Virus record (IMG/VR): IMGVR_UViG_3300031088_000782
Coordinates: 96,001 to 160,000 of that record
Source: a virus
Lineage: Duplodnaviria; Caudoviricetes
DNA: 64,000 bases
Direction: 5' to 3' (one strand)
This document shows positions 1 through 64,000 of the stretch, one piece after another (the stretch's first letter is position 1; every line of letters starts with the position of its first letter). Both the position numbers and the translations under genes were made by a program. Below the pieces are notes generated by a model that was not told the DNA's origin, ran no database searches, and saw only the letters and a program-made list of their open reading frames with translations.

Positions 1-24
1 TTCGGAAAGTTAAATAGTGAGATT

Positions 25-396
25 ATGGATAATTTAGTATCCATTTCTGAAAGCGAAGATGAAATAGAAACAGGACTTTTGGATGTTGTTAATCTTTGCG
101 AAATTGATTTGACCAACTATGAAGCAATAAATGTTTTAGAGAGAATTGCTGCATCTTTGGGGCATGTTGCCGAAAATGATTCAGAGCATATTGATTATCT
201 TACCGGCGAATCAATGAATAAAAAAGAGGCGGTTCGTTCTTATGATGCTAAACTTTTCACACAACAGGTTCTTTCTATTACGGGAAAGAAGCCTTTTGTG
301 AAAAAATACCCGTTGATTGTTGGACGAATTATGAATACTGAACAGATGATTGAATATGGAGACGGATTAGAGATTCCTACATTAAATAAACTTTAA
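25..396 (+). CDS. hypothetical protein (123 aa)
   Basis: Open ORF with plausible acidic composition; no recognisable motif. Confidence 0.6.
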   Translation: MDNLVSISESEDEIETGLLDVVNLCEIDLTNYEAINVLERIAASLGHVAENDSEHIDYLTGESMNKKEAVRSYDAKLFTQQVLSITGKKPFVKKYPLIVGRIMNTEQMIEYGDGLEIPTLNKL

Positions 397-519
397 CAAG
401 TTTCTGTTTCAATTGTTTCGACCCTATTGCTCAAATTTCAGTGATATTTGTTTATAGGTACAGTTTTTGTTAAAATTATATAAACAGTATATTTTATATA
501 TTCTCAGGAGGGAATTTAT

Positions 520-1188
520 ATGAGTTATCATTCTTCGAATTATTCATCTACACAATCATTAGAGAACAATGGTTTTTACAGCAAAGTAATGTCATGGTTA
601 GCTTTATCGTTCGGCGTGGCAGCGGTTGGCGTTTTTCTGATTGGGCCATTAGTCCCTCCCGCTTTTATTCTTCCTTTATCAATTATTGTAATTGTTGCGC
701 TTATTGCAGCAAGCTTCTCTCGTAAAATGATGAAACTCAGTGGTCCATTTGCTGTTATCATTCCTTTGCTTTTGGGTGTTACTCTGTATCCTACTTTGAA
801 TTACTATATTAGTTCGGGAATGGGCAATGTTGTTGGAATGGCGGCTGGCGGAACAGCTGTTGTGTTTGGGACTATGGCGGTTCTTGGCTGGGTAAGCAAA
901 ATAAGTCTCAACAGCTGGGCACCTAAATTATTCATGATTGTGATGGGATTGATCGCTGTTAGCTTGCTGAATGTATTCTTTTTCAAATTAGCATTTCTTT
1001 CTTTGATTATCTCTATGGTAGTTGTTGTTGTGTTCGCTATTTATACATTTATTGACATTCAAGCAATTAGAGATAGATCTCCTAACAGTGAAGTTCCTGC
1101 ATCATTTTATGCTTTGAATATTTTCTTGGATATTTACAACATTTTTGCTAGTTTGTTGAATATTATCGGATTTTTCAATAGAGCTTAA
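520..1188 (+). CDS. Bax inhibitor-1/YccA family membrane protein
   Basis: About 7 hydrophobic segments; C-terminal YTFIDIQAIR...ALNIFLDIYNIF with two Asp typical of the BI-1 family; RBS ggaggg. Confidence 0.85.
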   Translation: MSYHSSNYSSTQSLENNGFYSKVMSWLALSFGVAAVGVFLIGPLVPPAFILPLSIIVIVALIAASFSRKMMKLSGPFAVIIPLLLGVTLYPTLNYYISSGMGNVVGMAAGGTAVVFGTMAVLGWVSKISLNSWAPKLFMIVMGLIAVSLLNVFFFKLAFLSLIISMVVVVVFAIYTFIDIQAIRDRSPNSEVPASFYALNIFLDIYNIFASLLNIIGFFNRA

Positions 1189-1218
1189 TTTTAAAAATTA
1201 ACTTAATAAATGATAAGT

Positions 1219-1254
1219 AAGAGAGTCGATCTTTAAAAATAGATCGGCTCTCTT
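1219..1254 (+). terminator. intrinsic terminator-like hairpin
   Basis: aagagagtcgatct / agatcggctctctt after the BI-1 gene. Confidence 0.7.
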
Positions 1255-1287
1255 AATGTTTGTGTTGTTTGTAGATATAATTATTGT

Positions 1288-1335
1288 CTATTCCGGCAAG
1301 TTGTGAATCAGTCAAAAAACTTCTTGCCGGAATAG
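1288..1335. terminator. bidirectional terminator-like hairpin
   Basis: 13-bp ctattccggcaag / cttgccggaatag between convergent genes. Confidence 0.7.
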
Positions 1336-1344
1336 ATTTATTTG

Positions 1345-1956
1345 TTAAGAGTCTTTCCAAACATCATCTTCATCATCTTCGAAACTATCTAAAAAGGTAT
1401 CTGTTGAGAAAGACAATTCAGGAAAATGTTTTTCAATTCTTCTATTGATTTCTTCAGTAATCAGAGAGCTAATAGATTCGTCGTTAGTTGTCCAGTATAA
1501 TTCTATTTTTTTGGCTTTTTGTCCGCTTGCTAAATCTGATGTAATCCATATGTCATCACTCAGAGGAAAAGACATAAGATTATCTATCAATTTGTCAAAC
1601 ATGTCATTTTCAGATGAATATTTGACAACAGTTACTAAAAAAGAATTTGGAGTTGACAGGGTCGGATATCCTTCAGAAACAAGTATCTTTTCTGCTCCAA
1701 TGATGAATGAAGCGATAATTCTATGTGTTCCATCTGCAATTTCTTTTACTCCATCATCGCTATAAAGAACAACAGGTTCACGAAATTTTCCTGTTTTAAG
1801 ATACTGGCTTTTCAATTCTTCAATGATTTCATAATCTGTTTCGTTTGATAACATCTGTCTCATTGCATCATCCCAATCTTCATACTGATAGACTGGTTTG
1901 TATTCTTCCATCACTTCAGACAGATTTTTTAAATATATTGTCTGTGAATCAACCAT
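1345..1956 (-). CDS. ParB/Srx N-terminal domain protein
   Basis: FREPVVL...EIADGTHRIIA matches the ParB-like DGxHR motif; the only credible minus-strand gene. Confidence 0.7.
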   Translation of the reverse strand: MVDSQTIYLKNLSEVMEEYKPVYQYEDWDDAMRQMLSNETDYEIIEELKSQYLKTGKFREPVVLYSDDGVKEIADGTHRIIASFIIGAEKILVSEGYPTLSTPNSFLVTVVKYSSENDMFDKLIDNLMSFPLSDDIWITSDLASGQKAKKIELYWTTNDESISSLITEEINRRIEKHFPELSFSTDTFLDSFEDDEDDVWKDS

Positions 1957-2065
1957 TTTTCCGCCTTTTCTTGAGGGCTTTTGATTTGATTATATCATTT
2001 CTTTGTGTTTGTTTTGATATATTATTAGTGAAAGTTTGAAAATATTTTTATGAGGAGGGAAAACC

Positions 2066-2284
2066 ATGCTGAACGGTAATGTGAATATTTTGCGTTCTAC
2101 CGATAGCTGGTCTTTCCCTGTTGTATGCGCTGAAAGCGCAGAAAAGGCGCTTTCAGCCGATTTCTCAGCTAATAGAGGAAACCCCTCGGATATCCATTTT
2201 GATCGCTCAGAAGGGAAAATTCAAAACCTCCAGAATTTTAGTTTTTCAACACTTTCATATGTATCAAAAATTTCGCAATATTAG
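2066..2284 (+). CDS. small hypothetical protein (72 aa)
   Basis: Strong SD gaggagg 7 nt before ATG; no motif; overlaps inverted repeats. Confidence 0.4.
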   Translation: MLNGNVNILRSTDSWSFPVVCAESAEKALSADFSANRGNPSDIHFDRSEGKIQNLQNFSFSTLSYVSKISQY

Positions 2285-2304
2285 ATTAGAAATATTGCGA
2301 AATC

Positions 2305-2353
2305 ACAAGATAAGGAGCAAGTGTTGAAAATATGCACTTGCTCCTTATCTTGT
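2305..2353 (+). terminator. long perfect hairpin
   Basis: 19-bp acaagataaggagcaagtg / cacttgctccttatcttgt. Confidence 0.7.
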
Positions 2354-2509
2354 TTACATGCAGAAATGTTAGAAAACGTATTACGATAGGAGAAAGAGAA
2401 TATGTTTGACAATGTTGATGAAAATATGATAATGTTAAAGGAAATGGGTATAATTTAGCCCACAAATAGCGTCCTGGTAAAAGACAGGCACGGAAGAGAG
2501 AACAGAAAG

Positions 2510-3049
2510 ATGACAGATGTATTAAGTTTAGAGAAGATACTTACCAAAAACGAGGTAGTGCAGGTTGATTCTTCAATGAAGATCACAAACACTGTCAATT
2601 GGATGACAGCGGCAACAAAAGTGATCTCCAATGATGCGTATATCCTCATTCCTCGCACAAATGGTGAAGTTTTGAGAAGCCCTAGCTTTTCTATGCCTAA
2701 ACCACTTGTCATTGGACTGCATGTTTATGTTCCAGAGCACAAAAAAATCAAAATGGGATTGAACGATCATGTGTCTAAAACTAAGATTCTCATTAGAGAC
2801 GATTGGACTTGTCAGTATTGTGGAGAATACGGTAACACTATTGACCACATCATGCCTAAATCTCGTGGAGGATTAAACACTTGGGGAAATCTTTGTGTAG
2901 CTTGTAGGAAATGCAACGGCTTGAAAAGCAACAGCACCCCACAAGAGATAGGATTCAAAAATCCTATCATTCCAGAAATTTACACACCACCAAACAGAGA
3001 GAACAAATTACAAAAAGCTTTGTATGCTGATCTTGAAGCAATGATGTGA
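2510..3049 (+). CDS. HNH endonuclease (McrA-like)
   Basis: RDDWTCQYCG..TIDHIMPKSRGG..TWGNLCVACRKCNGLK. Confidence 0.9.
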   Translation: MTDVLSLEKILTKNEVVQVDSSMKITNTVNWMTAATKVISNDAYILIPRTNGEVLRSPSFSMPKPLVIGLHVYVPEHKKIKMGLNDHVSKTKILIRDDWTCQYCGEYGNTIDHIMPKSRGGLNTWGNLCVACRKCNGLKSNSTPQEIGFKNPIIPEIYTPPNRENKLQKALYADLEAMM

Positions 3050-3070
3050 TAAATAACTCAAAACACTATT

Positions 3071-3109
3071 GAAGAGTGCCGCAATTATTCAAAAATTGCG
3101 GCACTCTTC
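3071..3109 (+). terminator. terminator hairpin
   Basis: 16-bp gaagagtgccgcaatt / aattgcggcactcttc. Confidence 0.75.
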
Positions 3110-3206
3110 TTTAATAATTAGTTAAAACAACAATAATATTTCATATATTTACATTTGATATAATGAGATTAAATAATTATTGCGAAAAAATTGGAGAAGA
3201 TAAAGT

Positions 3207-4070
3207 ATGTCTAAGGGGTCAAGAACATCAAGGTCGAGAGAACATGCTAGGGAGCAAGCGAGAAAAATTCAGCAAGAAGAAGCTTTGCGCAAAAAACTAA
3301 GTTTTATTGTTCCAGCTATTGTTATCATTCTTGCTATAATTGGTGGTATTTTTCTATTTTCTAATTATGCTGAAGAAAAGAAAACCGAAAAAGAAGCCCA
3401 AACTCAAATGGCGAAGACCAAAGGTGAACAAACAACACCTAAATTCATTGATGAGAAAGGAGCTTTTCATGTATCCGCTAATGGAGTTGAAAAAGATGTA
3501 AAACCTACAGGAAAAACTCGAATGGATATGTTTTTCGATCCACAATGTCCTGCCTGTGGAATGATTGATCGCGGAATCGGTGAAAGAGTAAACGAACTAC
3601 TTGAAAATGATGAAATCGATCTTTATATTTACCCTATTTCTTTCTTGGACCAAACATCATCAGACAATTATTCTTCAAGAGCAGCAAGCGCAGTTGTCAC
3701 AGTTGCCGAGAGATCCCCTGAAAACACAATGAAATTCGTTAATAAAATTTTTGAAGAGGATTTTCAGCCGGGAGAGGGAGCAAGTTATGAATCCGTTTCA
3801 GATAAAGATTTAGCTCAAGCTGCTGTTGAGGTTGGAGTTCCAGAAAATGTTGCGAAAACAATTGAACAAAAAAATTATTTGGATTGGGTTGCCAAGAATT
3901 CCGAAACACAAACTTCCAGAACGGATTATTTCAGTGATGGATTTTCGACTCCAGCAATATTCTTAAACACTGAATATAAAGATGGTCAAGCAACTGATTA
4001 CACAAGAGTAATATTTGACAACAACAATATTCTTCAAACTTTTGATGATGCTATTGCCGAAGCGAAATGA
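3207..4070 (+). CDS. membrane-anchored DsbA/thioredoxin-fold oxidoreductase (MdbA-like)
   Basis: Basic N-terminus, one TM helix, FFDPQCPACG CxxC motif, STP cis-Pro-like motif. Confidence 0.85.
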   Translation: MSKGSRTSRSREHAREQARKIQQEEALRKKLSFIVPAIVIILAIIGGIFLFSNYAEEKKTEKEAQTQMAKTKGEQTTPKFIDEKGAFHVSANGVEKDVKPTGKTRMDMFFDPQCPACGMIDRGIGERVNELLENDEIDLYIYPISFLDQTSSDNYSSRAASAVVTVAERSPENTMKFVNKIFEEDFQPGEGASYESVSDKDLAQAAVEVGVPENVAKTIEQKNYLDWVAKNSETQTSRTDYFSDGFSTPAIFLNTEYKDGQATDYTRVIFDNNNILQTFDDAIAEAK

Positions 4071-4107
4071 TTAATTATATTTATTAAATTGATTTTCGAT
4101 AGTTTTT

Positions 4108-4164
4108 AAGATAAGATTGCTGAATATTTGATAATTTTTCGACAATATTCAGCAATCTTATCTT
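4108..4164 (+). terminator. long perfect hairpin
   Basis: 21-bp aagataagattgctgaatatt / aatattcagcaatcttatctt. Confidence 0.7.
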
Positions 4165-4170
4165 TCTTAT

Positions 4171-4214
4171 TTGACAAATGATTGAAGATTAGGTAGAATA
4201 TTGACATTGAGTAA
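4171..4214 (+). promoter_or_regulatory. sigma-A promoter followed by CATTGAGTAA
   Basis: TTGACA-17-TAGAAT, then CATTGAGTAA at 4205-4214. Confidence 0.7.
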
Positions 4215-4242
4215 TTTTGTATAGATAAAGGTGGGTTTAAGA

Positions 4243-6174
4243 ATGTTTGATGAAGATTTTGATAAGAATATTCCTGAAGAGCAGAAAGAGATTTTGAAGA
4301 GATTTCGAGAGGATCTTACTTCTCAACCTATTCGTTCTCTGAATAAAGAAGAGTCAGACATCTATGCTGGAGCTGTTTTTCGTGCTCAGCAGATACTTCC
4401 CTCTTTCCGTGACGCTTTGGCTGTTCTGAGTCCTTTCATGGATGCCACATGTTCAACTGCATACACAGATCAGTATGCTCGTGTGGGGCTTTCATACTGG
4501 TTCTTCTATCTTGCTGATGCTGAAACACGATCAATGGTTGTTCTTCATGAATCTATGCACATTCTCAACAGTCACTTCGCTCGTGCTGAAACACAAAAAG
4601 TGAAGCCACGTATGATGAATTATGCTGGAGACTTTGAGATTAATACTAATCTTTACACTCTGCCTACTATCAAAAATTCTCTTGAAAACTTTTTGATTCC
4701 TTCAAAGTATGAACTTCCTGATTTCAAGACTTTTGAGCAGTATGTTTCCATGATTAAAGACAAAATGGAAGAAATTTCAAAGGATTCAGGAAATCCAAGC
4801 GATGGGGCTGAAGAAATCGATCAGGCTTCACAAAACAACGATAGTCAAAGCGGATCGGATTCTTCTTCAGGTTCGGAAAGCGGAACTGATTCGTCTTCCT
4901 CAGATGCTTCTGGATCTGACAGTGCATCTTCTGATTCTCAACAGGGAAATGACTCTGAATCCAGCGAAAGCGGAAGCTCGTCAAGTGGAGAAGGCGGAAG
5001 TGAATCATCTGATGGTTCCGGTTCATCACAATCAGGCGATAATGGCGACTCACAAGGTGGTCAAGGATCTCAGCCTTCAGGTTATGGTAATTCCTATGAT
5101 GATTATGTTCGTAAAATGAATGGCGAAGATTCTGCGGGTGGAACTGGATCATTTGAAGATCTCCTTAATGAAGAAGAAGGAAAAGGCAAGTGTGACGGAA
5201 ATCATTCTAAAGATGGTAAAGGTGAACCTTGTGATGGATCTTGCGATCATTCTTCTGAAGGCGATAATGACGGAGAAGCAGACGGCGATAGCCAGGGAAA
5301 TAATGGAAATGGTGAGCCTGAGCCTAACTCTTCAATTGACAACTACAAGCGTTCAATGAATAGTGGTGGAGCAAAGAAAAAAGTTAATCCTCCTACACGT
5401 CATTGCGATGACAGCACTGTTAAGCGTTCTGAAGCGGCTGACAAAGCTGGAATTTCTAAAGTTTCTGACATTGAACAAAATATCGCACGAAACAACACTT
5501 CTGTTCGCATTGCTGAGGAGCTTAACAGTGGAGGTCGTGGTTCAGGAGCAAGCAATGATTTCTTGAAGCTTGCTCTTAAAAGAATGTCGCCACCTAAAGT
5601 TGATTGGCGAGATCTTTTCCGAAGGGCTGTTGCTAATGCTTATAGCGCAAGTATTATGGGACAATCATACACTTCTTATAAGCGTGTGAATAGGCGATAC
5701 AGTCAGGGATCAGTTATTTTCCCCGGTACTATTGATCATTCTCCTACTGTTACTTTTGCTGTTGATACTTCAGGTTCTATGGGACAAGAAGATTTCAGAA
5801 GGCTTCTTGCAGAAATTGAGGACATTATCAAAAATGCGGCACGTCAGAAGAATTCATTGAAAGTGTTCTCAGTTGATACTACAGTTAAAGGAATCGAACC
5901 TGTTTCTTCGGTAGATAAAATCAAACTTCGTGGTGGAGGCGGAACTGATATGAGCGTTGCCTTCGCTTATGTTAATTTGATGAAAAAGAAAGAAATGCCA
6001 AACATTGTTGTTTTGGGAACAGATGGTTACACAGAGTGGAGTTCTGTTGAAAGAGAGATTCGACAGGGAAGTTACCATGCAATCATTCTTGTCACTCAAG
6101 CGAATGCAATGAATAGTGTTCCCCAATCTCTTCACTCTGTCGCGGCTGTCATTGACATTTCAGAAGATAACTGA
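4243..6174 (+). CDS. metallopeptidase-vWA protein (DUF2201-like)
   Basis: HESMH (HExxH), NYAGDFEIN, long Ser/Gly/Asp linker, vWA MIDAS VDTSGSM, GGGGTD and TDGY; ORF track start is GTG 4231. Confidence 0.85.
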   Translation: MFDEDFDKNIPEEQKEILKRFREDLTSQPIRSLNKEESDIYAGAVFRAQQILPSFRDALAVLSPFMDATCSTAYTDQYARVGLSYWFFYLADAETRSMVVLHESMHILNSHFARAETQKVKPRMMNYAGDFEINTNLYTLPTIKNSLENFLIPSKYELPDFKTFEQYVSMIKDKMEEISKDSGNPSDGAEEIDQASQNNDSQSGSDSSSGSESGTDSSSSDASGSDSASSDSQQGNDSESSESGSSSSGEGGSESSDGSGSSQSGDNGDSQGGQGSQPSGYGNSYDDYVRKMNGEDSAGGTGSFEDLLNEEEGKGKCDGNHSKDGKGEPCDGSCDHSSEGDNDGEADGDSQGNNGNGEPEPNSSIDNYKRSMNSGGAKKKVNPPTRHCDDSTVKRSEAADKAGISKVSDIEQNIARNNTSVRIAEELNSGGRGSGASNDFLKLALKRMSPPKVDWRDLFRRAVANAYSASIMGQSYTSYKRVNRRYSQGSVIFPGTIDHSPTVTFAVDTSGSMGQEDFRRLLAEIEDIIKNAARQKNSLKVFSVDTTVKGIEPVSSVDKIKLRGGGGTDMSVAFAYVNLMKKKEMPNIVVLGTDGYTEWSSVEREIRQGSYHAIILVTQANAMNSVPQSLHSVAAVIDISEDN

Positions 6175-6184
6175 ATATAAATAA

Positions 6185-6246
6185 AAACAAAATTAAGCAA
6201 CCATTCTGTATAATAAAAATTGCAGAATGGTTGCTTAATTTTGTTT
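6185..6246 (+). terminator. long hairpin
   Basis: About 26-bp inverted repeat with a T-rich 3' arm. Confidence 0.75.
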
Positions 6247-6366
6247 AGAGATATTATTCGAAACATATAAAAACATTTTGAAATTCTTCATTTAAGTTTT
6301 GATAAAATAATTGTGTCAAAGCTTTGATGTTGACCTTAGAAAAAATTACGAAAGAGAGTTGTGTAG

Positions 6367-7473
6367 ATGACTAATGCTAGCGAAGAAAGAATGGCGCAGT
6401 TTGATTCTGTGATTGCTGCCATCAATAAGAATAAAAAATATAATAATGAAGACAATTATGGGAAACTTTTAGCAAAATTGGGAGACAAACCTCTCGATGT
6501 TGAAACGATTTCCAGCGGAAGCCTTGTGTTGGATAAAATTCTTGGTGGAGGACTTGCGAAAGGTCGTATTATTGAGATTTATGGTCCAGAATCTTCAGGA
6601 AAGACCTCTATTGCTCTAACAGCAGTTGGAAATGTTCAAAAATCTGGCGGAAATGCTGTTTTCTTGGATGTTGAAAATGCGCTTGATCCTAAATATTCTG
6701 CAAAACTTGGAGTAGATACTGATAGACTTGCTGTTGCTCAGCCTAATTCAGCTGAGCAAACATTAGATCTTCTTCAGGATTTGACTGATACAGGAGTTAT
6801 TGACATTATTGTTCTTGACTCGGTTGCTGCTCTTGTTCCTGATGCTGAACTTGCTGGTGATGCCAGTGATGTGACTATTGGTTTAGTTGCTCGTCTCATG
6901 TCTAAGGCGTTGAGGAAGCTTATTAGCTCTGCAAATAAGACTAAAACAACTATTATTTTCATCAATCAGACTCGTGATAAAATCGGTGGATTCTCTCCTT
7001 ATGGAACTCCGCAGACAACAACTGGTGGTAAAGCTCTTAAATTCTACGCTTCTCAAAGAATAGAAATTAAAAAGGGCGGTCCTGTCAAAGGTGATACTGC
7101 TGAAGATAAGAATACACCTATCGGTAGCGAAGTAAAGTTCAAAATTGTGAAGAATAAAGTTGCTCCTCCTTTCGGAACTGGCGAATCTGTTTTGACATTC
7201 AACCAGGGAATCAATGTTGCCGCTGAAATGGTTCTTGTCGGTCATTCTTATGGAGTAATTTTGATGCCTAATAACAGAACTTATGTTGAAGCTGAAACTG
7301 GCGAAGTCTTTGGTAAGAGCAAGAGAGAGGCAATTGAAGCATTAAATAATGACAAAGAATTGCTTGAAAGACTGAAAGTTGCAACTGCTAAGCAGATTGA
7401 AGCTAATCTTCATGGTATCGGACGTGAAGAAGACGTAGAAGATGAAAGTGATTTTGAAGAAGATTCAGAATAA
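6367..7473 (+). CDS. recA: recombinase RecA
   Basis: GRIIEIYGPESSGKT, IVLDSVAALVP, ARLMSKALRK, GGKALKFYAS, KIVKNKVAPPF. Confidence 0.97.
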   Translation: MTNASEERMAQFDSVIAAINKNKKYNNEDNYGKLLAKLGDKPLDVETISSGSLVLDKILGGGLAKGRIIEIYGPESSGKTSIALTAVGNVQKSGGNAVFLDVENALDPKYSAKLGVDTDRLAVAQPNSAEQTLDLLQDLTDTGVIDIIVLDSVAALVPDAELAGDASDVTIGLVARLMSKALRKLISSANKTKTTIIFINQTRDKIGGFSPYGTPQTTTGGKALKFYASQRIEIKKGGPVKGDTAEDKNTPIGSEVKFKIVKNKVAPPFGTGESVLTFNQGINVAAEMVLVGHSYGVILMPNNRTYVEAETGEVFGKSKREAIEALNNDKELLERLKVATAKQIEANLHGIGREEDVEDESDFEEDSE

Positions 7474-7493
7474 TTTTCAAACACTACTGGACA

Positions 7494-7554
7494 ATCGGCA
7501 TAATGTACGCTATACTTGAATTGTAAAAGATTCTGTAACGTACATTATGCCGAT
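7494..7554 (+). terminator. long hairpin
   Basis: 16-bp atcggcataatgtacg / cgtacattatgccgat. Confidence 0.65.
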
Positions 7555-7590
7555 GTTTTTTATAACAACGAAACGCTGTGTCATGTGAAG

Positions 7591-7630
7591 TTGACAGGGG
7601 TATAATGTATATGTTAGAATCATTGAGTAA
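7591..7630 (+). promoter_or_regulatory. sigma-A promoter followed by CATTGAGTAA
   Basis: TTGACA-18-TAGAAT immediately followed by CATTGAGTAA. Confidence 0.7.
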
Positions 7631-7660
7631 GCAAATTTTTTATGAAGTAGGAGAGTAAAT

Positions 7661-8839
7661 ATGAGTGAAAATATTTTGACCAATTCTGACCATGTTCTTC
7701 GGGCTGCTCTGAAAGCTCGTCAGGCTGTTATGCTAGTCGGTGAGCCTGGAACAAGCAAAACAGCCAGTGTTGCTCAACTTGCAGAAGATTTGGGTAAAAC
7801 CCTTATCACAATTGTCCCATCTCGAATGGACTCTCAGGATATTTCAGGATTTCCTACTAAGGGTGAATATACTTATGGGGAAATCACTGCACCTGTGACA
7901 GAATATGCTCCTCAGCGTTGGCAAATGGAAATTATGGAGAAGAAAGAAGTCATTCTTCTTCTTGACGAATTTTCAAATGCTCATCCTTCAACTCGTGCTT
8001 CTCTCCTTTCCTTTATTCAGGATAGGCAGTTCCCCAATGGAGATTTTTTCCCTGATGAAACAGTTATTGTCTGTGCAATGAACCCTACTGATAGTGCGGC
8101 TGATGGTTATGAACTTGACCCAGCTACAACAAACCGTATGACATTCCTCTCATGGAAGCCAAGTGTTGATTCATGGCTTAAAGGAATGGTTGATAATTGG
8201 GGCAAGGGTGTTGCAAGCGAATCAGAAAAGAAGTGGCGTAACCTTATTGTTCGCTTCATCAATGACGAACCAGGTGCTCTTCACACAGGACCAAACTCAA
8301 ATTACAACGGTGAAGCCTATGGCGTTTCCGACAACTCTTCTGACCGTGCAGTTCTTCAATATGCTTGGGCATCACGCAGGTCATGGGACAATCTTTCTCG
8401 TATTCTTGGTGCCCTCGAAACAAATGATTCTATGATTGAAGATACTATCATGGAGGGTACTGTCGGATATGCTTCAGCAAGCAAGTTCCGAGATTGGTTG
8501 CGTAAGAATGGCGCTCTTGACATTGCCAACATTATCAAAAACCCTAGAAAGTTCTCCGGTTGGGATGGACTTTCGTTCGATGACACTAACCTGATTCTTC
8601 GCTCAGCGTTGGAAAATGTCGACGATTCAACTCCTGTTAAAAAGGTTATGAATATTATCGACATTTTCCGAATCATTGTTGAAATTGACAAAGGTTCAGC
8701 AGCGGCACCTTACCTGCAGGATCTTGCTAAGATTCGAAACAGAGCCGGTGGTCTCAACTCTGACGAGAAGAAGCAAGTCACTGAAGAACTTAAAGCAGTG
8801 ATTCCTCTGTTCAATGAGATTTCAAAGCGCAGAAAGTAA
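7661..8839 (+). CDS. MoxR-like AAA+ ATPase
   Basis: GEPGTSKT Walker A, LLLDEF Walker B, CAMNP sensor, ATTNRM arginine finger, SRRSW. Confidence 0.85.
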   Translation: MSENILTNSDHVLRAALKARQAVMLVGEPGTSKTASVAQLAEDLGKTLITIVPSRMDSQDISGFPTKGEYTYGEITAPVTEYAPQRWQMEIMEKKEVILLLDEFSNAHPSTRASLLSFIQDRQFPNGDFFPDETVIVCAMNPTDSAADGYELDPATTNRMTFLSWKPSVDSWLKGMVDNWGKGVASESEKKWRNLIVRFINDEPGALHTGPNSNYNGEAYGVSDNSSDRAVLQYAWASRRSWDNLSRILGALETNDSMIEDTIMEGTVGYASASKFRDWLRKNGALDIANIIKNPRKFSGWDGLSFDDTNLILRSALENVDDSTPVKKVMNIIDIFRIIVEIDKGSAAAPYLQDLAKIRNRAGGLNSDEKKQVTEELKAVIPLFNEISKRRK

Positions 8840-8850
8840 TATTTTTCTCT

Positions 8851-8892
8851 AAAATAATCGCCACACTGAAAATGAAGTGTGGCGATTATTTT
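8851..8892 (+). terminator. terminator hairpin
   Basis: 17-bp aaaataatcgccacact / agtgtggcgattatttt. Confidence 0.75.
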
Positions 8893-8945
8893 TTGTTAGA
8901 ATATATATTGATTAATGAAAAGTTTTGGAAGGGGAAAATTTACTA

Positions 8946-11225
8946 ATGGCGAATAATGATAGAGAGCTATACTTGCAAGCACAAAGAAGGCTTGTTGCTT
9001 CCTTGGTGTATGACGGGACAAGCGCAACAAGAGTTTTCGAATTAGTTGGTCCTCAAGATGTTGATGAACCCGCGCTGGAACTTATCATTACCGCTATTAT
9101 GACTCTGGCCCGACAAGATTCAGAAATTTCCGTAATTTCTATTGGTAAAGAACTGGAAAAAGAAGGCCTTCTTGCTCAAGTTGGAGGAATTTCAGAGCTT
9201 AACGCTTTGCGTATTGAAGGCGAAAGATACAGACTTGAAGCTCCATCTGAACTTTATGCAAAAATTGTTCGAGAATCAAGCGCAAAAGACAAACTTGAAA
9301 CATTGCTTGTTGACTCTAAAGACACATTTAGGGATGATTCTGGAATGTCTGCTGTCGATGCTATCTCAAATCTTCAATCAGAACTCAGCAACGCACTCTA
9401 TGGGCTGTCAGACGATTCAACAGTGGTTGATGTAAGTGATTACATGGAAAGCTATTTTAACGTCTTAGATGAGCGTTTAAAGGTGAGTAAAGAAAATGAA
9501 GATAAGGCAGATGGTCTTCAAGGCATTCCAAGTCTTGTTCCCACTCTCAATAAGTACACAAACGGATGGCAGGCGCAACAACTTATTACAATTGGAGCGA
9601 GAACTGGTGTTGGAAAAGCTCTTTCTCTTGATACTCCGATTCCAACTCTTAGCGGTTGGACAACTATGGGAGAATTGAACATTGGGGACAAAGTTCTAGG
9701 AAGAGACGGAAAGCCAACAACTGTTGTTAATGCTACAGAAGTTCAACTTGAAAGAAAATGCTACCATGTTATTTTCAACAACGGAGAAACAATCACAGCT
9801 GATGCAGATCACAGATGGATCACTGAAACGTCTGATAGTAATGGACAGGAAAGCGTTAAAACAACACAAGAAATTTTCGAAACATTGCATAATGTAAAAG
9901 GCTCTCCAAATCATTATATTTCAGCTACTTCTCCGATTAATTTTGGATTAAAAGAGCTTCCTGTTGAACCTTACTATTTAGGATACAGAATATATCACAA
10001 TGATATCAAGGATATTTTTCCTAATTTTGATATATATGATTTGAATTCTATTGAAAAGGATTTTATTCCTGCAGTTTATTTGCGCTCTTCTGTTAATCAG
10101 AGAAAGAGTCTATTGAGGGGCATAGTTGACGGACTCAAAAAATCAAACATCTCAGATGAAATTATTCTTGAATTTGAGAAAAAAGAACTTTCTGAATCTG
10201 TTTTTGAATTACTTAGTTCATTAGGATTAATTGCTTTTATTTCTGAATCTAACAGTAAGATTGAGATTCGCTTTTCGTCTGAATCATATTTTAATCTTAT
10301 AAAAAACAAAAAGAATAACGAAAAATTTATTATTGAATCTATTGTTGAAGTTGATAGTGTTCCTGTTAGATGTATTCAAGTAGATAATGAAGATCACATG
10401 TATCTTGCTGGAAAAGCTATGGTGCCTACTCATAATACTGTTTTTGCTATTATGTCATTAGTAGCAGCGGCTCGGGCTGGAAAAGCTGTTTTGTTCTTCT
10501 CTCTGGAAATGGATTATCCTGAGATTATTGACAGAATTGTTGCTTGCATGTCAGGTGTATCTCAATCAAAACTAAAAAATGGAAGATTGAGCGAAGAGGA
10601 AGTAGAGCTTGTTGTCAAAGCGCAGACTGAACTTAAAGATTTAAAAATAATCATTGATACTGACCCTAAAGCAACTGTTGATTCTATCAGGTCCAAAGCT
10701 TTCAAAGCGGCTCAGTCACCAACTGGATTAGATATGATTATTTTGGATTATCTTCAGTTGATAACCCCTGTGGGACGTTATTCAAGCAGGCAAGAGGCTG
10801 TTTCGGACATGTCAAGAAATATGAAACTTACAGCGAAAACTTTGAATGTTCCTATTATGGTTCTTGTTCAGCTTAACAGAGCACAAGGTGACGAGGATGA
10901 TGATAAGTTACCTACTTTGGACAATATTCGTGAATCCGGAGCTATTGCTATGGACTCTGATATTGTTGTTCTTCTTCATAGAGATGCAACACAAGATGAT
11001 ACGACTCCACAGACCATAGTCATTTTAGAGAAAAACAGAGGTGGAGAGTCTAAGAAGCTTATCAGATGTCATTCTAATCTTGAATGTTCTTTATTCAGAG
11101 AAATAAAACGAGAAAAAGAAACTTCTGAAAGATTAACTGATGAAGAAATGATGGAACTGGAAGATGACATTGATTTAAGTGATTTTCCTGATCTTGATGA
11201 TGACATTGATCTGCAAGATTTGTGA
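8946..11225 (+). CDS. dnaB: replicative DNA helicase DnaB with intein
   Basis: GARTGVGK|T Walker A split by an intein; FFSLEM, IILDYLQL, VLVQLNR, RESGAIAMDSDIVVLLHR; ORF track start is TTG 8925. Confidence 0.95.
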   Translation: MANNDRELYLQAQRRLVASLVYDGTSATRVFELVGPQDVDEPALELIITAIMTLARQDSEISVISIGKELEKEGLLAQVGGISELNALRIEGERYRLEAPSELYAKIVRESSAKDKLETLLVDSKDTFRDDSGMSAVDAISNLQSELSNALYGLSDDSTVVDVSDYMESYFNVLDERLKVSKENEDKADGLQGIPSLVPTLNKYTNGWQAQQLITIGARTGVGKALSLDTPIPTLSGWTTMGELNIGDKVLGRDGKPTTVVNATEVQLERKCYHVIFNNGETITADADHRWITETSDSNGQESVKTTQEIFETLHNVKGSPNHYISATSPINFGLKELPVEPYYLGYRIYHNDIKDIFPNFDIYDLNSIEKDFIPAVYLRSSVNQRKSLLRGIVDGLKKSNISDEIILEFEKKELSESVFELLSSLGLIAFISESNSKIEIRFSSESYFNLIKNKKNNEKFIIESIVEVDSVPVRCIQVDNEDHMYLAGKAMVPTHNTVFAIMSLVAAARAGKAVLFFSLEMDYPEIIDRIVACMSGVSQSKLKNGRLSEEEVELVVKAQTELKDLKIIIDTDPKATVDSIRSKAFKAAQSPTGLDMIILDYLQLITPVGRYSSRQEAVSDMSRNMKLTAKTLNVPIMVLVQLNRAQGDEDDDKLPTLDNIRESGAIAMDSDIVVLLHRDATQDDTTPQTIVILEKNRGGESKKLIRCHSNLECSLFREIKREKETSERLTDEEMMELEDDIDLSDFPDLDDDIDLQDL
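9618..10436 (+). mobile_element. class 3 intein (273 aa) in the DnaB P-loop with degenerate LAGLIDADG remnant
   Basis: Starts ALSLDTPIPT (Ala1); DADHRW, VRCIQV and VPTHN|T supply the W-C-T triplet; endonuclease blocks degenerate (YYLGYRI, LLRGIVDG). Confidence 0.9.
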
Positions 11226-11234
11226 GGGGAGAAA

Positions 11235-11636
11235 ATGAAAAAAAATATTCCTACTAAAAGACATCCTTTGTTTAAAGAAGAGGAAACTTTGGATTTCGGT
11301 GACTTTGAAGTGACAGAATTGACAGAGGATCAAAAAGTTGACGCATTTATTTCTAAATATATGGAAATTTTTGACCCCATAGAAACATTCTCAAAATATT
11401 TTGAATCTTCCGCTAAGGGGGTTGATCACATTCTCAGAGATGTTAAACTGTATTATAAGAAGTTAGTTCTTCAGGGAAATTGGTCTGAGAAAAAATATGT
11501 TGTTGTCATTAATGATATTTTTGAAAATCGCATTCCTTTAACTGTTGTTACTTTAGACAGAAGTGGGCTTCTTTTCGAAAAGGAAAAACTAAATTCTCAA
11601 AGAAGAGCTAAAACAGGAAGCAGGAGGCGAGTTTGA
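11235..11636 (+). CDS. hypothetical protein (133 aa)
   Basis: ORF with RBS between dnaB and the loader-like gene. Confidence 0.65.
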   Translation: MKKNIPTKRHPLFKEEETLDFGDFEVTELTEDQKVDAFISKYMEIFDPIETFSKYFESSAKGVDHILRDVKLYYKKLVLQGNWSEKKYVVVINDIFENRIPLTVVTLDRSGLLFEKEKLNSQRRAKTGSRRRV

Positions 11637-11637
11637 A

Positions 11638-12417
11638 ATGAACGATGACAAACTTCATAACGCTATAAACAGTGATAATTTCAATTTCGTCAATCACAAT
11701 GAAACAGATTTTGAATCTTTCAGAAAATTTCAGCAGGACATTGACAAAAGATACTCAAAAGTTGAACGCGAAAGAACCATTCGTGAGCGTTCAAAAAATC
11801 TTGAAAAATGGGACAATAGCCTACCAGAAAGATGGCGTGGAGCTTCTTTGTCGAAAATTCATAATCCGGCAGCTGAAGTAGCCTTAAATATTATTAAAGA
11901 AAAAGGAAAAGGAAGCTTTTTTGTTAATGGAAATGCTGGATCAGGAAAAACCTATTTATCTTATGCCATCATTCGTAAATACATTGGTTCAGGTTGGACA
12001 ACTTTTTCTCAAGTGAAAATTATTTCAGAAGAAAGCATTCTGGGATTAGCTTATACTGGCTTTGAGGGCCGATCACGATTTGAGAAAATGTTTGATGATA
12101 AGTATAAAGTCTATCTTTTTGATAACGTTGGAGGTCGAGAGCATTACGATACAAAAAAAGAGACTCCTTTATGGGAAAGACTAATCGATCACATTTACAA
12201 CAATTCTTTATATGCTATCTTCACAAGCAACGATTCAGCTTTGAACTTTTCCGAAATTCTCAGTGATTCAGGACAGGCAAAATTTAGCCATTTAATTTCA
12301 GGTAGAACTATTGAGGTCAGAGGAACACGACAGCCTGCTATTTCAGATAAAGACGATAAGAGAAAATCATCAAAAAACAATAATTTTGATAGCAAATTAG
12401 ATGCTTTCGATGGATAA
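11638..12417 (+). CDS. DnaC/IstB-like AAA+ helicase loader
   Basis: LPERWRGASL, GNAGSGKT, LFDNVG, WERLIDHIY, IFTSN. Confidence 0.75.
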   Translation: MNDDKLHNAINSDNFNFVNHNETDFESFRKFQQDIDKRYSKVERERTIRERSKNLEKWDNSLPERWRGASLSKIHNPAAEVALNIIKEKGKGSFFVNGNAGSGKTYLSYAIIRKYIGSGWTTFSQVKIISEESILGLAYTGFEGRSRFEKMFDDKYKVYLFDNVGGREHYDTKKETPLWERLIDHIYNNSLYAIFTSNDSALNFSEILSDSGQAKFSHLISGRTIEVRGTRQPAISDKDDKRKSSKNNNFDSKLDAFDG

Positions 12418-12496
12418 TGCATATTTTCTGTCATAATCTTTGAATAATTTGTTAAAATGGTAGAGGCAAATAAAAACACTTCTGCTAAGGGGAAAC

Positions 12497-14842
12497 ATGT
12501 CAAAGAGAAAAGACGAAAGAAATTATATGCAGATTGATGAATTTTTCAGCAACACAAATTTGGAGCTGAATTCACAAGAGGCAAAAAAGAAAGCTGGATT
12601 CTTTAAGAAAACTGGAAGCTTCTTCATGCTTATCGTATGTGCCTCTGTTATGGGTGCTTTAATCAGCGTTCCAGGAATAGCTACTGGATCAACTATTGCA
12701 CAAGTTTCTGAACCCGTAGTTGACATGTGGAAAAACTACCCTGAAGAGTTAGATAATATTTCTATTGCTGAAAGAAATATACTTTATGATAAAAATGGGG
12801 ATGTCTTCGCTCAGGTATGGTCAGAAGATAGAGTCTCTGTAGAGGGGCTTGACGAAATAAGCGATTATGCAAAAAAAGGATTGATTGCAACAGAAGATAA
12901 AAGATTCTATGAGCATAATGGTTTTGACATCAAAGGTACAGCAAGAGCTGCGCTGAAAGGCGGCGGCGGTTCCGGCATTACTCAGCAGTTAGTTAAAAAC
13001 CTACAGTTTTATAATATGGCCGGTAAAGACAAAAAAGAAAAAGCCATCGAGGTTTCTTATCAAAGAAAGGCTAAGGAACTTAAGCTTTCATTAGCCTATG
13101 AAAAAACTCATTCAAAAGACGAAATTCTTCTTCAATATTTCAATACAGTTGCTTTTGGAAATCCCAATATTTATTCAATTGAAGCTGCTTCTCAGTATTT
13201 TTTCGGGAAACCAGCTAAGAATCTCAGCCTTGCAGAATCAGCCATCCTTGTAGGATCTGTGCAAAATCCGGTTAAATACAACCTTAGCAAAGACGAATCT
13301 AAAGATTTGTGGAAAGAGCGACAGAAAATTGTCCTCAACAGGATGGTTTCAGAAAAATATATTACTCAAGACGAAGCTGATGAAGCTTACAAAGAAAAAA
13401 TCAAACTTGTCAAAAAGAAAACCTCAGCAGGAAGCTGTGTTTCATCAAAATACCCTTTCTATTGTGATTATGTTATGGGATATTTGAAAAAATCTTCTAA
13501 GCTTGGAGAAACACAAGAAGAACGAGATGCTATTCTTGCAAAAGGTGGATTGCATATCAAAACATATATGGATCCGAAAGTGATGAAAGGCATTGATAAA
13601 CAGTTGGAAAATGATTTTGGAAACAAAAATCGTGTTGTTGCTCCTGCAGCTGTTGTTCAACCGGGAACTGGTGGAGTTTCAGGGTTTGGGGTCAATAGAG
13701 AATATGGATCAGGTAAAGGCAAGACTACTATCAATGTTCCTGCTAACAAGTCAGGAACAGGATCCGCTTATAAACCGATAACTTTGGCCGCAGCTTTGGA
13801 AAGTGGAATGAAAGAAAGCGATTTGAATTTCAGTTCATCTTGTCCTTTGAATCCTGGTTCCCAATATGATGCTCCTGTGGGTGGATTCAAGAACTCTAAT
13901 GGTTGTGGTTTTCAATCTGGAAAACTTGACTATGAACAAGCTACAGCATGGTCATCTAACACCTGGTATCTAACGCTTGCAATGAAAACAGGAATGAATA
14001 ATGTTATTGACATGAGTAAAAAACTTAATTTGAATGTTCCAGAAGGGACTTCAGAACGAAGCCTTGCTCTTGTTATAGGTTCAGCAGAGAACAGTAACAT
14101 CGACATGGCTGCGGCTTTCGGAACTTTTGCAAATGAAGGTGTCTTTTGCCCTGCAACACCTGTGGCATCTTATGAATATGCGGATGGAACTTCTCCCGCT
14201 GTTCCCGATACGTACGATCCTTCAGAAACATCATGTAGGCGTGTTATGAGTCCTCATACTGCATCTGTAGGGTTGAAAGCTATGCGAGCAAATACTTATC
14301 CAGGACATGCTAAATCTCCTTTCGGTGTTGCAGCAAAAATTAAAGGATATGACGCTGTTGGAAAATCAGGAACAAACCAGAATTACAACTGGACATGGGT
14401 TCAGGTTTCCAAAGATTATTCAATGTTCTTCAATATTTATGACATGGATAGGGTTTCTAATGGGGTCAAAGGAATGACTTATAAAGGAAGTTTCACAAGT
14501 AAAAACATCTCCACTAAGGCCGGGTCTGATGTTCTTCGCAGTATTGTCAAAGAAACAAATGCAAAGAGCAAAAAACTTGATTATAACAATAAGGATAGTA
14601 GTTTGAAGCCAGTTCCAGTTGAGACACGAGATTACTTTACAATCCCTTCCACTTTGGGAATGAAACCTGCTGAAGCTCTTTCTGCAATGAAAGCATTAGG
14701 AATTAATGCTTATGTCAGTAAAGAGAAGAGACCTGCATCCAAAGGTTATCCTGAAGGTGTCATCATTGAACAATCTCTTGACCCAGGGTTGCAATTGCCT
14801 GTGGGGACAAATAAAGAAGTAATTCTATATATGTCTGAGTAA
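12497..14842 (+). CDS. class A penicillin-binding protein (transglycosylase-transpeptidase-PASTA)
   Basis: TM helix; EDKRFYEHNG, GSGITQQLVKN and RKAKE glycosyltransferase motifs; SAYK, SSN and KSGT transpeptidase motifs; C-terminal PASTA. Confidence 0.93.
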   Translation: MSKRKDERNYMQIDEFFSNTNLELNSQEAKKKAGFFKKTGSFFMLIVCASVMGALISVPGIATGSTIAQVSEPVVDMWKNYPEELDNISIAERNILYDKNGDVFAQVWSEDRVSVEGLDEISDYAKKGLIATEDKRFYEHNGFDIKGTARAALKGGGGSGITQQLVKNLQFYNMAGKDKKEKAIEVSYQRKAKELKLSLAYEKTHSKDEILLQYFNTVAFGNPNIYSIEAASQYFFGKPAKNLSLAESAILVGSVQNPVKYNLSKDESKDLWKERQKIVLNRMVSEKYITQDEADEAYKEKIKLVKKKTSAGSCVSSKYPFYCDYVMGYLKKSSKLGETQEERDAILAKGGLHIKTYMDPKVMKGIDKQLENDFGNKNRVVAPAAVVQPGTGGVSGFGVNREYGSGKGKTTINVPANKSGTGSAYKPITLAAALESGMKESDLNFSSSCPLNPGSQYDAPVGGFKNSNGCGFQSGKLDYEQATAWSSNTWYLTLAMKTGMNNVIDMSKKLNLNVPEGTSERSLALVIGSAENSNIDMAAAFGTFANEGVFCPATPVASYEYADGTSPAVPDTYDPSETSCRRVMSPHTASVGLKAMRANTYPGHAKSPFGVAAKIKGYDAVGKSGTNQNYNWTWVQVSKDYSMFFNIYDMDRVSNGVKGMTYKGSFTSKNISTKAGSDVLRSIVKETNAKSKKLDYNNKDSSLKPVPVETRDYFTIPSTLGMKPAEALSAMKALGINAYVSKEKRPASKGYPEGVIIEQSLDPGLQLPVGTNKEVILYMSE

Positions 14843-14893
14843 AAAATTGGGTAGAAAGCAACTTTAAAAACCACAGCTTTCTACCCAATTTTT
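14842..14893 (+). terminator. terminator hairpin
   Basis: 18-bp aaaaattgggtagaaagc / gctttctacccaattttt. Confidence 0.7.
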
Positions 14894-14946
14894 CAGTAGA
14901 TATTTTCGGTAGAATATTAAGAGATAAAACAACAAAAGGAAAATCT

Positions 14947-15408
14947 ATGAGCAAAGAAATTGACTATGAAAACATTCATCAATCAATTGAGGATGCTATC
15001 GAAAACTTCAAAGTGGCGAAAAATAATTTTGAAACCCAACGCGAAGAACTTGTGTCAATAAACAGAAAAGTTTCTGAAAGCATTTCTCAACTTCAAGAAG
15101 CAAAATTGAAGATTGAAGATCTTTTGGGGGAAGATGAAGATAAAGTTTCTAAAAAAACACCAAGAAAAACTGCATCTAAATCTCAGTCGAGCAAAAAATC
15201 ATCTGCTAGTAAAAAAGTAGTTGAAGAACCTAAAAACGATTTAAAAGAAGAAAGCGAATCTTTGGCTAAACCGAAGAATAAAGTTATTGCTCAAAATGAT
15301 ACTAATGATAAAGATGATTCCGCCAGCAGTAAAGATAAAGACATTGAAAGCTTTATCACTGATGATGGATTGTTTGATTCTGATGATATAGACGAAATTA
15401 ATTTTTAA
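14947..15408 (+). CDS. hypothetical coiled-coil protein with acidic tail
   Basis: N-terminal heptads, K/S-rich linker, ends DDIDEINF. Confidence 0.7.
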   Translation: MSKEIDYENIHQSIEDAIENFKVAKNNFETQREELVSINRKVSESISQLQEAKLKIEDLLGEDEDKVSKKTPRKTASKSQSSKKSSASKKVVEEPKNDLKEESESLAKPKNKVIAQNDTNDKDDSASSKDKDIESFITDDGLFDSDDIDEINF

Positions 15409-15432
15409 GAGAAGAAAAGGAAAAACAATATA

Positions 15433-16635
15433 ATGAAGATTACGATTAATTCAAAAAGTTTTGTGGAGGCTGTTTCTTGGGTCACAAAATCATATGACAC
15501 AAAAAACGACAGGTCTTATATAGCTTTGTCGATTGATTCAGAGGGTGAAGGTGTTCTTTCACACGCTAATGCCAACTCATATATGAAGAGCAATTACAGC
15601 GTTGTTTCAGTTGATTTTGATGGTGATGATCAAGACAATGCTGTTTTCTCCGTAGATGGAGCTTACCTGAAGAATTTAGCTAATGCTATCGGTTCATCAG
15701 GTGGAGATTTTGTCATCAGTAAAAAGCTGAAAGCAGAAAGAACCTCTCTTGATGTTAAAACAAATTTAGGAAAATTCACTATCCCACTTCTTGATCAGAC
15801 AGTTGCAAGCGAACCAGAATTCGTTGAAATTGGAGAAGTTGATGACAATGAATTTTTTGATTCTTTGACAAGAATTGCAAAACTGTGTGATTCTGATAAT
15901 TCAGGTTCATCAAGCTTTATCGGATCTGTTGATTTCGGCTTTGACACAGAAGAAAAAACTGTTAAGATGTTTGCTACTGATAGATATGCTTTAGGTGAAA
16001 TTTCTCTTGATTTCAGCCCCTCCGAAGAAGAAGATGATACAGTTGATGAAATTGTTTCAAAACATATTCTACTTCCTAGCAACAGCGCAAATATTGTTTC
16101 TTCTACTAAGGGGATAAATACTTCTATCACTCTCATTGCTGAAGATAGTGGAGATGGGACATTAAGGTTTGGCTATTCTTTCCCTGATGGACGAATCGCT
16201 CTTTTCTCTTTAGTCAATGCTGCTACCTTCCCTCACACAAAAGCAATGAAAGATAAAGCACTTAAAGAAGTGGAGCACGAAGTTACTCTTGAAACTTCTG
16301 ATTTGAAAAATGCTATCAGAACTATTTCAAGCCTTTCTCCGTCAGAAGATGACATTTATTTCACAATTTCAAGTAAAGGTTTAGTTGTCACAGATTCAAC
16401 TAAATCAAATTCCCTAAAAGTGGATCATGATGAAATCGACTATGACAATGACGAGGATTATCGTGCTCGTTTTGTCAGAAGTGTTATCAATGAAGCTTTC
16501 AGTCCTATTAGCACAAATAAAATGAAACTCAAGTGGGGGTCAGACAGTATGGCTTTTGTTCTTGAACCTATTACAGAAGATGGGGAAAGTGTAAATAACG
16601 TTTTCGTCATGGCTGTTATTGGGAAAGTCAACTGA
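15433..16635 (+). CDS. dnaN: DNA polymerase III beta sliding clamp-like protein
   Basis: 400 aa, MKITINSKSF start, MFATDRYAL motif, FP..K motif, C-terminal VFVMAV. Confidence 0.75.
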   Translation: MKITINSKSFVEAVSWVTKSYDTKNDRSYIALSIDSEGEGVLSHANANSYMKSNYSVVSVDFDGDDQDNAVFSVDGAYLKNLANAIGSSGGDFVISKKLKAERTSLDVKTNLGKFTIPLLDQTVASEPEFVEIGEVDDNEFFDSLTRIAKLCDSDNSGSSSFIGSVDFGFDTEEKTVKMFATDRYALGEISLDFSPSEEEDDTVDEIVSKHILLPSNSANIVSSTKGINTSITLIAEDSGDGTLRFGYSFPDGRIALFSLVNAATFPHTKAMKDKALKEVEHEVTLETSDLKNAIRTISSLSPSEDDIYFTISSKGLVVTDSTKSNSLKVDHDEIDYDNDEDYRARFVRSVINEAFSPISTNKMKLKWGSDSMAFVLEPITEDGESVNNVFVMAVIGKVN

Positions 16636-16660
16636 AAAAACACGATAGGATAAATAAAAC

Positions 16661-17347
16661 ATGGTGCCAGAGACAAATCTAATAGGAATAATTGCTTCTT
16701 TTCTTGCAGTTATTGTTCCAGTTGGTTTAGGAATTTTTTCAATATTTTTTAAGCCAAAATGGATGAAAGATAAGTCTCTGGCTCCTTCGTGGACAAAAAT
16801 TAACGTAGCTGCAATAACAGTTGGATTGTTATCAGGATGTTTTGGTTGGTTCATGTACAAAGAATTTGGAACTTACATCAGCGGTATAGCGTTTCTCAAC
16901 TCTTCACTTCTAGGATTCAGTGTTTTTCAAACTTTTTTCACTGATTTTTGGTATAGGCTTGCAGATAGAAGAATTTTAAATATTTCTACGCTAATTTCTC
17001 TTCTCTTCGGTATATATATGACTTGGGATATTTTTGGAAAAGAAATGTTGATGATATATGGCATTTTATTCTTTCTAGCAACAATAGTTTTATTTATTCC
17101 AAGCATAGGATCTTCTGATGGAAGAGCTTTACAACTAGTTGTTTCTGCAACTGTTCCTCTTGTTGGTTTAATGGGTTTTCAATGGGGAATAGTAATGTTT
17201 TTGATTTTAATTTGTGCTTTTGGAATCGGGAATGCAATATACAAAAAAGATTTGAAGTCTTTAGTGAAAAAGGTCTCTATGCCTTTGGTTCCTATAATAT
17301 TATTAGCATTTTTAATAGTCATATTATTCTATAATTTATTTTTCTGA
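16661..17347 (+). CDS. prepilin-peptidase (A24)-like membrane protein
   Basis: Multi-TM; TDFWYRLADR and IGSSDGRAL Asp motifs. Confidence 0.55.
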   Translation: MVPETNLIGIIASFLAVIVPVGLGIFSIFFKPKWMKDKSLAPSWTKINVAAITVGLLSGCFGWFMYKEFGTYISGIAFLNSSLLGFSVFQTFFTDFWYRLADRRILNISTLISLLFGIYMTWDIFGKEMLMIYGILFFLATIVLFIPSIGSSDGRALQLVVSATVPLVGLMGFQWGIVMFLILICAFGIGNAIYKKDLKSLVKKVSMPLVPIILLAFLIVILFYNLFF

Positions 17348-17404
17348 AATAGTGACCATTGGCGATATTCATTTTAAATATCCGTAAATTTGAAAGGTTT
17401 TAAC

Positions 17405-18319
17405 ATGTCAGACATTTTAGACAGCATTGACGATTTGGTTGATGATGATGAAGATTTTAACGAAGAAACAGAAGATTTCTATGATGCTTCTTCTGACCTT
17501 GACACTGTTCTCAATGACGAAGGAGAAATGTCAGAAACAGAAGCAAGAGAAGTGACAGCTGCAATACGATCTGCAGTGACAGCAACTTACATTCTTTTGT
17601 CTCAAGCTCATGAAGGAAAAGCCTATAAAGCATTAGGGTATGACACATGGGCTGATTATGTCCGCGAAGAATTTGAAATCTCTCCTCAACGCTCTTATCA
17701 GCTTCTTGATCTTTCAAAAACAATTAAACTTATTGAAGAAGTTTCGCCAGAAGGAACAGTTGTTAAATTAACCGAAGCTCAAGCTCGTGACATCAAAAGA
17801 GAGCTTCCAAAGATTACAGAAAAAATTAGCGAAGAAACCAAAGATCTTAATTCCGATGAAGCCGGAGATCTTGTTGGACGAATTATCGAAGATGCAAGAG
17901 AACAGCAGAAAGCTGATGAGAAAGGCATTGCTGAACGAGAGAAAAATCTTGCTGAAGCGGAAAAAGAAGGATATCAAAAGGGATTAGAAGCGGCTGCTGA
18001 TGCAATGCTTGAAGAAGATGAGGAAGAAAGAAGCCCTAATAGAACTTTTGATGCTGATGCTCCTGACAGAATGACAGATTCAGCAGATGACGAATTTCTC
18101 GAAGTTGATGTGGATGGGGACGGAGGAGTTTCTCCATCTGATAGCATGAACCTTTATCAATTCGTTAATGCTTTGACAGGTATTTCCTCTCTTCCTGAAC
18201 CCGATGATTTTGTTGAAACCATTCCAGAATCACGATTTGATGAAATGTATGAACAGATTTTAGAGTCAGCTTCATGGATGAATAGATTATCTACATTAAT
18301 GGAGTTGCGTAAAAGTTGA
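17405..18319 (+). CDS. acidic hypothetical protein, possible DNA-binding N-terminal region
   Basis: AYKALGYDTWADYVREEFEISPQRSYQLL helical motif; RBS gaaagg; ORF track start is 17390. Confidence 0.7.
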   Translation: MSDILDSIDDLVDDDEDFNEETEDFYDASSDLDTVLNDEGEMSETEAREVTAAIRSAVTATYILLSQAHEGKAYKALGYDTWADYVREEFEISPQRSYQLLDLSKTIKLIEEVSPEGTVVKLTEAQARDIKRELPKITEKISEETKDLNSDEAGDLVGRIIEDAREQQKADEKGIAEREKNLAEAEKEGYQKGLEAAADAMLEEDEEERSPNRTFDADAPDRMTDSADDEFLEVDVDGDGGVSPSDSMNLYQFVNALTGISSLPEPDDFVETIPESRFDEMYEQILESASWMNRLSTLMELRKS

Positions 18320-18382
18320 TTTTTGAGTTTTTGTTTGGTAGAATGAATTTATCATGTCCCAACTAAATGAAGAGGTAGAACA

Positions 18383-20410
18383 TTGGATAAATTCTCAGAT
18401 TACGCAAACACAGCAGAAAACTCTTACCAGGTCTCTTTAGAGCTTAAAATGGTAGATCAAGACAGTTCTTACCTGCCTATGATGTATGAAAACCTTCCAC
18501 TCGAATTCAAAAAGGAATTGGACGATTTAGCGTCTGAACTTCTTGATCCAGATCGTGGACATGTAGCTGTTATCGGTTCATCACAGTCAGGTAAGACTTT
18601 TTTGATCAATCAACTTGTTGGAAATTTTGATCGATACCTTGACAAACTCAATAGAGATGTCATGCACTTTGTCCGAGTTGACGAAGATGATCTGTATGAC
18701 ATTATGGCACTTCCTAACCGTTACAGTACATATATTGACAGTATTGTAGATGAACTTCAGTGCTCGGAAGCTGACATTTGTTTTGTTACAGAAAATGTCG
18801 AAGTTGCATCAAAATTGTTCTCTTTCTCAAAGCGTTCACGCATTATTTTCGAAGCAAGCCGTTCAACATTTGTCAACATCGTCAATGCAGAAAACTCCGG
18901 AGACACTAAAATGTGGGCTAGCTGGAGATATGTGGATGTGACAGAGATTTTCATTAAAAAACAAGAACTTATTGATACCGTTTATCTTGCTTTAAATGAA
19001 AGAATTAAAGAAACATTCAATGTTGATCTAACAAAGAAAATGATTGCAATGTTCGTCAGTCATGCTTTGCGCAAGATTCCCGGATTGGTTGGAAAAGAAG
19101 GATATACAAAAGGAAAAATCCTTGCCCCTCTCGGCGTTTGGTTGGTTACTCTGAGAAGAATGGGAGGAATTCTTGGGCTTGCAGAGTCCAATTCCTTCCA
19201 GGATAAAAACGGAAAACTTGTTTTAGGAAAAGTCATTAATAACATTTTCCAAGACAATCAGGAAATTCTTGAATCATACATTGAAGAAGAGTTCCCAGAA
19301 GATTCAGATAACAGTATTCTTATTCCGCTTCCTGGTGGTCAATTCGTCAAAATTCCTATGCCACCGATGGCTAATCCTTTTGACGGAATTCCAGGGTTGG
19401 AGAGTTCTAGCGAAGAGAATATTCTTCAAGAGATCGATAAGAACCAGAAAGTTCAATTTAAAAACATTGATGAACTTGGCGATAAGCTGAAAAAAGAAGT
19501 TATCGGTCAAGATGATGCAGTTAAAGAAATCGTTGATGGTTTGGTTGTTCCAGCAGCCGGTTTGAATGATCCTACTAAACCAATTCGTTCAATGTTCTTC
19601 CTTGGGCCTACTGGCGTAGGTAAGACTAAGATGGCGCAAACTCTTGCTGAAGAAATTGCAGAAAAGCCTCTTAACCTTGTGAGAATCGACATGAGCGAAT
19701 ATTCTCAGCCACATGAAGCTTCAAAACTTCTTGGTGCACCTCCAGGATATGCCGGATTTGACAAGGGAGGCGTTCTTACAAATGCTATCAGTCAGAACCC
19801 ATGCTCTCTCATTCTTCTTGATGAAATCGAAAAAGCAGATCCGAAGATTTGGGATAGTTTCTTGCAGATTCTTGATGCAGGTAGAATGACTGATGGGACA
19901 GGAAATGTAGTTGATTTCACTCAAACAATTATTATTATGACCTCAAATTTGGGAGCAAAAGAAAACCAGAAGTCTCTCACCGGATTTAACACCGGAATGG
20001 AGAATGAGGATGAAAAGAATCAGAAAGCGAAAAAGGTCACAATGAAAGCATTGGAAGACAATTTCCGTCCTGAACTTATTAACCGTATTGACGAAATTAT
20101 CAACTTTAATGAAATTTCTAGAGATACAGCTCTTCAGATTGTAGCTAAAGAAGTTGGGATCCTTTCTGATAGAATGAAGAATTCAGGATATACTCTTGAA
20201 GGTCTCTCTTCTGATATTTTGGATGAGGTTCTTCTTCGTTCTAATATTGCAAAATATGGAGCAAGGGATATCCAAAGAGTTATTTTGAAAAGCATTTCAA
20301 ATCCTGTTGCTTACAGTATGGTGACAAACAAAAATGACGATAATAGTAATGTTTTTTCGCTCTTTATAGATAATGATAAGAACATTTCAGTTAAACGATC
20401 ACTGAAATGA
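18383..20410 (+). CDS. ClpA/ClpB-like AAA+ chaperone
   Basis: GPTGVGKT, IDMSEY, LLGAPPGYAG, LLDEIEKA, GRMTDG, FRPELINRID; degenerate first AAA domain (GSSQSGKT). Confidence 0.85.
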   Translation: MDKFSDYANTAENSYQVSLELKMVDQDSSYLPMMYENLPLEFKKELDDLASELLDPDRGHVAVIGSSQSGKTFLINQLVGNFDRYLDKLNRDVMHFVRVDEDDLYDIMALPNRYSTYIDSIVDELQCSEADICFVTENVEVASKLFSFSKRSRIIFEASRSTFVNIVNAENSGDTKMWASWRYVDVTEIFIKKQELIDTVYLALNERIKETFNVDLTKKMIAMFVSHALRKIPGLVGKEGYTKGKILAPLGVWLVTLRRMGGILGLAESNSFQDKNGKLVLGKVINNIFQDNQEILESYIEEEFPEDSDNSILIPLPGGQFVKIPMPPMANPFDGIPGLESSSEENILQEIDKNQKVQFKNIDELGDKLKKEVIGQDDAVKEIVDGLVVPAAGLNDPTKPIRSMFFLGPTGVGKTKMAQTLAEEIAEKPLNLVRIDMSEYSQPHEASKLLGAPPGYAGFDKGGVLTNAISQNPCSLILLDEIEKADPKIWDSFLQILDAGRMTDGTGNVVDFTQTIIIMTSNLGAKENQKSLTGFNTGMENEDEKNQKAKKVTMKALEDNFRPELINRIDEIINFNEISRDTALQIVAKEVGILSDRMKNSGYTLEGLSSDILDEVLLRSNIAKYGARDIQRVILKSISNPVAYSMVTNKNDDNSNVFSLFIDNDKNISVKRSLK

Positions 20411-20431
20411 AACTACTGAATGGAGTAATGT

Positions 20432-21379
20432 ATGTCACAGGATTTTGGCATAGACAATGAAGGTCAAGGATTTGATTTCGATGATGACGATGAAACAGAT
20501 CTTGACAAACTGCTTGACATAGCTGGGCGAACATCTGATGCTGATGACGATGATGATTCAGTGCTATTCTTCAATGATGACAAAAAAGAAGAACCACAGA
20601 CACCAGTTTATGAAACAACAAGCAGAGTGCAAGATAATAACGAATCAGATGATTCTTCTGTAGAAGTTGAAGATAATTATGATGATGTTGAAGAAGTCGT
20701 TGTTGAAACACGCCCGGAGCCAGTTGCTTATACTCCAGAGCCAGATAATAGCTATCAAGAGATTCAAAGACAAGAGCCTGAACCTGCAGAGACTCCGCAA
20801 GCAAGGGAAAGGGAGACTGAAGTGCAACAACAATATGTTGCATCAGTCTCCCAGCCTGAGCCTGCAGTTCAAGAATATTCTTACAATAATTACGAAACAA
20901 GCCGACCTAGCCCTAGCATTCGTAAGGTAGCTATAAAATCAGAAGCAGAAGAGATCAGAGAAACACGTAAAGTTATTAAAATTCTTGACACTTACAGAAA
21001 TCTTCAAAGTGATGCCAGAAATATTGTTTCTCAATTCTTAGATAATGATGACATGGATGATGAATCCACACTTGTTGTCAAAGTTTTGAGAGCCGATCCT
21101 ATGTTTGCGAAAACAATGGCAGCTTTGAAAGATTCTGCAAGTCAAGATGATAGGGTTGAAAGAGTATTCTATATTCTGCGTCTTAATACAGAAGTTCTTC
21201 ATAATTTAGGAAAACTTGTTGGAACTTTGACAGATGAAGAAGAGGAAATTCCAGGAATAGGCGACAGTATTGAATATTCTAAGAATGTAGAAGAAGCAAT
21301 CAATGGAATCGACAAGAAAATCATCGGTTATGTCTCAGCAACACAATCGGTTCTTGCCGCTGCAGAAGATGAAGAGTGA
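20432..21379 (+). CDS. acidic hypothetical protein
   Basis: D/E-rich disordered N-half, helical C-half. Confidence 0.7.
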   Translation: MSQDFGIDNEGQGFDFDDDDETDLDKLLDIAGRTSDADDDDDSVLFFNDDKKEEPQTPVYETTSRVQDNNESDDSSVEVEDNYDDVEEVVVETRPEPVAYTPEPDNSYQEIQRQEPEPAETPQARERETEVQQQYVASVSQPEPAVQEYSYNNYETSRPSPSIRKVAIKSEAEEIRETRKVIKILDTYRNLQSDARNIVSQFLDNDDMDDESTLVVKVLRADPMFAKTMAALKDSASQDDRVERVFYILRLNTEVLHNLGKLVGTLTDEEEEIPGIGDSIEYSKNVEEAINGIDKKIIGYVSATQSVLAAAEDEE

Positions 21380-21388
21380 AAGTAGAAA

Positions 21389-24121
21389 ATGACAGAAGTT
21401 GACATTTGGGAAGATGAGCCTTTAGCTTTACCAGATCCTACAGAATTGGTGGAAGCATCTATAGAATCTACCACTGAAAAAATAGATGCTTCCATCATTA
21501 TGCCTGAAGTAGAGGGAAAGCAAATAGTCCTTACCATTGATGATGGCAACATTCATTTGTTTTCAAAACAAGATCTCATGACAGGATATTTTTTGAATCT
21601 TATTAATTTTCGAAAAGTTCAGAAAATAAACCAAACGAGTCAGTACCTTCTTCGCCTTACGCCCCTGAACGCCTTTGTTTTAAGAAGAGCGCTCATGGGG
21701 TATAAGAACATTATAAACCCCTCAGATGTCCAAATAATGGCTTCTGAGGCGGATAAAGTACCTCTCCCCGAAGCTCATTTGACAGAAGATGGAAAACATG
21801 TTGAAATTGTTGCGCCAAAAATCAAATTCTATACAGAACTTTTGTCAAAAGTAAATTCTTATCCAACTAAAACTGGTTATAGAGTTGAAATTGCAAGAGT
21901 AATGGATCTCGAAACATTATCTGAAACAACAGAGTCACGTTTCCCTAAAATAAAATTTGACAGAAAAGTTTTACAATTGAATCGTGAGCCAATAGTAGGA
22001 TTTGATGGAACATTACAGTCATTGAAAGATATCCCTATTGGGTCTCTCAATGTTGTTTCAGCAAACAATCAATCATGGAAAGCATTAAAAGGATCAAAAC
22101 AAACACTTGAAGAAAAAATGCAATCATTAGGTATTAACAGTTTGTATGATATGCTTTTCTGGCTTCCTAAAAGATATATAGATAAATCAAAACCTCAAGA
22201 TATAAGCGATCTTGTAGAAGGCGAAACAGCTGTTGTTGTTGGAAAAATTGATGAAACACACGAAATAACCGCTGGACGAGGCGGCGCAGTATTCACAGTT
22301 AAAACGAACACTGGTAACACAATACGAACAACATTCTTCAATCAAAAATGGCTGTTGTCTAAATTTTCGGTGGGAAACGAAGTTCTTGTCACAGGAAAAT
22401 TCTCTTGGTGGAACAAAAAACCTCAAATTTCTGGATCTTCGATTGAACACGCTGAAGAAGCAGCAATGCTCCCTATCGTTCCTATTTACAAACAATCTCC
22501 TTCAAAAGGAATTACTACATATTTTCTTATGGCATCAAATAGAGAACTCTTATCACGATTAGGAGATATAAAACTTCCGCCATATTTCCGACAAGAAGGA
22601 AGAATGAACTATTGTGAAGCTCTTTCTGAACTTCATTTCCCAAGCTCACTAGCAGAACACAAAAAAGCAGTTGAAACTCTTGCTTATTATGAGTTAATTC
22701 ATATGCAAATTATTGTTCAAGAGGCGAAAGAAAAATCTGAACTAAGAGCTGGATTAGTCATACCTGAAGGCAAAAGAAAACTACAAGCAAAGGGCATTAA
22801 AATGATGCCTTTTGAGCTTACTGTGTCTCAAAAACGTGCTGTTGTCGAAATGAATTCAAAATTAGAGAACCATTTGCCATCCTCAACTCTTCTTAGCGCA
22901 GATGTTGGGGCAGGTAAGTCAGCAATCGCTCAACTTGCTGCTTTAAGAGCCGTTGATGGGGGCTATCAGGCTGTTGTAATAGGTCCAACGGATATTCTTG
23001 CACGACAACTTTTTGAAGGCTTTAAAAAGCTTTTAGACAAGATTGAAGAAAAATTTGGAGATCACATTCCTATCATATTCATCAATGGCTCTATGAAAGC
23101 TAAAGAGAAAAAGGAAGCTTTTAAAAAGATTTCAGATGGAGAAATTTCTATTGTTGTAGGAACGCATTCTGTTATGAATTCTGTCACCTATAATAATTTA
23201 GGTTTTGTTGCTATTGATGAACAACAAAAATTTGGAGCTGAACAGAGAAGTAAACTTCTTACTTCACGCGAAGATGGAGCTATTCCAGATATCATGATGC
23301 AAACAGCAACTCCTATTCCAAGGAGCACAGCACAGGTTTTCTACGGAGACATAGATATGATAGAACTGGCAGAAAAACCGCCAGGAAGAATCCCTATTGT
23401 TACAGAATGGATTCGAGAAGACCCTAATGAAATGATAGAACAGATAACAAATAAAGTATGGGCTGACATTATCGAAGAAGCTGGAAAAGGAAATCAAACC
23501 TTCATTATTACTCCATTAGTTTCAGAATCAACAAAAATTGATTCCGCCTCTGTTGAAAGAACATACAAAAGTCTTCAGCAAATGGCTTTGAGTGGATTAA
23601 GAATAGGTTTTGTTCATGGGCAGATGAAACAAGACCTTCAACAGCAAGAAATGGATAAATTCAGAAATAAAGAATATGACGTTCTCGTTTCCTCAATGGT
23701 TGTCGAAGTTGGTGTGGATATTCCAGATGCCACAAGAGTTGCTATATTATCTGCAGACAGACTGGGAAGCGCCTCTTTGCATCAAATCAGAGGTCGTGTA
23801 GGAAGAAATTCAAAACCATCCAAGTGCTATCTTGTGTCTTTGGGGAAAACAGAGAACAGTCAGATAAGACTTCAATCTCTTGTCGACAGCGAAAACGGTT
23901 TCGATATTGCGAAAGCTGACCTTGAACTTCGTGGAGAAGGTAATATGTTCAGCACAGAACAATCAGGTAGGTCAGAAATGATTTTCGCAAACTTAGCTAA
24001 ACATCGAGACAAGATTAACGAAGCCAAAGAAGAGGCGAAGCGGATATTAAAATCACCATTCAAAGATGCAGCGATAAAAGACAGTAAAGAGAAATTCCAG
24101 TCAGAAGAGAGGATTATATAA
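21389..24121 (+). CDS. recG: RecG-like DNA helicase with N-terminal extension
   Basis: wedge/OB region, ADVGAGKS, DEQQKFG, MQTATPIPRS, EVGVDIP, LHQIRGRVGR, DLELRGEG. Confidence 0.9.
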   Translation: MTEVDIWEDEPLALPDPTELVEASIESTTEKIDASIIMPEVEGKQIVLTIDDGNIHLFSKQDLMTGYFLNLINFRKVQKINQTSQYLLRLTPLNAFVLRRALMGYKNIINPSDVQIMASEADKVPLPEAHLTEDGKHVEIVAPKIKFYTELLSKVNSYPTKTGYRVEIARVMDLETLSETTESRFPKIKFDRKVLQLNREPIVGFDGTLQSLKDIPIGSLNVVSANNQSWKALKGSKQTLEEKMQSLGINSLYDMLFWLPKRYIDKSKPQDISDLVEGETAVVVGKIDETHEITAGRGGAVFTVKTNTGNTIRTTFFNQKWLLSKFSVGNEVLVTGKFSWWNKKPQISGSSIEHAEEAAMLPIVPIYKQSPSKGITTYFLMASNRELLSRLGDIKLPPYFRQEGRMNYCEALSELHFPSSLAEHKKAVETLAYYELIHMQIIVQEAKEKSELRAGLVIPEGKRKLQAKGIKMMPFELTVSQKRAVVEMNSKLENHLPSSTLLSADVGAGKSAIAQLAALRAVDGGYQAVVIGPTDILARQLFEGFKKLLDKIEEKFGDHIPIIFINGSMKAKEKKEAFKKISDGEISIVVGTHSVMNSVTYNNLGFVAIDEQQKFGAEQRSKLLTSREDGAIPDIMMQTATPIPRSTAQVFYGDIDMIELAEKPPGRIPIVTEWIREDPNEMIEQITNKVWADIIEEAGKGNQTFIITPLVSESTKIDSASVERTYKSLQQMALSGLRIGFVHGQMKQDLQQQEMDKFRNKEYDVLVSSMVVEVGVDIPDATRVAILSADRLGSASLHQIRGRVGRNSKPSKCYLVSLGKTENSQIRLQSLVDSENGFDIAKADLELRGEGNMFSTEQSGRSEMIFANLAKHRDKINEAKEEAKRILKSPFKDAAIKDSKEKFQSEERII

Positions 24122-24741
24122 TGTATTTCAGAAAAGCTTTGGTTCGTATCCGAAAAGAATACAATCTAAACCCAAAAAGGCTTTTCCTATATTCAGGAAT
24201 CGCTGCTCTAATCTGTTCTCTTCTTGGAATTCTTTCAGATGTTTTACTACCGTTTGAATTGTGGGGAAATATTATTAGAAGCCTTGTTCTTATTCCAACA
24301 TCAATCTCAATGTTCGTTTTCGGCTACGGAGTAAGCCTGTTTCTTCATTATGCAAGAATAGCGGACAATCCAGAATGGCAACCCTTTAGATTACGCTTCT
24401 CTCCTACATGGAGAAGAAGAATATCTGCAATAGTAGCTGCAATGATGTTTGTAGGGATATATGCTAATGGATTCAGAATAGGATATACTGTAATAGCTTC
24501 TTTGTTTGTCGCTCTTGCAATTGGATTGTTTGCATTCATGAGAACTACAAAAGAAGAATCAAAGAGAGAAGAGTTGAATCTTCCTGACATCAGAGATACG
24601 CGATATGAGGAACAAATGAAAAAACTTGAAAAAGCTCGTGCCGAAAGTATCAGACAGAAAGAGATAAGACGAAAAGAACGACGAGAAAAACTTATTCACG
24701 GATCCAAAAAAGACAAGAAAACAGAAGAAGAAGCAGAATAA
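24121..24741 (+). CDS. membrane protein with charged C-terminus
   Basis: About 4 TM segments; overlaps the recG stop codon. Confidence 0.7.
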   Translation: MYFRKALVRIRKEYNLNPKRLFLYSGIAALICSLLGILSDVLLPFELWGNIIRSLVLIPTSISMFVFGYGVSLFLHYARIADNPEWQPFRLRFSPTWRRRISAIVAAMMFVGIYANGFRIGYTVIASLFVALAIGLFAFMRTTKEESKREELNLPDIRDTRYEEQMKKLEKARAESIRQKEIRRKERREKLIHGSKKDKKTEEEAE

Positions 24742-25103
24742 TTAATATGTGACAAAATTCACAATTAAACATTTTTCAACAGAATAGCTACAAACTCCCT
24801 AAAACTTGCCGAAACAGACGAATTTCAAATTTTTTGAAGTTTTTCTAATCAGTACTTCAATAAAAATACTTGTTAGAAAAACTTCAACATTACAAAATAA
24901 ACACATCATTATAAAATAATTTTTCAATGCCTAAATGTGAGATCATCATCTTTTATTAATGAATTTCTCTGATGGTTTTATTGATGAAAAATAGAATTGA
25001 AATAATGGTAGAATGTTTATTGAAAACAAAATTGAGAAAAATTTTGTTCATAGAAAATTGATAAAATCATTAGACAAGAAATACACGATAATAGGAGAAA
25101 TAC

Positions 25104-27281
25104 ATGTCATCACCAAACGATGCTTTAGAATACACAGGCAATACAGAAACAACAGAATTAGATTATCACGCACTCAATGCACAGGTCAATCTCGTAGGTG
25201 CGGATGGCAAACTGCAATTAGAATCAGATAAAGAAGCAACACGACAGTTTTTTCTTCAGCATGTCAACCAAAACACCGTGTATTTTCATGACCTTGAAGA
25301 AAAATTAGAATATCTCGTAGACAATGGATACTATGAGGAAGACGTTGTTGAACAATACGCTTTCGAATTTGTCAAATCATTGTTCAAAAGAGCATACTCC
25401 TATAAATTCCGATTCCAAAGCTTCTTGGGTGCTTTTAAATACTACTCATCTTACACACTGAAAACTTTCGATGGGAAACGCTATCTTGAAAGATTCGAAG
25501 ATCGTGTGACAATGACAGCACTCTACCTTGCAAGAGGAAACGAAAAAGATGCTGAAAAAATTCTTGACGAAATCATTTCAGGTCGATTCCAACCCGCAAC
25601 TCCAACATTCCTCAATGCTGGAAAAGCACAACGTGGAGAATTGGTCAGCTGCTTCCTGCTTAATGTAGAAGATAATATGGAATCAATCGCAAGAAGCATC
25701 ACAAACTCACTGCAACTCTCAAAACGTGGTGGCGGCGTGGCTCTCAACTTGACAAACATTCGTGAACAAGGAGCACCAATCAAGAAGATTCAAAATCAAT
25801 CATCAGGCATCGTTCCTGTTATGAAAATGCTTGAAGATGCGTTTAGTTATGCAAACCAGCTGGGCGCGCGACAGGGAGCCGGTGCTGTATATTTGAATGC
25901 TCATCACCCTGATATTATGCAATTTCTTGACACAAAACGAGAAAATGCGGATGAGAAGATTCGTATTAAAACTCTCTCTCTTGGAGTCGTTGTTCCAGAC
26001 ATAACTTTCCAACTAGCCAAAAAGGGTGAAGATATGTATCTCTTCTCCCCATATGATGTTGAGCGAGTTTACGGAAAACCTTACTCTGACATCAGTATCA
26101 CAGATAAATACTACGAGATGCTTGATGACAAGAGAATTCGTAAGACAAAGATAAAAGCAAGAAGCTTCTTCCAAACTCTTGCAGAAGTTCAGTTCGAATC
26201 AGGATACCCATATATCATGTTCGAAGATACTGTTAACAGGGCAAATCCGATTGATGGAAAAGTTAAAATGTCGAATCTTTGTTCAGAAATTCTCCAAGTT
26301 TCAGAACCAGCAACATTCAAAGAAGATGGAACCTATGAAAATGTTGGTCGAGACATCTCTTGTAACCTTGGATCTTTGAACATTGCTAATGCTTTCGATT
26401 CACCAGATTTCGGTCTGACAATCGAAACAGCAATCCGTTCATTGACAGCAGTTTCAGACTTGTCAAACATTTCATCAGTTCCCTCAATTGAAAACGGTAA
26501 CAATCTTTCACATGCAATTGGTCTTGGACAGATGAACTTGCATGGATTCTTGGCACGAGAGCACATCCACTATGATTCTCCAGAAGCAGTAGATTTCACA
26601 AATCTCTATTTCTACGCTGTTGCATATGCAGGGATCAAAGCCTCTAACAAGATCGCTAAAGAACGTGGAGAAAAATTCTACGGATTTGAAAAATCAGCAT
26701 ATGCAAATGGCGAATTCTTTGAAAAATACATTGAAAAAGATTGGACTGTTGCTAAAACTGAAAAGGTAGCAAACTTAATTCACCGTTCCTCAATTTATTT
26801 GCCAACACAAGAAGATTGGGTAAAACTTGCGGAAGATGTTAAAGAATATGGATTGTATAATGCGTATCTTTTCGCTGTGCCTCCGACTGGCAGCATTTCG
26901 TATATAAATAATTCAACAAGTTCCATTCATCCAATTGCGGCACCTATTGAAGCACGTAAAGAAGGAAAAATTGGTCGAGTTTATTACCCTGCACCATATT
27001 TGAGTGATGATACTCTTCCTTACTACCGTGATGCTTATAAGGTTGGTCCAGAGGCAATTATTGATGTATATGCAGCGGCAACTCAGCATACCGATCAAGG
27101 GCTTTCTCTTACCTTGTTCTATCCTGACACTGCAACAACGAAAGATTTGAATAAGTCCTATATTTATGCATGGACAAGAGGAGTTAAAACTCTTTACTAC
27201 CTCCGACTTAAAAACTCTTCTCTTTCTGAGACTACTGTGGAAGGTTTAGCCAACGATTTTTGTGAATCTTGCCAGCTTTGA
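25104..27281 (+). CDS. nrdE: class Ib ribonucleotide reductase alpha subunit
   Basis: [43 protein letters not shown]-terminal CESCQL. Confidence 0.97.
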
Positions 27282-27312
27282 CAAAAATAGAGAAAAATTA
27301 TAATTAAATACT

Positions 27313-27369
27313 AAAACAAAATAAACACTACTGAAATGTTATTTAATTCAGTAGTGTTTATTTTGTTTT
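27313..27369 (+). terminator. long perfect hairpin
   Basis: 23-bp aaaacaaaataaacactactgaa / ttcagtagtgtttattttgtttt. Confidence 0.75.
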
Positions 27370-27415
27370 TTGATATAATAAGATTAAGGAATATTTTTTA
27401 AAGGATGGATAAAAC

Positions 27416-29122
27416 ATGACTGAAAAGAAAATGTTGAATAATTATCCAGAATTAATTTCAGAATGGGATTGGGTTAAAAATCAAAAATTAAATGTTGATG
27501 AACTTTCTTGCGGAAGCAACAAAATAGCTTGGTGGATATGCCAAAAAGGACATTCTTATGATTCAAAAATTTCGACAAGATTTAAAACTAAAGGATGTCC
27601 ATATTGCTCTAACCAAAGAATATTAGCTGGATATAATGATTTTGAAAGCCAGCAATCGGATCTTATGAAATTTTGGAATTTTTCAAAAAATACAGTAAGT
27701 CCTAAAGAAATTAGTCCAAGAAGTGGCAAAAAAGTTTGGTGGATTTGCGAAAGAGGACACGAATATCAAAGTTCACCTCATTTAGTATCCACAGGAAGAA
27801 AATGTTTGTACTGTTCAAATAAAAAAGTATTAACTGGATTCAATGATATATTAACAGTCAATCCTCTTTTACTAAATAGGTGGTCTGATCGTAATTCTCT
27901 ACCAATAACTGAATATCTTGCTGGAAGCAACAAAAAAGTTTGGTGGATTTGCAAAAAAGAGCATGAATTTGAAGCACCAATTAGAAATATGGTAAAAAAT
28001 CCTGACATTTGCGCTATTTGTTCAGGGAAAAAAGCCCTTTCTGGTTTTAACGATCTTTCTACTATAAGACCAGAGCTTTTGGAGTTCTGGGATTTTAAAA
28101 AGAACAAATATTTACCTTCAGAAGTAACAATTGGTAAATCCTCTGACAAGACTTACTTTATTTGCAAGAATAAACATTCTTTTTCTATGACTCTTGCTGA
28201 TATCAATCAAGGTAAATGGTGCTTACAATGCTCTATTGATTCTTATGTTTCAAAACCAGAAAAAGAAATTTATGAATTTTTAAAAAGTTTATTTAATGTA
28301 AACATAGAGCAATCAAGCAGATCAATCATCTCTCCTTACGAACTTGACATATATTTACCTGATTTTCAAATAGCTATTGAATTCAATGGGTTATTTTGGC
28401 ATAATGAAAAATATATGAAAATGACAAATAAAAAAAATATACAATATTACCATTTCAATAAATGGAATATGTGTAGAAAACAGGGGATTCAGCTTATCAC
28501 TGTTTGGGAGGATGATTGGCGAGATAATAGAGATGTTGTCAAAAGCATGATTGCTCATAAACTGAATTTTTCAAGTAATGCAAAAATTTATGCAAGGAAA
28601 ACTGTTGTTGAAAAAATTTCGGCAAGTGCTGCAAAAACTTTCCTCAATTCATATCATATTCAAGGATTCAAAAATGGGTGTGCGAACATTGCTTTGAAGT
28701 CTCTTGATGGAGAAATTGTCGCTGTGTCTCAATTATCTTTCAATAAGGGAGAATGTTCTATTGAAAGATATGCCACTTCGTGTAATGTTCCTGGTGGATT
28801 CACTAAAATTGTAAAATATATTGAGAAAACATATTCTGAAATTGGTTCTATTTCAACGTTTTCTGATAATGAAGTTAGTGATGGTGGTTTGTATTCGAAT
28901 AATGGCTTTGAAGTTGATTATTTTGTCCGACCTGATTATAAATACATTTATGAGAACAAACGTTTTCATAAATTCAATTTCAGAAAAATTCGTTTTGAAA
29001 AGGATCCTGAATTGTTATTTGAAAAAGATTTGACGGAAAATCAATTGGCTGATTTGAACAATATCCCCCGCATATGGGATTCAGGAAAAACGAAGTATAT
29101 AAAGAAACTCAATAGAGAATGA
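27416..29122 (+). CDS. zinc-ribbon-repeat endonuclease (4 repeats; DUF4379-like + Vsr/DUF559-like + Hef-like C-terminus)
   Basis: Repeats EW..KN..WW.C..GH..CxxC..GFND; ELDIYLP..AIEFNG.FWH; ERYAT; RIWDSGK. Confidence 0.8.
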   Translation: MTEKKMLNNYPELISEWDWVKNQKLNVDELSCGSNKIAWWICQKGHSYDSKISTRFKTKGCPYCSNQRILAGYNDFESQQSDLMKFWNFSKNTVSPKEISPRSGKKVWWICERGHEYQSSPHLVSTGRKCLYCSNKKVLTGFNDILTVNPLLLNRWSDRNSLPITEYLAGSNKKVWWICKKEHEFEAPIRNMVKNPDICAICSGKKALSGFNDLSTIRPELLEFWDFKKNKYLPSEVTIGKSSDKTYFICKNKHSFSMTLADINQGKWCLQCSIDSYVSKPEKEIYEFLKSLFNVNIEQSSRSIISPYELDIYLPDFQIAIEFNGLFWHNEKYMKMTNKKNIQYYHFNKWNMCRKQGIQLITVWEDDWRDNRDVVKSMIAHKLNFSSNAKIYARKTVVEKISASAAKTFLNSYHIQGFKNGCANIALKSLDGEIVAVSQLSFNKGECSIERYATSCNVPGGFTKIVKYIEKTYSEIGSISTFSDNEVSDGGLYSNNGFEVDYFVRPDYKYIYENKRFHKFNFRKIRFEKDPELLFEKDLTENQLADLNNIPRIWDSGKTKYIKKLNRE

Positions 29123-29179
29123 ATTGTCTAATTTGTTAAAATAATTATAAATTAATTATTGAATAAGAGGAGGGTTATT

Positions 29180-31096
29180 GTGGCTGAGAAAAAATCATTG
29201 AGCGATCATCCTTCTCTTTTGTTTGAATGGGATTATGAGAAAAATAAAAATCTTAGTCCTTCGCTTGACAAGTTTTCTGGCCGGACAAAACTTTGGTGGA
29301 AATGCAAAAAGGGACATTCTTGGGATGCTATTCTGACAAACAGGATTAATGGCTCTGGTTGTCCTTTCTGTGCTGGAAAGAGAATTCTTAAAGGTTTTAA
29401 TGATGTTTTGACTCTTAATCCAGATTTGGTCAATAATGAGTGGGATTTTGACAAAAACACCCTGTGCCCTTCTGAAATTGGATTGAACAGTTCCAAAAAA
29501 GTTTGGTGGAAATGCTTGAATTCAGATCATTCTTATGAGTCTACTACTGCTTCTCGAAAACGTGGTCGCGGTTGCCCTTATTGTACTAATAAAAAAGTCC
29601 TTATTGGATTCAATGATTTCGCTTCTCAATCTTCTGAGTTGCTGTCAGAATGGGATTTTAGCAAAAACAAAATAGATCCTACTGAAATAACTTCTGGCTC
29701 AGATAAAGCTGTTTGGTGGGTGTGCGCTAATAGTCATTCCTATAATATGTCCGCCTATAAACGCTCTATTGGCAGAGGATGCCCTGTCTGTGCTGGAAAG
29801 ACAGTTATTTTTGAAACTTCTGTAAAAGGTGACTCTCATATGTCTGAATTGTGGGATTATGAGAAGAACAGTGTTGATCCTGAATTAATATCCACAGGAA
29901 GCAATAAATTATGTTGGTGGATCGGTAAAGACTGCGGACACAGGTTTGAAAAAAGCCCTAAATTTATCAAAAACGGGTCTGAATGCCCATATTGTGCCTC
30001 TGCGAATCCACAAGTTTTAAAAGGATTTAACGATCTTCAAACTAAAGCTCCGCACTTAGTTAGGGAATGGAGTAAAAAGAACTTGTTATCCCCTTCGGAT
30101 TTCATTGCCGGATCAAAGAAAAAAGTATGGTGGGTATGTAATAAAGGACATGAATGGGAAACAGCTATCGAATATCGCTATAAAAGCCTTTCATCTTGCC
30201 CTAAATGCTCAATGAAAGGAACCTCAAAAACAGAAAAAGAAGTACAGAATTTTGTTGAGCATATTATTTCCGATAATTCTCAAATAGTTTTTAATTCTTA
30301 TCAAATAATTCCTCCACAAGAGCTTGATATTTATATTCCGTCTAAAAATATTGCGATTGAATTCAACGGGTTATATTGGCATAGCGAAATGGCAGGTAAA
30401 GATAAAAATTACCACTATGATAAATGGAAAAAGTGTCAAGATCAGGGAATACAGCTTATAACCATATGGGAAGATGACTGGAAAAACAATCGCTTAATAG
30501 TAGAATCAATGCTTAAACACAAGCTGATTTTAAGTGATACTGATAAAATTTATGCAAGAAAATCATTTTTTAAAGAAATATCTTATGTTGATGCTGAATC
30601 TTTTCTTAACAAACATCATATTCAAAAATATAAAGGTATGACTAAAAACTTTGGATTATTTGATACCCATAAAAAAGAGTTAATTGCAGTTATGTCATTT
30701 TCCAGCAAAAACAACATTTTAAGCTTAGAGCGTTATGCTACATCTGTGAATGTTGTTGGTGGATTTTCAAAAATGTTAAAGAATTCAATTAAATATTTTA
30801 AAAATAACAATCCAAATATTGATACTGTTGTAACTTTTTCTGATCATGAAGTTAGTGATGGTGAATTGTATAAGAAAAATGGGTTTGAAGTTGACTACTT
30901 GATTGATCCTGATTATAAATATATTTACAAAAATCAGCGATTTCATAAATTCAGTTTTAGGAAAATTCGATTTGAAAAAGATTCTGAATTAATATTTAAA
31001 AAAGAAATGACGGAAAAAGAATTAGCAGACCTTAATGGAATTTTTCGTATTTGGGATTCAGGAAAAACAAAGTATATAAAAATGTTAGATGCATAA
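29180..31096 (+). CDS. zinc-ribbon-repeat endonuclease (5 repeats)
   Basis: Same architecture; GTG start after gaggagg; ORF track start is 29159. Confidence 0.8.
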   Translation: MAEKKSLSDHPSLLFEWDYEKNKNLSPSLDKFSGRTKLWWKCKKGHSWDAILTNRINGSGCPFCAGKRILKGFNDVLTLNPDLVNNEWDFDKNTLCPSEIGLNSSKKVWWKCLNSDHSYESTTASRKRGRGCPYCTNKKVLIGFNDFASQSSELLSEWDFSKNKIDPTEITSGSDKAVWWVCANSHSYNMSAYKRSIGRGCPVCAGKTVIFETSVKGDSHMSELWDYEKNSVDPELISTGSNKLCWWIGKDCGHRFEKSPKFIKNGSECPYCASANPQVLKGFNDLQTKAPHLVREWSKKNLLSPSDFIAGSKKKVWWVCNKGHEWETAIEYRYKSLSSCPKCSMKGTSKTEKEVQNFVEHIISDNSQIVFNSYQIIPPQELDIYIPSKNIAIEFNGLYWHSEMAGKDKNYHYDKWKKCQDQGIQLITIWEDDWKNNRLIVESMLKHKLILSDTDKIYARKSFFKEISYVDAESFLNKHHIQKYKGMTKNFGLFDTHKKELIAVMSFSSKNNILSLERYATSVNVVGGFSKMLKNSIKYFKNNNPNIDTVVTFSDHEVSDGELYKKNGFEVDYLIDPDYKYIYKNQRFHKFSFRKIRFEKDSELIFKKEMTEKELADLNGIFRIWDSGKTKYIKMLDA

Positions 31097-31337
31097 ATTG
31101 ATTGAACTCATTCTTAATCAATTTTGATAAGATATGAAATGTAGGTAATGTGTACAGGATGCTTTTTGCTGACATTAAAGTTGTTTTCAATGCGGTGATA
31201 TTCAAAATGAGTTTTTTGAAAAATCTTTTTGAAAACGATTGAAATAGTGCTGAAAAAGTGGCTTGTAATCTAATGTTTTTAGGGTGCGTTACAGAATAGA
31301 TTTTAAGAAATATTAAACAATGCAAAAAGGGAGTTTT

Positions 31338-31796
31338 ATGAGCGAGGATAACGAGTTTTCTGATATGAGGTCTGCTGATGATGTACCCTCCTATAGCGTT
31401 CCTCAATTTAAAAACGCTCAGTCTGATCGATTTTATGATTATGAAACAAATATTTTCGATTATGAACATTTAGATGATTTAAACATGGCTATAAAAAATG
31501 CACGTTTGGCTTTGTTTGAAATTACAGATAAAATTAATGAAGCTGAACGTAAAGAGAAACATTGTAAGGTCAAATACGAAAGAGAACACCGTAGAGCTTA
31601 TTTGAAAGCAACACAAAAGACAGAAAAAGACAGAAAAGCTTATGCTGATCTGCAATGTGAGGATCTTGAGGATAATGCAATAGTCTATGAACAGGTTAGA
31701 ATTGATTTGATACGCATTAGTAATTCTATTCGTTTAGAACTTCAAACATTACAGGCTCTTGGAAATAACATCAGACAACAAATGAAGATGGAGTGA
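31338..31796 (+). CDS. coiled-coil hypothetical protein
   Basis: Heptad pattern; RBS aagggag. Confidence 0.7.
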   Translation: MSEDNEFSDMRSADDVPSYSVPQFKNAQSDRFYDYETNIFDYEHLDDLNMAIKNARLALFEITDKINEAERKEKHCKVKYEREHRRAYLKATQKTEKDRKAYADLQCEDLEDNAIVYEQVRIDLIRISNSIRLELQTLQALGNNIRQQMKME

Positions 31797-31800
31797 GACT

Positions 31801-32361
31801 GTGGCCGACCTTGCAACGAAAGATTTAACAAAAAGATTGACTAAACTTGGATCAATCTTCCTGATCGCTATAATTATTCTTTCTATCAGTGTTGTTGCTA
31901 CTTTATTGATTCAGAGAGTTTCTATTTTTGCTATTGCGGGATCTTCTATGGAGCCTACTTTGACAGATAGACAAACTGTTATTCTTAAACAATCGAAAAC
32001 TGTTGAGCATGGAGAATTTGTTTTTTTCAAGAAACCTAAATCCTGGAGCGATTATGTTGATAGAGACACTACTTTGGTTAAGAGGATAACTGCTGTTCCT
32101 AACGACACTCTTTCTTTTGACGGGAAATCGTTCAAAGTTAATGGGGAAGATGTTTATGATCTTTCAAAAAACGAATACGAATGTGCAAAAGGTCAAAAAG
32201 GCTATGAGCACACATTAAGCAATAAAGAAATTTTTGTTATGGGTGACAATCCTAATCATAGTTTGGATTCGAGAAGAATTTTCTGTGATGGAAATGTTAA
32301 TGAAATGTTCATTCCCAAATATTCTATTGTTGATTATGGTCAAATTGTTGTTAAATTTTGA
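31801..32361 (+). CDS. signal peptidase I (S26)
   Basis: TM helix; GSSMEPTL (catalytic Ser), LVKRI (catalytic Lys), GDNPNHSLDSR. Confidence 0.92.
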   Translation: MADLATKDLTKRLTKLGSIFLIAIIILSISVVATLLIQRVSIFAIAGSSMEPTLTDRQTVILKQSKTVEHGEFVFFKKPKSWSDYVDRDTTLVKRITAVPNDTLSFDGKSFKVNGEDVYDLSKNEYECAKGQKGYEHTLSNKEIFVMGDNPNHSLDSRRIFCDGNVNEMFIPKYSIVDYGQIVVKF

Positions 32362-32376
32362 GAAAGGTGAATGTAT

Positions 32377-33321
32377 ATGAAGATTGCTTTAATTGTTGAT
32401 AAATCTCAACCTTACCTTGATTTTCAAAGAGATCGTATTTTTACTCAATGGAATGTAGAAGATTTTGATCATGTGAAAAGTTTTTCTGAAGTTGGAGAAG
32501 CAACTATTTTTGGAGAGCCTCCTGCTTCTGCTATTTTTCTCAATGATATCAACAGTGTAAAAAAAATTTATGAGGATTTGGCACAAGCAAAAAAGTCAAA
32601 CATTTTAGAATCTCGTTTGTCTCAGGGGTTAATCATAACAACGACAGTAGCAAGAGTATCTACTAAAAAACTTGAATCTTTCATTAAGGATAATAATGGA
32701 ATTGTCGTTTTTGCAAAAGAGAACTCAAAAGACAAAACTAATGTCACTGATAAATTATTGAATGAAACTTCTTTGAACAGAGAGGTAAAGAAGTTTCTTT
32801 CAGAATATATTGGAGATGATTATGAAACTCTTGTGTCATTGTTGAGAAATATTTCGGTTCTTTCCCCAAAACAGCAGAATAAGCTTGAAGTTGAGGATAT
32901 GTTTATTCGCCTTCCACAGTCTCCTGGCTCTGTTGCTCCTTGGGAAATTGAGAAACCTTTAATGTCAGGTGATGCGAATTCAACCATTGAGCTTTACAGA
33001 AGAATTTCTCAACATAGTCATTACTTGGTTGTTTTATCTATCTTGAAAAATAAGATTCAACTGTCATGGAGAATTGCTTCTTTGTTAAGTATTGATTCAA
33101 GAATGAATTTAGCTGATTCCGCTTCTGCTTTGGGTGTTGCTAACAATTATCCTTTTAAATTAGCAACAGAAAATGCGAAAAAACTAGGTTTAAATAAACT
33201 TGAATATTGTTTAAGTGTTATAGCTGACACAGAAGCAGATGTAAAAGGTGGGTCAAGTGCTGATGGAAATGTTATAATGGAAATAACGTTAATGAAGATT
33301 TTAAATAAACTTAGGGGTTAA
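32377..33321 (+). CDS. DNA polymerase III delta (HolA)-like subunit
   Basis: About 315 aa degenerate clamp-loader fold; PW.I, ANNYPFK and IADTEADVKGG resemble actinobacterial HolA. Confidence 0.65.
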   Translation: MKIALIVDKSQPYLDFQRDRIFTQWNVEDFDHVKSFSEVGEATIFGEPPASAIFLNDINSVKKIYEDLAQAKKSNILESRLSQGLIITTTVARVSTKKLESFIKDNNGIVVFAKENSKDKTNVTDKLLNETSLNREVKKFLSEYIGDDYETLVSLLRNISVLSPKQQNKLEVEDMFIRLPQSPGSVAPWEIEKPLMSGDANSTIELYRRISQHSHYLVVLSILKNKIQLSWRIASLLSIDSRMNLADSASALGVANNYPFKLATENAKKLGLNKLEYCLSVIADTEADVKGGSSADGNVIMEITLMKILNKLRG

Positions 33322-33323
33322 TT

Positions 33324-34898
33324 TTGAGAGCAAAGCATGATTATGAAGCAGAGAGTGCCGTTCGTAGGCAAACAAATTTAGATAGAATTGACACAGATCC
33401 TTTTATCGGTTATTCTACAGGGCTTGAAGCTGTTGAAGACTGTCAAATTTCCAGTCAGGTTGAGGTTTTAGCTCGGCTTCTTAATCGTGAAAATCTTTTT
33501 ATTTCTGGTCCCGCTGGCTCCGGAAAGACAACTATTATCAAAAGATTTATTGATCTTATTGATGGGCAATTTGAGGGAAGATTCAATGTTGAGGTTACTG
33601 CTTCAACTGGCCTTGCAGCGACTCTCATCAATGGACGAACAATTCATTCATGGTCTGGGCTAGGTGTTTACGACAAAGTTTATCAGCCAAAAAATAAAGA
33701 CGTTAATCTTTATACCGCTTGGGATAGAATCAAATATACTGACGTTTTGATTATTGATGAAATTTCTATGCTTCATGCTTATTATTTGGACAATATTGAT
33801 GCAGTATGCAAACAGGTCAGAAGAAACAAAAAGCCTTTTGGAGGAATTCAAGTGGTATTTCTTGGTGACTTCCTGCAACTTCCTCCGGTTGCACCGCGTG
33901 ATAAGAATGATGACATGAATTATGATTATGCGATTACTTCTGATGCATGGAAAAACGCTAACATCAAATATTGCTATATGGACAAAACACATAGAGCCTC
34001 CGACAAATATTTGCAATATATTCTTAAAAGTATTTCTGCAAATAAAGTGAATGATACTACTTTAAAAATCATCAATGCTTGCAGAAATAACAAAAAAGAT
34101 CCACAAGCAACTTATACTACTCTTTTTACAAAGAACAGAAATGTTGATCTTTACAATGATCAGCAACTAGCGAAGAATCCCAATCCTTTGAAAACTTTCA
34201 ATTTGGTAAAGTTTTCAGGAAGTGAAAAAAATATTGAAAAATTAGTAAAAAGCAGAAATGTTCCAGAAAAAATCAATCTTAAAATTGGAGCTACTGTTAT
34301 TGTGACAGCAAATTACTTTGATGAAAATTTGGGAAGAAACACAGCCGCTAACGGAACTGTGGGAAAGGTTGTTTCAATAGATAGGTATGGGATAGAGGTT
34401 CGTTTGAATGATGGCGAAATTATTCCAATTCAGCCAATGAACTACCTCTCTTCTAAAAAGGAAGTAGTAGAGAGCAAAATCACAGGTAAAATCACTGAAA
34501 TTGAAAAAGTTGAAGCAAGCGTCTCTCAACTTCCTGTAAAATTGGGTTATGCTATTACAGTACATAAATCTCAGGGGCAAACATTAGATGCTGTTGAAGT
34601 TGATTTATCAGAATGCTTTATTCCAGGATTGGGATATGTGGCACTGTCAAGAGTGCGAGATGCGAAAAATCTTATCATCAAAGACTTCAATGACAAAGCT
34701 CTGGAAGTTGATAAAAGATCGCTGAAGATTTCCACACTTGTTAAAAAGAAAGCTTTGGAAAATAGAAAAGAATTTATTGAAAAAATTGATGATTATTTAG
34801 GCTTAGTAGAAAACCCTTTATTACGCAATCTGACTTGGGATGATTCAAAAGCAGGCAACGTTCGTAAGGTAGAAAACAAGAAGAATAAGAAAAAATAG
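33324..34898 (+). CDS. PIF1/RecD-like SF1B helicase
   Basis: GPAGSGKT, ASTGLAA, DEISM, GDFLQLPPV, YAITVHKSQGQT, YVALSRV. Confidence 0.92.
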   Translation: MRAKHDYEAESAVRRQTNLDRIDTDPFIGYSTGLEAVEDCQISSQVEVLARLLNRENLFISGPAGSGKTTIIKRFIDLIDGQFEGRFNVEVTASTGLAATLINGRTIHSWSGLGVYDKVYQPKNKDVNLYTAWDRIKYTDVLIIDEISMLHAYYLDNIDAVCKQVRRNKKPFGGIQVVFLGDFLQLPPVAPRDKNDDMNYDYAITSDAWKNANIKYCYMDKTHRASDKYLQYILKSISANKVNDTTLKIINACRNNKKDPQATYTTLFTKNRNVDLYNDQQLAKNPNPLKTFNLVKFSGSEKNIEKLVKSRNVPEKINLKIGATVIVTANYFDENLGRNTAANGTVGKVVSIDRYGIEVRLNDGEIIPIQPMNYLSSKKEVVESKITGKITEIEKVEASVSQLPVKLGYAITVHKSQGQTLDAVEVDLSECFIPGLGYVALSRVRDAKNLIIKDFNDKALEVDKRSLKISTLVKKKALENRKEFIEKIDDYLGLVENPLLRNLTWDDSKAGNVRKVENKKNKKK

Positions 34899-34989
34899 GA
34901 TTATTAAATAATATTTTCATATATTTTTGTTAGAATATTCAATGAACTATTTTTAAAAGTGAAGATTATGAGATTTAGGTAGTATAACT

Positions 34990-36273
34990 ATGAGCAAAGA
35001 AAACAAAGATTTACCAGAAAACGAAGATAAACATACATCAAATGATAGCATTAATAATGGCGCATCTGATGATCAAATGTTTGCAGATTTGATTTCTGAT
35101 GATGATAATAATGAATATACTCGTGATAAAGAATATGAAGAAGCACTTCCTGATCTTGATGAAAATCATTTTGCATCTGATAAAACATCAGAGACTTCAG
35201 TTATTGATTCAAATGAAACAGAAAGCGAAAACAAATCTCCAGTAATTCATTCTGAAGATGATAAAATTCAAAACACAAATATGAAAAATACTGTTGATGA
35301 TTCTGCTGTTCCTAAGAGCCGTGCAGAGATTAAGCGAGCAGAAAAGAAGAAGAAGAAAAAGAAAAAAATTATCGCAAGCTCTATTGCTGGAGCTGTTATT
35401 ATTGCAGGACTTGGCGGATTTTTCGGATTTCAAAAATATATGGACACACAGTCAACCACTGTTCCCCAAGCAGCAAAAACCATTAGTTATGATGAAGACA
35501 CCAAAAAAGTTTGTAAAGAATTTGTTTCTTCTGATCTAAAATGCGAAGTCAAGTGGGAAATCAATGACAATGTTGATCGCGGAGGGCTGTTGAGTCAATC
35601 CGTGGCAAGTGATGAAAAAGTCGACAATGGAACAAATGTTGTTCTCACATATTCCAATGGGCCTTCAACTTCTGAATTCCCTAACCTTAATGGTGTAAAT
35701 ATTGAGGAAGCCAAAAAATCTCTTTATAACATGAATATTGAAGTTTCCGAAGTTAAAGAAGTTGATGGAAATGGACTTGATAAAAACGAAATAGTCTCAA
35801 CAAGTATAGAACCTGGGACTAAGGTTAATAATGGTGATGCTGTCACCATTAATGTATCTAACGGAAATGTAAAACTTCCTGATTGGAGCGGCAAAACTAA
35901 GGAATATGTAGAAGCTGATGCTAAAAAATTGGGAATCAAGGTTAAATTCACAGAAGAAGAATCAGATAAAGCTTCAGGAATTGTCATTAGTCAAACCCCT
36001 AAAGCTGGTGAAACAACTACATCAACAGAAATAAATGTAGTTCTTTCGAAATCTTTTGAAGCCAAAGAAATTGAAATTCCTGATGTGATTGGGAAAACAG
36101 CAGAAGAAGCTCAAACAGAATTAGCTACAGCCGGATTCCGTCAAATTAAAACTGTCAAAGTAAAGAATGCGGAAGTTACTGAAACACAAGTTACACAAGT
36201 TGTCCCTGGCGTTGGACAAAAAGGAAACAGTGAAGAAAATATTGTCATTATTGTTTCTGAACCTATCAAGTAA
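34990..36273 (+). CDS. membrane protein with 4 extracellular PASTA domains and no kinase
   Basis: Acidic disordered N-terminus, poly-Lys + TM, then PASTA repeats (FPNLNG, LPDWSGK, IPDVIGK plus one degenerate). Confidence 0.85.
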   Translation: MSKENKDLPENEDKHTSNDSINNGASDDQMFADLISDDDNNEYTRDKEYEEALPDLDENHFASDKTSETSVIDSNETESENKSPVIHSEDDKIQNTNMKNTVDDSAVPKSRAEIKRAEKKKKKKKKIIASSIAGAVIIAGLGGFFGFQKYMDTQSTTVPQAAKTISYDEDTKKVCKEFVSSDLKCEVKWEINDNVDRGGLLSQSVASDEKVDNGTNVVLTYSNGPSTSEFPNLNGVNIEEAKKSLYNMNIEVSEVKEVDGNGLDKNEIVSTSIEPGTKVNNGDAVTINVSNGNVKLPDWSGKTKEYVEADAKKLGIKVKFTEEESDKASGIVISQTPKAGETTTSTEINVVLSKSFEAKEIEIPDVIGKTAEEAQTELATAGFRQIKTVKVKNAEVTETQVTQVVPGVGQKGNSEENIVIIVSEPIK

Positions 36274-36280
36274 AGCATTT

Positions 36281-36339
36281 TCGGACGAAACTCACAATTG
36301 ACATAATTCTGATATTATTTAATTGTGAGTTTCGTCCGA
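36281..36339 (+). terminator. long perfect hairpin
   Basis: 19-bp tcggacgaaactcacaatt / aattgtgagtttcgtccga. Confidence 0.7.
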
Positions 36340-36663
36340 CAGGAATAAATTCATTAATTTTTTGATTCGTTAAACAATCAAAGGAAGTAAGGCATTGTTC
36401 TGAAAGTTTCGATATTGTCTGCTTCTGAATCAATAAAGGGTGATATGTCAATAACTTAAAATGGTGCAATAATATGGAGACAAAAGCGTTTGCCAAAATT
36501 TCTATATGATTGTACTATTTTTTTGACAATTACTACCCAATAAAGAAGAAGAGCAAACGAATCTGCTCTTTCATCTAGTTACTCAAAGCTAGGTGCCAAA
36601 CCGAAAATAGAGGAAGTGAGATATACCGACTGAGAACGGGAATCTCCCTAGTGGAAGAACAAT

Positions 36664-37806
36664 ATGAAAAATAAATTAAACTATATATTATCAGGATTTA
36701 CGTTAGCAATATGTGTTACCAGCATTACAGCTACAAGCGCAGTTGCTGCTCCAAATGAAATTCTAGACAAAGCTCCTGAAACAACAATAAACAATGATGA
36801 TAAAACGAACAATGAGTATAATTCAAAGATTATTCTCAATGATTCAGAGGGAACAGAAGTCATCAACATCAATACAGCTGACACCACACTTTCAGAAGCA
36901 CTTGCAGATAACGGCGATAAAATAACTGACTACAAAGATTCTAACTCTGAACCTGTGGACGAAAGCCAATCTCTTAAAAACGGAGAGGATATTTCTCTAT
37001 TCAAATCTGAAACATCTGGCGATTCTGATGTTATTAAACTCAAAGCTCCCACAATAAAAAAGAAAACTGATGATCTTTATGTTGGCGAAAAAGAAGTTAA
37101 AGAAAAAGGTAAAGATGGAGAAGCTCTGAAAACAACTCTTGTCACAAAAGATTTGGCATCTGATAAGAAAATAAACGATGAAGCTTCGGGTGATGACAAT
37201 GGGAAAACAGTTGAAGAAAAATTGACTGTCCTAAAAGCACCAAAAGCGAAAATCGTTCTTGTCGGAACAAAAGAACGACCAACACCTACTGCATCAGAAG
37301 AAGAGACTAATACTGATCCTGTATATGACGAGAATTCTTCCAATGCAAATTCTGCTTCAACAGAAAATAACTCAAACAACAGTTCATCCGCAAGCTCTGA
37401 ATCAACTTATGAAAATTCAAGCTCATCTAGCGCATCCAAAACCTCTTCAAAAGGATCTGAAAGCAACCGAAGTGATGTTGTTAGCTTAGTAAGAGCACAA
37501 TTAGGCAAACCTTATGTTTGGGGAGCTACTGGTCCTAACTCGTTTGATTGTTCAGGATTGGTTTATTATATTTACCACACTAAGAAAGGTATGAATATCC
37601 CACGAACATCAACTGCTCAAGGTATGGCATCTACTCCTGTTAGCTGGAGTGATATCCAGCCTGGAGATATTGTGTGGAGAACAGGCCATATTGGAATCTA
37701 TGTTGGCGGCGGAAAAGTAATTCACGCTCCAAGAGCAGGAAAGCCTGTTACTGAATTAAGCGTTGATTATTTTAAGAATAGCGGATTCAAACCAGGCAGA
37801 TTTTGA
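36664..37806 (+). CDS. secreted G5-domain NlpC/P60 peptidoglycan endopeptidase
   Basis: Signal peptide; G5-like (EKGKDG..PKAKIVLVGTK); Ser-rich linker; PYVWG..FDCSGLV, HIGIY, HA. Confidence 0.9.
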   Translation: MKNKLNYILSGFTLAICVTSITATSAVAAPNEILDKAPETTINNDDKTNNEYNSKIILNDSEGTEVININTADTTLSEALADNGDKITDYKDSNSEPVDESQSLKNGEDISLFKSETSGDSDVIKLKAPTIKKKTDDLYVGEKEVKEKGKDGEALKTTLVTKDLASDKKINDEASGDDNGKTVEEKLTVLKAPKAKIVLVGTKERPTPTASEEETNTDPVYDENSSNANSASTENNSNNSSSASSESTYENSSSSSASKTSSKGSESNRSDVVSLVRAQLGKPYVWGATGPNSFDCSGLVYYIYHTKKGMNIPRTSTAQGMASTPVSWSDIQPGDIVWRTGHIGIYVGGGKVIHAPRAGKPVTELSVDYFKNSGFKPGRF

Positions 37807-37833
37807 TAAAAATTAATATTTATGCAATCTAGT

Positions 37834-37875
37834 AAAAGATACCTTCATTTTTGACAAAGAGTGAAGGTATCTTTT
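37834..37875 (+). terminator. terminator hairpin
   Basis: aaaagataccttcat / gtgaaggtatctttt. Confidence 0.75.
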
Positions 37876-38044
37876 CTTCTGTATATAGGGTGATTTCTTT
37901 AAAAAGCACCCTATAAGCCCTTAACGAAACTTTTTGAATAAACTCTATGTTCCATATGTTAAAACGTCTTATAATCCAAATTTGACAAATCCCTTTCGCT
38001 ATAATATGATTAAACTATCAAATGAATTTACGAAAGGTTAAATA

Positions 38045-38620
38045 ATGTCTATTCGTCCATATCCGGTTGCTCTGGAAAATGAGAATTCCGCTAATGCTAA
38101 TGTTGCTGACATGTATAAGTCATGGACTCTCAATGAAATTCGCGCTGATCTCGACAAAAAGCGCACACCCCTTGTTTCTGTTTTTATGAATCTTACGCAT
38201 GAATTCAACAAAGCTTCTGGAATCAGGGCAAGCAATGCTTATCTTGGCGATCATGTCTATCTTGTTGGGCGAAGAAAGTACAATCGAAAGGGAACTGTTG
38301 GAACGCATCAGTATGAGCATGTTTCAAGTGCTGACACTCTTTCTGAAGTTGTTGAACTCCTTCATGAAAAGGGATACACTGTTTTTGCTGTAGATAACAT
38401 TGATTCGTATAATCCTAAAAACATTTGGGACGTAGACCTTCCGGAGAAGAGTGCTTTTGTCTATGGTGAGGAGATGAGAGGACTTCAGCCGGAAGAGATC
38501 GAGTTGTGCGATGATATGATTTTTTGTCAGATGTATGGAAGCGTGCGTTCTCTTAACGTAGCTCAGTGTAGTGCGGTTGTGATGAACGAATACTCAAAGC
38601 AGAATCGTCATCTTAGATAA
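38045..38620 (+). CDS. SpoU/TrmH-family RNA 2'-O-methyltransferase
   Basis: N..SGIRAS, VYGEEMRGL, MYGSVRSLNVAQCSAVVMNEY SPOUT motifs. Confidence 0.85.
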   Translation: MSIRPYPVALENENSANANVADMYKSWTLNEIRADLDKKRTPLVSVFMNLTHEFNKASGIRASNAYLGDHVYLVGRRKYNRKGTVGTHQYEHVSSADTLSEVVELLHEKGYTVFAVDNIDSYNPKNIWDVDLPEKSAFVYGEEMRGLQPEEIELCDDMIFCQMYGSVRSLNVAQCSAVVMNEYSKQNRHLR

Positions 38621-38648
38621 CAGAAAATCGTTTTGAGATAAATTATAT

Positions 38649-38694
38649 AAAAGCATGACAGGATTTTGAAACAATTAAATCCTGTCATGCTTTT
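38649..38694 (+). terminator. terminator hairpin
   Basis: 18-bp aaaagcatgacaggattt / aaatcctgtcatgctttt. Confidence 0.75.
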
Positions 38695-38832
38695 TATTAT
38701 TTTTTTCGCAAATTTCACCAATACACAATAATATTATGAAAAGCTGTGATAAAACAAAAGTTATTTTCAATTAATAATTAGGTAAAATACTAAGAATGAA
38801 TGAATATGATGAAAATATTGTAGGGAGAATGA

Positions 38833-40074
38833 ATGTTTAAACTAGCTCAATTAAGTGATCTACATGCTGGATATTCAGCTACAAGGTTACTTACAGCTCA
38901 AGGTCTTAACGTAAGAGAAGCTGATGGATATCTCGCTTTTTCTAAAATGGTAACGGAAATTATTGAGAATGAAGTAGATGCTGCTTTAGTATGTGGCGAC
39001 ACTTTTCATACCCCAAACCCTGATATTCGTACAATAGTTTTTGTTCAAAATCAATTTCGAAGATTATACGAAGCTGGAATTAAAGTCTATATTTTAGCCG
39101 GAAATCATGATGCTAATGACATTAAAGCAGACATTGCAGCATCAAGAGTACTTCATGACCCTTGGAAAAAAATCTATTCTCATGTTGAACCCTATGTTCA
39201 CTATGAAATAGCAGATGGAATAAATCTTCATCTTATTTCTCACCATATGTTCGAAGACCAATCATCAACAATGTCTAATGTTAAGCCGATAGATAATGAA
39301 ATTAATATTCTTGCCACTCACGGTAGTGTTTTTGATAAATATTTTCACGAAGTTCTTCATGCTGAAAAGTCTCCCCGCGAAATTGTTATCCCTGAACATT
39401 TGTTAGATGACTACAACTGGAGCTATTCTCTATTCGGACACATTCACGAAAGAGGATGGGTAGGTTCAGCAGACAAAAAAACAGACACAGCCGGATCTAA
39501 AATATACTACAATGGAAGCGCAATTCGTCGTGGATTTAGCGATGCAGATGTTCCTTTGGGTAGAGGATGGACACTATGGACGATAGATGATTTCGGAAAT
39601 TTTGAAGCTACTCCCAAAACTGTCATTCAAAGACCTCAATATGATTTTAAACAAATTGATGCAACCGGATTATCATCATCCGAAATAACAGACATGGTTA
39701 TCGAAAATCTTAAAGAAACACAAGTAAGTGGATTGGATCTCGAAGTATCAAATGCACCTATTCTCCGACAAAAGATTATAAATATCACTCCCGCAAAACA
39801 TTCTGCTTTGGATTTGAAAACTATTAGCCATAACGCTTCTCATGCTTTGTCATGGACTTTGGCGACAAAAACTGTTGCAGAAATACAGGCTGAGCAAGAA
39901 AGGCTCGATAAGAAAACAAACAGCGATAATTCAGATGTTGTCAAAGGCTACGATGAATGGATTGAAAACTCAAAATCTGTGCAAGGAGTTGAAGAACCCA
40001 TTAAAGATAAAGTTGTTCAAAACGCAAGAGACTATGTAAAACTTGGACAAGAGGAGGTACTTGATGCTGAATGA
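38833..40074 (+). CDS. SbcD/Mre11-like metallophosphoesterase nuclease
   Basis: SDLH, GDTFH, GNHD, GHIH, YNGS motifs. Confidence 0.85.
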   Translation: MFKLAQLSDLHAGYSATRLLTAQGLNVREADGYLAFSKMVTEIIENEVDAALVCGDTFHTPNPDIRTIVFVQNQFRRLYEAGIKVYILAGNHDANDIKADIAASRVLHDPWKKIYSHVEPYVHYEIADGINLHLISHHMFEDQSSTMSNVKPIDNEINILATHGSVFDKYFHEVLHAEKSPREIVIPEHLLDDYNWSYSLFGHIHERGWVGSADKKTDTAGSKIYYNGSAIRRGFSDADVPLGRGWTLWTIDDFGNFEATPKTVIQRPQYDFKQIDATGLSSSEITDMVIENLKETQVSGLDLEVSNAPILRQKIINITPAKHSALDLKTISHNASHALSWTLATKTVAEIQAEQERLDKKTNSDNSDVVKGYDEWIENSKSVQGVEEPIKDKVVQNARDYVKLGQEEVLDAE

Positions 40075-41020
40075 AGATGAGAACAAAGAGAAACCAGTAA
40101 ATGAAGAAGTAATGAAAGATTCCGCTGAAAAATCAACTGACAATAATGATGTTGTTGAAGATTCAGATAAAGATAATAATGAAACCATCAAAATAGATAG
40201 TGATGATGAAAAATCTTTCTGGACAAAGAAAAAGATTATTGCCATACTTGTTGTCATGTTGATTTTAGTTCCAGGTGTAGCAATTGGAAGCAGTTACCTC
40301 CTCTCACGATATCAATCAAATCAAACAGCTGAAACAGGACTGAAAAGCATTTCTTCTCAAAAAGGTGATATTAGAGTATCGAACACAAAACTTTCTACCT
40401 TCAAAGGGCAAAAAATATCTTCAGCAAACATTGATCAAAAATCTTTGACCAATGCATCAGGTATGGGTTCAGACTCTGCTGTTTTTGTCTTTTCGAACGG
40501 GAAAGAGAATAAAGATAAAAAGATTGTCGATGTATATTTAGATTTCAGTTCTCAAAAATCACGAGATTTCATATTACTTAATCAATCCTCACTCAAAAGG
40601 ATGGTCGAAAACAATCTAATAGAGTTAAGATTACATCCTGTACCTTCTGCTTCATCTTTTTCGATTTATGCAGCTGAAGCTATTTCTGAATCTATAGTAA
40701 CATCCCCTGACAAAACATGGGATTTTGTTATTGCGTTAATGAAGACTTCAGCAACGTTGAATACTGACAAAAATGATGATGTGATTAAAGCTGTTTTAGA
40801 TACAGTTAAAGAAGAGCGAATAGATGACGTTGATGCTGAATCAATCAAAAACGGAACATTCGCAAGCTGGATATTGGCTGTTGGTGATGATAACAAATTA
40901 AAAACAGGTTATTATCCTCCAATCATTTATTTGAATGACAAAGCCGTAGACCCTGATGATGTATTCTTGAATGACTCATCCGCTTTTCAGAAATATGTTT
41001 TAAATGAGGAGAAAAATTGA
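40064..41020 (+). CDS. DsbA-like thioredoxin-fold membrane protein lacking CxxC
   Basis: TM helix; YLDFSSQKS in place of CxxC; paralogous layout to 3207-4070; ATG after gaggagg. Confidence 0.7.
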   Translation: MLNEDENKEKPVNEEVMKDSAEKSTDNNDVVEDSDKDNNETIKIDSDDEKSFWTKKKIIAILVVMLILVPGVAIGSSYLLSRYQSNQTAETGLKSISSQKGDIRVSNTKLSTFKGQKISSANIDQKSLTNASGMGSDSAVFVFSNGKENKDKKIVDVYLDFSSQKSRDFILLNQSSLKRMVENNLIELRLHPVPSASSFSIYAAEAISESIVTSPDKTWDFVIALMKTSATLNTDKNDDVIKAVLDTVKEERIDDVDAESIKNGTFASWILAVGDDNKLKTGYYPPIIYLNDKAVDPDDVFLNDSSAFQKYVLNEEKN

Positions 41021-41925
41021 AAAAGGAATGGACAAAGAGAATAGTGTTGTTTGCTGCTTCACTGGCAATCGTTTCGTCATCAACAGTAGCACATGCTGAA
41101 ACAATCAATGAAACAGAAAAATCAACACAAAGCTCGGCAGTAAAAAATGAGAGTGCGACCAAATTAAAAACAGAACTAGTGAAATTCGATACCAGAATAA
41201 TCAAAGATAAAAATCTTCCAAAAGGTATTGAAGTAGTTGTTCAAAAAGGGACGAATGGAGAAAGAACATTCTATAAAACTTTTGACACAACAAAAGATGC
41301 AAATGGTCACATATCAGAATTTCCCGTATTCTATGATGAAATAACTACTCTCCCCACAGAAAAAGTTGTCAGACAAGGAACTAATAAAGAAATTATTGAA
41401 GGAATTTCTGACAAAACTAAAAAATTAGAAAAGAAGAAATCCGACGAAAAGAAAGCTGCAGCAAAGAGAAAAGCTGAAGAAAAAGCTCAGCAAGAGCAGG
41501 AAAGTTCAGATTCTCAATCTTCTTCAGATTCAGGAGAAAGTAATACGGTATCTCCTTTTAAAACAGAAACACAACCTGCGAAAAAACCGAATAGAAAAGT
41601 TGATGATAGTGCACCAGCAGGGCATGTGACAACACCTTCTGAAAACAGAGCATATGTTCAGTCTGTTCTTTCTCCATCTGAATTTTCTTGTGCTGACAAG
41701 CTTATTATGAGAGAATCAGGGTATCTCACAACAGCCGATAACCCTAATTCAAGCGCATATGGTGTCCCCCAAGCATTACCAGGCAGCAAAATGGCTTCTG
41801 CAGGTTCTGACTGGCGAACAAACGGAAAAACTCAGTTTAAATGGATGCAAGGTTATGTAAAAGAGCGTTATGGAAATAGCTTTTGTATAGCTCTAAACCA
41901 TAGCTATAATGTTGGATGGTACTGA
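41017..41925 (+). CDS. secreted G5-domain lytic transglycosylase (Rpf/SLT-like)
   Basis: Signal peptide; G5 (VQKGTNG..VVRQGT); RESG, AYGVPQALPGSKM, W..GY...RYG. Confidence 0.85.
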   Translation: MKKEWTKRIVLFAASLAIVSSSTVAHAETINETEKSTQSSAVKNESATKLKTELVKFDTRIIKDKNLPKGIEVVVQKGTNGERTFYKTFDTTKDANGHISEFPVFYDEITTLPTEKVVRQGTNKEIIEGISDKTKKLEKKKSDEKKAAAKRKAEEKAQQEQESSDSQSSSDSGESNTVSPFKTETQPAKKPNRKVDDSAPAGHVTTPSENRAYVQSVLSPSEFSCADKLIMRESGYLTTADNPNSSAYGVPQALPGSKMASAGSDWRTNGKTQFKWMQGYVKERYGNSFCIALNHSYNVGWY

Positions 41926-42031
41926 TTTATATTTAACAATCGTTTCTGAATATTTTAGATATGATTGATATAATGAACAAGTGCAAATAAAATCAGCAAA
42001 GAACTAACTATCTAATTCACCGGAGGAAAAT

Positions 42032-42388
42032 ATGGAATTCAATATTTACGACATTTCAGATTTAAACGAAGATGAGCTTTATGAGCTGATAGAATCATCT
42101 GAGACAGGCGAGTTGAACGAACTTGAAATGGGTTTGTCCTCCGGTGAATTACGACAGGCTATTTTAGATAGGGTTCGTGAGGATCTAAGGCAAGATGAAT
42201 TGCATTACATTAACAAAACTCTTCAGCAATTCGATTTGAACATCAACAACGAACTTCTAGAAATGGAAGACGGGAAGAAAACCATACTTGATGATGTTGA
42301 TTATCTTATTTATGAACTTTCTGACGAAGAAATAGATTCAACAATTTGGGAATTTTCATCAGAAGTTATTTACATAGGAGAAATATGA
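42032..42388 (+). CDS. highly acidic hypothetical protein
   Basis: RBS ggagga; D/E-rich 118 aa. Confidence 0.7.
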   Translation: MEFNIYDISDLNEDELYELIESSETGELNELEMGLSSGELRQAILDRVREDLRQDELHYINKTLQQFDLNINNELLEMEDGKKTILDDVDYLIYELSDEEIDSTIWEFSSEVIYIGEI

Positions 42389-42522
42389 TAACTATCAACA
42401 AAAAAAGCATTTTATCAATTATTGCTCTATCTCTTATTATTGCTGGTCTGGTTGTCGGAGCCTTAATTGGCGATAATCCAGAAACAACTATCCTGGCACC
42501 ATCATTTCTCCATATTAGATAA
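42385..42522 (+). CDS. small single-TM protein (45 aa)
   Basis: ATGA overlap with the previous stop; MITINKKSILSIIALSLIIAGLVVGALIG... Confidence 0.5.
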   Translation: MITINKKSILSIIALSLIIAGLVVGALIGDNPETTILAPSFLHIR

Positions 42523-42601
42523 AATTCAACAAACTTGACTTTTTTCAATCTCCGTTATACAATATTTTTATTAAGTTTAAATATTGTAGATAGGAAAAAT
42601 C

Positions 42602-43284
42602 TTGAAAAAGTCTTTTGTTGTTATTGCTACCATTATCACAGCAGTCACTCTATCGCTTTCTGCTTGTGATTCTTCCTTTGAAAATTCTGATTCTCTCACG
42701 CAAAGCTCTGATGTTGAGGATTCAAAAAAGTTATTGAATCCTTGAATAAAGCCCACGATATTCGAGTCAAAAAAGAAGCGTTTTCTATTGGTGATTCTTG
42801 GGTTGTTTATGTAGATGATGAACAAATTGCTGAAATCAAGGGCGAAGTTTTCCCTGTTCTTGGTGATACTTATTCAATGTATTCGAATGCTGGAAATCTT
42901 GTTGGGGCCGAAACAGAAGATTTTCTTACTCTGACTCATGGTTCAAAAACTTATGACTATATGGGAGAACAGAGGGGGTATATTAAACAAAAAGCACTCA
43001 CCTTCGGATACGATTTTGATATTTATGAAAAATTCGAAAATGTAGGAAATGTTCGACAAAAGTTTTCTCTTGGACTTCAGGCTGATATCAAAGATTCTGA
43101 TGGAAAAGTCGAATATAATGTTGATAAAGAATTTTTCTCTTTCGGAAGTGATATAACAATTTCAAAAGTGAGCACTGAAAAAGAAACATCTGTTGATGCC
43201 ATTGATGCTGTTTGGGCTACAGTTATGATGAATGAGATTGATGAAGCACAAAATTCAGATAGCGGGAACAATAACAATAAATAA
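42602..43284 (+). CDS. lipoprotein with LURP-one/tubby-like domain, split by a -1 frameshift
   Basis: ORF1 42602-42745 has lipobox LSAC; in-frame A-AAA-AAG at 42724-42730; the -1 frame continues into ORF 42742-43284 (IKGEVF..GDTY, IKQK.LTFG.DF). Confidence 0.7.
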
Positions 43285-43289
43285 CTTCT

Positions 43290-43334
43290 TCAAAGAGGGC
43301 AAGAGTATTTTCGTATATTTCTTGCCCTCTTTGA
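43290..43334 (+). terminator. terminator hairpin
   Basis: 15-bp tcaaagagggcaaga / tcttgccctctttga. Confidence 0.7.
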
Positions 43335-43438
43335 GCTTCATGGTTATTTTTAAATACACAAAAAATAACGATAAATCCTTACTTATTGATATTAGTATTA
43401 GAATATTTTGCTATAAAAAGAGTAAGGATAAACAAAGA

Positions 43439-45223
43439 ATGCTCTATACCTTAGATCTGCCGTGGGGAGTTAAACACCCTAATGTACAATACTGGAAAGA
43501 CCAAAAAATCCATGTTTATAAAGGATCCATTCTTCCTGCTGAACTACGTCCTTATGCCAGTGAAGATTTTTCCTATTCAAGATGGCGTGAAGATGAACTT
43601 AATGGAATGGTGATGCCGCCTGAAAAAAGCGGAACTAAATTTACTCCAAAACCACATCAGGAAGAAGCTGCTAAAAAGATTTATAAAGCCTACAATACCG
43701 GGCAAAGAGGACTTTTACTGGCAGACAAGACTGGAACTGGAAAAACATTGTCAGCGCTTGCCGGTGTTTCCGCAATGGCAAAACATGATGGTTTCGGAGC
43801 TAAGAACAAGGGTAAACTACTCGTTGTATGCCCTAAAGGTGTCATTCCGCAATGGCGACAGACTTTACATAATTATCCTGTCTCAACAGCTCTACTGAGA
43901 GTTATGATCATCAATTATCAACAATTAAACAAACTTCTCGAAGCTCCTGCTTCTGCACGAGTAGCGAAAAAACGACACACAAAGAATAAACAAACATCAG
44001 CTAAAGGAAAACCAACAATTGATTGGAATTATGTCATATTTGACGAAGCTCACTCGTTAAAAAATTTCCCTAAATCAACAACATCATTAGCTGCAACTAA
44101 TATTGCTAAACTTGAAAAAAAATACCGTAAAGGAATAGAACCTTTCACAATTTTCTCAACAGCAACACCAGGAGCATCACCATTGAATTTTGCTTGCATG
44201 GCAGGAATTGTTGCTCCTTTACTGTCTAATAAGGTCAGTGCAAAAGATGTTACGCCTTCAACTTGGGGAGAATTCCTCGCCCAAGAAGGATTCGCTATAT
44301 CAAAAACCAAAGCAGGGTATACTTGGGCAACAGTTCCTTGGTTCGGAAAAAACTCAGACGATCCCCGCGAAAAAAGAAAATATGATGTAGCAGTTGCAAA
44401 AGCAAAAGCGATCCAAAGAAAAGACGCACAACGAATAGGTAAAGCCTTAACAAAACCAGGTGCACCTTTCATTATGAGATCACCTAAAGATTTAGCTGGA
44501 TGGCCGGAACAGCAAGTTATACCTATGCCTATTCAGTTAACAACAAAACAAATACCCATTTATGAAGAAGCTTGGACAAGATTCAGAAACTTCCTTCGTT
44601 TGACTCCAGCTAAAAGTGATCCAAAAGGGGCATTAGTAGAAACATTGAGATATCGTCAAAAAGCTTCCTTACTGAAAGTTGACTCAATGGTTGACAACGT
44701 TGTGGAAATGGTTGAAGCAGGAAATCAAGTATATATTTCTGTTGAATTTATGGAAACAATCGACAGATACAAAGAATTACTCAACAAAAAGAAAATACTT
44801 GTTGCAGAAATGAGCGGAAGAAATGTTTCTGAAAGAGAACAAGAAAGAATTAAATTTCAAAAAGGTGAAGTTGATGTAGTTATTTGTACTGTTGTAGCTG
44901 GAATCTCTCTACATGCTGAAGAAATATTGCCTGGCGGAAATAAAGCAACTTCAACTAACAGAATAACAGTGTTGCATGATGTTCGACAAAACAATTTGGA
45001 TTCTGCACAAGCCCTCGGTAGGGCACATCGAGATGGAAAGAACAGTATTTCCTACATTCCTTTCATCGAAAAAACTGTTGAGGAAAATATTGTTCAAAGT
45101 TTTACTAACAAAACAGCTAATATGCAATCTATGACAGGATCTTCTATTGATGAGTCAGAATTAATGGAAAGACAATTTAGAGAAGCATCAGCGAAAAGCA
45201 CTCCCCCTAACAGATTCAGCTAA
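43439..45223 (+). CDS. SNF2/SF2 helicase
   Basis: LADKTGTGKT, IFDEAH, STATPG, QALGRAHRDG; likely start ATG 43439 (MLYTL). Confidence 0.85.
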   Translation: MLYTLDLPWGVKHPNVQYWKDQKIHVYKGSILPAELRPYASEDFSYSRWREDELNGMVMPPEKSGTKFTPKPHQEEAAKKIYKAYNTGQRGLLLADKTGTGKTLSALAGVSAMAKHDGFGAKNKGKLLVVCPKGVIPQWRQTLHNYPVSTALLRVMIINYQQLNKLLEAPASARVAKKRHTKNKQTSAKGKPTIDWNYVIFDEAHSLKNFPKSTTSLAATNIAKLEKKYRKGIEPFTIFSTATPGASPLNFACMAGIVAPLLSNKVSAKDVTPSTWGEFLAQEGFAISKTKAGYTWATVPWFGKNSDDPREKRKYDVAVAKAKAIQRKDAQRIGKALTKPGAPFIMRSPKDLAGWPEQQVIPMPIQLTTKQIPIYEEAWTRFRNFLRLTPAKSDPKGALVETLRYRQKASLLKVDSMVDNVVEMVEAGNQVYISVEFMETIDRYKELLNKKKILVAEMSGRNVSEREQERIKFQKGEVDVVICTVVAGISLHAEEILPGGNKATSTNRITVLHDVRQNNLDSAQALGRAHRDGKNSISYIPFIEKTVEENIVQSFTNKTANMQSMTGSSIDESELMERQFREASAKSTPPNRFS

Positions 45224-45307
45224 TTGTTTTCATTTGATTTGATAATTGGGTAAAATTGTTATAAGCAAAATCTATAAATAAGATTTTAAAGGGAGGGTGA
45301 ATTGATA

Positions 45308-47437
45308 ATGAGAAAAAGAGTCCCAACAAAAGAACAATCTTTAGGAAATAAAATGACTCCTAAAATGTTCAATGAATGGGATTCCTCAAAAAATACAAAA
45401 TCTCCTTTTGAAATTTTTGCCGGTTCTCTTGATAAAACATATTGGATATGTTCTTATTGTGAAAATGAATGGGGAACTCCAGCAAGATCGATAAAAAATG
45501 GATCTGGATGCCCTATATGTTCTAAATACAAAAAAGGGGATATTACTAAAACCCATCCTGAACTTATGCCAGAATGGAATTCTGAAAATGGAAATCCAAG
45601 ACAGTATGGAAGCGGAAGTATGAAAATTGTAAAATGGGACTGTGTTGTGTGTTTAAATACATGGGAAGCAACCATTCCATACAAAACTCGTGGTGCCAAA
45701 TGCCCTTATTGTGAAAACAATAAAGCAATTAAAGGGTTTAATGACTTACAAACTACTCATCCTGATCTTTTAAAAGAATGGGATTATGATAAAAATATTA
45801 TCGATCCAAGTTCTCTAACTTTTAAAAACGTAACGAAAGTTTGGTGGAAGTGTGAAAAAGGGCACAATTGGGAAGCAACAATTAATCAAAGAATAATAAA
45901 AAAAACCAACTGTTCTTTTTGTAGCAATAGAAAAGTTTTGGAAGGTTTTAATGATTTAAAAAGTCAGTACCCTTTTTTGGAAAAAGAATGGGATTACAAA
46001 AAGAACAAAAATTTATTACCTTCAGAAATAGTTTTTGGATCTCATATAAAAGTTTGGTGGAAATGTAGCAAAGACCATAGTTGGAAAGCAACAATAAGCC
46101 ATAGATCTCTTGATAATTCAGGATGTCCTTATTGTTCAAAGCTGAGAACAGCAATTGGTGAAAATGATATAAAAACCATTAATCCAAACTATTTAACAGA
46201 ATGGGATTATGAAAAAAATAATATATTGCCATCAAGTGTAACTTTAAATTCGAGTAAAAAAATTTGGTGGAAGTGCAAAAAAGGACACTCTTGGCAAACA
46301 GCTGTATCAGAAAGAACAAGAGGCTATTCTTGCCCCTTTTGTAAGAATCAAAAAATACTAAAAGGATTTAATGATTTAAAAACATTGCAACCAAATCTTC
46401 TTAAAGAATGGGATTATGAAAAAAATAATGTTTTTCCTGATTGTGTTGGTCAAGGGGCGAAACAAAAAGCGCATTGGATTTGTAGTAAAAATCATGAATG
46501 GGAATCATCTATTTATCATAGAGTCTTTAATAAATCGGGCTGTCCAAATTGTTATCATTTTAACAGTACTTCAAAAAGAGAAAAAGAATTACTAAAATTT
46601 ATTCAAGAAAAACTAACTAAAAACAAAATAGTTATCTTCCCAAATGATAGAACTTTAATTCATCCTTATGAGTTGGATATTTATATTCCTGAAAAGAATA
46701 TTGCTATTGAGTTCAATGGGGTTTACTGGCATAGCGAAAAAGCCGGTAAGGATAATAGCTATCATTATAATAAATGGAAGCTATGTAAAGAAAAAGGAGT
46801 TCAACTCATCACTATTTGGGAAGACGATTGGATTAATAAACAAGACGTTATCAAGTCAATGTTAAGCCATAAATTAAACTCTTCTCAAAATGACAAAGTT
46901 TATGCCAGAAAAACAGAAATTTCAGAAATTGATTATATTACTGCAAGAAACTTTTTAGACAAAAACCATATTCAAGGATCCATGTCAGGGTCAAAATATA
47001 TTTCATTGAAACACGAAAATGAAATAGTTGCTGTATCGGTATGGAAAAAGAAAGATCCATTCACTGTATACTTAGAAAGGTATGCTACTTCAAAAATTGT
47101 TGTTGGCGGAATGGGAAAATTAATTTCTTATGTTCAAAACAATACATATGTAAATCAAAATATAGTCACTTTCGCATCCCATGAAGTTAGCAATGGAAAA
47201 CTTTATGAAGATTTAGGTTTTATTAAAGACAAAGAAATACCTCCAGATTATGCATATGTTGTCAACAGTGCAAGGAAACACAAGTTTGGATACAGAAAGT
47301 CTAAATTTGAGAAAGATCCTAATTTATTATTTGATAAGAATTTAACCGAAAAAGAATTGGCTGAATTAAATGGATTATATCGAACATGGGATTGCGGGAA
47401 AACTCGATATATCCTTCACCCTAACAGATTTAGTTAA
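45308..47437 (+). CDS. zinc-ribbon-repeat endonuclease (6 repeats)
   Basis: Same architecture as 27416 and 29180; ELDIYIP..AIEFNGVYWH; ERYAT. Confidence 0.8.
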   Translation: MRKRVPTKEQSLGNKMTPKMFNEWDSSKNTKSPFEIFAGSLDKTYWICSYCENEWGTPARSIKNGSGCPICSKYKKGDITKTHPELMPEWNSENGNPRQYGSGSMKIVKWDCVVCLNTWEATIPYKTRGAKCPYCENNKAIKGFNDLQTTHPDLLKEWDYDKNIIDPSSLTFKNVTKVWWKCEKGHNWEATINQRIIKKTNCSFCSNRKVLEGFNDLKSQYPFLEKEWDYKKNKNLLPSEIVFGSHIKVWWKCSKDHSWKATISHRSLDNSGCPYCSKLRTAIGENDIKTINPNYLTEWDYEKNNILPSSVTLNSSKKIWWKCKKGHSWQTAVSERTRGYSCPFCKNQKILKGFNDLKTLQPNLLKEWDYEKNNVFPDCVGQGAKQKAHWICSKNHEWESSIYHRVFNKSGCPNCYHFNSTSKREKELLKFIQEKLTKNKIVIFPNDRTLIHPYELDIYIPEKNIAIEFNGVYWHSEKAGKDNSYHYNKWKLCKEKGVQLITIWEDDWINKQDVIKSMLSHKLNSSQNDKVYARKTEISEIDYITARNFLDKNHIQGSMSGSKYISLKHENEIVAVSVWKKKDPFTVYLERYATSKIVVGGMGKLISYVQNNTYVNQNIVTFASHEVSNGKLYEDLGFIKDKEIPPDYAYVVNSARKHKFGYRKSKFEKDPNLLFDKNLTEKELAELNGLYRTWDCGKTRYILHPNRFS

Positions 47438-47570
47438 AAATTATGTTAAAAAATGTGATTTTCGCAACATTTAAGCAATGAAGCGATAAAAACGGTTGAA
47501 AACATACCTAAACCTCTGATAATATTAATGTAAAGATAAAAATCATTAATAATCAGGGGTTTAGTGTGTA

Positions 47571-47996
47571 ATGACTGAAATAACAGCAACTAAAGAAAAT
47601 ATTTTAGAAGAAAATTCAAGTAAGATTTTTGACAACATCATGAGTATTATCAAAGATGTAAGCAAAGCAACTCGATCTTCTTATGTCAAAGAAAAAATTG
47701 TTGAACAAGAAAAATACATTTACGAAGCAAAAGTAGATAATGCTTTACATAGATTTATTCAAATTGATGAACTTTTGAAACATGCGAAACAGCCAAAATT
47801 TTATCATTCATCAGAAAAGAAACAGAAGATTGAAGAAAATTTAGCCTTTTGGGAAATTAAAAGAGAAGAAAGTATTCAGAATTTCAAGAAAATCGCTCTA
47901 TCCATTCCTGACAATATGAATAGAGATGAGATCAGCAGACTTGTTTCACTGTATTTTGAAAAGTTTGAAATTATTGCTGAAACCGAGATTATTTAA
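47571..47996 (+). CDS. hypothetical helical protein
   Basis: 141-aa ORF; its RBS lies in a 13-bp hairpin arm. Confidence 0.6.
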   Translation: MTEITATKENILEENSSKIFDNIMSIIKDVSKATRSSYVKEKIVEQEKYIYEAKVDNALHRFIQIDELLKHAKQPKFYHSSEKKQKIEENLAFWEIKREESIQNFKKIALSIPDNMNRDEISRLVSLYFEKFEIIAETEII

Positions 47997-48280
47997 TTTT
48001 TTAAAAAATATTTAATAATGATCTTGCATTCTACGATTTTATTTGTTATAATGAATTTCACAAACATATTTTGAAAATATTTCGTCAATATTTAACAAGA
48101 AAAAGTACATGTTGATATTGTATTTTTGAAATTTGTTAGAAAAAGATTTCAGCTTTTGAGAAAGAATATTTTCGAATGTTGATATTATTGAAAGTTTCTT
48201 TGATAAGATGAACTTGTCGAAGAAAAAGACAAAACGATATTAATGAGCACCAACTAATTTTTAAGAAGGAGGAACAACTA

Positions 48281-48457
48281 ATGACTACGATGATTAATTC
48301 CGTAATTACCGCGACATCAGATCGCGATCAGTTGTTCGCTCCCTCACAGCTCCCGGTGGGAAACATGCTTAATAATGGCTTTAAGCAATCAGCCGGGAAT
48401 AAATGTGAGCATAGTTGGTGCGACAGAAAACATAGTTATCATAATTTGAATAAATAA
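48281..48457 (+). CDS. small hypothetical protein (58 aa), not in the ORF track
   Basis: SD aaggagg; MTTMINSV...KCEHSWCDRKHSYHNLNK. Confidence 0.45.
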   Translation: MTTMINSVITATSDRDQLFAPSQLPVGNMLNNGFKQSAGNKCEHSWCDRKHSYHNLNK

Positions 48458-48596
48458 GTTTTCTACTCAGGTCATAAACGCACAAGACCTGCCACCAAAT
48501 AAAAATTCCCTTGGAAACAGGGTTGAAATGTGCAAATCCCTTAAAAAACAAAGTAAAAAGAAATAAATTTAATAATATTTTTGTTAAGGACTGTCC

Positions 48597-48792
48597 CAGA
48601 GTTGACACGAGAGAAAAATATGTTAAACTGATTTCTACAAAACTGAATAAAGGGAATTCTTAATACAAAGACTTTCCTTACAGCATTTGACTTGAAAGAG
48701 AAAAATGTGTTATAGTTACGAATAGCAATCAAATTATATAAAATATTGATGACTGACACAGAGTTGACACGAGATAATGAATGTGATAAGAT
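48597..48792 (+). promoter_or_regulatory. tandem sigma-A promoters sharing the 16-bp direct repeat cagagttgacacgaga
   Basis: Repeats at 48597 and 48759; TTGACA-16-TAAACT and TTGACA-17-TAAGAT; upstream of the tRNA array. Confidence 0.7.
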
Positions 48793-49133
48793 TGAAAACG
48801 TAACAACGACAAATCAAAGCAATTTGGTTTTGTAAGGTTTAAAAATGAATAACAGGTTGGTGCACGAGCCAAGGAAGAAAAAGTGATGACGCAATCGGAC
48901 GTTACTCTAGAAAAGAAAATCCGTGATTGACACTGTTGAAAGTGTGAAAACTTTCTGAACATTGTTGAAGTAAGGCCGGGAGGCAAAATTTCAATGATTA
49001 GGATGTGGATCGCCGCTCATGCGGACAAAAATGATTTTGGTTAATCATTCGTTCATAGTATAAATAAGTAACGCTATGAAATTGACGAATGATTAAATCT
49101 TCGTCAATGTTGCTTATTTCAGCATTGATATAT

Positions 49134-49206
49134 TCCCCTGTAGCTCAATTGGCAGAGCATTCGGCTGTTAACCGGAGGGTTCTTGGTTCAAGTCCAAGTG
49201 GGGGAG
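49134..49206 (+). tRNA. trnN: tRNA-Asn(GTT)
   Basis: Cloverleaf; CT-GTT-AA; U1-A72, G73. Confidence 0.95.
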
Positions 49207-49403
49207 CGCGGCTGAAAAATCATTTGGCCTTTATTAAATATATGCGAAATAATTGAAGCACCACGCAATGAAACTGTTCAAAATATTCCTTTTCGCAGGT
49301 TTATGATTTTGTTTTGAATAAGTCTTGTAAGATAATGATTTCTATGATTCAAGGTGGAACAAAGATAAATAATCTTTGCTTGATAATATTAATCATTATA
49401 TTT

Positions 49404-49475
49404 GCCCCTCTAGCTCAGAGGCAGAGCAACGGTCTTTTAAACCGTGGGTCGAGATTTCGAAATTCTCGGGGGGCA
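49404..49475 (+). tRNA. trnK: tRNA-Lys(TTT)
   Basis: Cloverleaf; CT-TTT-AA; U53.U61 mismatch. Confidence 0.9.
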
Positions 49476-49480
49476 CAATT

Positions 49481-49692
49481 GGGACTGCACACACTGTCGA
49501 TGTGAAGCGGTCCTGAGTTAAACCACTGATCTGCCATGTGTAGAATTCAGTATCTTTCTCCGTTGTATCGCAGTATGACGGAGAATGCTTATCGCTATCT
49601 GACAGTAGCGGTAATAGAAAACGAGTTATTGATGCACGTCTGTCAGCGTCATGGATAATCATTGCGACAATGACCGGCATGGATAGTCCGGT
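49481..49692 (+). ncRNA. unknown structured RNA
   Basis: Five or more hairpins and a 7-bp loop pseudoknot ctgacag/ctgtcag. Confidence 0.55.
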
Positions 49693-49709
49693 TAAAAACG
49701 TTTTCATAT

Positions 49710-49782
49710 TCCCTTATAGCTCAGTTGGCAGAGCGTTTGACTGTTAATCAAAATGTCCCTGGTTCGAGTCCAGGTGGGGGAG
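49710..49782 (+). tRNA. trnN: tRNA-Asn(GTT)
   Basis: Cloverleaf; CT-GTT-AA. Confidence 0.95.
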
Positions 49783-49863
49783 CACAGTGACAAAAATTGC
49801 TGTAACAATGCTCTAGAAGCGTTACGTAAATAATTGATAAAATATTCATCAATTATTTAATGT

Positions 49864-49937
49864 AGCTGGGTGGGGAAGTTAGGTATCCCGTCGTGTTCAT
49901 AACTCGAAGATCGTTGGTTCAAATCCAACCCTAGCCA
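49864..49937 (+). tRNA. trnM: tRNA-Met(CAT), initiator-like
   Basis: TT-CAT-AA; unpaired A1/C72; U.U in anticodon stem. Confidence 0.8.
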
Positions 49938-49967
49938 CTATTTTTAACAAATATTGTTGAAAAATAT

Positions 49968-50042
49968 CCAGATATAGGAAAGTTTGGTCATTCCGCCTAG
50001 TTAGGGGCTAGGAGATCGCAGGTTCGAATCCTGCTATCTGGA
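49968..50042 (+). tRNA. trnP: tRNA-Pro(AGG)
   Basis: CCAGATA/TATCTGG; TT-AGG-GG; A73. Confidence 0.92.
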
Positions 50043-50179
50043 CAAATGTTATAGAAGTATCATAAGCCATGAGAAAATATAACATTGATAAAAGTTGAAC
50101 ACCCTCGTAAAAATGTTTGCGAATATATTCTAGGCTAGTTTATATTGGGCTGAACGCGCATTTTCTTTTATCGCCTTAA

Positions 50180-50252
50180 TCCTCTATGGTGGAATGGTTT
50201 AACACTCTTGGCTCTTAACCTTGAGATCTAGGTTCGAATCCTAGTGGGGGAA
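50180..50252 (+). tRNA. atypical tRNA, CTT anticodon in a Gln-like body
   Basis: CT-CTT-AA; two U.U in anticodon stem; T arm as in the Gln tRNAs. Confidence 0.55.
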
Positions 50253-50254
50253 CT

Positions 50255-50327
50255 GTGGTCGTAGCTCAATTGGTAGAGCGTCTGCTTGTGGCGCAGATGG
50301 TTGGGGGTTCAAGTCCCCTCGATCACC
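50255..50327 (+). tRNA. trnH: tRNA-His(GTG), no encoded G-1
   Basis: TT-GTG-GC; C73; T at -1. Confidence 0.9.
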
Positions 50328-50346
50328 CTATGGGACGGCAATCCCT

Positions 50347-50485
50347 AGTGTTTTATCATCGGGTCTGTTTTGCCGAACAGAATAAGATGTAGCCAACACT
50401 TTAAACATGGCTCCCTAATGGTCTAGTTTGGTTAGGGCACATCCGCGTGGAGGGTGGGGCGTAGGTTCAAATCCTACTTAGGGAA
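50347..50485 (+). ncRNA. repeat unit 1: conserved stem motif + TCCCT..AGGGA tRNA-like element
   Basis: Motif 50347-50407; tRNA-like 50412-50485 with loop GC-GTG-GA and A73. Confidence 0.55.
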
Positions 50486-50521
50486 CGGTTTCGAAAGGAA
50501 CTACTGAAATGCGCAATTTCG

Positions 50522-50689
50522 AGTGGATAGTATCATTGGGTGCTGTTTATCTTAAATAGTTAAGCTGACTATGCAGGTGAGACAGTATAAGATGTAGTTA
50601 CCACTATAAACAAAACTCCCTGATAAGTCTCAAGAGGTAGAGCTGGCAATACGCGTCCGGTTGTGGGTTCAAGTCCCACTCATAGGGAA
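50522..50689 (+). ncRNA. repeat unit 2: conserved stem motif + degenerate tRNA-like element
   Basis: Motif 50522-50612; tRNA-like 50617-50689. Confidence 0.55.
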
Positions 50690-50707
50690 CAATTCTGAAA
50701 AGAATAT

Positions 50708-50780
<73 letters not shown>

Positions 50781-50803
50781 CTTGATTACAAAAGTAATCA
50801 TAT

Positions 50804-50874
50804 GCGGATATGGTGTAGTGGTAGCACAAGAGCTTCCAACCCTCTTGGTCAGAGTTCGATTCTTTGTGTCCGTG
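50804..50874 (+). tRNA. atypical Gly-like tRNA with a 9-nt anticodon loop
   Basis: AAGAG-CTTCCAACC-CTCTT; G73. Confidence 0.55.
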
Positions 50875-50967
50875 CTGAATATGCAAAAATATTCATAAAT
50901 TTTTAACAAATATAACCTTTGGGAAGTAATTAAGGTTCGATTCTGTCTGTTGTATTTGTTAAATTAT

Positions 50968-51040
50968 GGGGGTATGGCGCAATTGGTAGCGCATCTGCTT
51001 TGCAAGCAGAGGGTTACGGGTTCGAGTCCCGTTATCTCCA
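50968..51040 (+). tRNA. trnA: tRNA-Ala(TGC)
   Basis: G3.U70, A73; TT-TGC-AA. Confidence 0.95.
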
Positions 51041-51041
51041 C

Positions 51042-51116
51042 AGCTGGGTAGAGAAGTTCGGTTATCTCGTCAGGTTCATATCCTGAAGATCGTGGGTTCA
51101 AATCCCACCCTAGCCA
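51042..51116 (+). tRNA. trnM: tRNA-Met(CAT), initiator-like
   Basis: A1/C72 mismatch, A11-U24; TT-CAT-AT. Confidence 0.88.
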
Positions 51117-51214
51117 CAATCTAAATCACAGGATGATTTAGCGGATTCCAGGGGTAATTCGTTAGCGTTCCATTGAAAAATGGTAGACAAGATTCTAAAA
51201 AGCAGACCCAATAT

Positions 51215-51287
51215 GGCGGCAGTGGCAGACTGGTAATGCGCTTGACTGTGGCTCAAGTATATGCGGGTTCAATTCCCGTCTGTCGCC
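51215..51287 (+). tRNA. trnH: tRNA-His(GTG) with G-1
   Basis: CT-GTG-GC; G-1:C73. Confidence 0.93.
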
Positions 51288-51326
51288 CAAATTTTTATTA
51301 ATATTATAAAATATGTTAATAAATTT

Positions 51327-51400
51327 GGTCCTATAGCTCAGTTGGTTAGAGCATTACCTCGACACGGTAAAGGTCACTGGTTCGAATCCAGTTAGGATCA
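51327..51400 (+). tRNA. trnV: tRNA-Val(GAC)
   Basis: TC-GAC-AC (C33). Confidence 0.9.
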
Positions 51401-51442
51401 CGTATTGTTTAAATATTAATTAATATTTTAAATAATATCTAT

Positions 51443-51532
51443 GGAAGTGTGGTCGAGTCTGGCTTATGGCACCTGTTTTGAACACAGACGTAGCGTAAAA
51501 AACTACCGGGGGTTCGAATCCCTCCACTTCCG
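51443..51532 (+). tRNA. trnS: tRNA-Ser(TGA)
   Basis: Long variable arm; TT-TGA-AC; G73. Confidence 0.92.
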
Positions 51533-51642
51533 CTTTATACAAATAATAATTGTATAATTTTCACAATTTATTTGACAAAATAATTGACTAATGCTATATT
51601 TAAGTTAATAAATAAATTTGGTAATTAAATAGTGGAAAATAT

Positions 51643-51714
51643 TGTCCTATGGTGTAATCGGCAACACAATGGTTTCTGGTACCGTTATTCTAGGTTCGAG
51701 TCCTAGTAGGACAG
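51643..51714 (+). tRNA. trnQ: tRNA-Gln(CTG)
   Basis: U1-A72; TT-CTG-GT. Confidence 0.93.
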
Positions 51715-51748
51715 CTTAGAGGATAAAACCTCTTTAAAAATATTTTAT

Positions 51749-51820
51749 GCCTCTATAGCTCAAAGGAAGAGCATATGGTTTCTACCCATCAGGTTGGGGG
51801 TTCGAATCCCTCTAGAGGTG
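51749..51820 (+). tRNA. trnR: tRNA-Arg(TCT)
   Basis: TT-TCT-AC. Confidence 0.92.
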
Positions 51821-51874
51821 CTGAGAATAAAATCTCAAAAATTCAATAATATTTTTATAATATTATTGAAATAT

Positions 51875-51946
51875 GGCGGTGTGTCCGAAAGGTTTAGGTA
51901 ACAGTCTGCAAAACTGTGTATGCCGGTTCGAGTCCGGTCACCGCTT
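51875..51946 (+). tRNA. trnC: tRNA-Cys(GCA)
   Basis: CT-GCA-AA; U73. Confidence 0.93.
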
Positions 51947-52046
51947 CGAAGTTTGCCTGAAGCCAACTCAGCAAATGCTTGATAGGTAGCCCCTTGAATA
52001 GCGGCGGAATCGCGTTTTCGCTACTGAAGGATAACAAACTTCTCCA

Positions 52047-52119
52047 GCCTCCATATTTCTAATGGATAAGATACTCGGCTACGAACCGAATGATGTGGGT
52101 TCGAATCCCGCTGGAGGTA
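52047..52119 (+). tRNA. trnR: tRNA-Arg(ACG)
   Basis: CT-ACG-AA. Confidence 0.88.
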
Positions 52120-52239
52120 CTCACAGGCTGATTTTCCCAGCTTGTTAAAATAAATGGGATTAAGAAGGCGGGAACAAGATCTCCCGTTATGCTTATGATA
52201 AGGTCACTCGGACTTAATGCGCTGTTTGGCTTTATCTTT

Positions 52240-52313
52240 GGCTGTGTAGCTCAGTTGGTTAGAGCGTTGCCCTGTCACGGCAAAGGTCGCGGGTTCGAGT
52301 CCCGTCACGGTCG
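52240..52313 (+). tRNA. trnD: tRNA-Asp(GTC)
   Basis: CT-GTC-AC; G73. Confidence 0.95.
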
Positions 52314-52409
52314 CGTTTAAACAATATTTCCACAACATTGTTTAAATATTATTGAAATTTGACAAACATTTCATAAAATGCTATAATTTCAATATACAAC
52401 AAAATATAT

Positions 52410-52493
52410 GCATCAGTAAAGCGTAATTGGCAGCGCCGGTGACTGTAAATCATCTCTCTTCGGGGTCTGGGGGTTCAAGTCCCTCCTGATGCA
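52410..52493 (+). tRNA. trnY: tRNA-Tyr(GTA)
   Basis: CT-GTA-AA; variable arm. Confidence 0.88.
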
Positions 52494-52581
52494 CTTTGAT
52501 AAATGGTAAATAATATTTATCAAATCATTTGACAACATTAAACAAGTGTGATAGAATGAATAAAGAAAATTAAATAAATAT

Positions 52582-52656
52582 GGGGATGTAGTGTTTAACG
52601 GTTCAGCATATGAGTCTTCCAAACTTAGGGTGCGGGTTCGAATCCCGTCATCCCCT
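52582..52656 (+). tRNA. trnG: tRNA-Gly(TCC)
   Basis: CT-TCC-AA; U73. Confidence 0.92.
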
Positions 52657-52739
52657 CGCTTAATTAAATTTGACAATTATTCTTCAATATGATAGAATAA
52701 TTATTGAAATTAGTTAGTTAAAGAAAAAATGAATAGTAT

Positions 52740-52812
52740 GCCCCATTGGAGTAGTGGTTATCTCACCTGACTTTCAATCAGGAGAAGGCCGGATCGTAAC
52801 CGGCATGGGGTA
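52740..52812 (+). tRNA. trnE: tRNA-Glu(TTC)
   Basis: CT-TTC-AA; T loop ATCGTAA. Confidence 0.9.
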
Positions 52813-52949
52813 CTAAATCTTAGAGTAAAATCTAAGTATTGAATAAAATTATAGAATTTTATTCAATAGGCTTTAAATAGCCCAAGTTGATATAAGCAAA
52901 CTTGACTACCTCGGGTGTAACGACCTTGAAAAGAAACGGGCTTATAAAT

Positions 52950-53043
52950 GGAAGTGTGGCTGAGCTAGGTTTAAAGCATCTCACTGCTAATGAGACATAC
53001 CTCACAAAATGAGGTATCGCAGGTTCGAATCCTGTCACTTCCG
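52950..53043 (+). tRNA. trnS: tRNA-Ser(GCT)
   Basis: CT-GCT-AA; long variable arm. Confidence 0.93.
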
Positions 53044-53209
53044 CTGAAATGTAGATTATTACTGAAATTAATTGAATAAGTCGACAATTCAATTAATAAA
53101 GGTTGATCACAATTTATTCATTTTGGTCGCTCCTTGATGAATTTGTGAAATAATAGATCGTCAGCTTAGGCGGCTGAAGGACTAGTGAGACCCTAGCATT
53201 TCAACATTT

Positions 53210-53282
53210 GCGAAAGTAACTCAATTGGTAGAGTTTCTGACTTCCAATCAGAATGTTGCGGGTTCAAGTCCCGTCTTTCGCT
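53210..53282 (+). tRNA. trnG: tRNA-Gly(TCC)
   Basis: CT-TCC-AA; U73. Confidence 0.95.
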
Positions 53283-53331
53283 CAAAAATTTCATAATAAT
53301 TAAAATATTTTTATAAAACTTTAAAAATGAG

Positions 53332-53404
53332 TTGACAACGAAATTTAGTTGTGTTAGTATTATATATATAAGCAACACAGCGGATTGAAAAGTTAATAGT
53401 GGAA
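53332..53404 (+). promoter_or_regulatory. sigma-A promoter + boxA-like leader
   Basis: TTGACA-17-TAGTAT; AACACAGCGGATTGAAAAGTTAATAGTGGAA at 53374-53404. Confidence 0.75.
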
Positions 53405-53410
53405 AATTTT

Positions 53411-53486
53411 AGGAATAATATGTTTTACTTTATATTTAAAAGTAAAGTATTAGGGTATATTTTAGGTTCGATTCCTATTATTCCTA
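53411..53486 (+). ncRNA. D-armless tRNA-like element
   Basis: AGGAATA/TATTCCT acceptor, T arm, one long central hairpin. Confidence 0.45.
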
Positions 53487-53493
53487 CGAGGAT

Positions 53494-53566
53494 CGAAAAG
53501 TCATGGGTTCGATTCCCATATAGTCCACATATTCATGGGCTATTGATGAAATGGTATCATATTTTG
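53494..53566 (+). ncRNA. circularly permuted tRNA-like RNA P1 (G3.U70, A73)
   Basis: CGAAA-AGTC-T arm-ATAGTCC-A-linker-GGGCTAT-D arm-TTTTG. Confidence 0.75.
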
Positions 53567-53628
53567 ACAGGACCGTGAAACTCGGCAAACTTAGTGAGAG
53601 GCTAAGGAAATAGATGCAAATTCTTTAT

Positions 53629-53703
53629 GGGGGTATGGCGCAATCTGGTTAGCGCATTTCGCTGATAACGAAAAGGTTCCTGGTTCAAATCCAGGTGCCC
53701 CTA
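53629..53703 (+). tRNA. trnI: tRNA-Ile(GAT)
   Basis: CT-GAT-AA. Confidence 0.93.
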
Positions 53704-53736
53704 CGAAACAAAGCTTCGCAACTTTGTTTAAATATT

Positions 53737-53909
53737 GGCTAAATGGTGTACAACATTTAGTTCAAACTATCAAAATAGACAGATCATCTATAAATGGTAG
53801 AATAAGTTTTGACATTCCAGGAGTCAGGCGGTTGCAGGTTCGAGTCCTGTCAGTTAGCACACAAGTTAATTGTAACTCAATAGGTTAGAGTTCCTGATGA
53901 ATGGTTTGT
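53737..53909 (+). ncRNA. permuted tRNA-like RNA P2 (YrlA-like architecture)
   Basis: 5' GGCTAAA hairpin; core 53824-53897 T arm, loop-closed acceptor, D arm; TCAGG/CCTGA stem. Confidence 0.78.
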
Positions 53910-53920
53910 TTAGAACTTTT

Positions 53921-53994
53921 GGCTTGCTATCCCAATTGGTAGAGGAAACGGATTCAAAACCCGTTCAGTCTGAGTTCGAGTCTCAGGTAAGCTA
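53921..53994 (+). tRNA. trnL: tRNA-Leu(CAA), short variable loop
   Basis: TT-CAA-AA; resembles the actinobacterial short-arm Leu(CAA) type. Confidence 0.92.
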
Positions 53995-53998
53995 CTTT

Positions 53999-54168
53999 GG
54001 CTAAACACGGTACCATGTTTAGTTCAACCCATTGGTCTAGAACAATGGAAGATAGTTATTATTAGATAATTGATTTTAGAGATCTGGGTTCAAGTCCCGG
54101 TGGCTCCCGCATGGGGGTTATGGAATAATTGGGAAATTCGCTTCATGAAATATTTGATAATAATTATT
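53999..54168 (+). ncRNA. permuted tRNA-like RNA P3 (same family as P2)
   Basis: 5' GGCTAAA hairpin; T arm 54084-54100, acceptor closed by GCAT, D arm; about 17-bp flanking stem. Confidence 0.75.
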
Positions 54169-54169
54169 A

Positions 54170-54243
54170 CAGGGCATAGGATAACTTGGCATTCCGTCTG
54201 GTTTGGGTCCAGAAGATTAGGGGTTCAAATCCCCTTGCCCTGA
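54170..54243 (+). tRNA. trnP: tRNA-Pro(TGG)
   Basis: C1-G72; TT-TGG-GT. Confidence 0.92.
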
Positions 54244-54347
54244 CGAAATTTTTTTGGAATTTTTTTAAAATCCTTGTATTTTAGGGATTTTTGAACGATC
54301 TTTTTGATAAAACAATTGTAAGAAGATTTATCGAAAAGGATTAAAAA

Positions 54348-55421
54348 ATGAAAAGTGAAATTGATTTTTCTTGGCAAGATTTAAGTGATGAAGAATTTAT
54401 AAATCATTCTAAAAATTTTACTTCTAAAGAAAAATTTGCTCAATCCTATGGTTACAAGAAATTGAGCAAAAAACTCAATAAAAGATTTAAAAAACTTGGA
54501 ATTGATTATAAAAAGATTATTGAACCTATCTCAAAAGAAGAGTTTAAAAAGATTACTGAAGAATCGAAGTCTATTACAGAAGTGATAGATAAAATGATAG
54601 ATAATACTTCAAGCCGTAGAGCATACTATAATTTTGTTAAAAAATTGTCGAGAGATTATAATATTCCTTTGCCAAAATTTAATTACACTGAATCTGCGCG
54701 TAGGGCGTTTAAAACAGTAACGATTCCCGATGAAGAATATTTTGCTAAAAACACTCTTCGACAAGGACCAGCGACACGAAGACGTCTTATTAGAATGGGC
54801 TGGGAATATAAATGCTCTATCCCCGAATGTTTTCTTTCGCAAGATGTAGAAATTGTTGGAGAACAAGTTTTTTGGGTTGGACAATTATTAACCTTACAGG
54901 TAGATCATATTGATGGTGATCATTTAAATAATGAGTTGTCTAATTTGAGATTTCTTTGTCCAAATTGTCATTCAGCTTCTTCTACTTATGCCGGAAGAAA
55001 TAAAGTTTTCAACAATTCTTCTAAAAAGACAGAGAAAACTAATTCGTTAAATGGAAAGATAAAGTATAAGAAGAAGCCTGACAATCTTTGCGAATGTGGA
55101 ACAAAAATTTCAAGAAAAAGTAATTCTTGTATAAAATGCGAAGCTTCTAATAGAACAGGTGTATATAAGACAGATTATCCTCCACTTTCTGAAATGATTG
55201 CTAAAATTAAAGAATTAGGATATAGTGCTTATGCTAAGGAATTGGGTGTTTCTGATAATGGTATTCGGAAACATTTAAGAAGAAATAATATAAATCCTTT
55301 GCCTAAGAAAATTCATGTTTTTATTGTTAAAACTTGTATTGATTGTAATAATGAGATAAGTAACAAAACTGCTGTTCGTTGTCCTAAATGTGCTGTTGAT
55401 TTCAGGTATTATAGACAATGA
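54348..55421 (+). CDS. HNH homing endonuclease with C-terminal Zn fingers
   Basis: YKCSIPEC..LQVDHIDGDHLNNELSNLRFLCPNCHS; additional CxC/CxxC pairs. Confidence 0.88.
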   Translation: MKSEIDFSWQDLSDEEFINHSKNFTSKEKFAQSYGYKKLSKKLNKRFKKLGIDYKKIIEPISKEEFKKITEESKSITEVIDKMIDNTSSRRAYYNFVKKLSRDYNIPLPKFNYTESARRAFKTVTIPDEEYFAKNTLRQGPATRRRLIRMGWEYKCSIPECFLSQDVEIVGEQVFWVGQLLTLQVDHIDGDHLNNELSNLRFLCPNCHSASSTYAGRNKVFNNSSKKTEKTNSLNGKIKYKKKPDNLCECGTKISRKSNSCIKCEASNRTGVYKTDYPPLSEMIAKIKELGYSAYAKELGVSDNGIRKHLRRNNINPLPKKIHVFIVKTCIDCNNEISNKTAVRCPKCAVDFRYYRQ

Positions 55422-55425
55422 TTAT

Positions 55426-55499
55426 TCCCCGGTGCTATGCTGGCATTGGCGACTGAGCTTTGGACTCAGGAGGCGTAGGTTCGATTCCTACTCGGGGAG
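55426..55499 (+). tRNA. trnQ: tRNA-Gln(TTG)
   Basis: CT-TTG-GA; weak D arm. Confidence 0.82.
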
Positions 55500-55553
55500 C
55501 GTTATAAAAATGATCAACAAGTTTTAAAAAATTTTTATAATAAATAATTTTAC

Positions 55554-55638
55554 GCGCATGTGATGAAATTGGTAAACATGACGGTCTAAGAAGCCGTTGC
55601 TCGTAAAGAGTTTGGAGGTTCAAGTCCTCTCATGCGCA
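55554..55638 (+). tRNA. trnL: tRNA-Leu(AAG)
   Basis: CT-AAG-AA; variable arm; A73. Confidence 0.92.
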
Positions 55639-55684
55639 CAAAATATTCTTGAAATATTTCATTAATATTTTTAAAATTTTTAAA

Positions 55685-55830
55685 CAATCAGTGGCGAAAT
55701 ATATTGGGATACGCGGCTGTTTAGTAGCCTAAGTTTTTATAAATATGGCGAAACACGGCTATACGGTGAAACTTGCTGGGAAACTTTCAAGTGGCACTTA
55801 TGTGTGTAGGTTCGAGTCCTACCTGATTGT
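55685..55830 (+). pseudogene. 146-nt Leu-like tRNA with an insert, possible truncated group I intron
   Basis: CAATCAG/CTGATTG acceptor, Leu-type D arm, T arm; insert contains GGTGAAACTTGCTGGGAAAC. Confidence 0.5.
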
Positions 55831-55850
55831 TTAATTGTTCCACAATGAAC

Positions 55851-55929
55851 TTGACAAATAGTTGAATATGTTATATAATTATTTGTATAAGTTTGAATAA
55901 AACTTTTGTTGTTTGAAATTTGAATAGTG
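55851..55929 (+). promoter_or_regulatory. sigma-A promoter + rrn boxA-like leader
   Basis: TTGACA-17-TATAAT; TGTTGTTTGAAATTTGAATAGTG at 55907-55929. Confidence 0.7.
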
Positions 55930-56059
55930 AAAAGTTTAGCATACCGGAATGATTGGTCCTGATAAATATTGTTACATGTAGTTAGTTTGTATAATATTTA
56001 TGGAAAGTGTAACAAATCCGAAGGGTAGGTTGGGAAACCTTTATGCGCACATCCCATTA

Positions 56060-56132
56060 GGCTCTGTAGCTCAGTTGGGAGAGCATTCGATTGAAGATCG
56101 AAGGGTCAGCGGTTCAATCCCGCTCGGAGCCA
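56060..56132 (+). tRNA. trnF: tRNA-Phe(GAA)
   Basis: TT-GAA-GA. Confidence 0.95.
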
Positions 56133-56168
56133 CTTATACGCCTTTATAAGCGTATAAACATAAGATAT

Positions 56169-56243
56169 GGACCTATGGAGCAGTCTGGAGTGCTCGTTGC
56201 CCTGTCACGGCAAAGGTCGCGGGTTCAAGTCCCGTTAGGTCCG
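56169..56243 (+). tRNA. trnD: tRNA-Asp(GTC)
   Basis: CT-GTC-AC; G73. Confidence 0.95.
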
Positions 56244-56298
56244 CTGTGTTTAGTAGTTCGAAACGCTGAATACAAATGTTGATATATCACATTTATGC

Positions 56299-56374
56299 GG
56301 CTGTATAGCATAGCCTGGTCTAATGCGCCTTGCTCATAACGAGGAGATCGTTGGTTCGAATCCAACTACAGCTA
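56299..56374 (+). tRNA. tRNA with CAT anticodon (elongator Met or Ile2)
   Basis: CT-CAT-AA; paired first position. Confidence 0.88.
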
Positions 56375-56432
56375 CAAAAAATATTTAAAAGTTTTGAATA
56401 TTTTTGATACAATAATTTTATTAATAAATTAT

Positions 56433-56503
56433 TGCCCCATAGTGTAATGGCAACACCACGGTTTTTGGTACCGTTATTCTAGGTTCGAGTCCTAGTGGGG
56501 CAG
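56433..56503 (+). tRNA. trnQ: tRNA-Gln(TTG)
   Basis: U1-A72; TT-TTG-GT. Confidence 0.92.
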
Positions 56504-56672
56504 CTTGTTGAAAACAAACATACTTGTCAGTTGAAACACTAACTACAGACTGACAACTTACACTGTGTGGTGACAGTTGGTAAGTTAATTCTATTTAATC
56601 GTAAATCGAAAATAGACGTTAATAGGAATGGGATGTTTCTATGCGATTGAGTGCGTTAAACTTAATCACATT

Positions 56673-56745
56673 GCCACCTTAGCTCATCTGGTAGAGCAGC
56701 TGTCTTGTAAACAGCAGGTGATCGGTTCGAGTCCGATAGGTGGCT
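56673..56745 (+). tRNA. trnT: tRNA-Thr(TGT)
   Basis: CT-TGT-AA. Confidence 0.95.
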
Positions 56746-56964
56746 CTTAAATAGGTCAAATTGCCTTTTGGTAATGAGATTTTTTAAAATATTCTAAGTA
56801 AAGAAAATATTGATGAACTATTCTGAATTACGTAATAAGTTTAGTTCTGATATATGAGTATTTATATGAATTCTGTTGTAGCATAAATACTAATGCGCTG
56901 TTGAAAGGGTATTCAAGTGAAAATCTTGACAACAGATGAAAAAAGGGTTTGCGAAAGCTTCTCC

Positions 56965-57038
56965 TACTGTGTAGTTTAATGGCAAAACACTAGGCTCTTA
57001 AAGCTTAGCATATAAGGTTCGAATCCTAATCACAGTTG
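56965..57038 (+). tRNA. degenerate tRNA with a 9-nt loop CTCTTAAAG
   Basis: Good D arm; CTAGG/CTTAG stem; mismatched T stem. Confidence 0.45.
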
Positions 57039-57045
57039 AAAATAT

Positions 57046-57117
57046 GCCTCTCTAGCTCAGAGGAAGAGCAACGGTCTTTTAAACCGTGGGTCGAGATTTC
57101 GAAATTCTCGGGAGGCA
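57046..57117 (+). tRNA. trnK: tRNA-Lys(TTT)
   Basis: Near-copy of 49404. Confidence 0.9.
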
Positions 57118-57388
57118 CTTTAATTCATAAATTTTTAGCTAATATTTGTGAATTTTGATGTAGATAGTTGATGACTATTGGCATGAGTGAAAAGGTTGTT
57201 CATTATGGAACATTTTGAACGCGGTTCGAGTCCGATTAAGCTCAACACCTAATAACTGGTCTGATTTAATCACGGATAATCTTGGATTAAGCTAACTACA
57301 ATGGAAACATGAGAATGGTAGGATAGCGATGGTAGGTTCAATTCCTACTGGCTTAATGATTAGATGAAAAACTATTTTCGCTTTTAAT

Positions 57389-57461
57389 GCCACCTTAGCT
57401 CAGTCGGCAGAGCAGCTGTTTAGTAATCAGCAGGTCATCAGTTCAATTCTGATAGGTGGCT
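57389..57461 (+). tRNA. trnT: tRNA-Thr(AGT)
   Basis: Thr body GCCACCT/AGGTGGC; TT-AGT-AA. Confidence 0.9.
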
Positions 57462-57542
57462 CTTGTGGATAAATTCATCAACTATTTTTTTGATAATCTA
57501 TTCATAAATTGTAAAACATTATGGATAAAGGAGGATAGAAAT

Positions 57543-58094
57543 ATGAGTATTGATTTTATAAGTGGAAATGTGAATTTAGAAGAAAAATATTTTAAAAATT
57601 ATTCTACAAGCGAAGATACTTATTATGTAATTACAAAAATCCTTTCTTTGAATAATGATGTTAAACTACCTCATCCTGTTAGCAAAAATGAAGATAACTA
57701 TGCTTATACTTTGTCATATCATTACAATGACAAAAAATCTATTCAAGGATTAGTTCGACATGACCCTGATTTAGTTGTATTTGAGTATACCTCTTATGTA
57801 TCTGTAACAGATCCTAAACTATGGACTGATTTCACAGTAACAGGACATGATGTTCTTGTTTCTTTACCTTTCAGAAGTTTGGACGATATTTCACAATTTA
57901 TTATCCAAAATGTTCAACAAGAAAAAACTTTGGATAATCTTATTGGAAATTTTTATGATCATATCAATTCAGTAGAAGTTTTTGATGGATTGTATTCACG
58001 AACATTTTTACCTACTGATAATACACGTCAACTACTTAGAGAAAATGGAACAGTTAGTGAAGTTTCTCATTCTTTTGCTGAAAAAATAAAGTAA
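57543..58094 (+). CDS. hypothetical protein with a GspE/PilT-like RHDPD motif
   Basis: GLVRHDPDLVVFE; no Walker A; RBS gaggatag. Confidence 0.6.
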   Translation: MSIDFISGNVNLEEKYFKNYSTSEDTYYVITKILSLNNDVKLPHPVSKNEDNYAYTLSYHYNDKKSIQGLVRHDPDLVVFEYTSYVSVTDPKLWTDFTVTGHDVLVSLPFRSLDDISQFIIQNVQQEKTLDNLIGNFYDHINSVEVFDGLYSRTFLPTDNTRQLLRENGTVSEVSHSFAEKIK

Positions 58095-58347
58095 TTTTGT
58101 TGAAAGATTGGATAAAAATTATGAAAAAAATATTTGTCTTTATCAATGGATGAAATTGTATCATATGATGATGTTATTGAAGATTATAATTTTTCAAAAG
58201 AAAATGATTATATTGGCTCTTTAGAAGATTTTATTAATGATGAATATGAAGAAGTAGGGGATTAAATTTACCTATATTTAGTAATCTTTCATTCTAAATT
58301 TGATAAAATAACAAAAGGGTATTTTATTATTTGAAAGAATTATTGAT

Positions 58348-59187
58348 ATGAAAATTGACACAACTAGATATGGTTATATTTATCGCATAACAAACTTATT
58401 AGACGGAAAGACCTATATTGGAAAACATAAGATTAAGAAAAATGAAGAGTTTTTTGACTATATGGGATCAGGAAGATTAATTTGTTATGCGATAAATAAA
58501 TATGGAATAGAAAATTTTAAGAAAGAAATTATTTGCTATACAGATTTAGATGATTCTTTATCTATTTTAGAGTATAAATATATTGATATTGAACTTTCAA
58601 ATAATAAGTCAGAATATAATATACAAAGAAGCGAAAGTTCTTTAAAAACTGTTCTTGAAAACCTTGATTTTTCTGATGAAGATTTATTAAAATGGTACTT
58701 TGAAGATGAAATGTCATACAATGATATAGCAATAAAACTTAATTGTTCTATTCCTACTATATATAATTATATGGAAAAGTTTAGACAAATTGATGAAAGA
58801 TTTAAGAATATTAAACATGGTGATAATAGGGGAAAATCTACTTGGTCTCCAGAAGCAGCTCAAAAAGGACTTAGTATTTCTAATAGAAAAATTAAATGTG
58901 AAAATTGTTCTAGACAAATAAGTTTTGCAAATTATTCTAGACATTTAAAAGCATGTTTGAATGGAACGAGCCAACATGAATGTTATTATAATAATTGCGA
59001 ACAATTAATAGGATCAAAAAGCAAATTATGTAAAAAACATTTTTTAGAATCATTAAAAAATAATGATATTAACAATTCTAAAAATTTTGGCGACAGTGTT
59101 AAACAAGGTGGAATTACAGCATCTCATAATAGATGGCATGTTAAAAGAAATATAGTTAGTGATAAATGTTCTTTATGTAAAAGTTGA
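58348..59187 (+). CDS. GIY-YIG (Seg-like) homing endonuclease
   Basis: GYIYRITNLLDGKTYIGKH..YMGSG..YGIENF..EYN; HTH; C-terminal Cys pairs. Confidence 0.88.
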   Translation: MKIDTTRYGYIYRITNLLDGKTYIGKHKIKKNEEFFDYMGSGRLICYAINKYGIENFKKEIICYTDLDDSLSILEYKYIDIELSNNKSEYNIQRSESSLKTVLENLDFSDEDLLKWYFEDEMSYNDIAIKLNCSIPTIYNYMEKFRQIDERFKNIKHGDNRGKSTWSPEAAQKGLSISNRKIKCENCSRQISFANYSRHLKACLNGTSQHECYYNNCEQLIGSKSKLCKKHFLESLKNNDINNSKNFGDSVKQGGITASHNRWHVKRNIVSDKCSLCKS

Positions 59188-59332
59188 CAACTGAATATTG
59201 ATTATGATATAATTAATTTGTTGTTAAAAAATGAATAAAATAAAATTTTGTTAAAGATTTTAATTATTGTCATAAATAAAGTTGCATAAGCGATTTAAGT
59301 GTGATATAGTTTAAATTGTAAAACAAAAGCAA

Positions 59333-59409
59333 GCCTCTGTAGCTCAGTTTGGTTTCAGAGCATCCGGCTCTTAACCGGAGGGTCGTGGGTTCGAATCCCA
59401 CCGGGGGCA
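59333..59409 (+). tRNA. trnK: tRNA-Lys(CTT)
   Basis: CT-CTT-AA. Confidence 0.93.
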
Positions 59410-59450
59410 CTTTATTAAATTAAGAAATTTAATAAAAGTTACGAAATGAT

Positions 59451-59519
59451 TTGACAAGTTTGAAAAAATTTGTTAAGATTGTCAAAGTAACACAGCGGAT
59501 TGAAAAATTAATAGTGGAA
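59451..59519 (+). promoter_or_regulatory. sigma-A promoter + boxA-like leader
   Basis: TTGACA-17-TAAGAT; 31-nt motif 30/31 identical to 53374. Confidence 0.75.
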
Positions 59520-59526
59520 CATATAT

Positions 59527-59606
59527 GGCGGGTTCGCATAGCGGCAATTGCGGCTGACTGTAAATCAGCTCCTTCGGGTTCGTGGGTTCGAGTCCCTCAC
59601 TCGCCA
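59527..59606 (+). tRNA. trnY: tRNA-Tyr(GTA)
   Basis: CT-GTA-AA; variable arm. Confidence 0.93.
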
Positions 59607-59654
59607 CAAGGTTCGTTAGATGAAAAACACCAGCATTGTCAAAATCTAACATTT

Positions 59655-59727
59655 TCTCTTATAGCTCAATTGGCAGAGCATTCGACTGTTAATCGAATGG
59701 TTCCTGGTTCGAGTCCAGGTGGGAGAG
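59655..59727 (+). tRNA. trnN: tRNA-Asn(GTT)
   Basis: CT-GTT-AA. Confidence 0.95.
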
Positions 59728-60410
59728 CTTGAATATTTGTTTGACTGGAGTGATAAAACCAAAAGGTTAAGGCAGATAAAATATTCAAAGGTTAATGAAA
59801 TATTTGAAACTTTTATGAAATGGTTATTCAATAAAGTTCCTAAAATGGATAAAACTATTAGGGTTCGATTCCCTTTCTCAACGTTTAACCAACAACGAGG
59901 CTGGTGCTAGTTTGAAGAAAATATTTTATTAATTTTTTCCTGAGACAGCATTGGAAACCAAAAGGCTTTGCGCAAGTCTGGCGGATTGGGTTCGAAACCC
60001 AACTAGGAAGCTGGAGTAAGTCACACGGCTAGTGACAGCTATAGACCGTATGGATATAGTCAAGATCGCAACTTGAGAGGTTCGACTCCTCGCTCCTTAT
60101 TTTTAAAAACATTTTCGCAAGATAGATAAATTTCTCGTATCGGCAAAATATGTAAGTAATCAACATTGAGTCTCGAATGAAAATGAGCGGAAACTTTTCA
60201 ACCTACAATCGAACAAAAGGTTGATGGAGATTGTTAGTTTAATTGAAAAACAGTTCTTTAATGATTTGGCAAAAGTCACTTTATTAAAGAAAAGACGAGA
60301 ATATCATAATTTCTCACAATTACGGTTCTTGAAAAAGAATTAAAAATATTTGCGAAACAATTTGACATTGAGAAAATTTTTTGGTAAGATTATTGTTGTA
60401 ACAAGGAAAT

Positions 60411-60482
60411 GCCCCTCTAGCTCAGAGGCAGAGCAACGGTCTTTTAAACCGTGGGTCGAGATTTCGAAATTCTCGGGGGGCA
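60411..60482 (+). tRNA. trnK: tRNA-Lys(TTT)
   Basis: Identical to 49404. Confidence 0.9.
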
Positions 60483-60551
60483 CAAGTATTCTACAATTTG
60501 ACAAACAATTGTGAAATATGGTAGAATATGATTAAAGAAAAGTTAATATAT

Positions 60552-60633
60552 GCCCTTGTGGTGGAATTGGTAGACACGCTTGACTCAAAATCAAGTTTCG
60601 CAAGAAGTGTGGGTTCAAGTCCCACCGGGGGCA
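60552..60633 (+). tRNA. trnL: tRNA-Leu(CAA)
   Basis: CT-CAA-AA; variable arm. Confidence 0.93.
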
Positions 60634-60753
60634 CCGTTCTTTTGTGGTGACGAATGGAAGTTTTAAGAAAGTGCAAAATTTTTAAAACACACTACACGAA
60701 CCAAAATTCTTTTCAAAGGAATTGCACTCTTGCGATTATGAATGTTTGGATAT

Positions 60754-60826
60754 TCCTCCGTAGCTCAGTTGGCAGAGCATTCGACTGTTAATCGAAGGGT
60801 CGCTGGTTCAAGCCCAGCCGGGGGAG
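60754..60826 (+). tRNA. trnN: tRNA-Asn(GTT)
   Basis: CT-GTT-AA. Confidence 0.95.
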
Positions 60827-61021
60827 CGCAATATTTTATCAAATATTTCAGAAAATTATTTGATAAAATATTACAATAAGAGACAAAAGTTCCTTTCACC
60901 ATTAGGAACTTTTGGTTCAGATACGAAAAATCTGAATTAATGGAATGGTGATCAATATGGACTAACCACCATATTTAAAATCTTTGCTAATGACTTTGGT
61001 TAAGATATTAGCAAAGAACAT

Positions 61022-61094
61022 GCGCCTATAGCTCAGTTGGTAGAGCGCCTTCTTTACGCGGAGGATGTCAAAGGTTCGATTCCTTTTGGGCGCA
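61022..61094 (+). tRNA. trnV: tRNA-Val(TAC)
   Basis: TT-TAC-GC. Confidence 0.92.
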
Positions 61095-61104
61095 CAACTT
61101 GAAA

Positions 61105-61146
61105 GTGAGTTCGATACTCACCGTATGGATAATAACCCACCATACG
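61105..61146 (+). ncRNA. permuted tRNA-like core P4
   Basis: Perfect T arm GTGAG/CTCAC, then 7-bp CGTATGG/CCATACG closed by an 11-nt loop. Confidence 0.55.
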
Positions 61147-61246
61147 AATAAGGATATTGAGTAGAGTTTACTTGTGGTAACGGTTCGATTCCGTTGTAAT
61201 AGTCTGGGTGGCTTTATCATAAATGGTATGAACATGAGTAATTTTG

Positions 61247-61319
61247 TTTGCTGTAACTCAGTTGGCAGAGTGCCCGGTTGAAAATCGGGAAGTCAATGGT
61301 TCGATTCCATTCAGCAACG
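61247..61319 (+). tRNA. tRNA-Phe(GAA), atypical (1-72 mismatch, G73)
   Basis: TT-GAA-AA; full cloverleaf. Confidence 0.78.
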
Positions 61320-61484
61320 CTTTTGCGACAAAATTACACAAACTGAAAATTTGGTAATCGTTCTGGCTTGCTTTCACGCAGGTTCAGAACTTGGCAAAAC
61401 GGGCTGTGACCGCCTAGAATGATTTATGTATGGGATTATTCATTAATCATTAAAAAGTTCGCTTATGAATCCCCATAGGCGTTT

Positions 61485-61555
61485 GCAAGTGTAGTTTATT
61501 GGTAAAACACCTGCGCTCCAGCAGGAAAAGTAAGTTCGATTCTTACCGCTTTGCT
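61485..61555 (+). tRNA. Gly-like tRNA with a 6-nt anticodon loop
   Basis: CCTGC-GCTCCA-GCAGG; extra nucleotide in acceptor; U73. Confidence 0.5.
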
Positions 61556-61757
61556 CTTATAGTCTGAAACACACTATAATCCACAAGTGTTTAAAAATTT
61601 GAAGAAAGTTCGCCACTTGAAGCGAAATGAGCTATCCGTCATAAAGGTAGCAACCAGCAAACGGTTTTCAAATTATTCAAAGTTTGTAGTAACAGCTTGG
61701 ATAAACTGTTGCGGAATCTTTTGTAGCATTAGATTTACTAAACAAATGCTACTGTAA

Positions 61758-61830
61758 GTGGTAGTGGCCTAATTGGTAAGGCATCTCGTTGCCAACGAGA
61801 GGATTGCGGGTTCAAGTCCCGTCTGCCGCA
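61758..61830 (+). tRNA. trnG: tRNA-Gly(GCC) with A73
   Basis: TT-GCC-AA. Confidence 0.88.
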
Positions 61831-61878
61831 CAAAACAGTGAAGTAGAGACATCTATGTTTCTGTTTTAGAATAAATTG

Positions 61879-62039
61879 AAGAATAGTGATCCATGTTGGT
61901 AGAGATAGGGCACTAATGACCTAAGTTTTGTATAAGATGTTATTCAAAATATGGCGTGAATGTCCTAAAAGATGTAAAATAAAATGAAAAGATTATGGAT
62001 GCAGTCTTATACACGCAGGTTCGATTCCTGTTATTCTTT
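61879..62039 (+). ncRNA. 161-nt elongated tRNA-like RNA
   Basis: AAGAATA/TATTCTT acceptor, T arm, 10-bp internal stem. Confidence 0.5.
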
Positions 62040-62048
62040 AATTATTTT

Positions 62049-62133
62049 GGAAGTGTGGCTGAGCGGCTTAAGGCACTCGCTTGGAAAGCGAGCATAGGTA
62101 ACACTATCGCAGGTTCAAATCCTGTCACTTCCG
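62049..62133 (+). tRNA. trnS: tRNA-Ser(GGA)
   Basis: TT-GGA-AA; variable arm; G73. Confidence 0.94.
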
Positions 62134-62183
62134 CGTTTATGAATATTTAAAATAATATTATTGAATATTTTCATAAATAATAT

Positions 62184-62257
62184 GGGGATGTTGCATAATG
62201 GTAGTGCCTCTGCCTTCCAAGCAGACGGTGCGGGTTCGATTCCCGTCATCCCCTCCA
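62184..62257 (+). tRNA. trnG: tRNA-Gly(TCC) with encoded CCA
   Basis: CT-TCC-AA; U73-CCA. Confidence 0.94.
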
Positions 62258-62406
62258 GGGACGCGTGAACATTAAATTAAGTCCAAGTTGCGATGGATAC
62301 TGGTTTAGTGCTGTTACACTAATATTTTAGACCGCTAATCTAAAATTCGAAATTCAGGACAGAAATGTTGCTGATACTTGGGATTCGATACCCAAGCGTT
62401 CCACCA
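62258..62406 (+). ncRNA. 149-nt tRNA-like RNA with Ala identity and encoded CCA
   Basis: GGGACGC/GCGTTCC (G3.U70), A73-CCA, T arm TTGGG/CCCAA. Confidence 0.65.
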
Positions 62407-62468
62407 ATTTAAAACAATGAAATAATATTGTTAAAATTCTTGTTCATACATTTTACAAGAACAAATAT

Positions 62469-62541
62469 GGGGGTTTAGCTCATCCGGTAGAGCATCTGCT
62501 TTGCAAGCAGAAGGTGAGGGGTTCAAGTCCCCTAACCTCCA
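62469..62541 (+). tRNA. trnA: tRNA-Ala(TGC)
   Basis: G3.U70; TT-TGC-AA. Confidence 0.95.
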
Positions 62542-62542
62542 C

Positions 62543-62617
62543 AGCTGTGTAGAGAAGTTCGGTTATCTCGTCAGGTTCATATCCTGAAGATCGTGGGTTC
62601 AAATCCCACTCTAACCA
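62543..62617 (+). pseudogene. tRNA-Met(CAT) copy with a disrupted acceptor stem
   Basis: Body identical to 51042; acceptor AGCTGTG/TCTAACC has 3 mismatches. Confidence 0.7.
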
Positions 62618-62645
62618 CGATTGTCAAAAAATATTGAAAAATAAT

Positions 62646-62793
62646 TTGACAATAATTATTAATTATGCTAAGATTAACTTGTTAAATCAAATTGAGGACT
62701 TATCAAGAAGATAACGAGATTATAGATTTGACAAGCGTTAAAAAATAGTTTATAATTAATAATATAAAGCGGTTTGGAAACTTAATAGTGGAA
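62646..62793 (+). promoter_or_regulatory. tandem P1/P2 promoters with a conserved spacer motif and boxA-like leader
   Basis: TTGACA-17-TAAGAT; TTGAGGACTT motif; TTGACA-17-TATAAT; GCGGTTTGGAAACTTAATAGTGGAA. Confidence 0.7.
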
Positions 62794-62800
62794 AATATAT

Positions 62801-62874
62801 AGGAGTGTAGCTCAGTTGGTTAGAGCGTTTCGCTGATAACGAAAAGGTCATGAGTTCAAGTCTCATCATTCCTA
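62801..62874 (+). tRNA. trnI: tRNA-Ile(GAT)
   Basis: CT-GAT-AA. Confidence 0.95.
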
Positions 62875-62928
62875 CGCAAAGCGGTTGTAAGTGACGCGGG
62901 TGCAATGTGTGCGGCGGAACTTTCGTAT

Positions 62929-63010
62929 GGCTCCTTGGCGAAATTGGTAGACGCGCCAGATTTAGGTTCTGGTATCTTAGGATGTGCGGGTTCAAATCCC
63001 GTGGGGGCTA
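62929..63010 (+). tRNA. trnL: tRNA-Leu(TAG)
   Basis: TT-TAG-GT; variable arm. Confidence 0.93.
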
Positions 63011-63204
63011 CGAAAAATGTTTGTTAAATAAATAAAGCTGGTTTTCTTGTTTTTAAATCAGTGAAAGATTTAACAAAGAAACCTTAGCGGGTGAATTTTT
63101 CCAAGAGGAAACAAGTGAGGAAAAGCATTTTTTATTATATATTAAATAATAACTAAGTTTAATATATGTTAAATTTTCAGTAATTTTTAAAATTATTGAA
63201 AAAT

Positions 63205-63277
63205 GGCTCTGTAGCTCAGTTGGAAGAGCATTCGATTGAAGATCGAAGGGTCGACGGATCGAAACCGTCCGGAGCCA
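63205..63277 (+). tRNA. trnF: tRNA-Phe(GAA)
   Basis: TT-GAA-GA; T loop ATCGAAA. Confidence 0.93.
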
Positions 63278-63430
63278 CGGTGTGAGCAGATTGCAGTCTG
63301 ACTTAACACAAGAAAAAGAACATATCTCTTTCTCACACTAGAGGTTCTTTTTCGCTATCTTTCCTATCGACACTGCAATGTTGGTATAGTTATTTTATTG
63401 AATAAACTTGGGGAAAGGGTTTATTCTTAT

Positions 63431-63504
63431 GCCCCATTGGAGTAGCGGTTTATCTCGTCTCCCTCTCACGGAGAAGAACACCAGTTCGAATCTGGTATGG
63501 GGTG
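63431..63504 (+). tRNA. trnE: tRNA-Glu(CTC)
   Basis: CT-CTC-AC; G73. Confidence 0.93.
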
Positions 63505-63745
63505 CTTTTGTTCAAAGCGTAGTGTAAAGCAAGGAAGGTCCAATCGGACTGGAATGGGAACAGAGTTCTTGGAAGCACACTCAGTTATGGTTGAGAAGGC
63601 TTGTGTTAGTTGGTTGCACGCGAGTAAGCTTTGAACAGATATTATTGAATAAAGGTTGAAGCCAGCTAATAAAGCGGTTCTTTATATAAGATAAAGAATG
63701 AACGGTCTCACTGACAGATACCTATGGAAAGTCTGTCATCCTTAT

Positions 63746-63818
63746 GCCACCTTAGCTCATCAGGTAGAGCAGCGATTTTGTAAGTCGCAGGTGATCGGTT
63801 CGAGTCCGATAGGTGGCT
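63746..63818 (+). tRNA. trnT: tRNA-Thr(TGT)
   Basis: TT-TGT-AA. Confidence 0.94.
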
Positions 63819-63850
63819 CAAATTAGTTTAAAAAATATTTGAATAATGAT

Positions 63851-63963
63851 TTGACAATCAAAATAAAAGTATGTTAGACTAATAATGTCAAAGAGAGATT
63901 GAGGACTTGTTCAGAGAAACAACGAGATAAGGATTTGACAGAAAATAAAAAATATGTTAAACT
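63851..63963 (+). promoter_or_regulatory. second tandem P1/P2 promoter pair with the conserved spacer motif
   Basis: TTGACA-18-TAGACT; TTGAGGACTT motif; TTGACA-17-TAAACT. Confidence 0.7.
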
Positions 63964-64000
63964 TAAACAAGAAACACAGCAACAAAGTTTGATAAATGAA

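Follow-up and report, generated by a model that had tools for sequence, protein, structure and literature searches.

The window analysed here is a stretch of 64,000 nucleotides that corresponds to bases 96001-160000 of a 309,534-bp IMG/VR virus record, and the same DNA is carried by an ENA contig of 681,645 bp that is 100% identical to it over 20.8 kb. The first 48 kb of the window are filled by a replication and recombination module, with genes for a UvsX/RecA-like protein, an intein-containing DnaB, a clamp, a Dda-like helicase, SbcD, a class Ib RNR and a RecG-like protein. These 48 kb also encode a PBP-type transglycosylase/transpeptidase that has a PASTA domain, and many homing endonucleases are scattered through them. 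No 16S rRNA was found. Because neither the Terminase_6C nor the HK97 capsid Pfam model gave a match in the 309-kb record, the assignment of this DNA to a phage rests on its IMG/VR class and its gene content. The 90% clusters of three neighbouring proteins were singletons, and for the RecG-like protein no close relatives were detected in viral contigs, with GenBank phages giving only ~33% matches.

From position 49134 on, the window carries an array of tRNA genes, all on the plus strand; 57 tRNAs lie inside the window, 66 belong to the array in total, and a canonical tmRNA stands at its end. Further odd tRNA-like pieces are present in the array. The element under study is a 149-nt tRNA-like RNA gene within this array, and it is laid out together with its neighbours as follows.

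62184-62257, plus strand: tRNA-Gly(UCC) with an encoded CCA, called by ARAGORN and scored at 67.7 bits by the Rfam tRNA model; its 3' end abuts the element.
62258-62406, plus strand: the whole tRNA-like RNA gene, 149 nt, fold z = -3.1, single copy in the 309-kb record, matched at ~95% identity by contigs of three other runs.
62258-62264, plus strand: 5' strand of the acceptor stem, GGGACGC, with G3 at 62260; 7 of 7 positions pair with 62396-62402 (pair probabilities 0.87-1.0).
62265-62317, plus strand: arm A (element 8-60), in the place of a D arm, made of three helices, of 4 bp at the base and then of 10 bp and 5 bp, with the apical loop AGUUGCGA; present in the MFE and centroid folds (pair probabilities 0.56-0.86).
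62324-62346, plus strand: arm B (element 67-89), in the place of an anticodon arm, an 8-bp hairpin with the 7-nt loop CCGCUAA (pair probabilities 0.75-0.98).
62354-62374, plus strand: arm C (element 97-117), in the place of a long variable arm, a bulged 8-bp hairpin (pair probabilities 0.69-0.92).
62378-62395, plus strand: T-like arm (element 121-138), a 5-bp stem UUGGG/CCCAA with the 8-nt loop AUUCGAUA, which reads ACUCGAUA in relatives (probabilities 0.75-0.93).
62396-62406, plus strand: 3' strand of the acceptor stem, GCGUUCC (62396-62402, with U70 at 62400), followed by A73 (62403) and the encoded CCA (62404-62406).
2.4 kb downstream of the element: a TilS-like gene.

Both ends of the element agree with the initial annotation, which had placed its start directly 3' of the CCA of tRNA-Gly: the tRNA ends at 62257 and the element begins at 62258. 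The acceptor stem had been read as GGGACGC/GCGTTCC with G3·U70, A73 and an encoded CCA, and all seven pairs and the individual positions were found as claimed. Seven pairs at a fixed place are expected by chance at ~0.0014, and ACCA at a fixed place at ~0.0028. The claimed alanine identity is likewise present in full, with G1-C72, G2-C71, G3·U70, A73 and CCA carried on a coaxial stack of acceptor/T type with neither a D arm nor a usable anticodon arm beside it; as had been noted, a D stem could not be detected, and arm A occupies its place.

A census of the 66 ARAGORN tRNAs of the whole array gave tRNA-Gly at 62184 as the sole unambiguous case of an encoded CCA, with one tRNA-Met outside the window being register-ambiguous, which bears out the statement that the CCA of the element is one of two in the array. 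In the same census of 66 tRNA calls, G3·U70 was limited to the two tRNA-Ala genes, the tmRNA and the element, and was found in 0 of the 64 non-alanine tRNAs.

The element folds at -41 kcal/mol (z = -3.1 relative to dinucleotide shuffles, with 1 of 200 shuffles as good), and both the MFE and the centroid structure are a five-way junction of acceptor stem, arms A, B and C and T-like arm, with pair probabilities mostly of 0.6-0.98. This topology is that of a class II tRNA cloverleaf, but the linker and stem lengths are wrong for one, and an arm of 53 nt stands in the D-arm place. Compared with an anticodon arm, arm B has a stem 3 bp over length and a C at the equivalent of position 33; its loop is partly complementary to the loop of arm A. 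The interior had been drawn quite differently in the initial annotation, and most of that drawing had to be given up. A GTCC/GGAC helix enclosing the interior has an ensemble probability of ~0, as has a TTAGTG/CACTAA hairpin, whose pairing is broken by the natural change U63>C, and that fold as a whole comes to -2.5 kcal/mol against -41 for the MFE structure. A TTTTAGA/TCTAAAA hairpin from the same drawing was recovered, with pair probabilities of 0.75-0.98. The T arm stood in part: its 5-bp stem is predicted (0.75-0.93), but its loop has 8 nt rather than the canonical 7, and the would-be T54 is a C in three close relatives.

ARAGORN made no tRNA call at the element, with or without introns and also at an 80% threshold, and Rfam gave no match there at gathering or permissive thresholds, with none for RF00005 at E<=10. 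The element is not a member of the tRNA family, and it cannot serve as a decoding tRNA because it is without a D arm and without U33 and has an over-long stem in the anticodon place. What it has in common with tRNA-Ala and with alanine minihelices is the acceptor end, in which the same G1-C72, G2-C71, G3·U70, A73 and CCA sit on a 7 + 5 bp coaxial stack; it differs from tRNA-Ala in lacking the D arm and a UGC/GGC anticodon arm, in carrying an unrelated structured insert of ~110 nt and in its 8-nt T loop, and no sequence similarity to the tRNA-Ala genes of the array was detectable. In a MAFFT alignment, arm B, arm C and the T arm came to lie on tRNA-Ser(GCU), and at the top of the acceptor stem A3>G is the sole change from the array tRNA-Ser. 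Local similarity of the element to any of the 66 tRNAs lies within the shuffled null (P = 0.14-0.45), and an origin from tRNA-Ser(GCU) was rejected as unsupported. Paralogy with 55685-55830 and with 61879-62039 was also rejected, a short motif being all that is shared, and a candidate antisense partner RNA was dismissed for want of any significant complementary sequence in the record.

The initial annotation had gone on to interpret the RNA as a mini tmRNA, an interpretation that the tests below do not support. Even with its threshold set at 80%, ARAGORN did not call a tmRNA, a permissive Rfam scan gave no tmRNA match at the element, and against the tmRNA covariance model RF00023 the element reached 4.6 bits (E = 1.7), over its last 27 nt only. 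The tag-less tmRNA of mycobacteriophage DS6A (JN698994 28478-28560), which served as the positive control for a mini tmRNA, scored 43.2 bits (E = 1.6e-17) with the same model, and the tmRNA of the phage itself scored 133.4 bits. The latter lies 20 kb downstream of the element (G000 178464-178816) and has the textbook tag ANANKNAYALAA, a canonical T loop and the D-loop-analog motif, with no encoded CCA; it is one intact piece, which disposes of the idea of a split tmRNA, and blastn gave no match for it in phages.

The DS6A RNA has been described as hardly larger than a tRNA-like domain and as an inhibitor of tmRNA in E. coli, possibly through titration of SmpB (PMC4131195, PMC11915505). It is 83 nt long and forms a three-way junction with a P2 helix, a 7-nt T loop and the motif GGUGGUCGAC, whereas the element has 149 nt, a five-way junction and an 8-nt T loop. 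The D-loop-analog motif GGnnUCGAC, which is present after the acceptor 5' strand in both the DS6A RNA and the phage tmRNA, is absent from the element. A P2 helix closing the interior beside the T arm is absent too, the supported fold being the five-way junction, and neither the T loop of the element nor its variant in the three relatives is a canonical 7-nt UUCRANY loop. The sole tag-like frame, GCG AUG GAU ... CAC UAA (element 33-65), is buried in helices, and its stop codon UAA becomes CAA in all three relatives through U63>C, so that the end of the peptide is extended and changed. The element does not belong to the tmRNA family.

The likenesses to these RNAs are confined to the tRNA-like part. 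Both the element and the DS6A RNA are phage-encoded and combine G3·U70 in the acceptor stem with A73 and a T arm, neither has an anticodon or a conserved tag frame, and both may in principle take alanine and bind factors of the tmRNA tRNA-like domain. Forms similar to the DS6A tmRNA occur in jakobid mitochondria and some plastids. With canonical one-piece tmRNA the element shares the alanine identity set of the acceptor and the same region of the tRNA array, but it is less than half as long, has no P2 helix, conserved resume codon and tag or D-loop analog, and shows no pseudoknots in its fold, as given by folding tools that do not cover pseudoknots; unlike the tmRNA of its own phage, it has an encoded CCA. 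Tag-less alanine-type tRNA mimics of phages are, as DS6A illustrates, a known and barely studied kind, from whose example the element is set apart by its size, its architecture, its encoded CCA, its non-canonical T loop and the full-length tmRNA with which it coexists.

Natural variation provides a further view of the structure. A search of sequencing runs pointed to a phyllosphere sample as the probable source of the DNA and showed parts of the stretch to be shared by many other samples; run X2 gave no cover of the element and does not count as evidence here. The element is spanned at ~95% identity by contigs of three runs from different studies, which cover 62228-62565 (X3), 61917-62566 (X4) and 62265-62617 (X8) in window coordinates, and the gene order tRNA-Ser, tRNA-Gly, element, tRNA-Ala is kept on the 657-nt contig of one of these other samples (X4). 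Among the differences listed, one falls in the acceptor stem, where C5>U in a single relative turns C-G into U·G with the pairing kept; arm A has three in its apical loop (U32>A, G35>A and A36>U), the junction has two (U63>C and U66>C), and the T loop has one (U127>C, which is T>C at 62384, in X3, X4 and X8). Six of these seven listed variable sites are therefore unpaired and the seventh is compatible with pairing (hypergeometric P = 0.010), and the MFE fold is identical in the four natural haplotypes. No indels are among the differences listed within the element, while several occur in the flanking spacers, and arms B and C show no listed difference across a 60-nt block in the three relatives.

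The contrast in substitution rate is weak, with 4.7% in the element against 8.6-10.3% in the spacers for X3 (Fisher P = 0.10 and 0.035) and no significant contrast for X8, the Fisher P values ranging overall from 0.035 to 0.34; the copies in this set are all ~95% identical, and true covariation is absent from it. We take the element to be a real gene for a small RNA, kept by selection in a giant phage. Pattern scans of viral, metagenome and genome contigs found no homologs outside these close relatives: exact and degenerate 3'-end patterns gave none in viral contigs, an ends-only pattern gave none in metagenome contigs, and the 20-mer GATACCCAAGCRTTCCACCA gave nothing in genome contigs. Five metagenome loci with this 20-mer were set aside as chance matches, having no T arm or further similarity.

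The surroundings of the element could be followed further than the element itself. Homologs of the TilS-like gene form a graded series whose identity falls from 89% to 50%; the contigs that carry them reach 728 kb and probably represent a clade of very large phages. In an alignment against viral contigs, TilS relatives were found at 28-29% only. The contig of the 89% relative (L018) begins ~185 nt downstream of the position of the element. Among the arrays that were fetched, two contain a GOLLD RNA (L026 and L031), one a manA RNA (L025) and one an SRP RNA that abuts a tRNA (L024), so that cargo other than tRNA is normal in the arrays of this clade. A scan of the fetched arrays for acceptors with G1-G2-G3·U70 and A73 beside a T arm returned only tRNA-Ala genes, tmRNA and uncalled odd elements, the last of which are the element itself and the following.

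L024 547-669 and L031 6729-6851: odd alanine-type RNA of 123 nt from the acceptor scan, non-decoding.
L025 2723-2785: odd alanine-type RNA of 63 nt, with a normal D arm and an anticodon stem capped by a 3-nt loop.

The two copies of the 123-nt RNA are orthologs, with changes on both sides of six helix pairs and hardly any in the two complementary hairpin loops, UAGUGA and UCACUA/G. This RNA resembles the element in lying in a tRNA array upstream of a TilS-like gene, in its identity set, in its multi-hairpin body without an anticodon, and in an 8-nt apical loop (AGUAGUGA, against AGUUGCGA or AGUAGCAU in the element) with a complementary loop in a later hairpin; it differs in the order of its arms, in having a D-like hairpin and a canonical T loop, and in having no encoded CCA. 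A covariance model built from the L024 and L031 copies (R1) misses the element even at E<=10, so that common descent of the two RNAs is unsupported and their homology was rejected. A scan for the core of the 123-nt family gave nothing in viral contigs and 22 loci in genome contigs, all of which were rejected by the model, and the family was not found outside the clade. What recurs across the clade is a type, with one non-decoding alanine-type RNA in each array portion examined, and no demonstrable family. The wider proposal, to which we give a low probability, is that each phage of the clade keeps one non-decoding, alanine-chargeable mimic of 149, 123 or 63 nt with its own kind of body, and that these would make up a new class of effector RNA, serving as decoys for host factors or abortive-infection toxins that act on acceptor ends, or as tag-less rescue or alanine-donor RNAs beside the phage tmRNA.

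For the element itself, we tentatively favour the reading that it is a non-decoding alanine-acceptor tRNA mimic which is processed and acts through proteins that bind the acceptor end of tRNA-Ala or tmRNA. It would be transcribed together with the surrounding tRNA array, and a single cut by RNase P at 62257/62258 would produce both the 5' end of the element and the mature CCA end of tRNA-Gly; such a cut is expected because stacks of acceptor and T stem with CCA are substrates, as acceptor/T-stem minihelices are for RNase P. The 3' end would be the genome-encoded ACCA. With the full identity set on its 12-bp stack of acceptor/T type, the RNA would be given alanine by the host AlaRS, which is expected since a G3·U70 acceptor minihelix reportedly suffices for alanylation by this enzyme (Hou & Schimmel 1988; Francklyn & Schimmel 1989), and we regard charging with alanine as moderately probable. 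The non-canonical T loop, with its 8 nt and with C at T54 in relatives, might impair recognition by RNase P or EF-Tu. The mimic would then occupy, or be used by, proteins recognising tRNA-Ala or tmRNA by the acceptor end, as a decoy or a cofactor. Counting against this reading, the 309-kb record encodes no candidate partner among those looked for, with no alaS (AlaRS), smpB, FemAB-family transferase or Ro/TROVE gene.

In our ranking the acceptor mimic comes first, structured cargo next, a tmRNA-like decoy and a decaying remnant after that, and an alanine donor and an AGY decoder last. The second of these readings is of a structured noncoding RNA that acts through arms A-C, its acceptor/T-like module being a handle for processing and stability (RNase P entry and a protected CCA end) and its alanine identity incidental. 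GOLLD, manA RNA and SRP RNA lie flush against tRNAs in the arrays of the clade, arms B and C form a block of 60 nt without a listed difference in three relatives, and the T loop departs from the tRNA consensus, all of which would suit it. We nevertheless consider it rather unlikely, as the combination of G3·U70, A73 and an encoded CCA is unlikely to be a coincidence in an array where no non-alanine tRNA has G3·U70 and one other gene has a CCA, and as the record holds no complementary target or antisense partner. That the element is a minimal, tag-less tmRNA, consisting of the tRNA-like domain alone and binding SmpB, seems improbable, whether it would rescue ribosomes without tagging or block host trans-translation by SmpB titration in the manner of DS6A. 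Like the tRNA-like domains of tmRNAs, the element has the alanine identity set and no anticodon, and DS6A is a phage precedent for inhibition of tmRNA in E. coli, but the scores given above separate the element from both tmRNAs, the GGnnUCGAC motif and P2 are missing, the junction is five-way instead of three-way, the T loop is non-canonical, and the only tag-like frame lies in helices and loses its stop to CAA in relatives. A decoy that inhibits SmpB would, moreover, oppose the full tmRNA with tag that the phage encodes, which makes it a poor fit.

We hold it equally improbable that the element is a decaying and functionless remnant of a duplicated tRNA, tRNA-Ala or tmRNA, kept as part of a transcribed array. 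Its lack of detectable homologs beyond the ~95%-identical relatives, its degenerate T loop, the weak rate contrast with the spacers and the other odd tRNA-like pieces of the array could all be read in this way; a remnant would not be expected to have a perfect acceptor stem that abuts the upstream CCA exactly, an encoded CCA of its own, an unusually stable fold, helices that the listed variable sites avoid (P = 0.010) and no indels among the listed differences when neighbouring spacers have them, nor to be without residual similarity to any array tRNA. An alanine carrier for non-ribosomal transfer, kept off the ribosome by its body and used in cell-wall branching of the Fem/MurM type, in the synthesis of alanyl-phosphatidylglycerol or by another aminoacyl-tRNA-dependent transferase, is very improbable. 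In Gram-positive bacteria, cell-wall synthesis is well known to employ non-proteinogenic tRNAs, and an acceptor end of the chargeable alanine type, as judged from its sequence, on a non-decoding body would suit such a role, as would the PBP-type enzyme with its PASTA domain; the 309-kb record, however, has no FemAB-family gene, and no transferase gene adjoins the element. Least credible of all, and extremely improbable, is an aberrant decoder in which the loop CCGCUAA of arm B presents a GCU anticodon and alanine is inserted at AGY serine codons. The topology resembles a class II tRNA and the 7-nt loop differs from that of tRNA-Ser(GCU) at position 33 only, but that difference is a C, the stem has 8 bp instead of 5, the linkers are long, the D arm is missing, the T loop is non-canonical, similarity to tRNA-Ser and to all other tRNAs is not significant, and Rfam and ARAGORN give no tRNA score even at lax thresholds.

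Phage tRNA arrays are usually read as reservoirs of tRNAs for codon supply or anti-defence. A conserved RNA that has the marks for alanine charging and a ready CCA, and that is without the parts needed for decoding, would suggest that aminoacylation or tRNA mimicry is put to use beyond normal translation. DS6A, the one studied relative of this kind, shuts down ribosome rescue; since the element has a different build and occurs alongside a full phage tmRNA, an acceptor mimic of this design may have a different target. Should such an RNA be kept by each of several giant phages, it would be a new player in the takeover of the host translation apparatus. Among other RNAs that have been compared, GOLLD and manA RNA are also non-tRNA genes among phage tRNAs, and YrlA, which is bound by Ro/Rsr, also mimics part of a tRNA; the element differs from all three in being without any Rfam match. 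The ends of YrlA form the Ro-binding stem, whereas those of the element form an acceptor stem with CCA, and while the record of the element has no TROVE gene, one is present in the relative L031.

The downstream part of the 309-kb record (G000) encodes a full-length tmRNA whose tag is ANANKNAYALAA* and which has no encoded CCA; no smpB gene was found in the 309-kb record.

G000:C1:178464-178816 (82464-82816 on the window scale, outside the window; locus L003), + strand: one-piece tmRNA, 133 bits

Further unusual tRNA-like genes lie in the window array.

55685-55830: long uncalled element, 146 nt, closed by a 7-bp stem, with a canonical T arm
61879-62039: long uncalled element, 161 nt, closed by a 7-bp stem, with a canonical T arm
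56966-57037: tRNA whose UUA anticodon reads the stop codon UAA, scoring 31 bits against the tRNA model
61485-61554: tRNA-like gene called with a 2-nt “anticodon”

The two long elements have the motifs CCUAAGUUU and AAAUAUGGCG in common and each carries a large insert 3' of an anticodon-arm-like hairpin, and they are possibly paralogous tRNA-like RNAs. The other two genes are possible suppressor or aberrant tRNAs. A tRNA-Ala and tRNA-Met pair is duplicated at 50962-51120 and 62463-62621 (88% identity, 11.5 kb apart), with the second copy a short distance downstream of the 149-nt alanine-type element.

In related giant phages (loci L024, L025, L026 and L031), the tRNA arrays contain other alanine-type RNAs, and their cargo extends beyond tRNAs.

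L024:547-669 and L031:6729-6851: conserved 123-nt RNA
L025:2723-2785: 63-nt alanine-type tRNA-like gene
L026:17314-17745: GOLLD RNA, 231 bits, inside the tRNA array
L031:17976-18398: GOLLD RNA, 233 bits, inside the tRNA array
L025:14984-15167: manA RNA, 59.5 bits, inside the tRNA array
L024:1358-1442: small SRP RNA, 40.5 bits, abutting tRNA-Val inside the tRNA array
L031:14919-16487: gene for a TROVE (Ro60/Rsr-like) protein, within the tRNA array

The 123-nt RNA, for which neither copy gave an Rfam match above threshold, combines an acceptor bearing G3·U70 and A73 with a D-like hairpin, a T arm and three additional hairpins. The L024 and L031 copies differ by six compensatory pairs, and two complementary loops, UAGUGA and UCACUA, are nearly invariant, suggesting a kissing interaction between them. 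The 63-nt gene has normal D and T arms and a 3-nt loop capping its anticodon stem, and its acceptor departs from that of tRNA-Ser solely by A3>G and G73>A; the 54 tRNAs called at this locus include no canonical tRNA-Ala.

Two enzyme genes reside inside the phage's own array, at locus L002 downstream of the window.

L002:798-1766 (G000 160798-161766): TilS-like lysidine synthase, without the usual substrate-binding domain
L002:8131-9567 (G000 168131-169567): CCA-adding enzyme

The presence of both genes is consistent with almost no phage tRNA encoding its CCA. Strong sigma-70-like promoters occur in the window array spacers at 62646-62674 and 62728-62756, one scoring 12/12, and a repeated ...TTTGACAA motif recurs in these spacers at 52506, 53309, 59428, 60243, 60339 and 63828. 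Together, these recurring elements suggest that the array has many internal promoters rather than a single long transcript.

As 20.8 kb of window DNA is 100% identical to part of a 681,645-bp ENA contig, the entity greatly exceeds the 309-kb “provirus” record in size. Contigs of 728, 698, 543 and 184 kb carry TilS-like homologs, which suggests a clade of very large phages, and the actinobacterial affinities of TilS, with the presence of WhiB in one relative, point tentatively to an actinobacterial host.

Homing endonuclease genes of the HNH or GIY-YIG type, at least six in number, occur throughout both the tRNA array and the replication module, and DnaB carries an intein-like insert.

8925-11225: DnaB with intein-like insert
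4231-6174, 27416-31096, 45302-47437, 54348-55421 and 58348-59187: homing endonuclease genes, HNH or GIY-YIG
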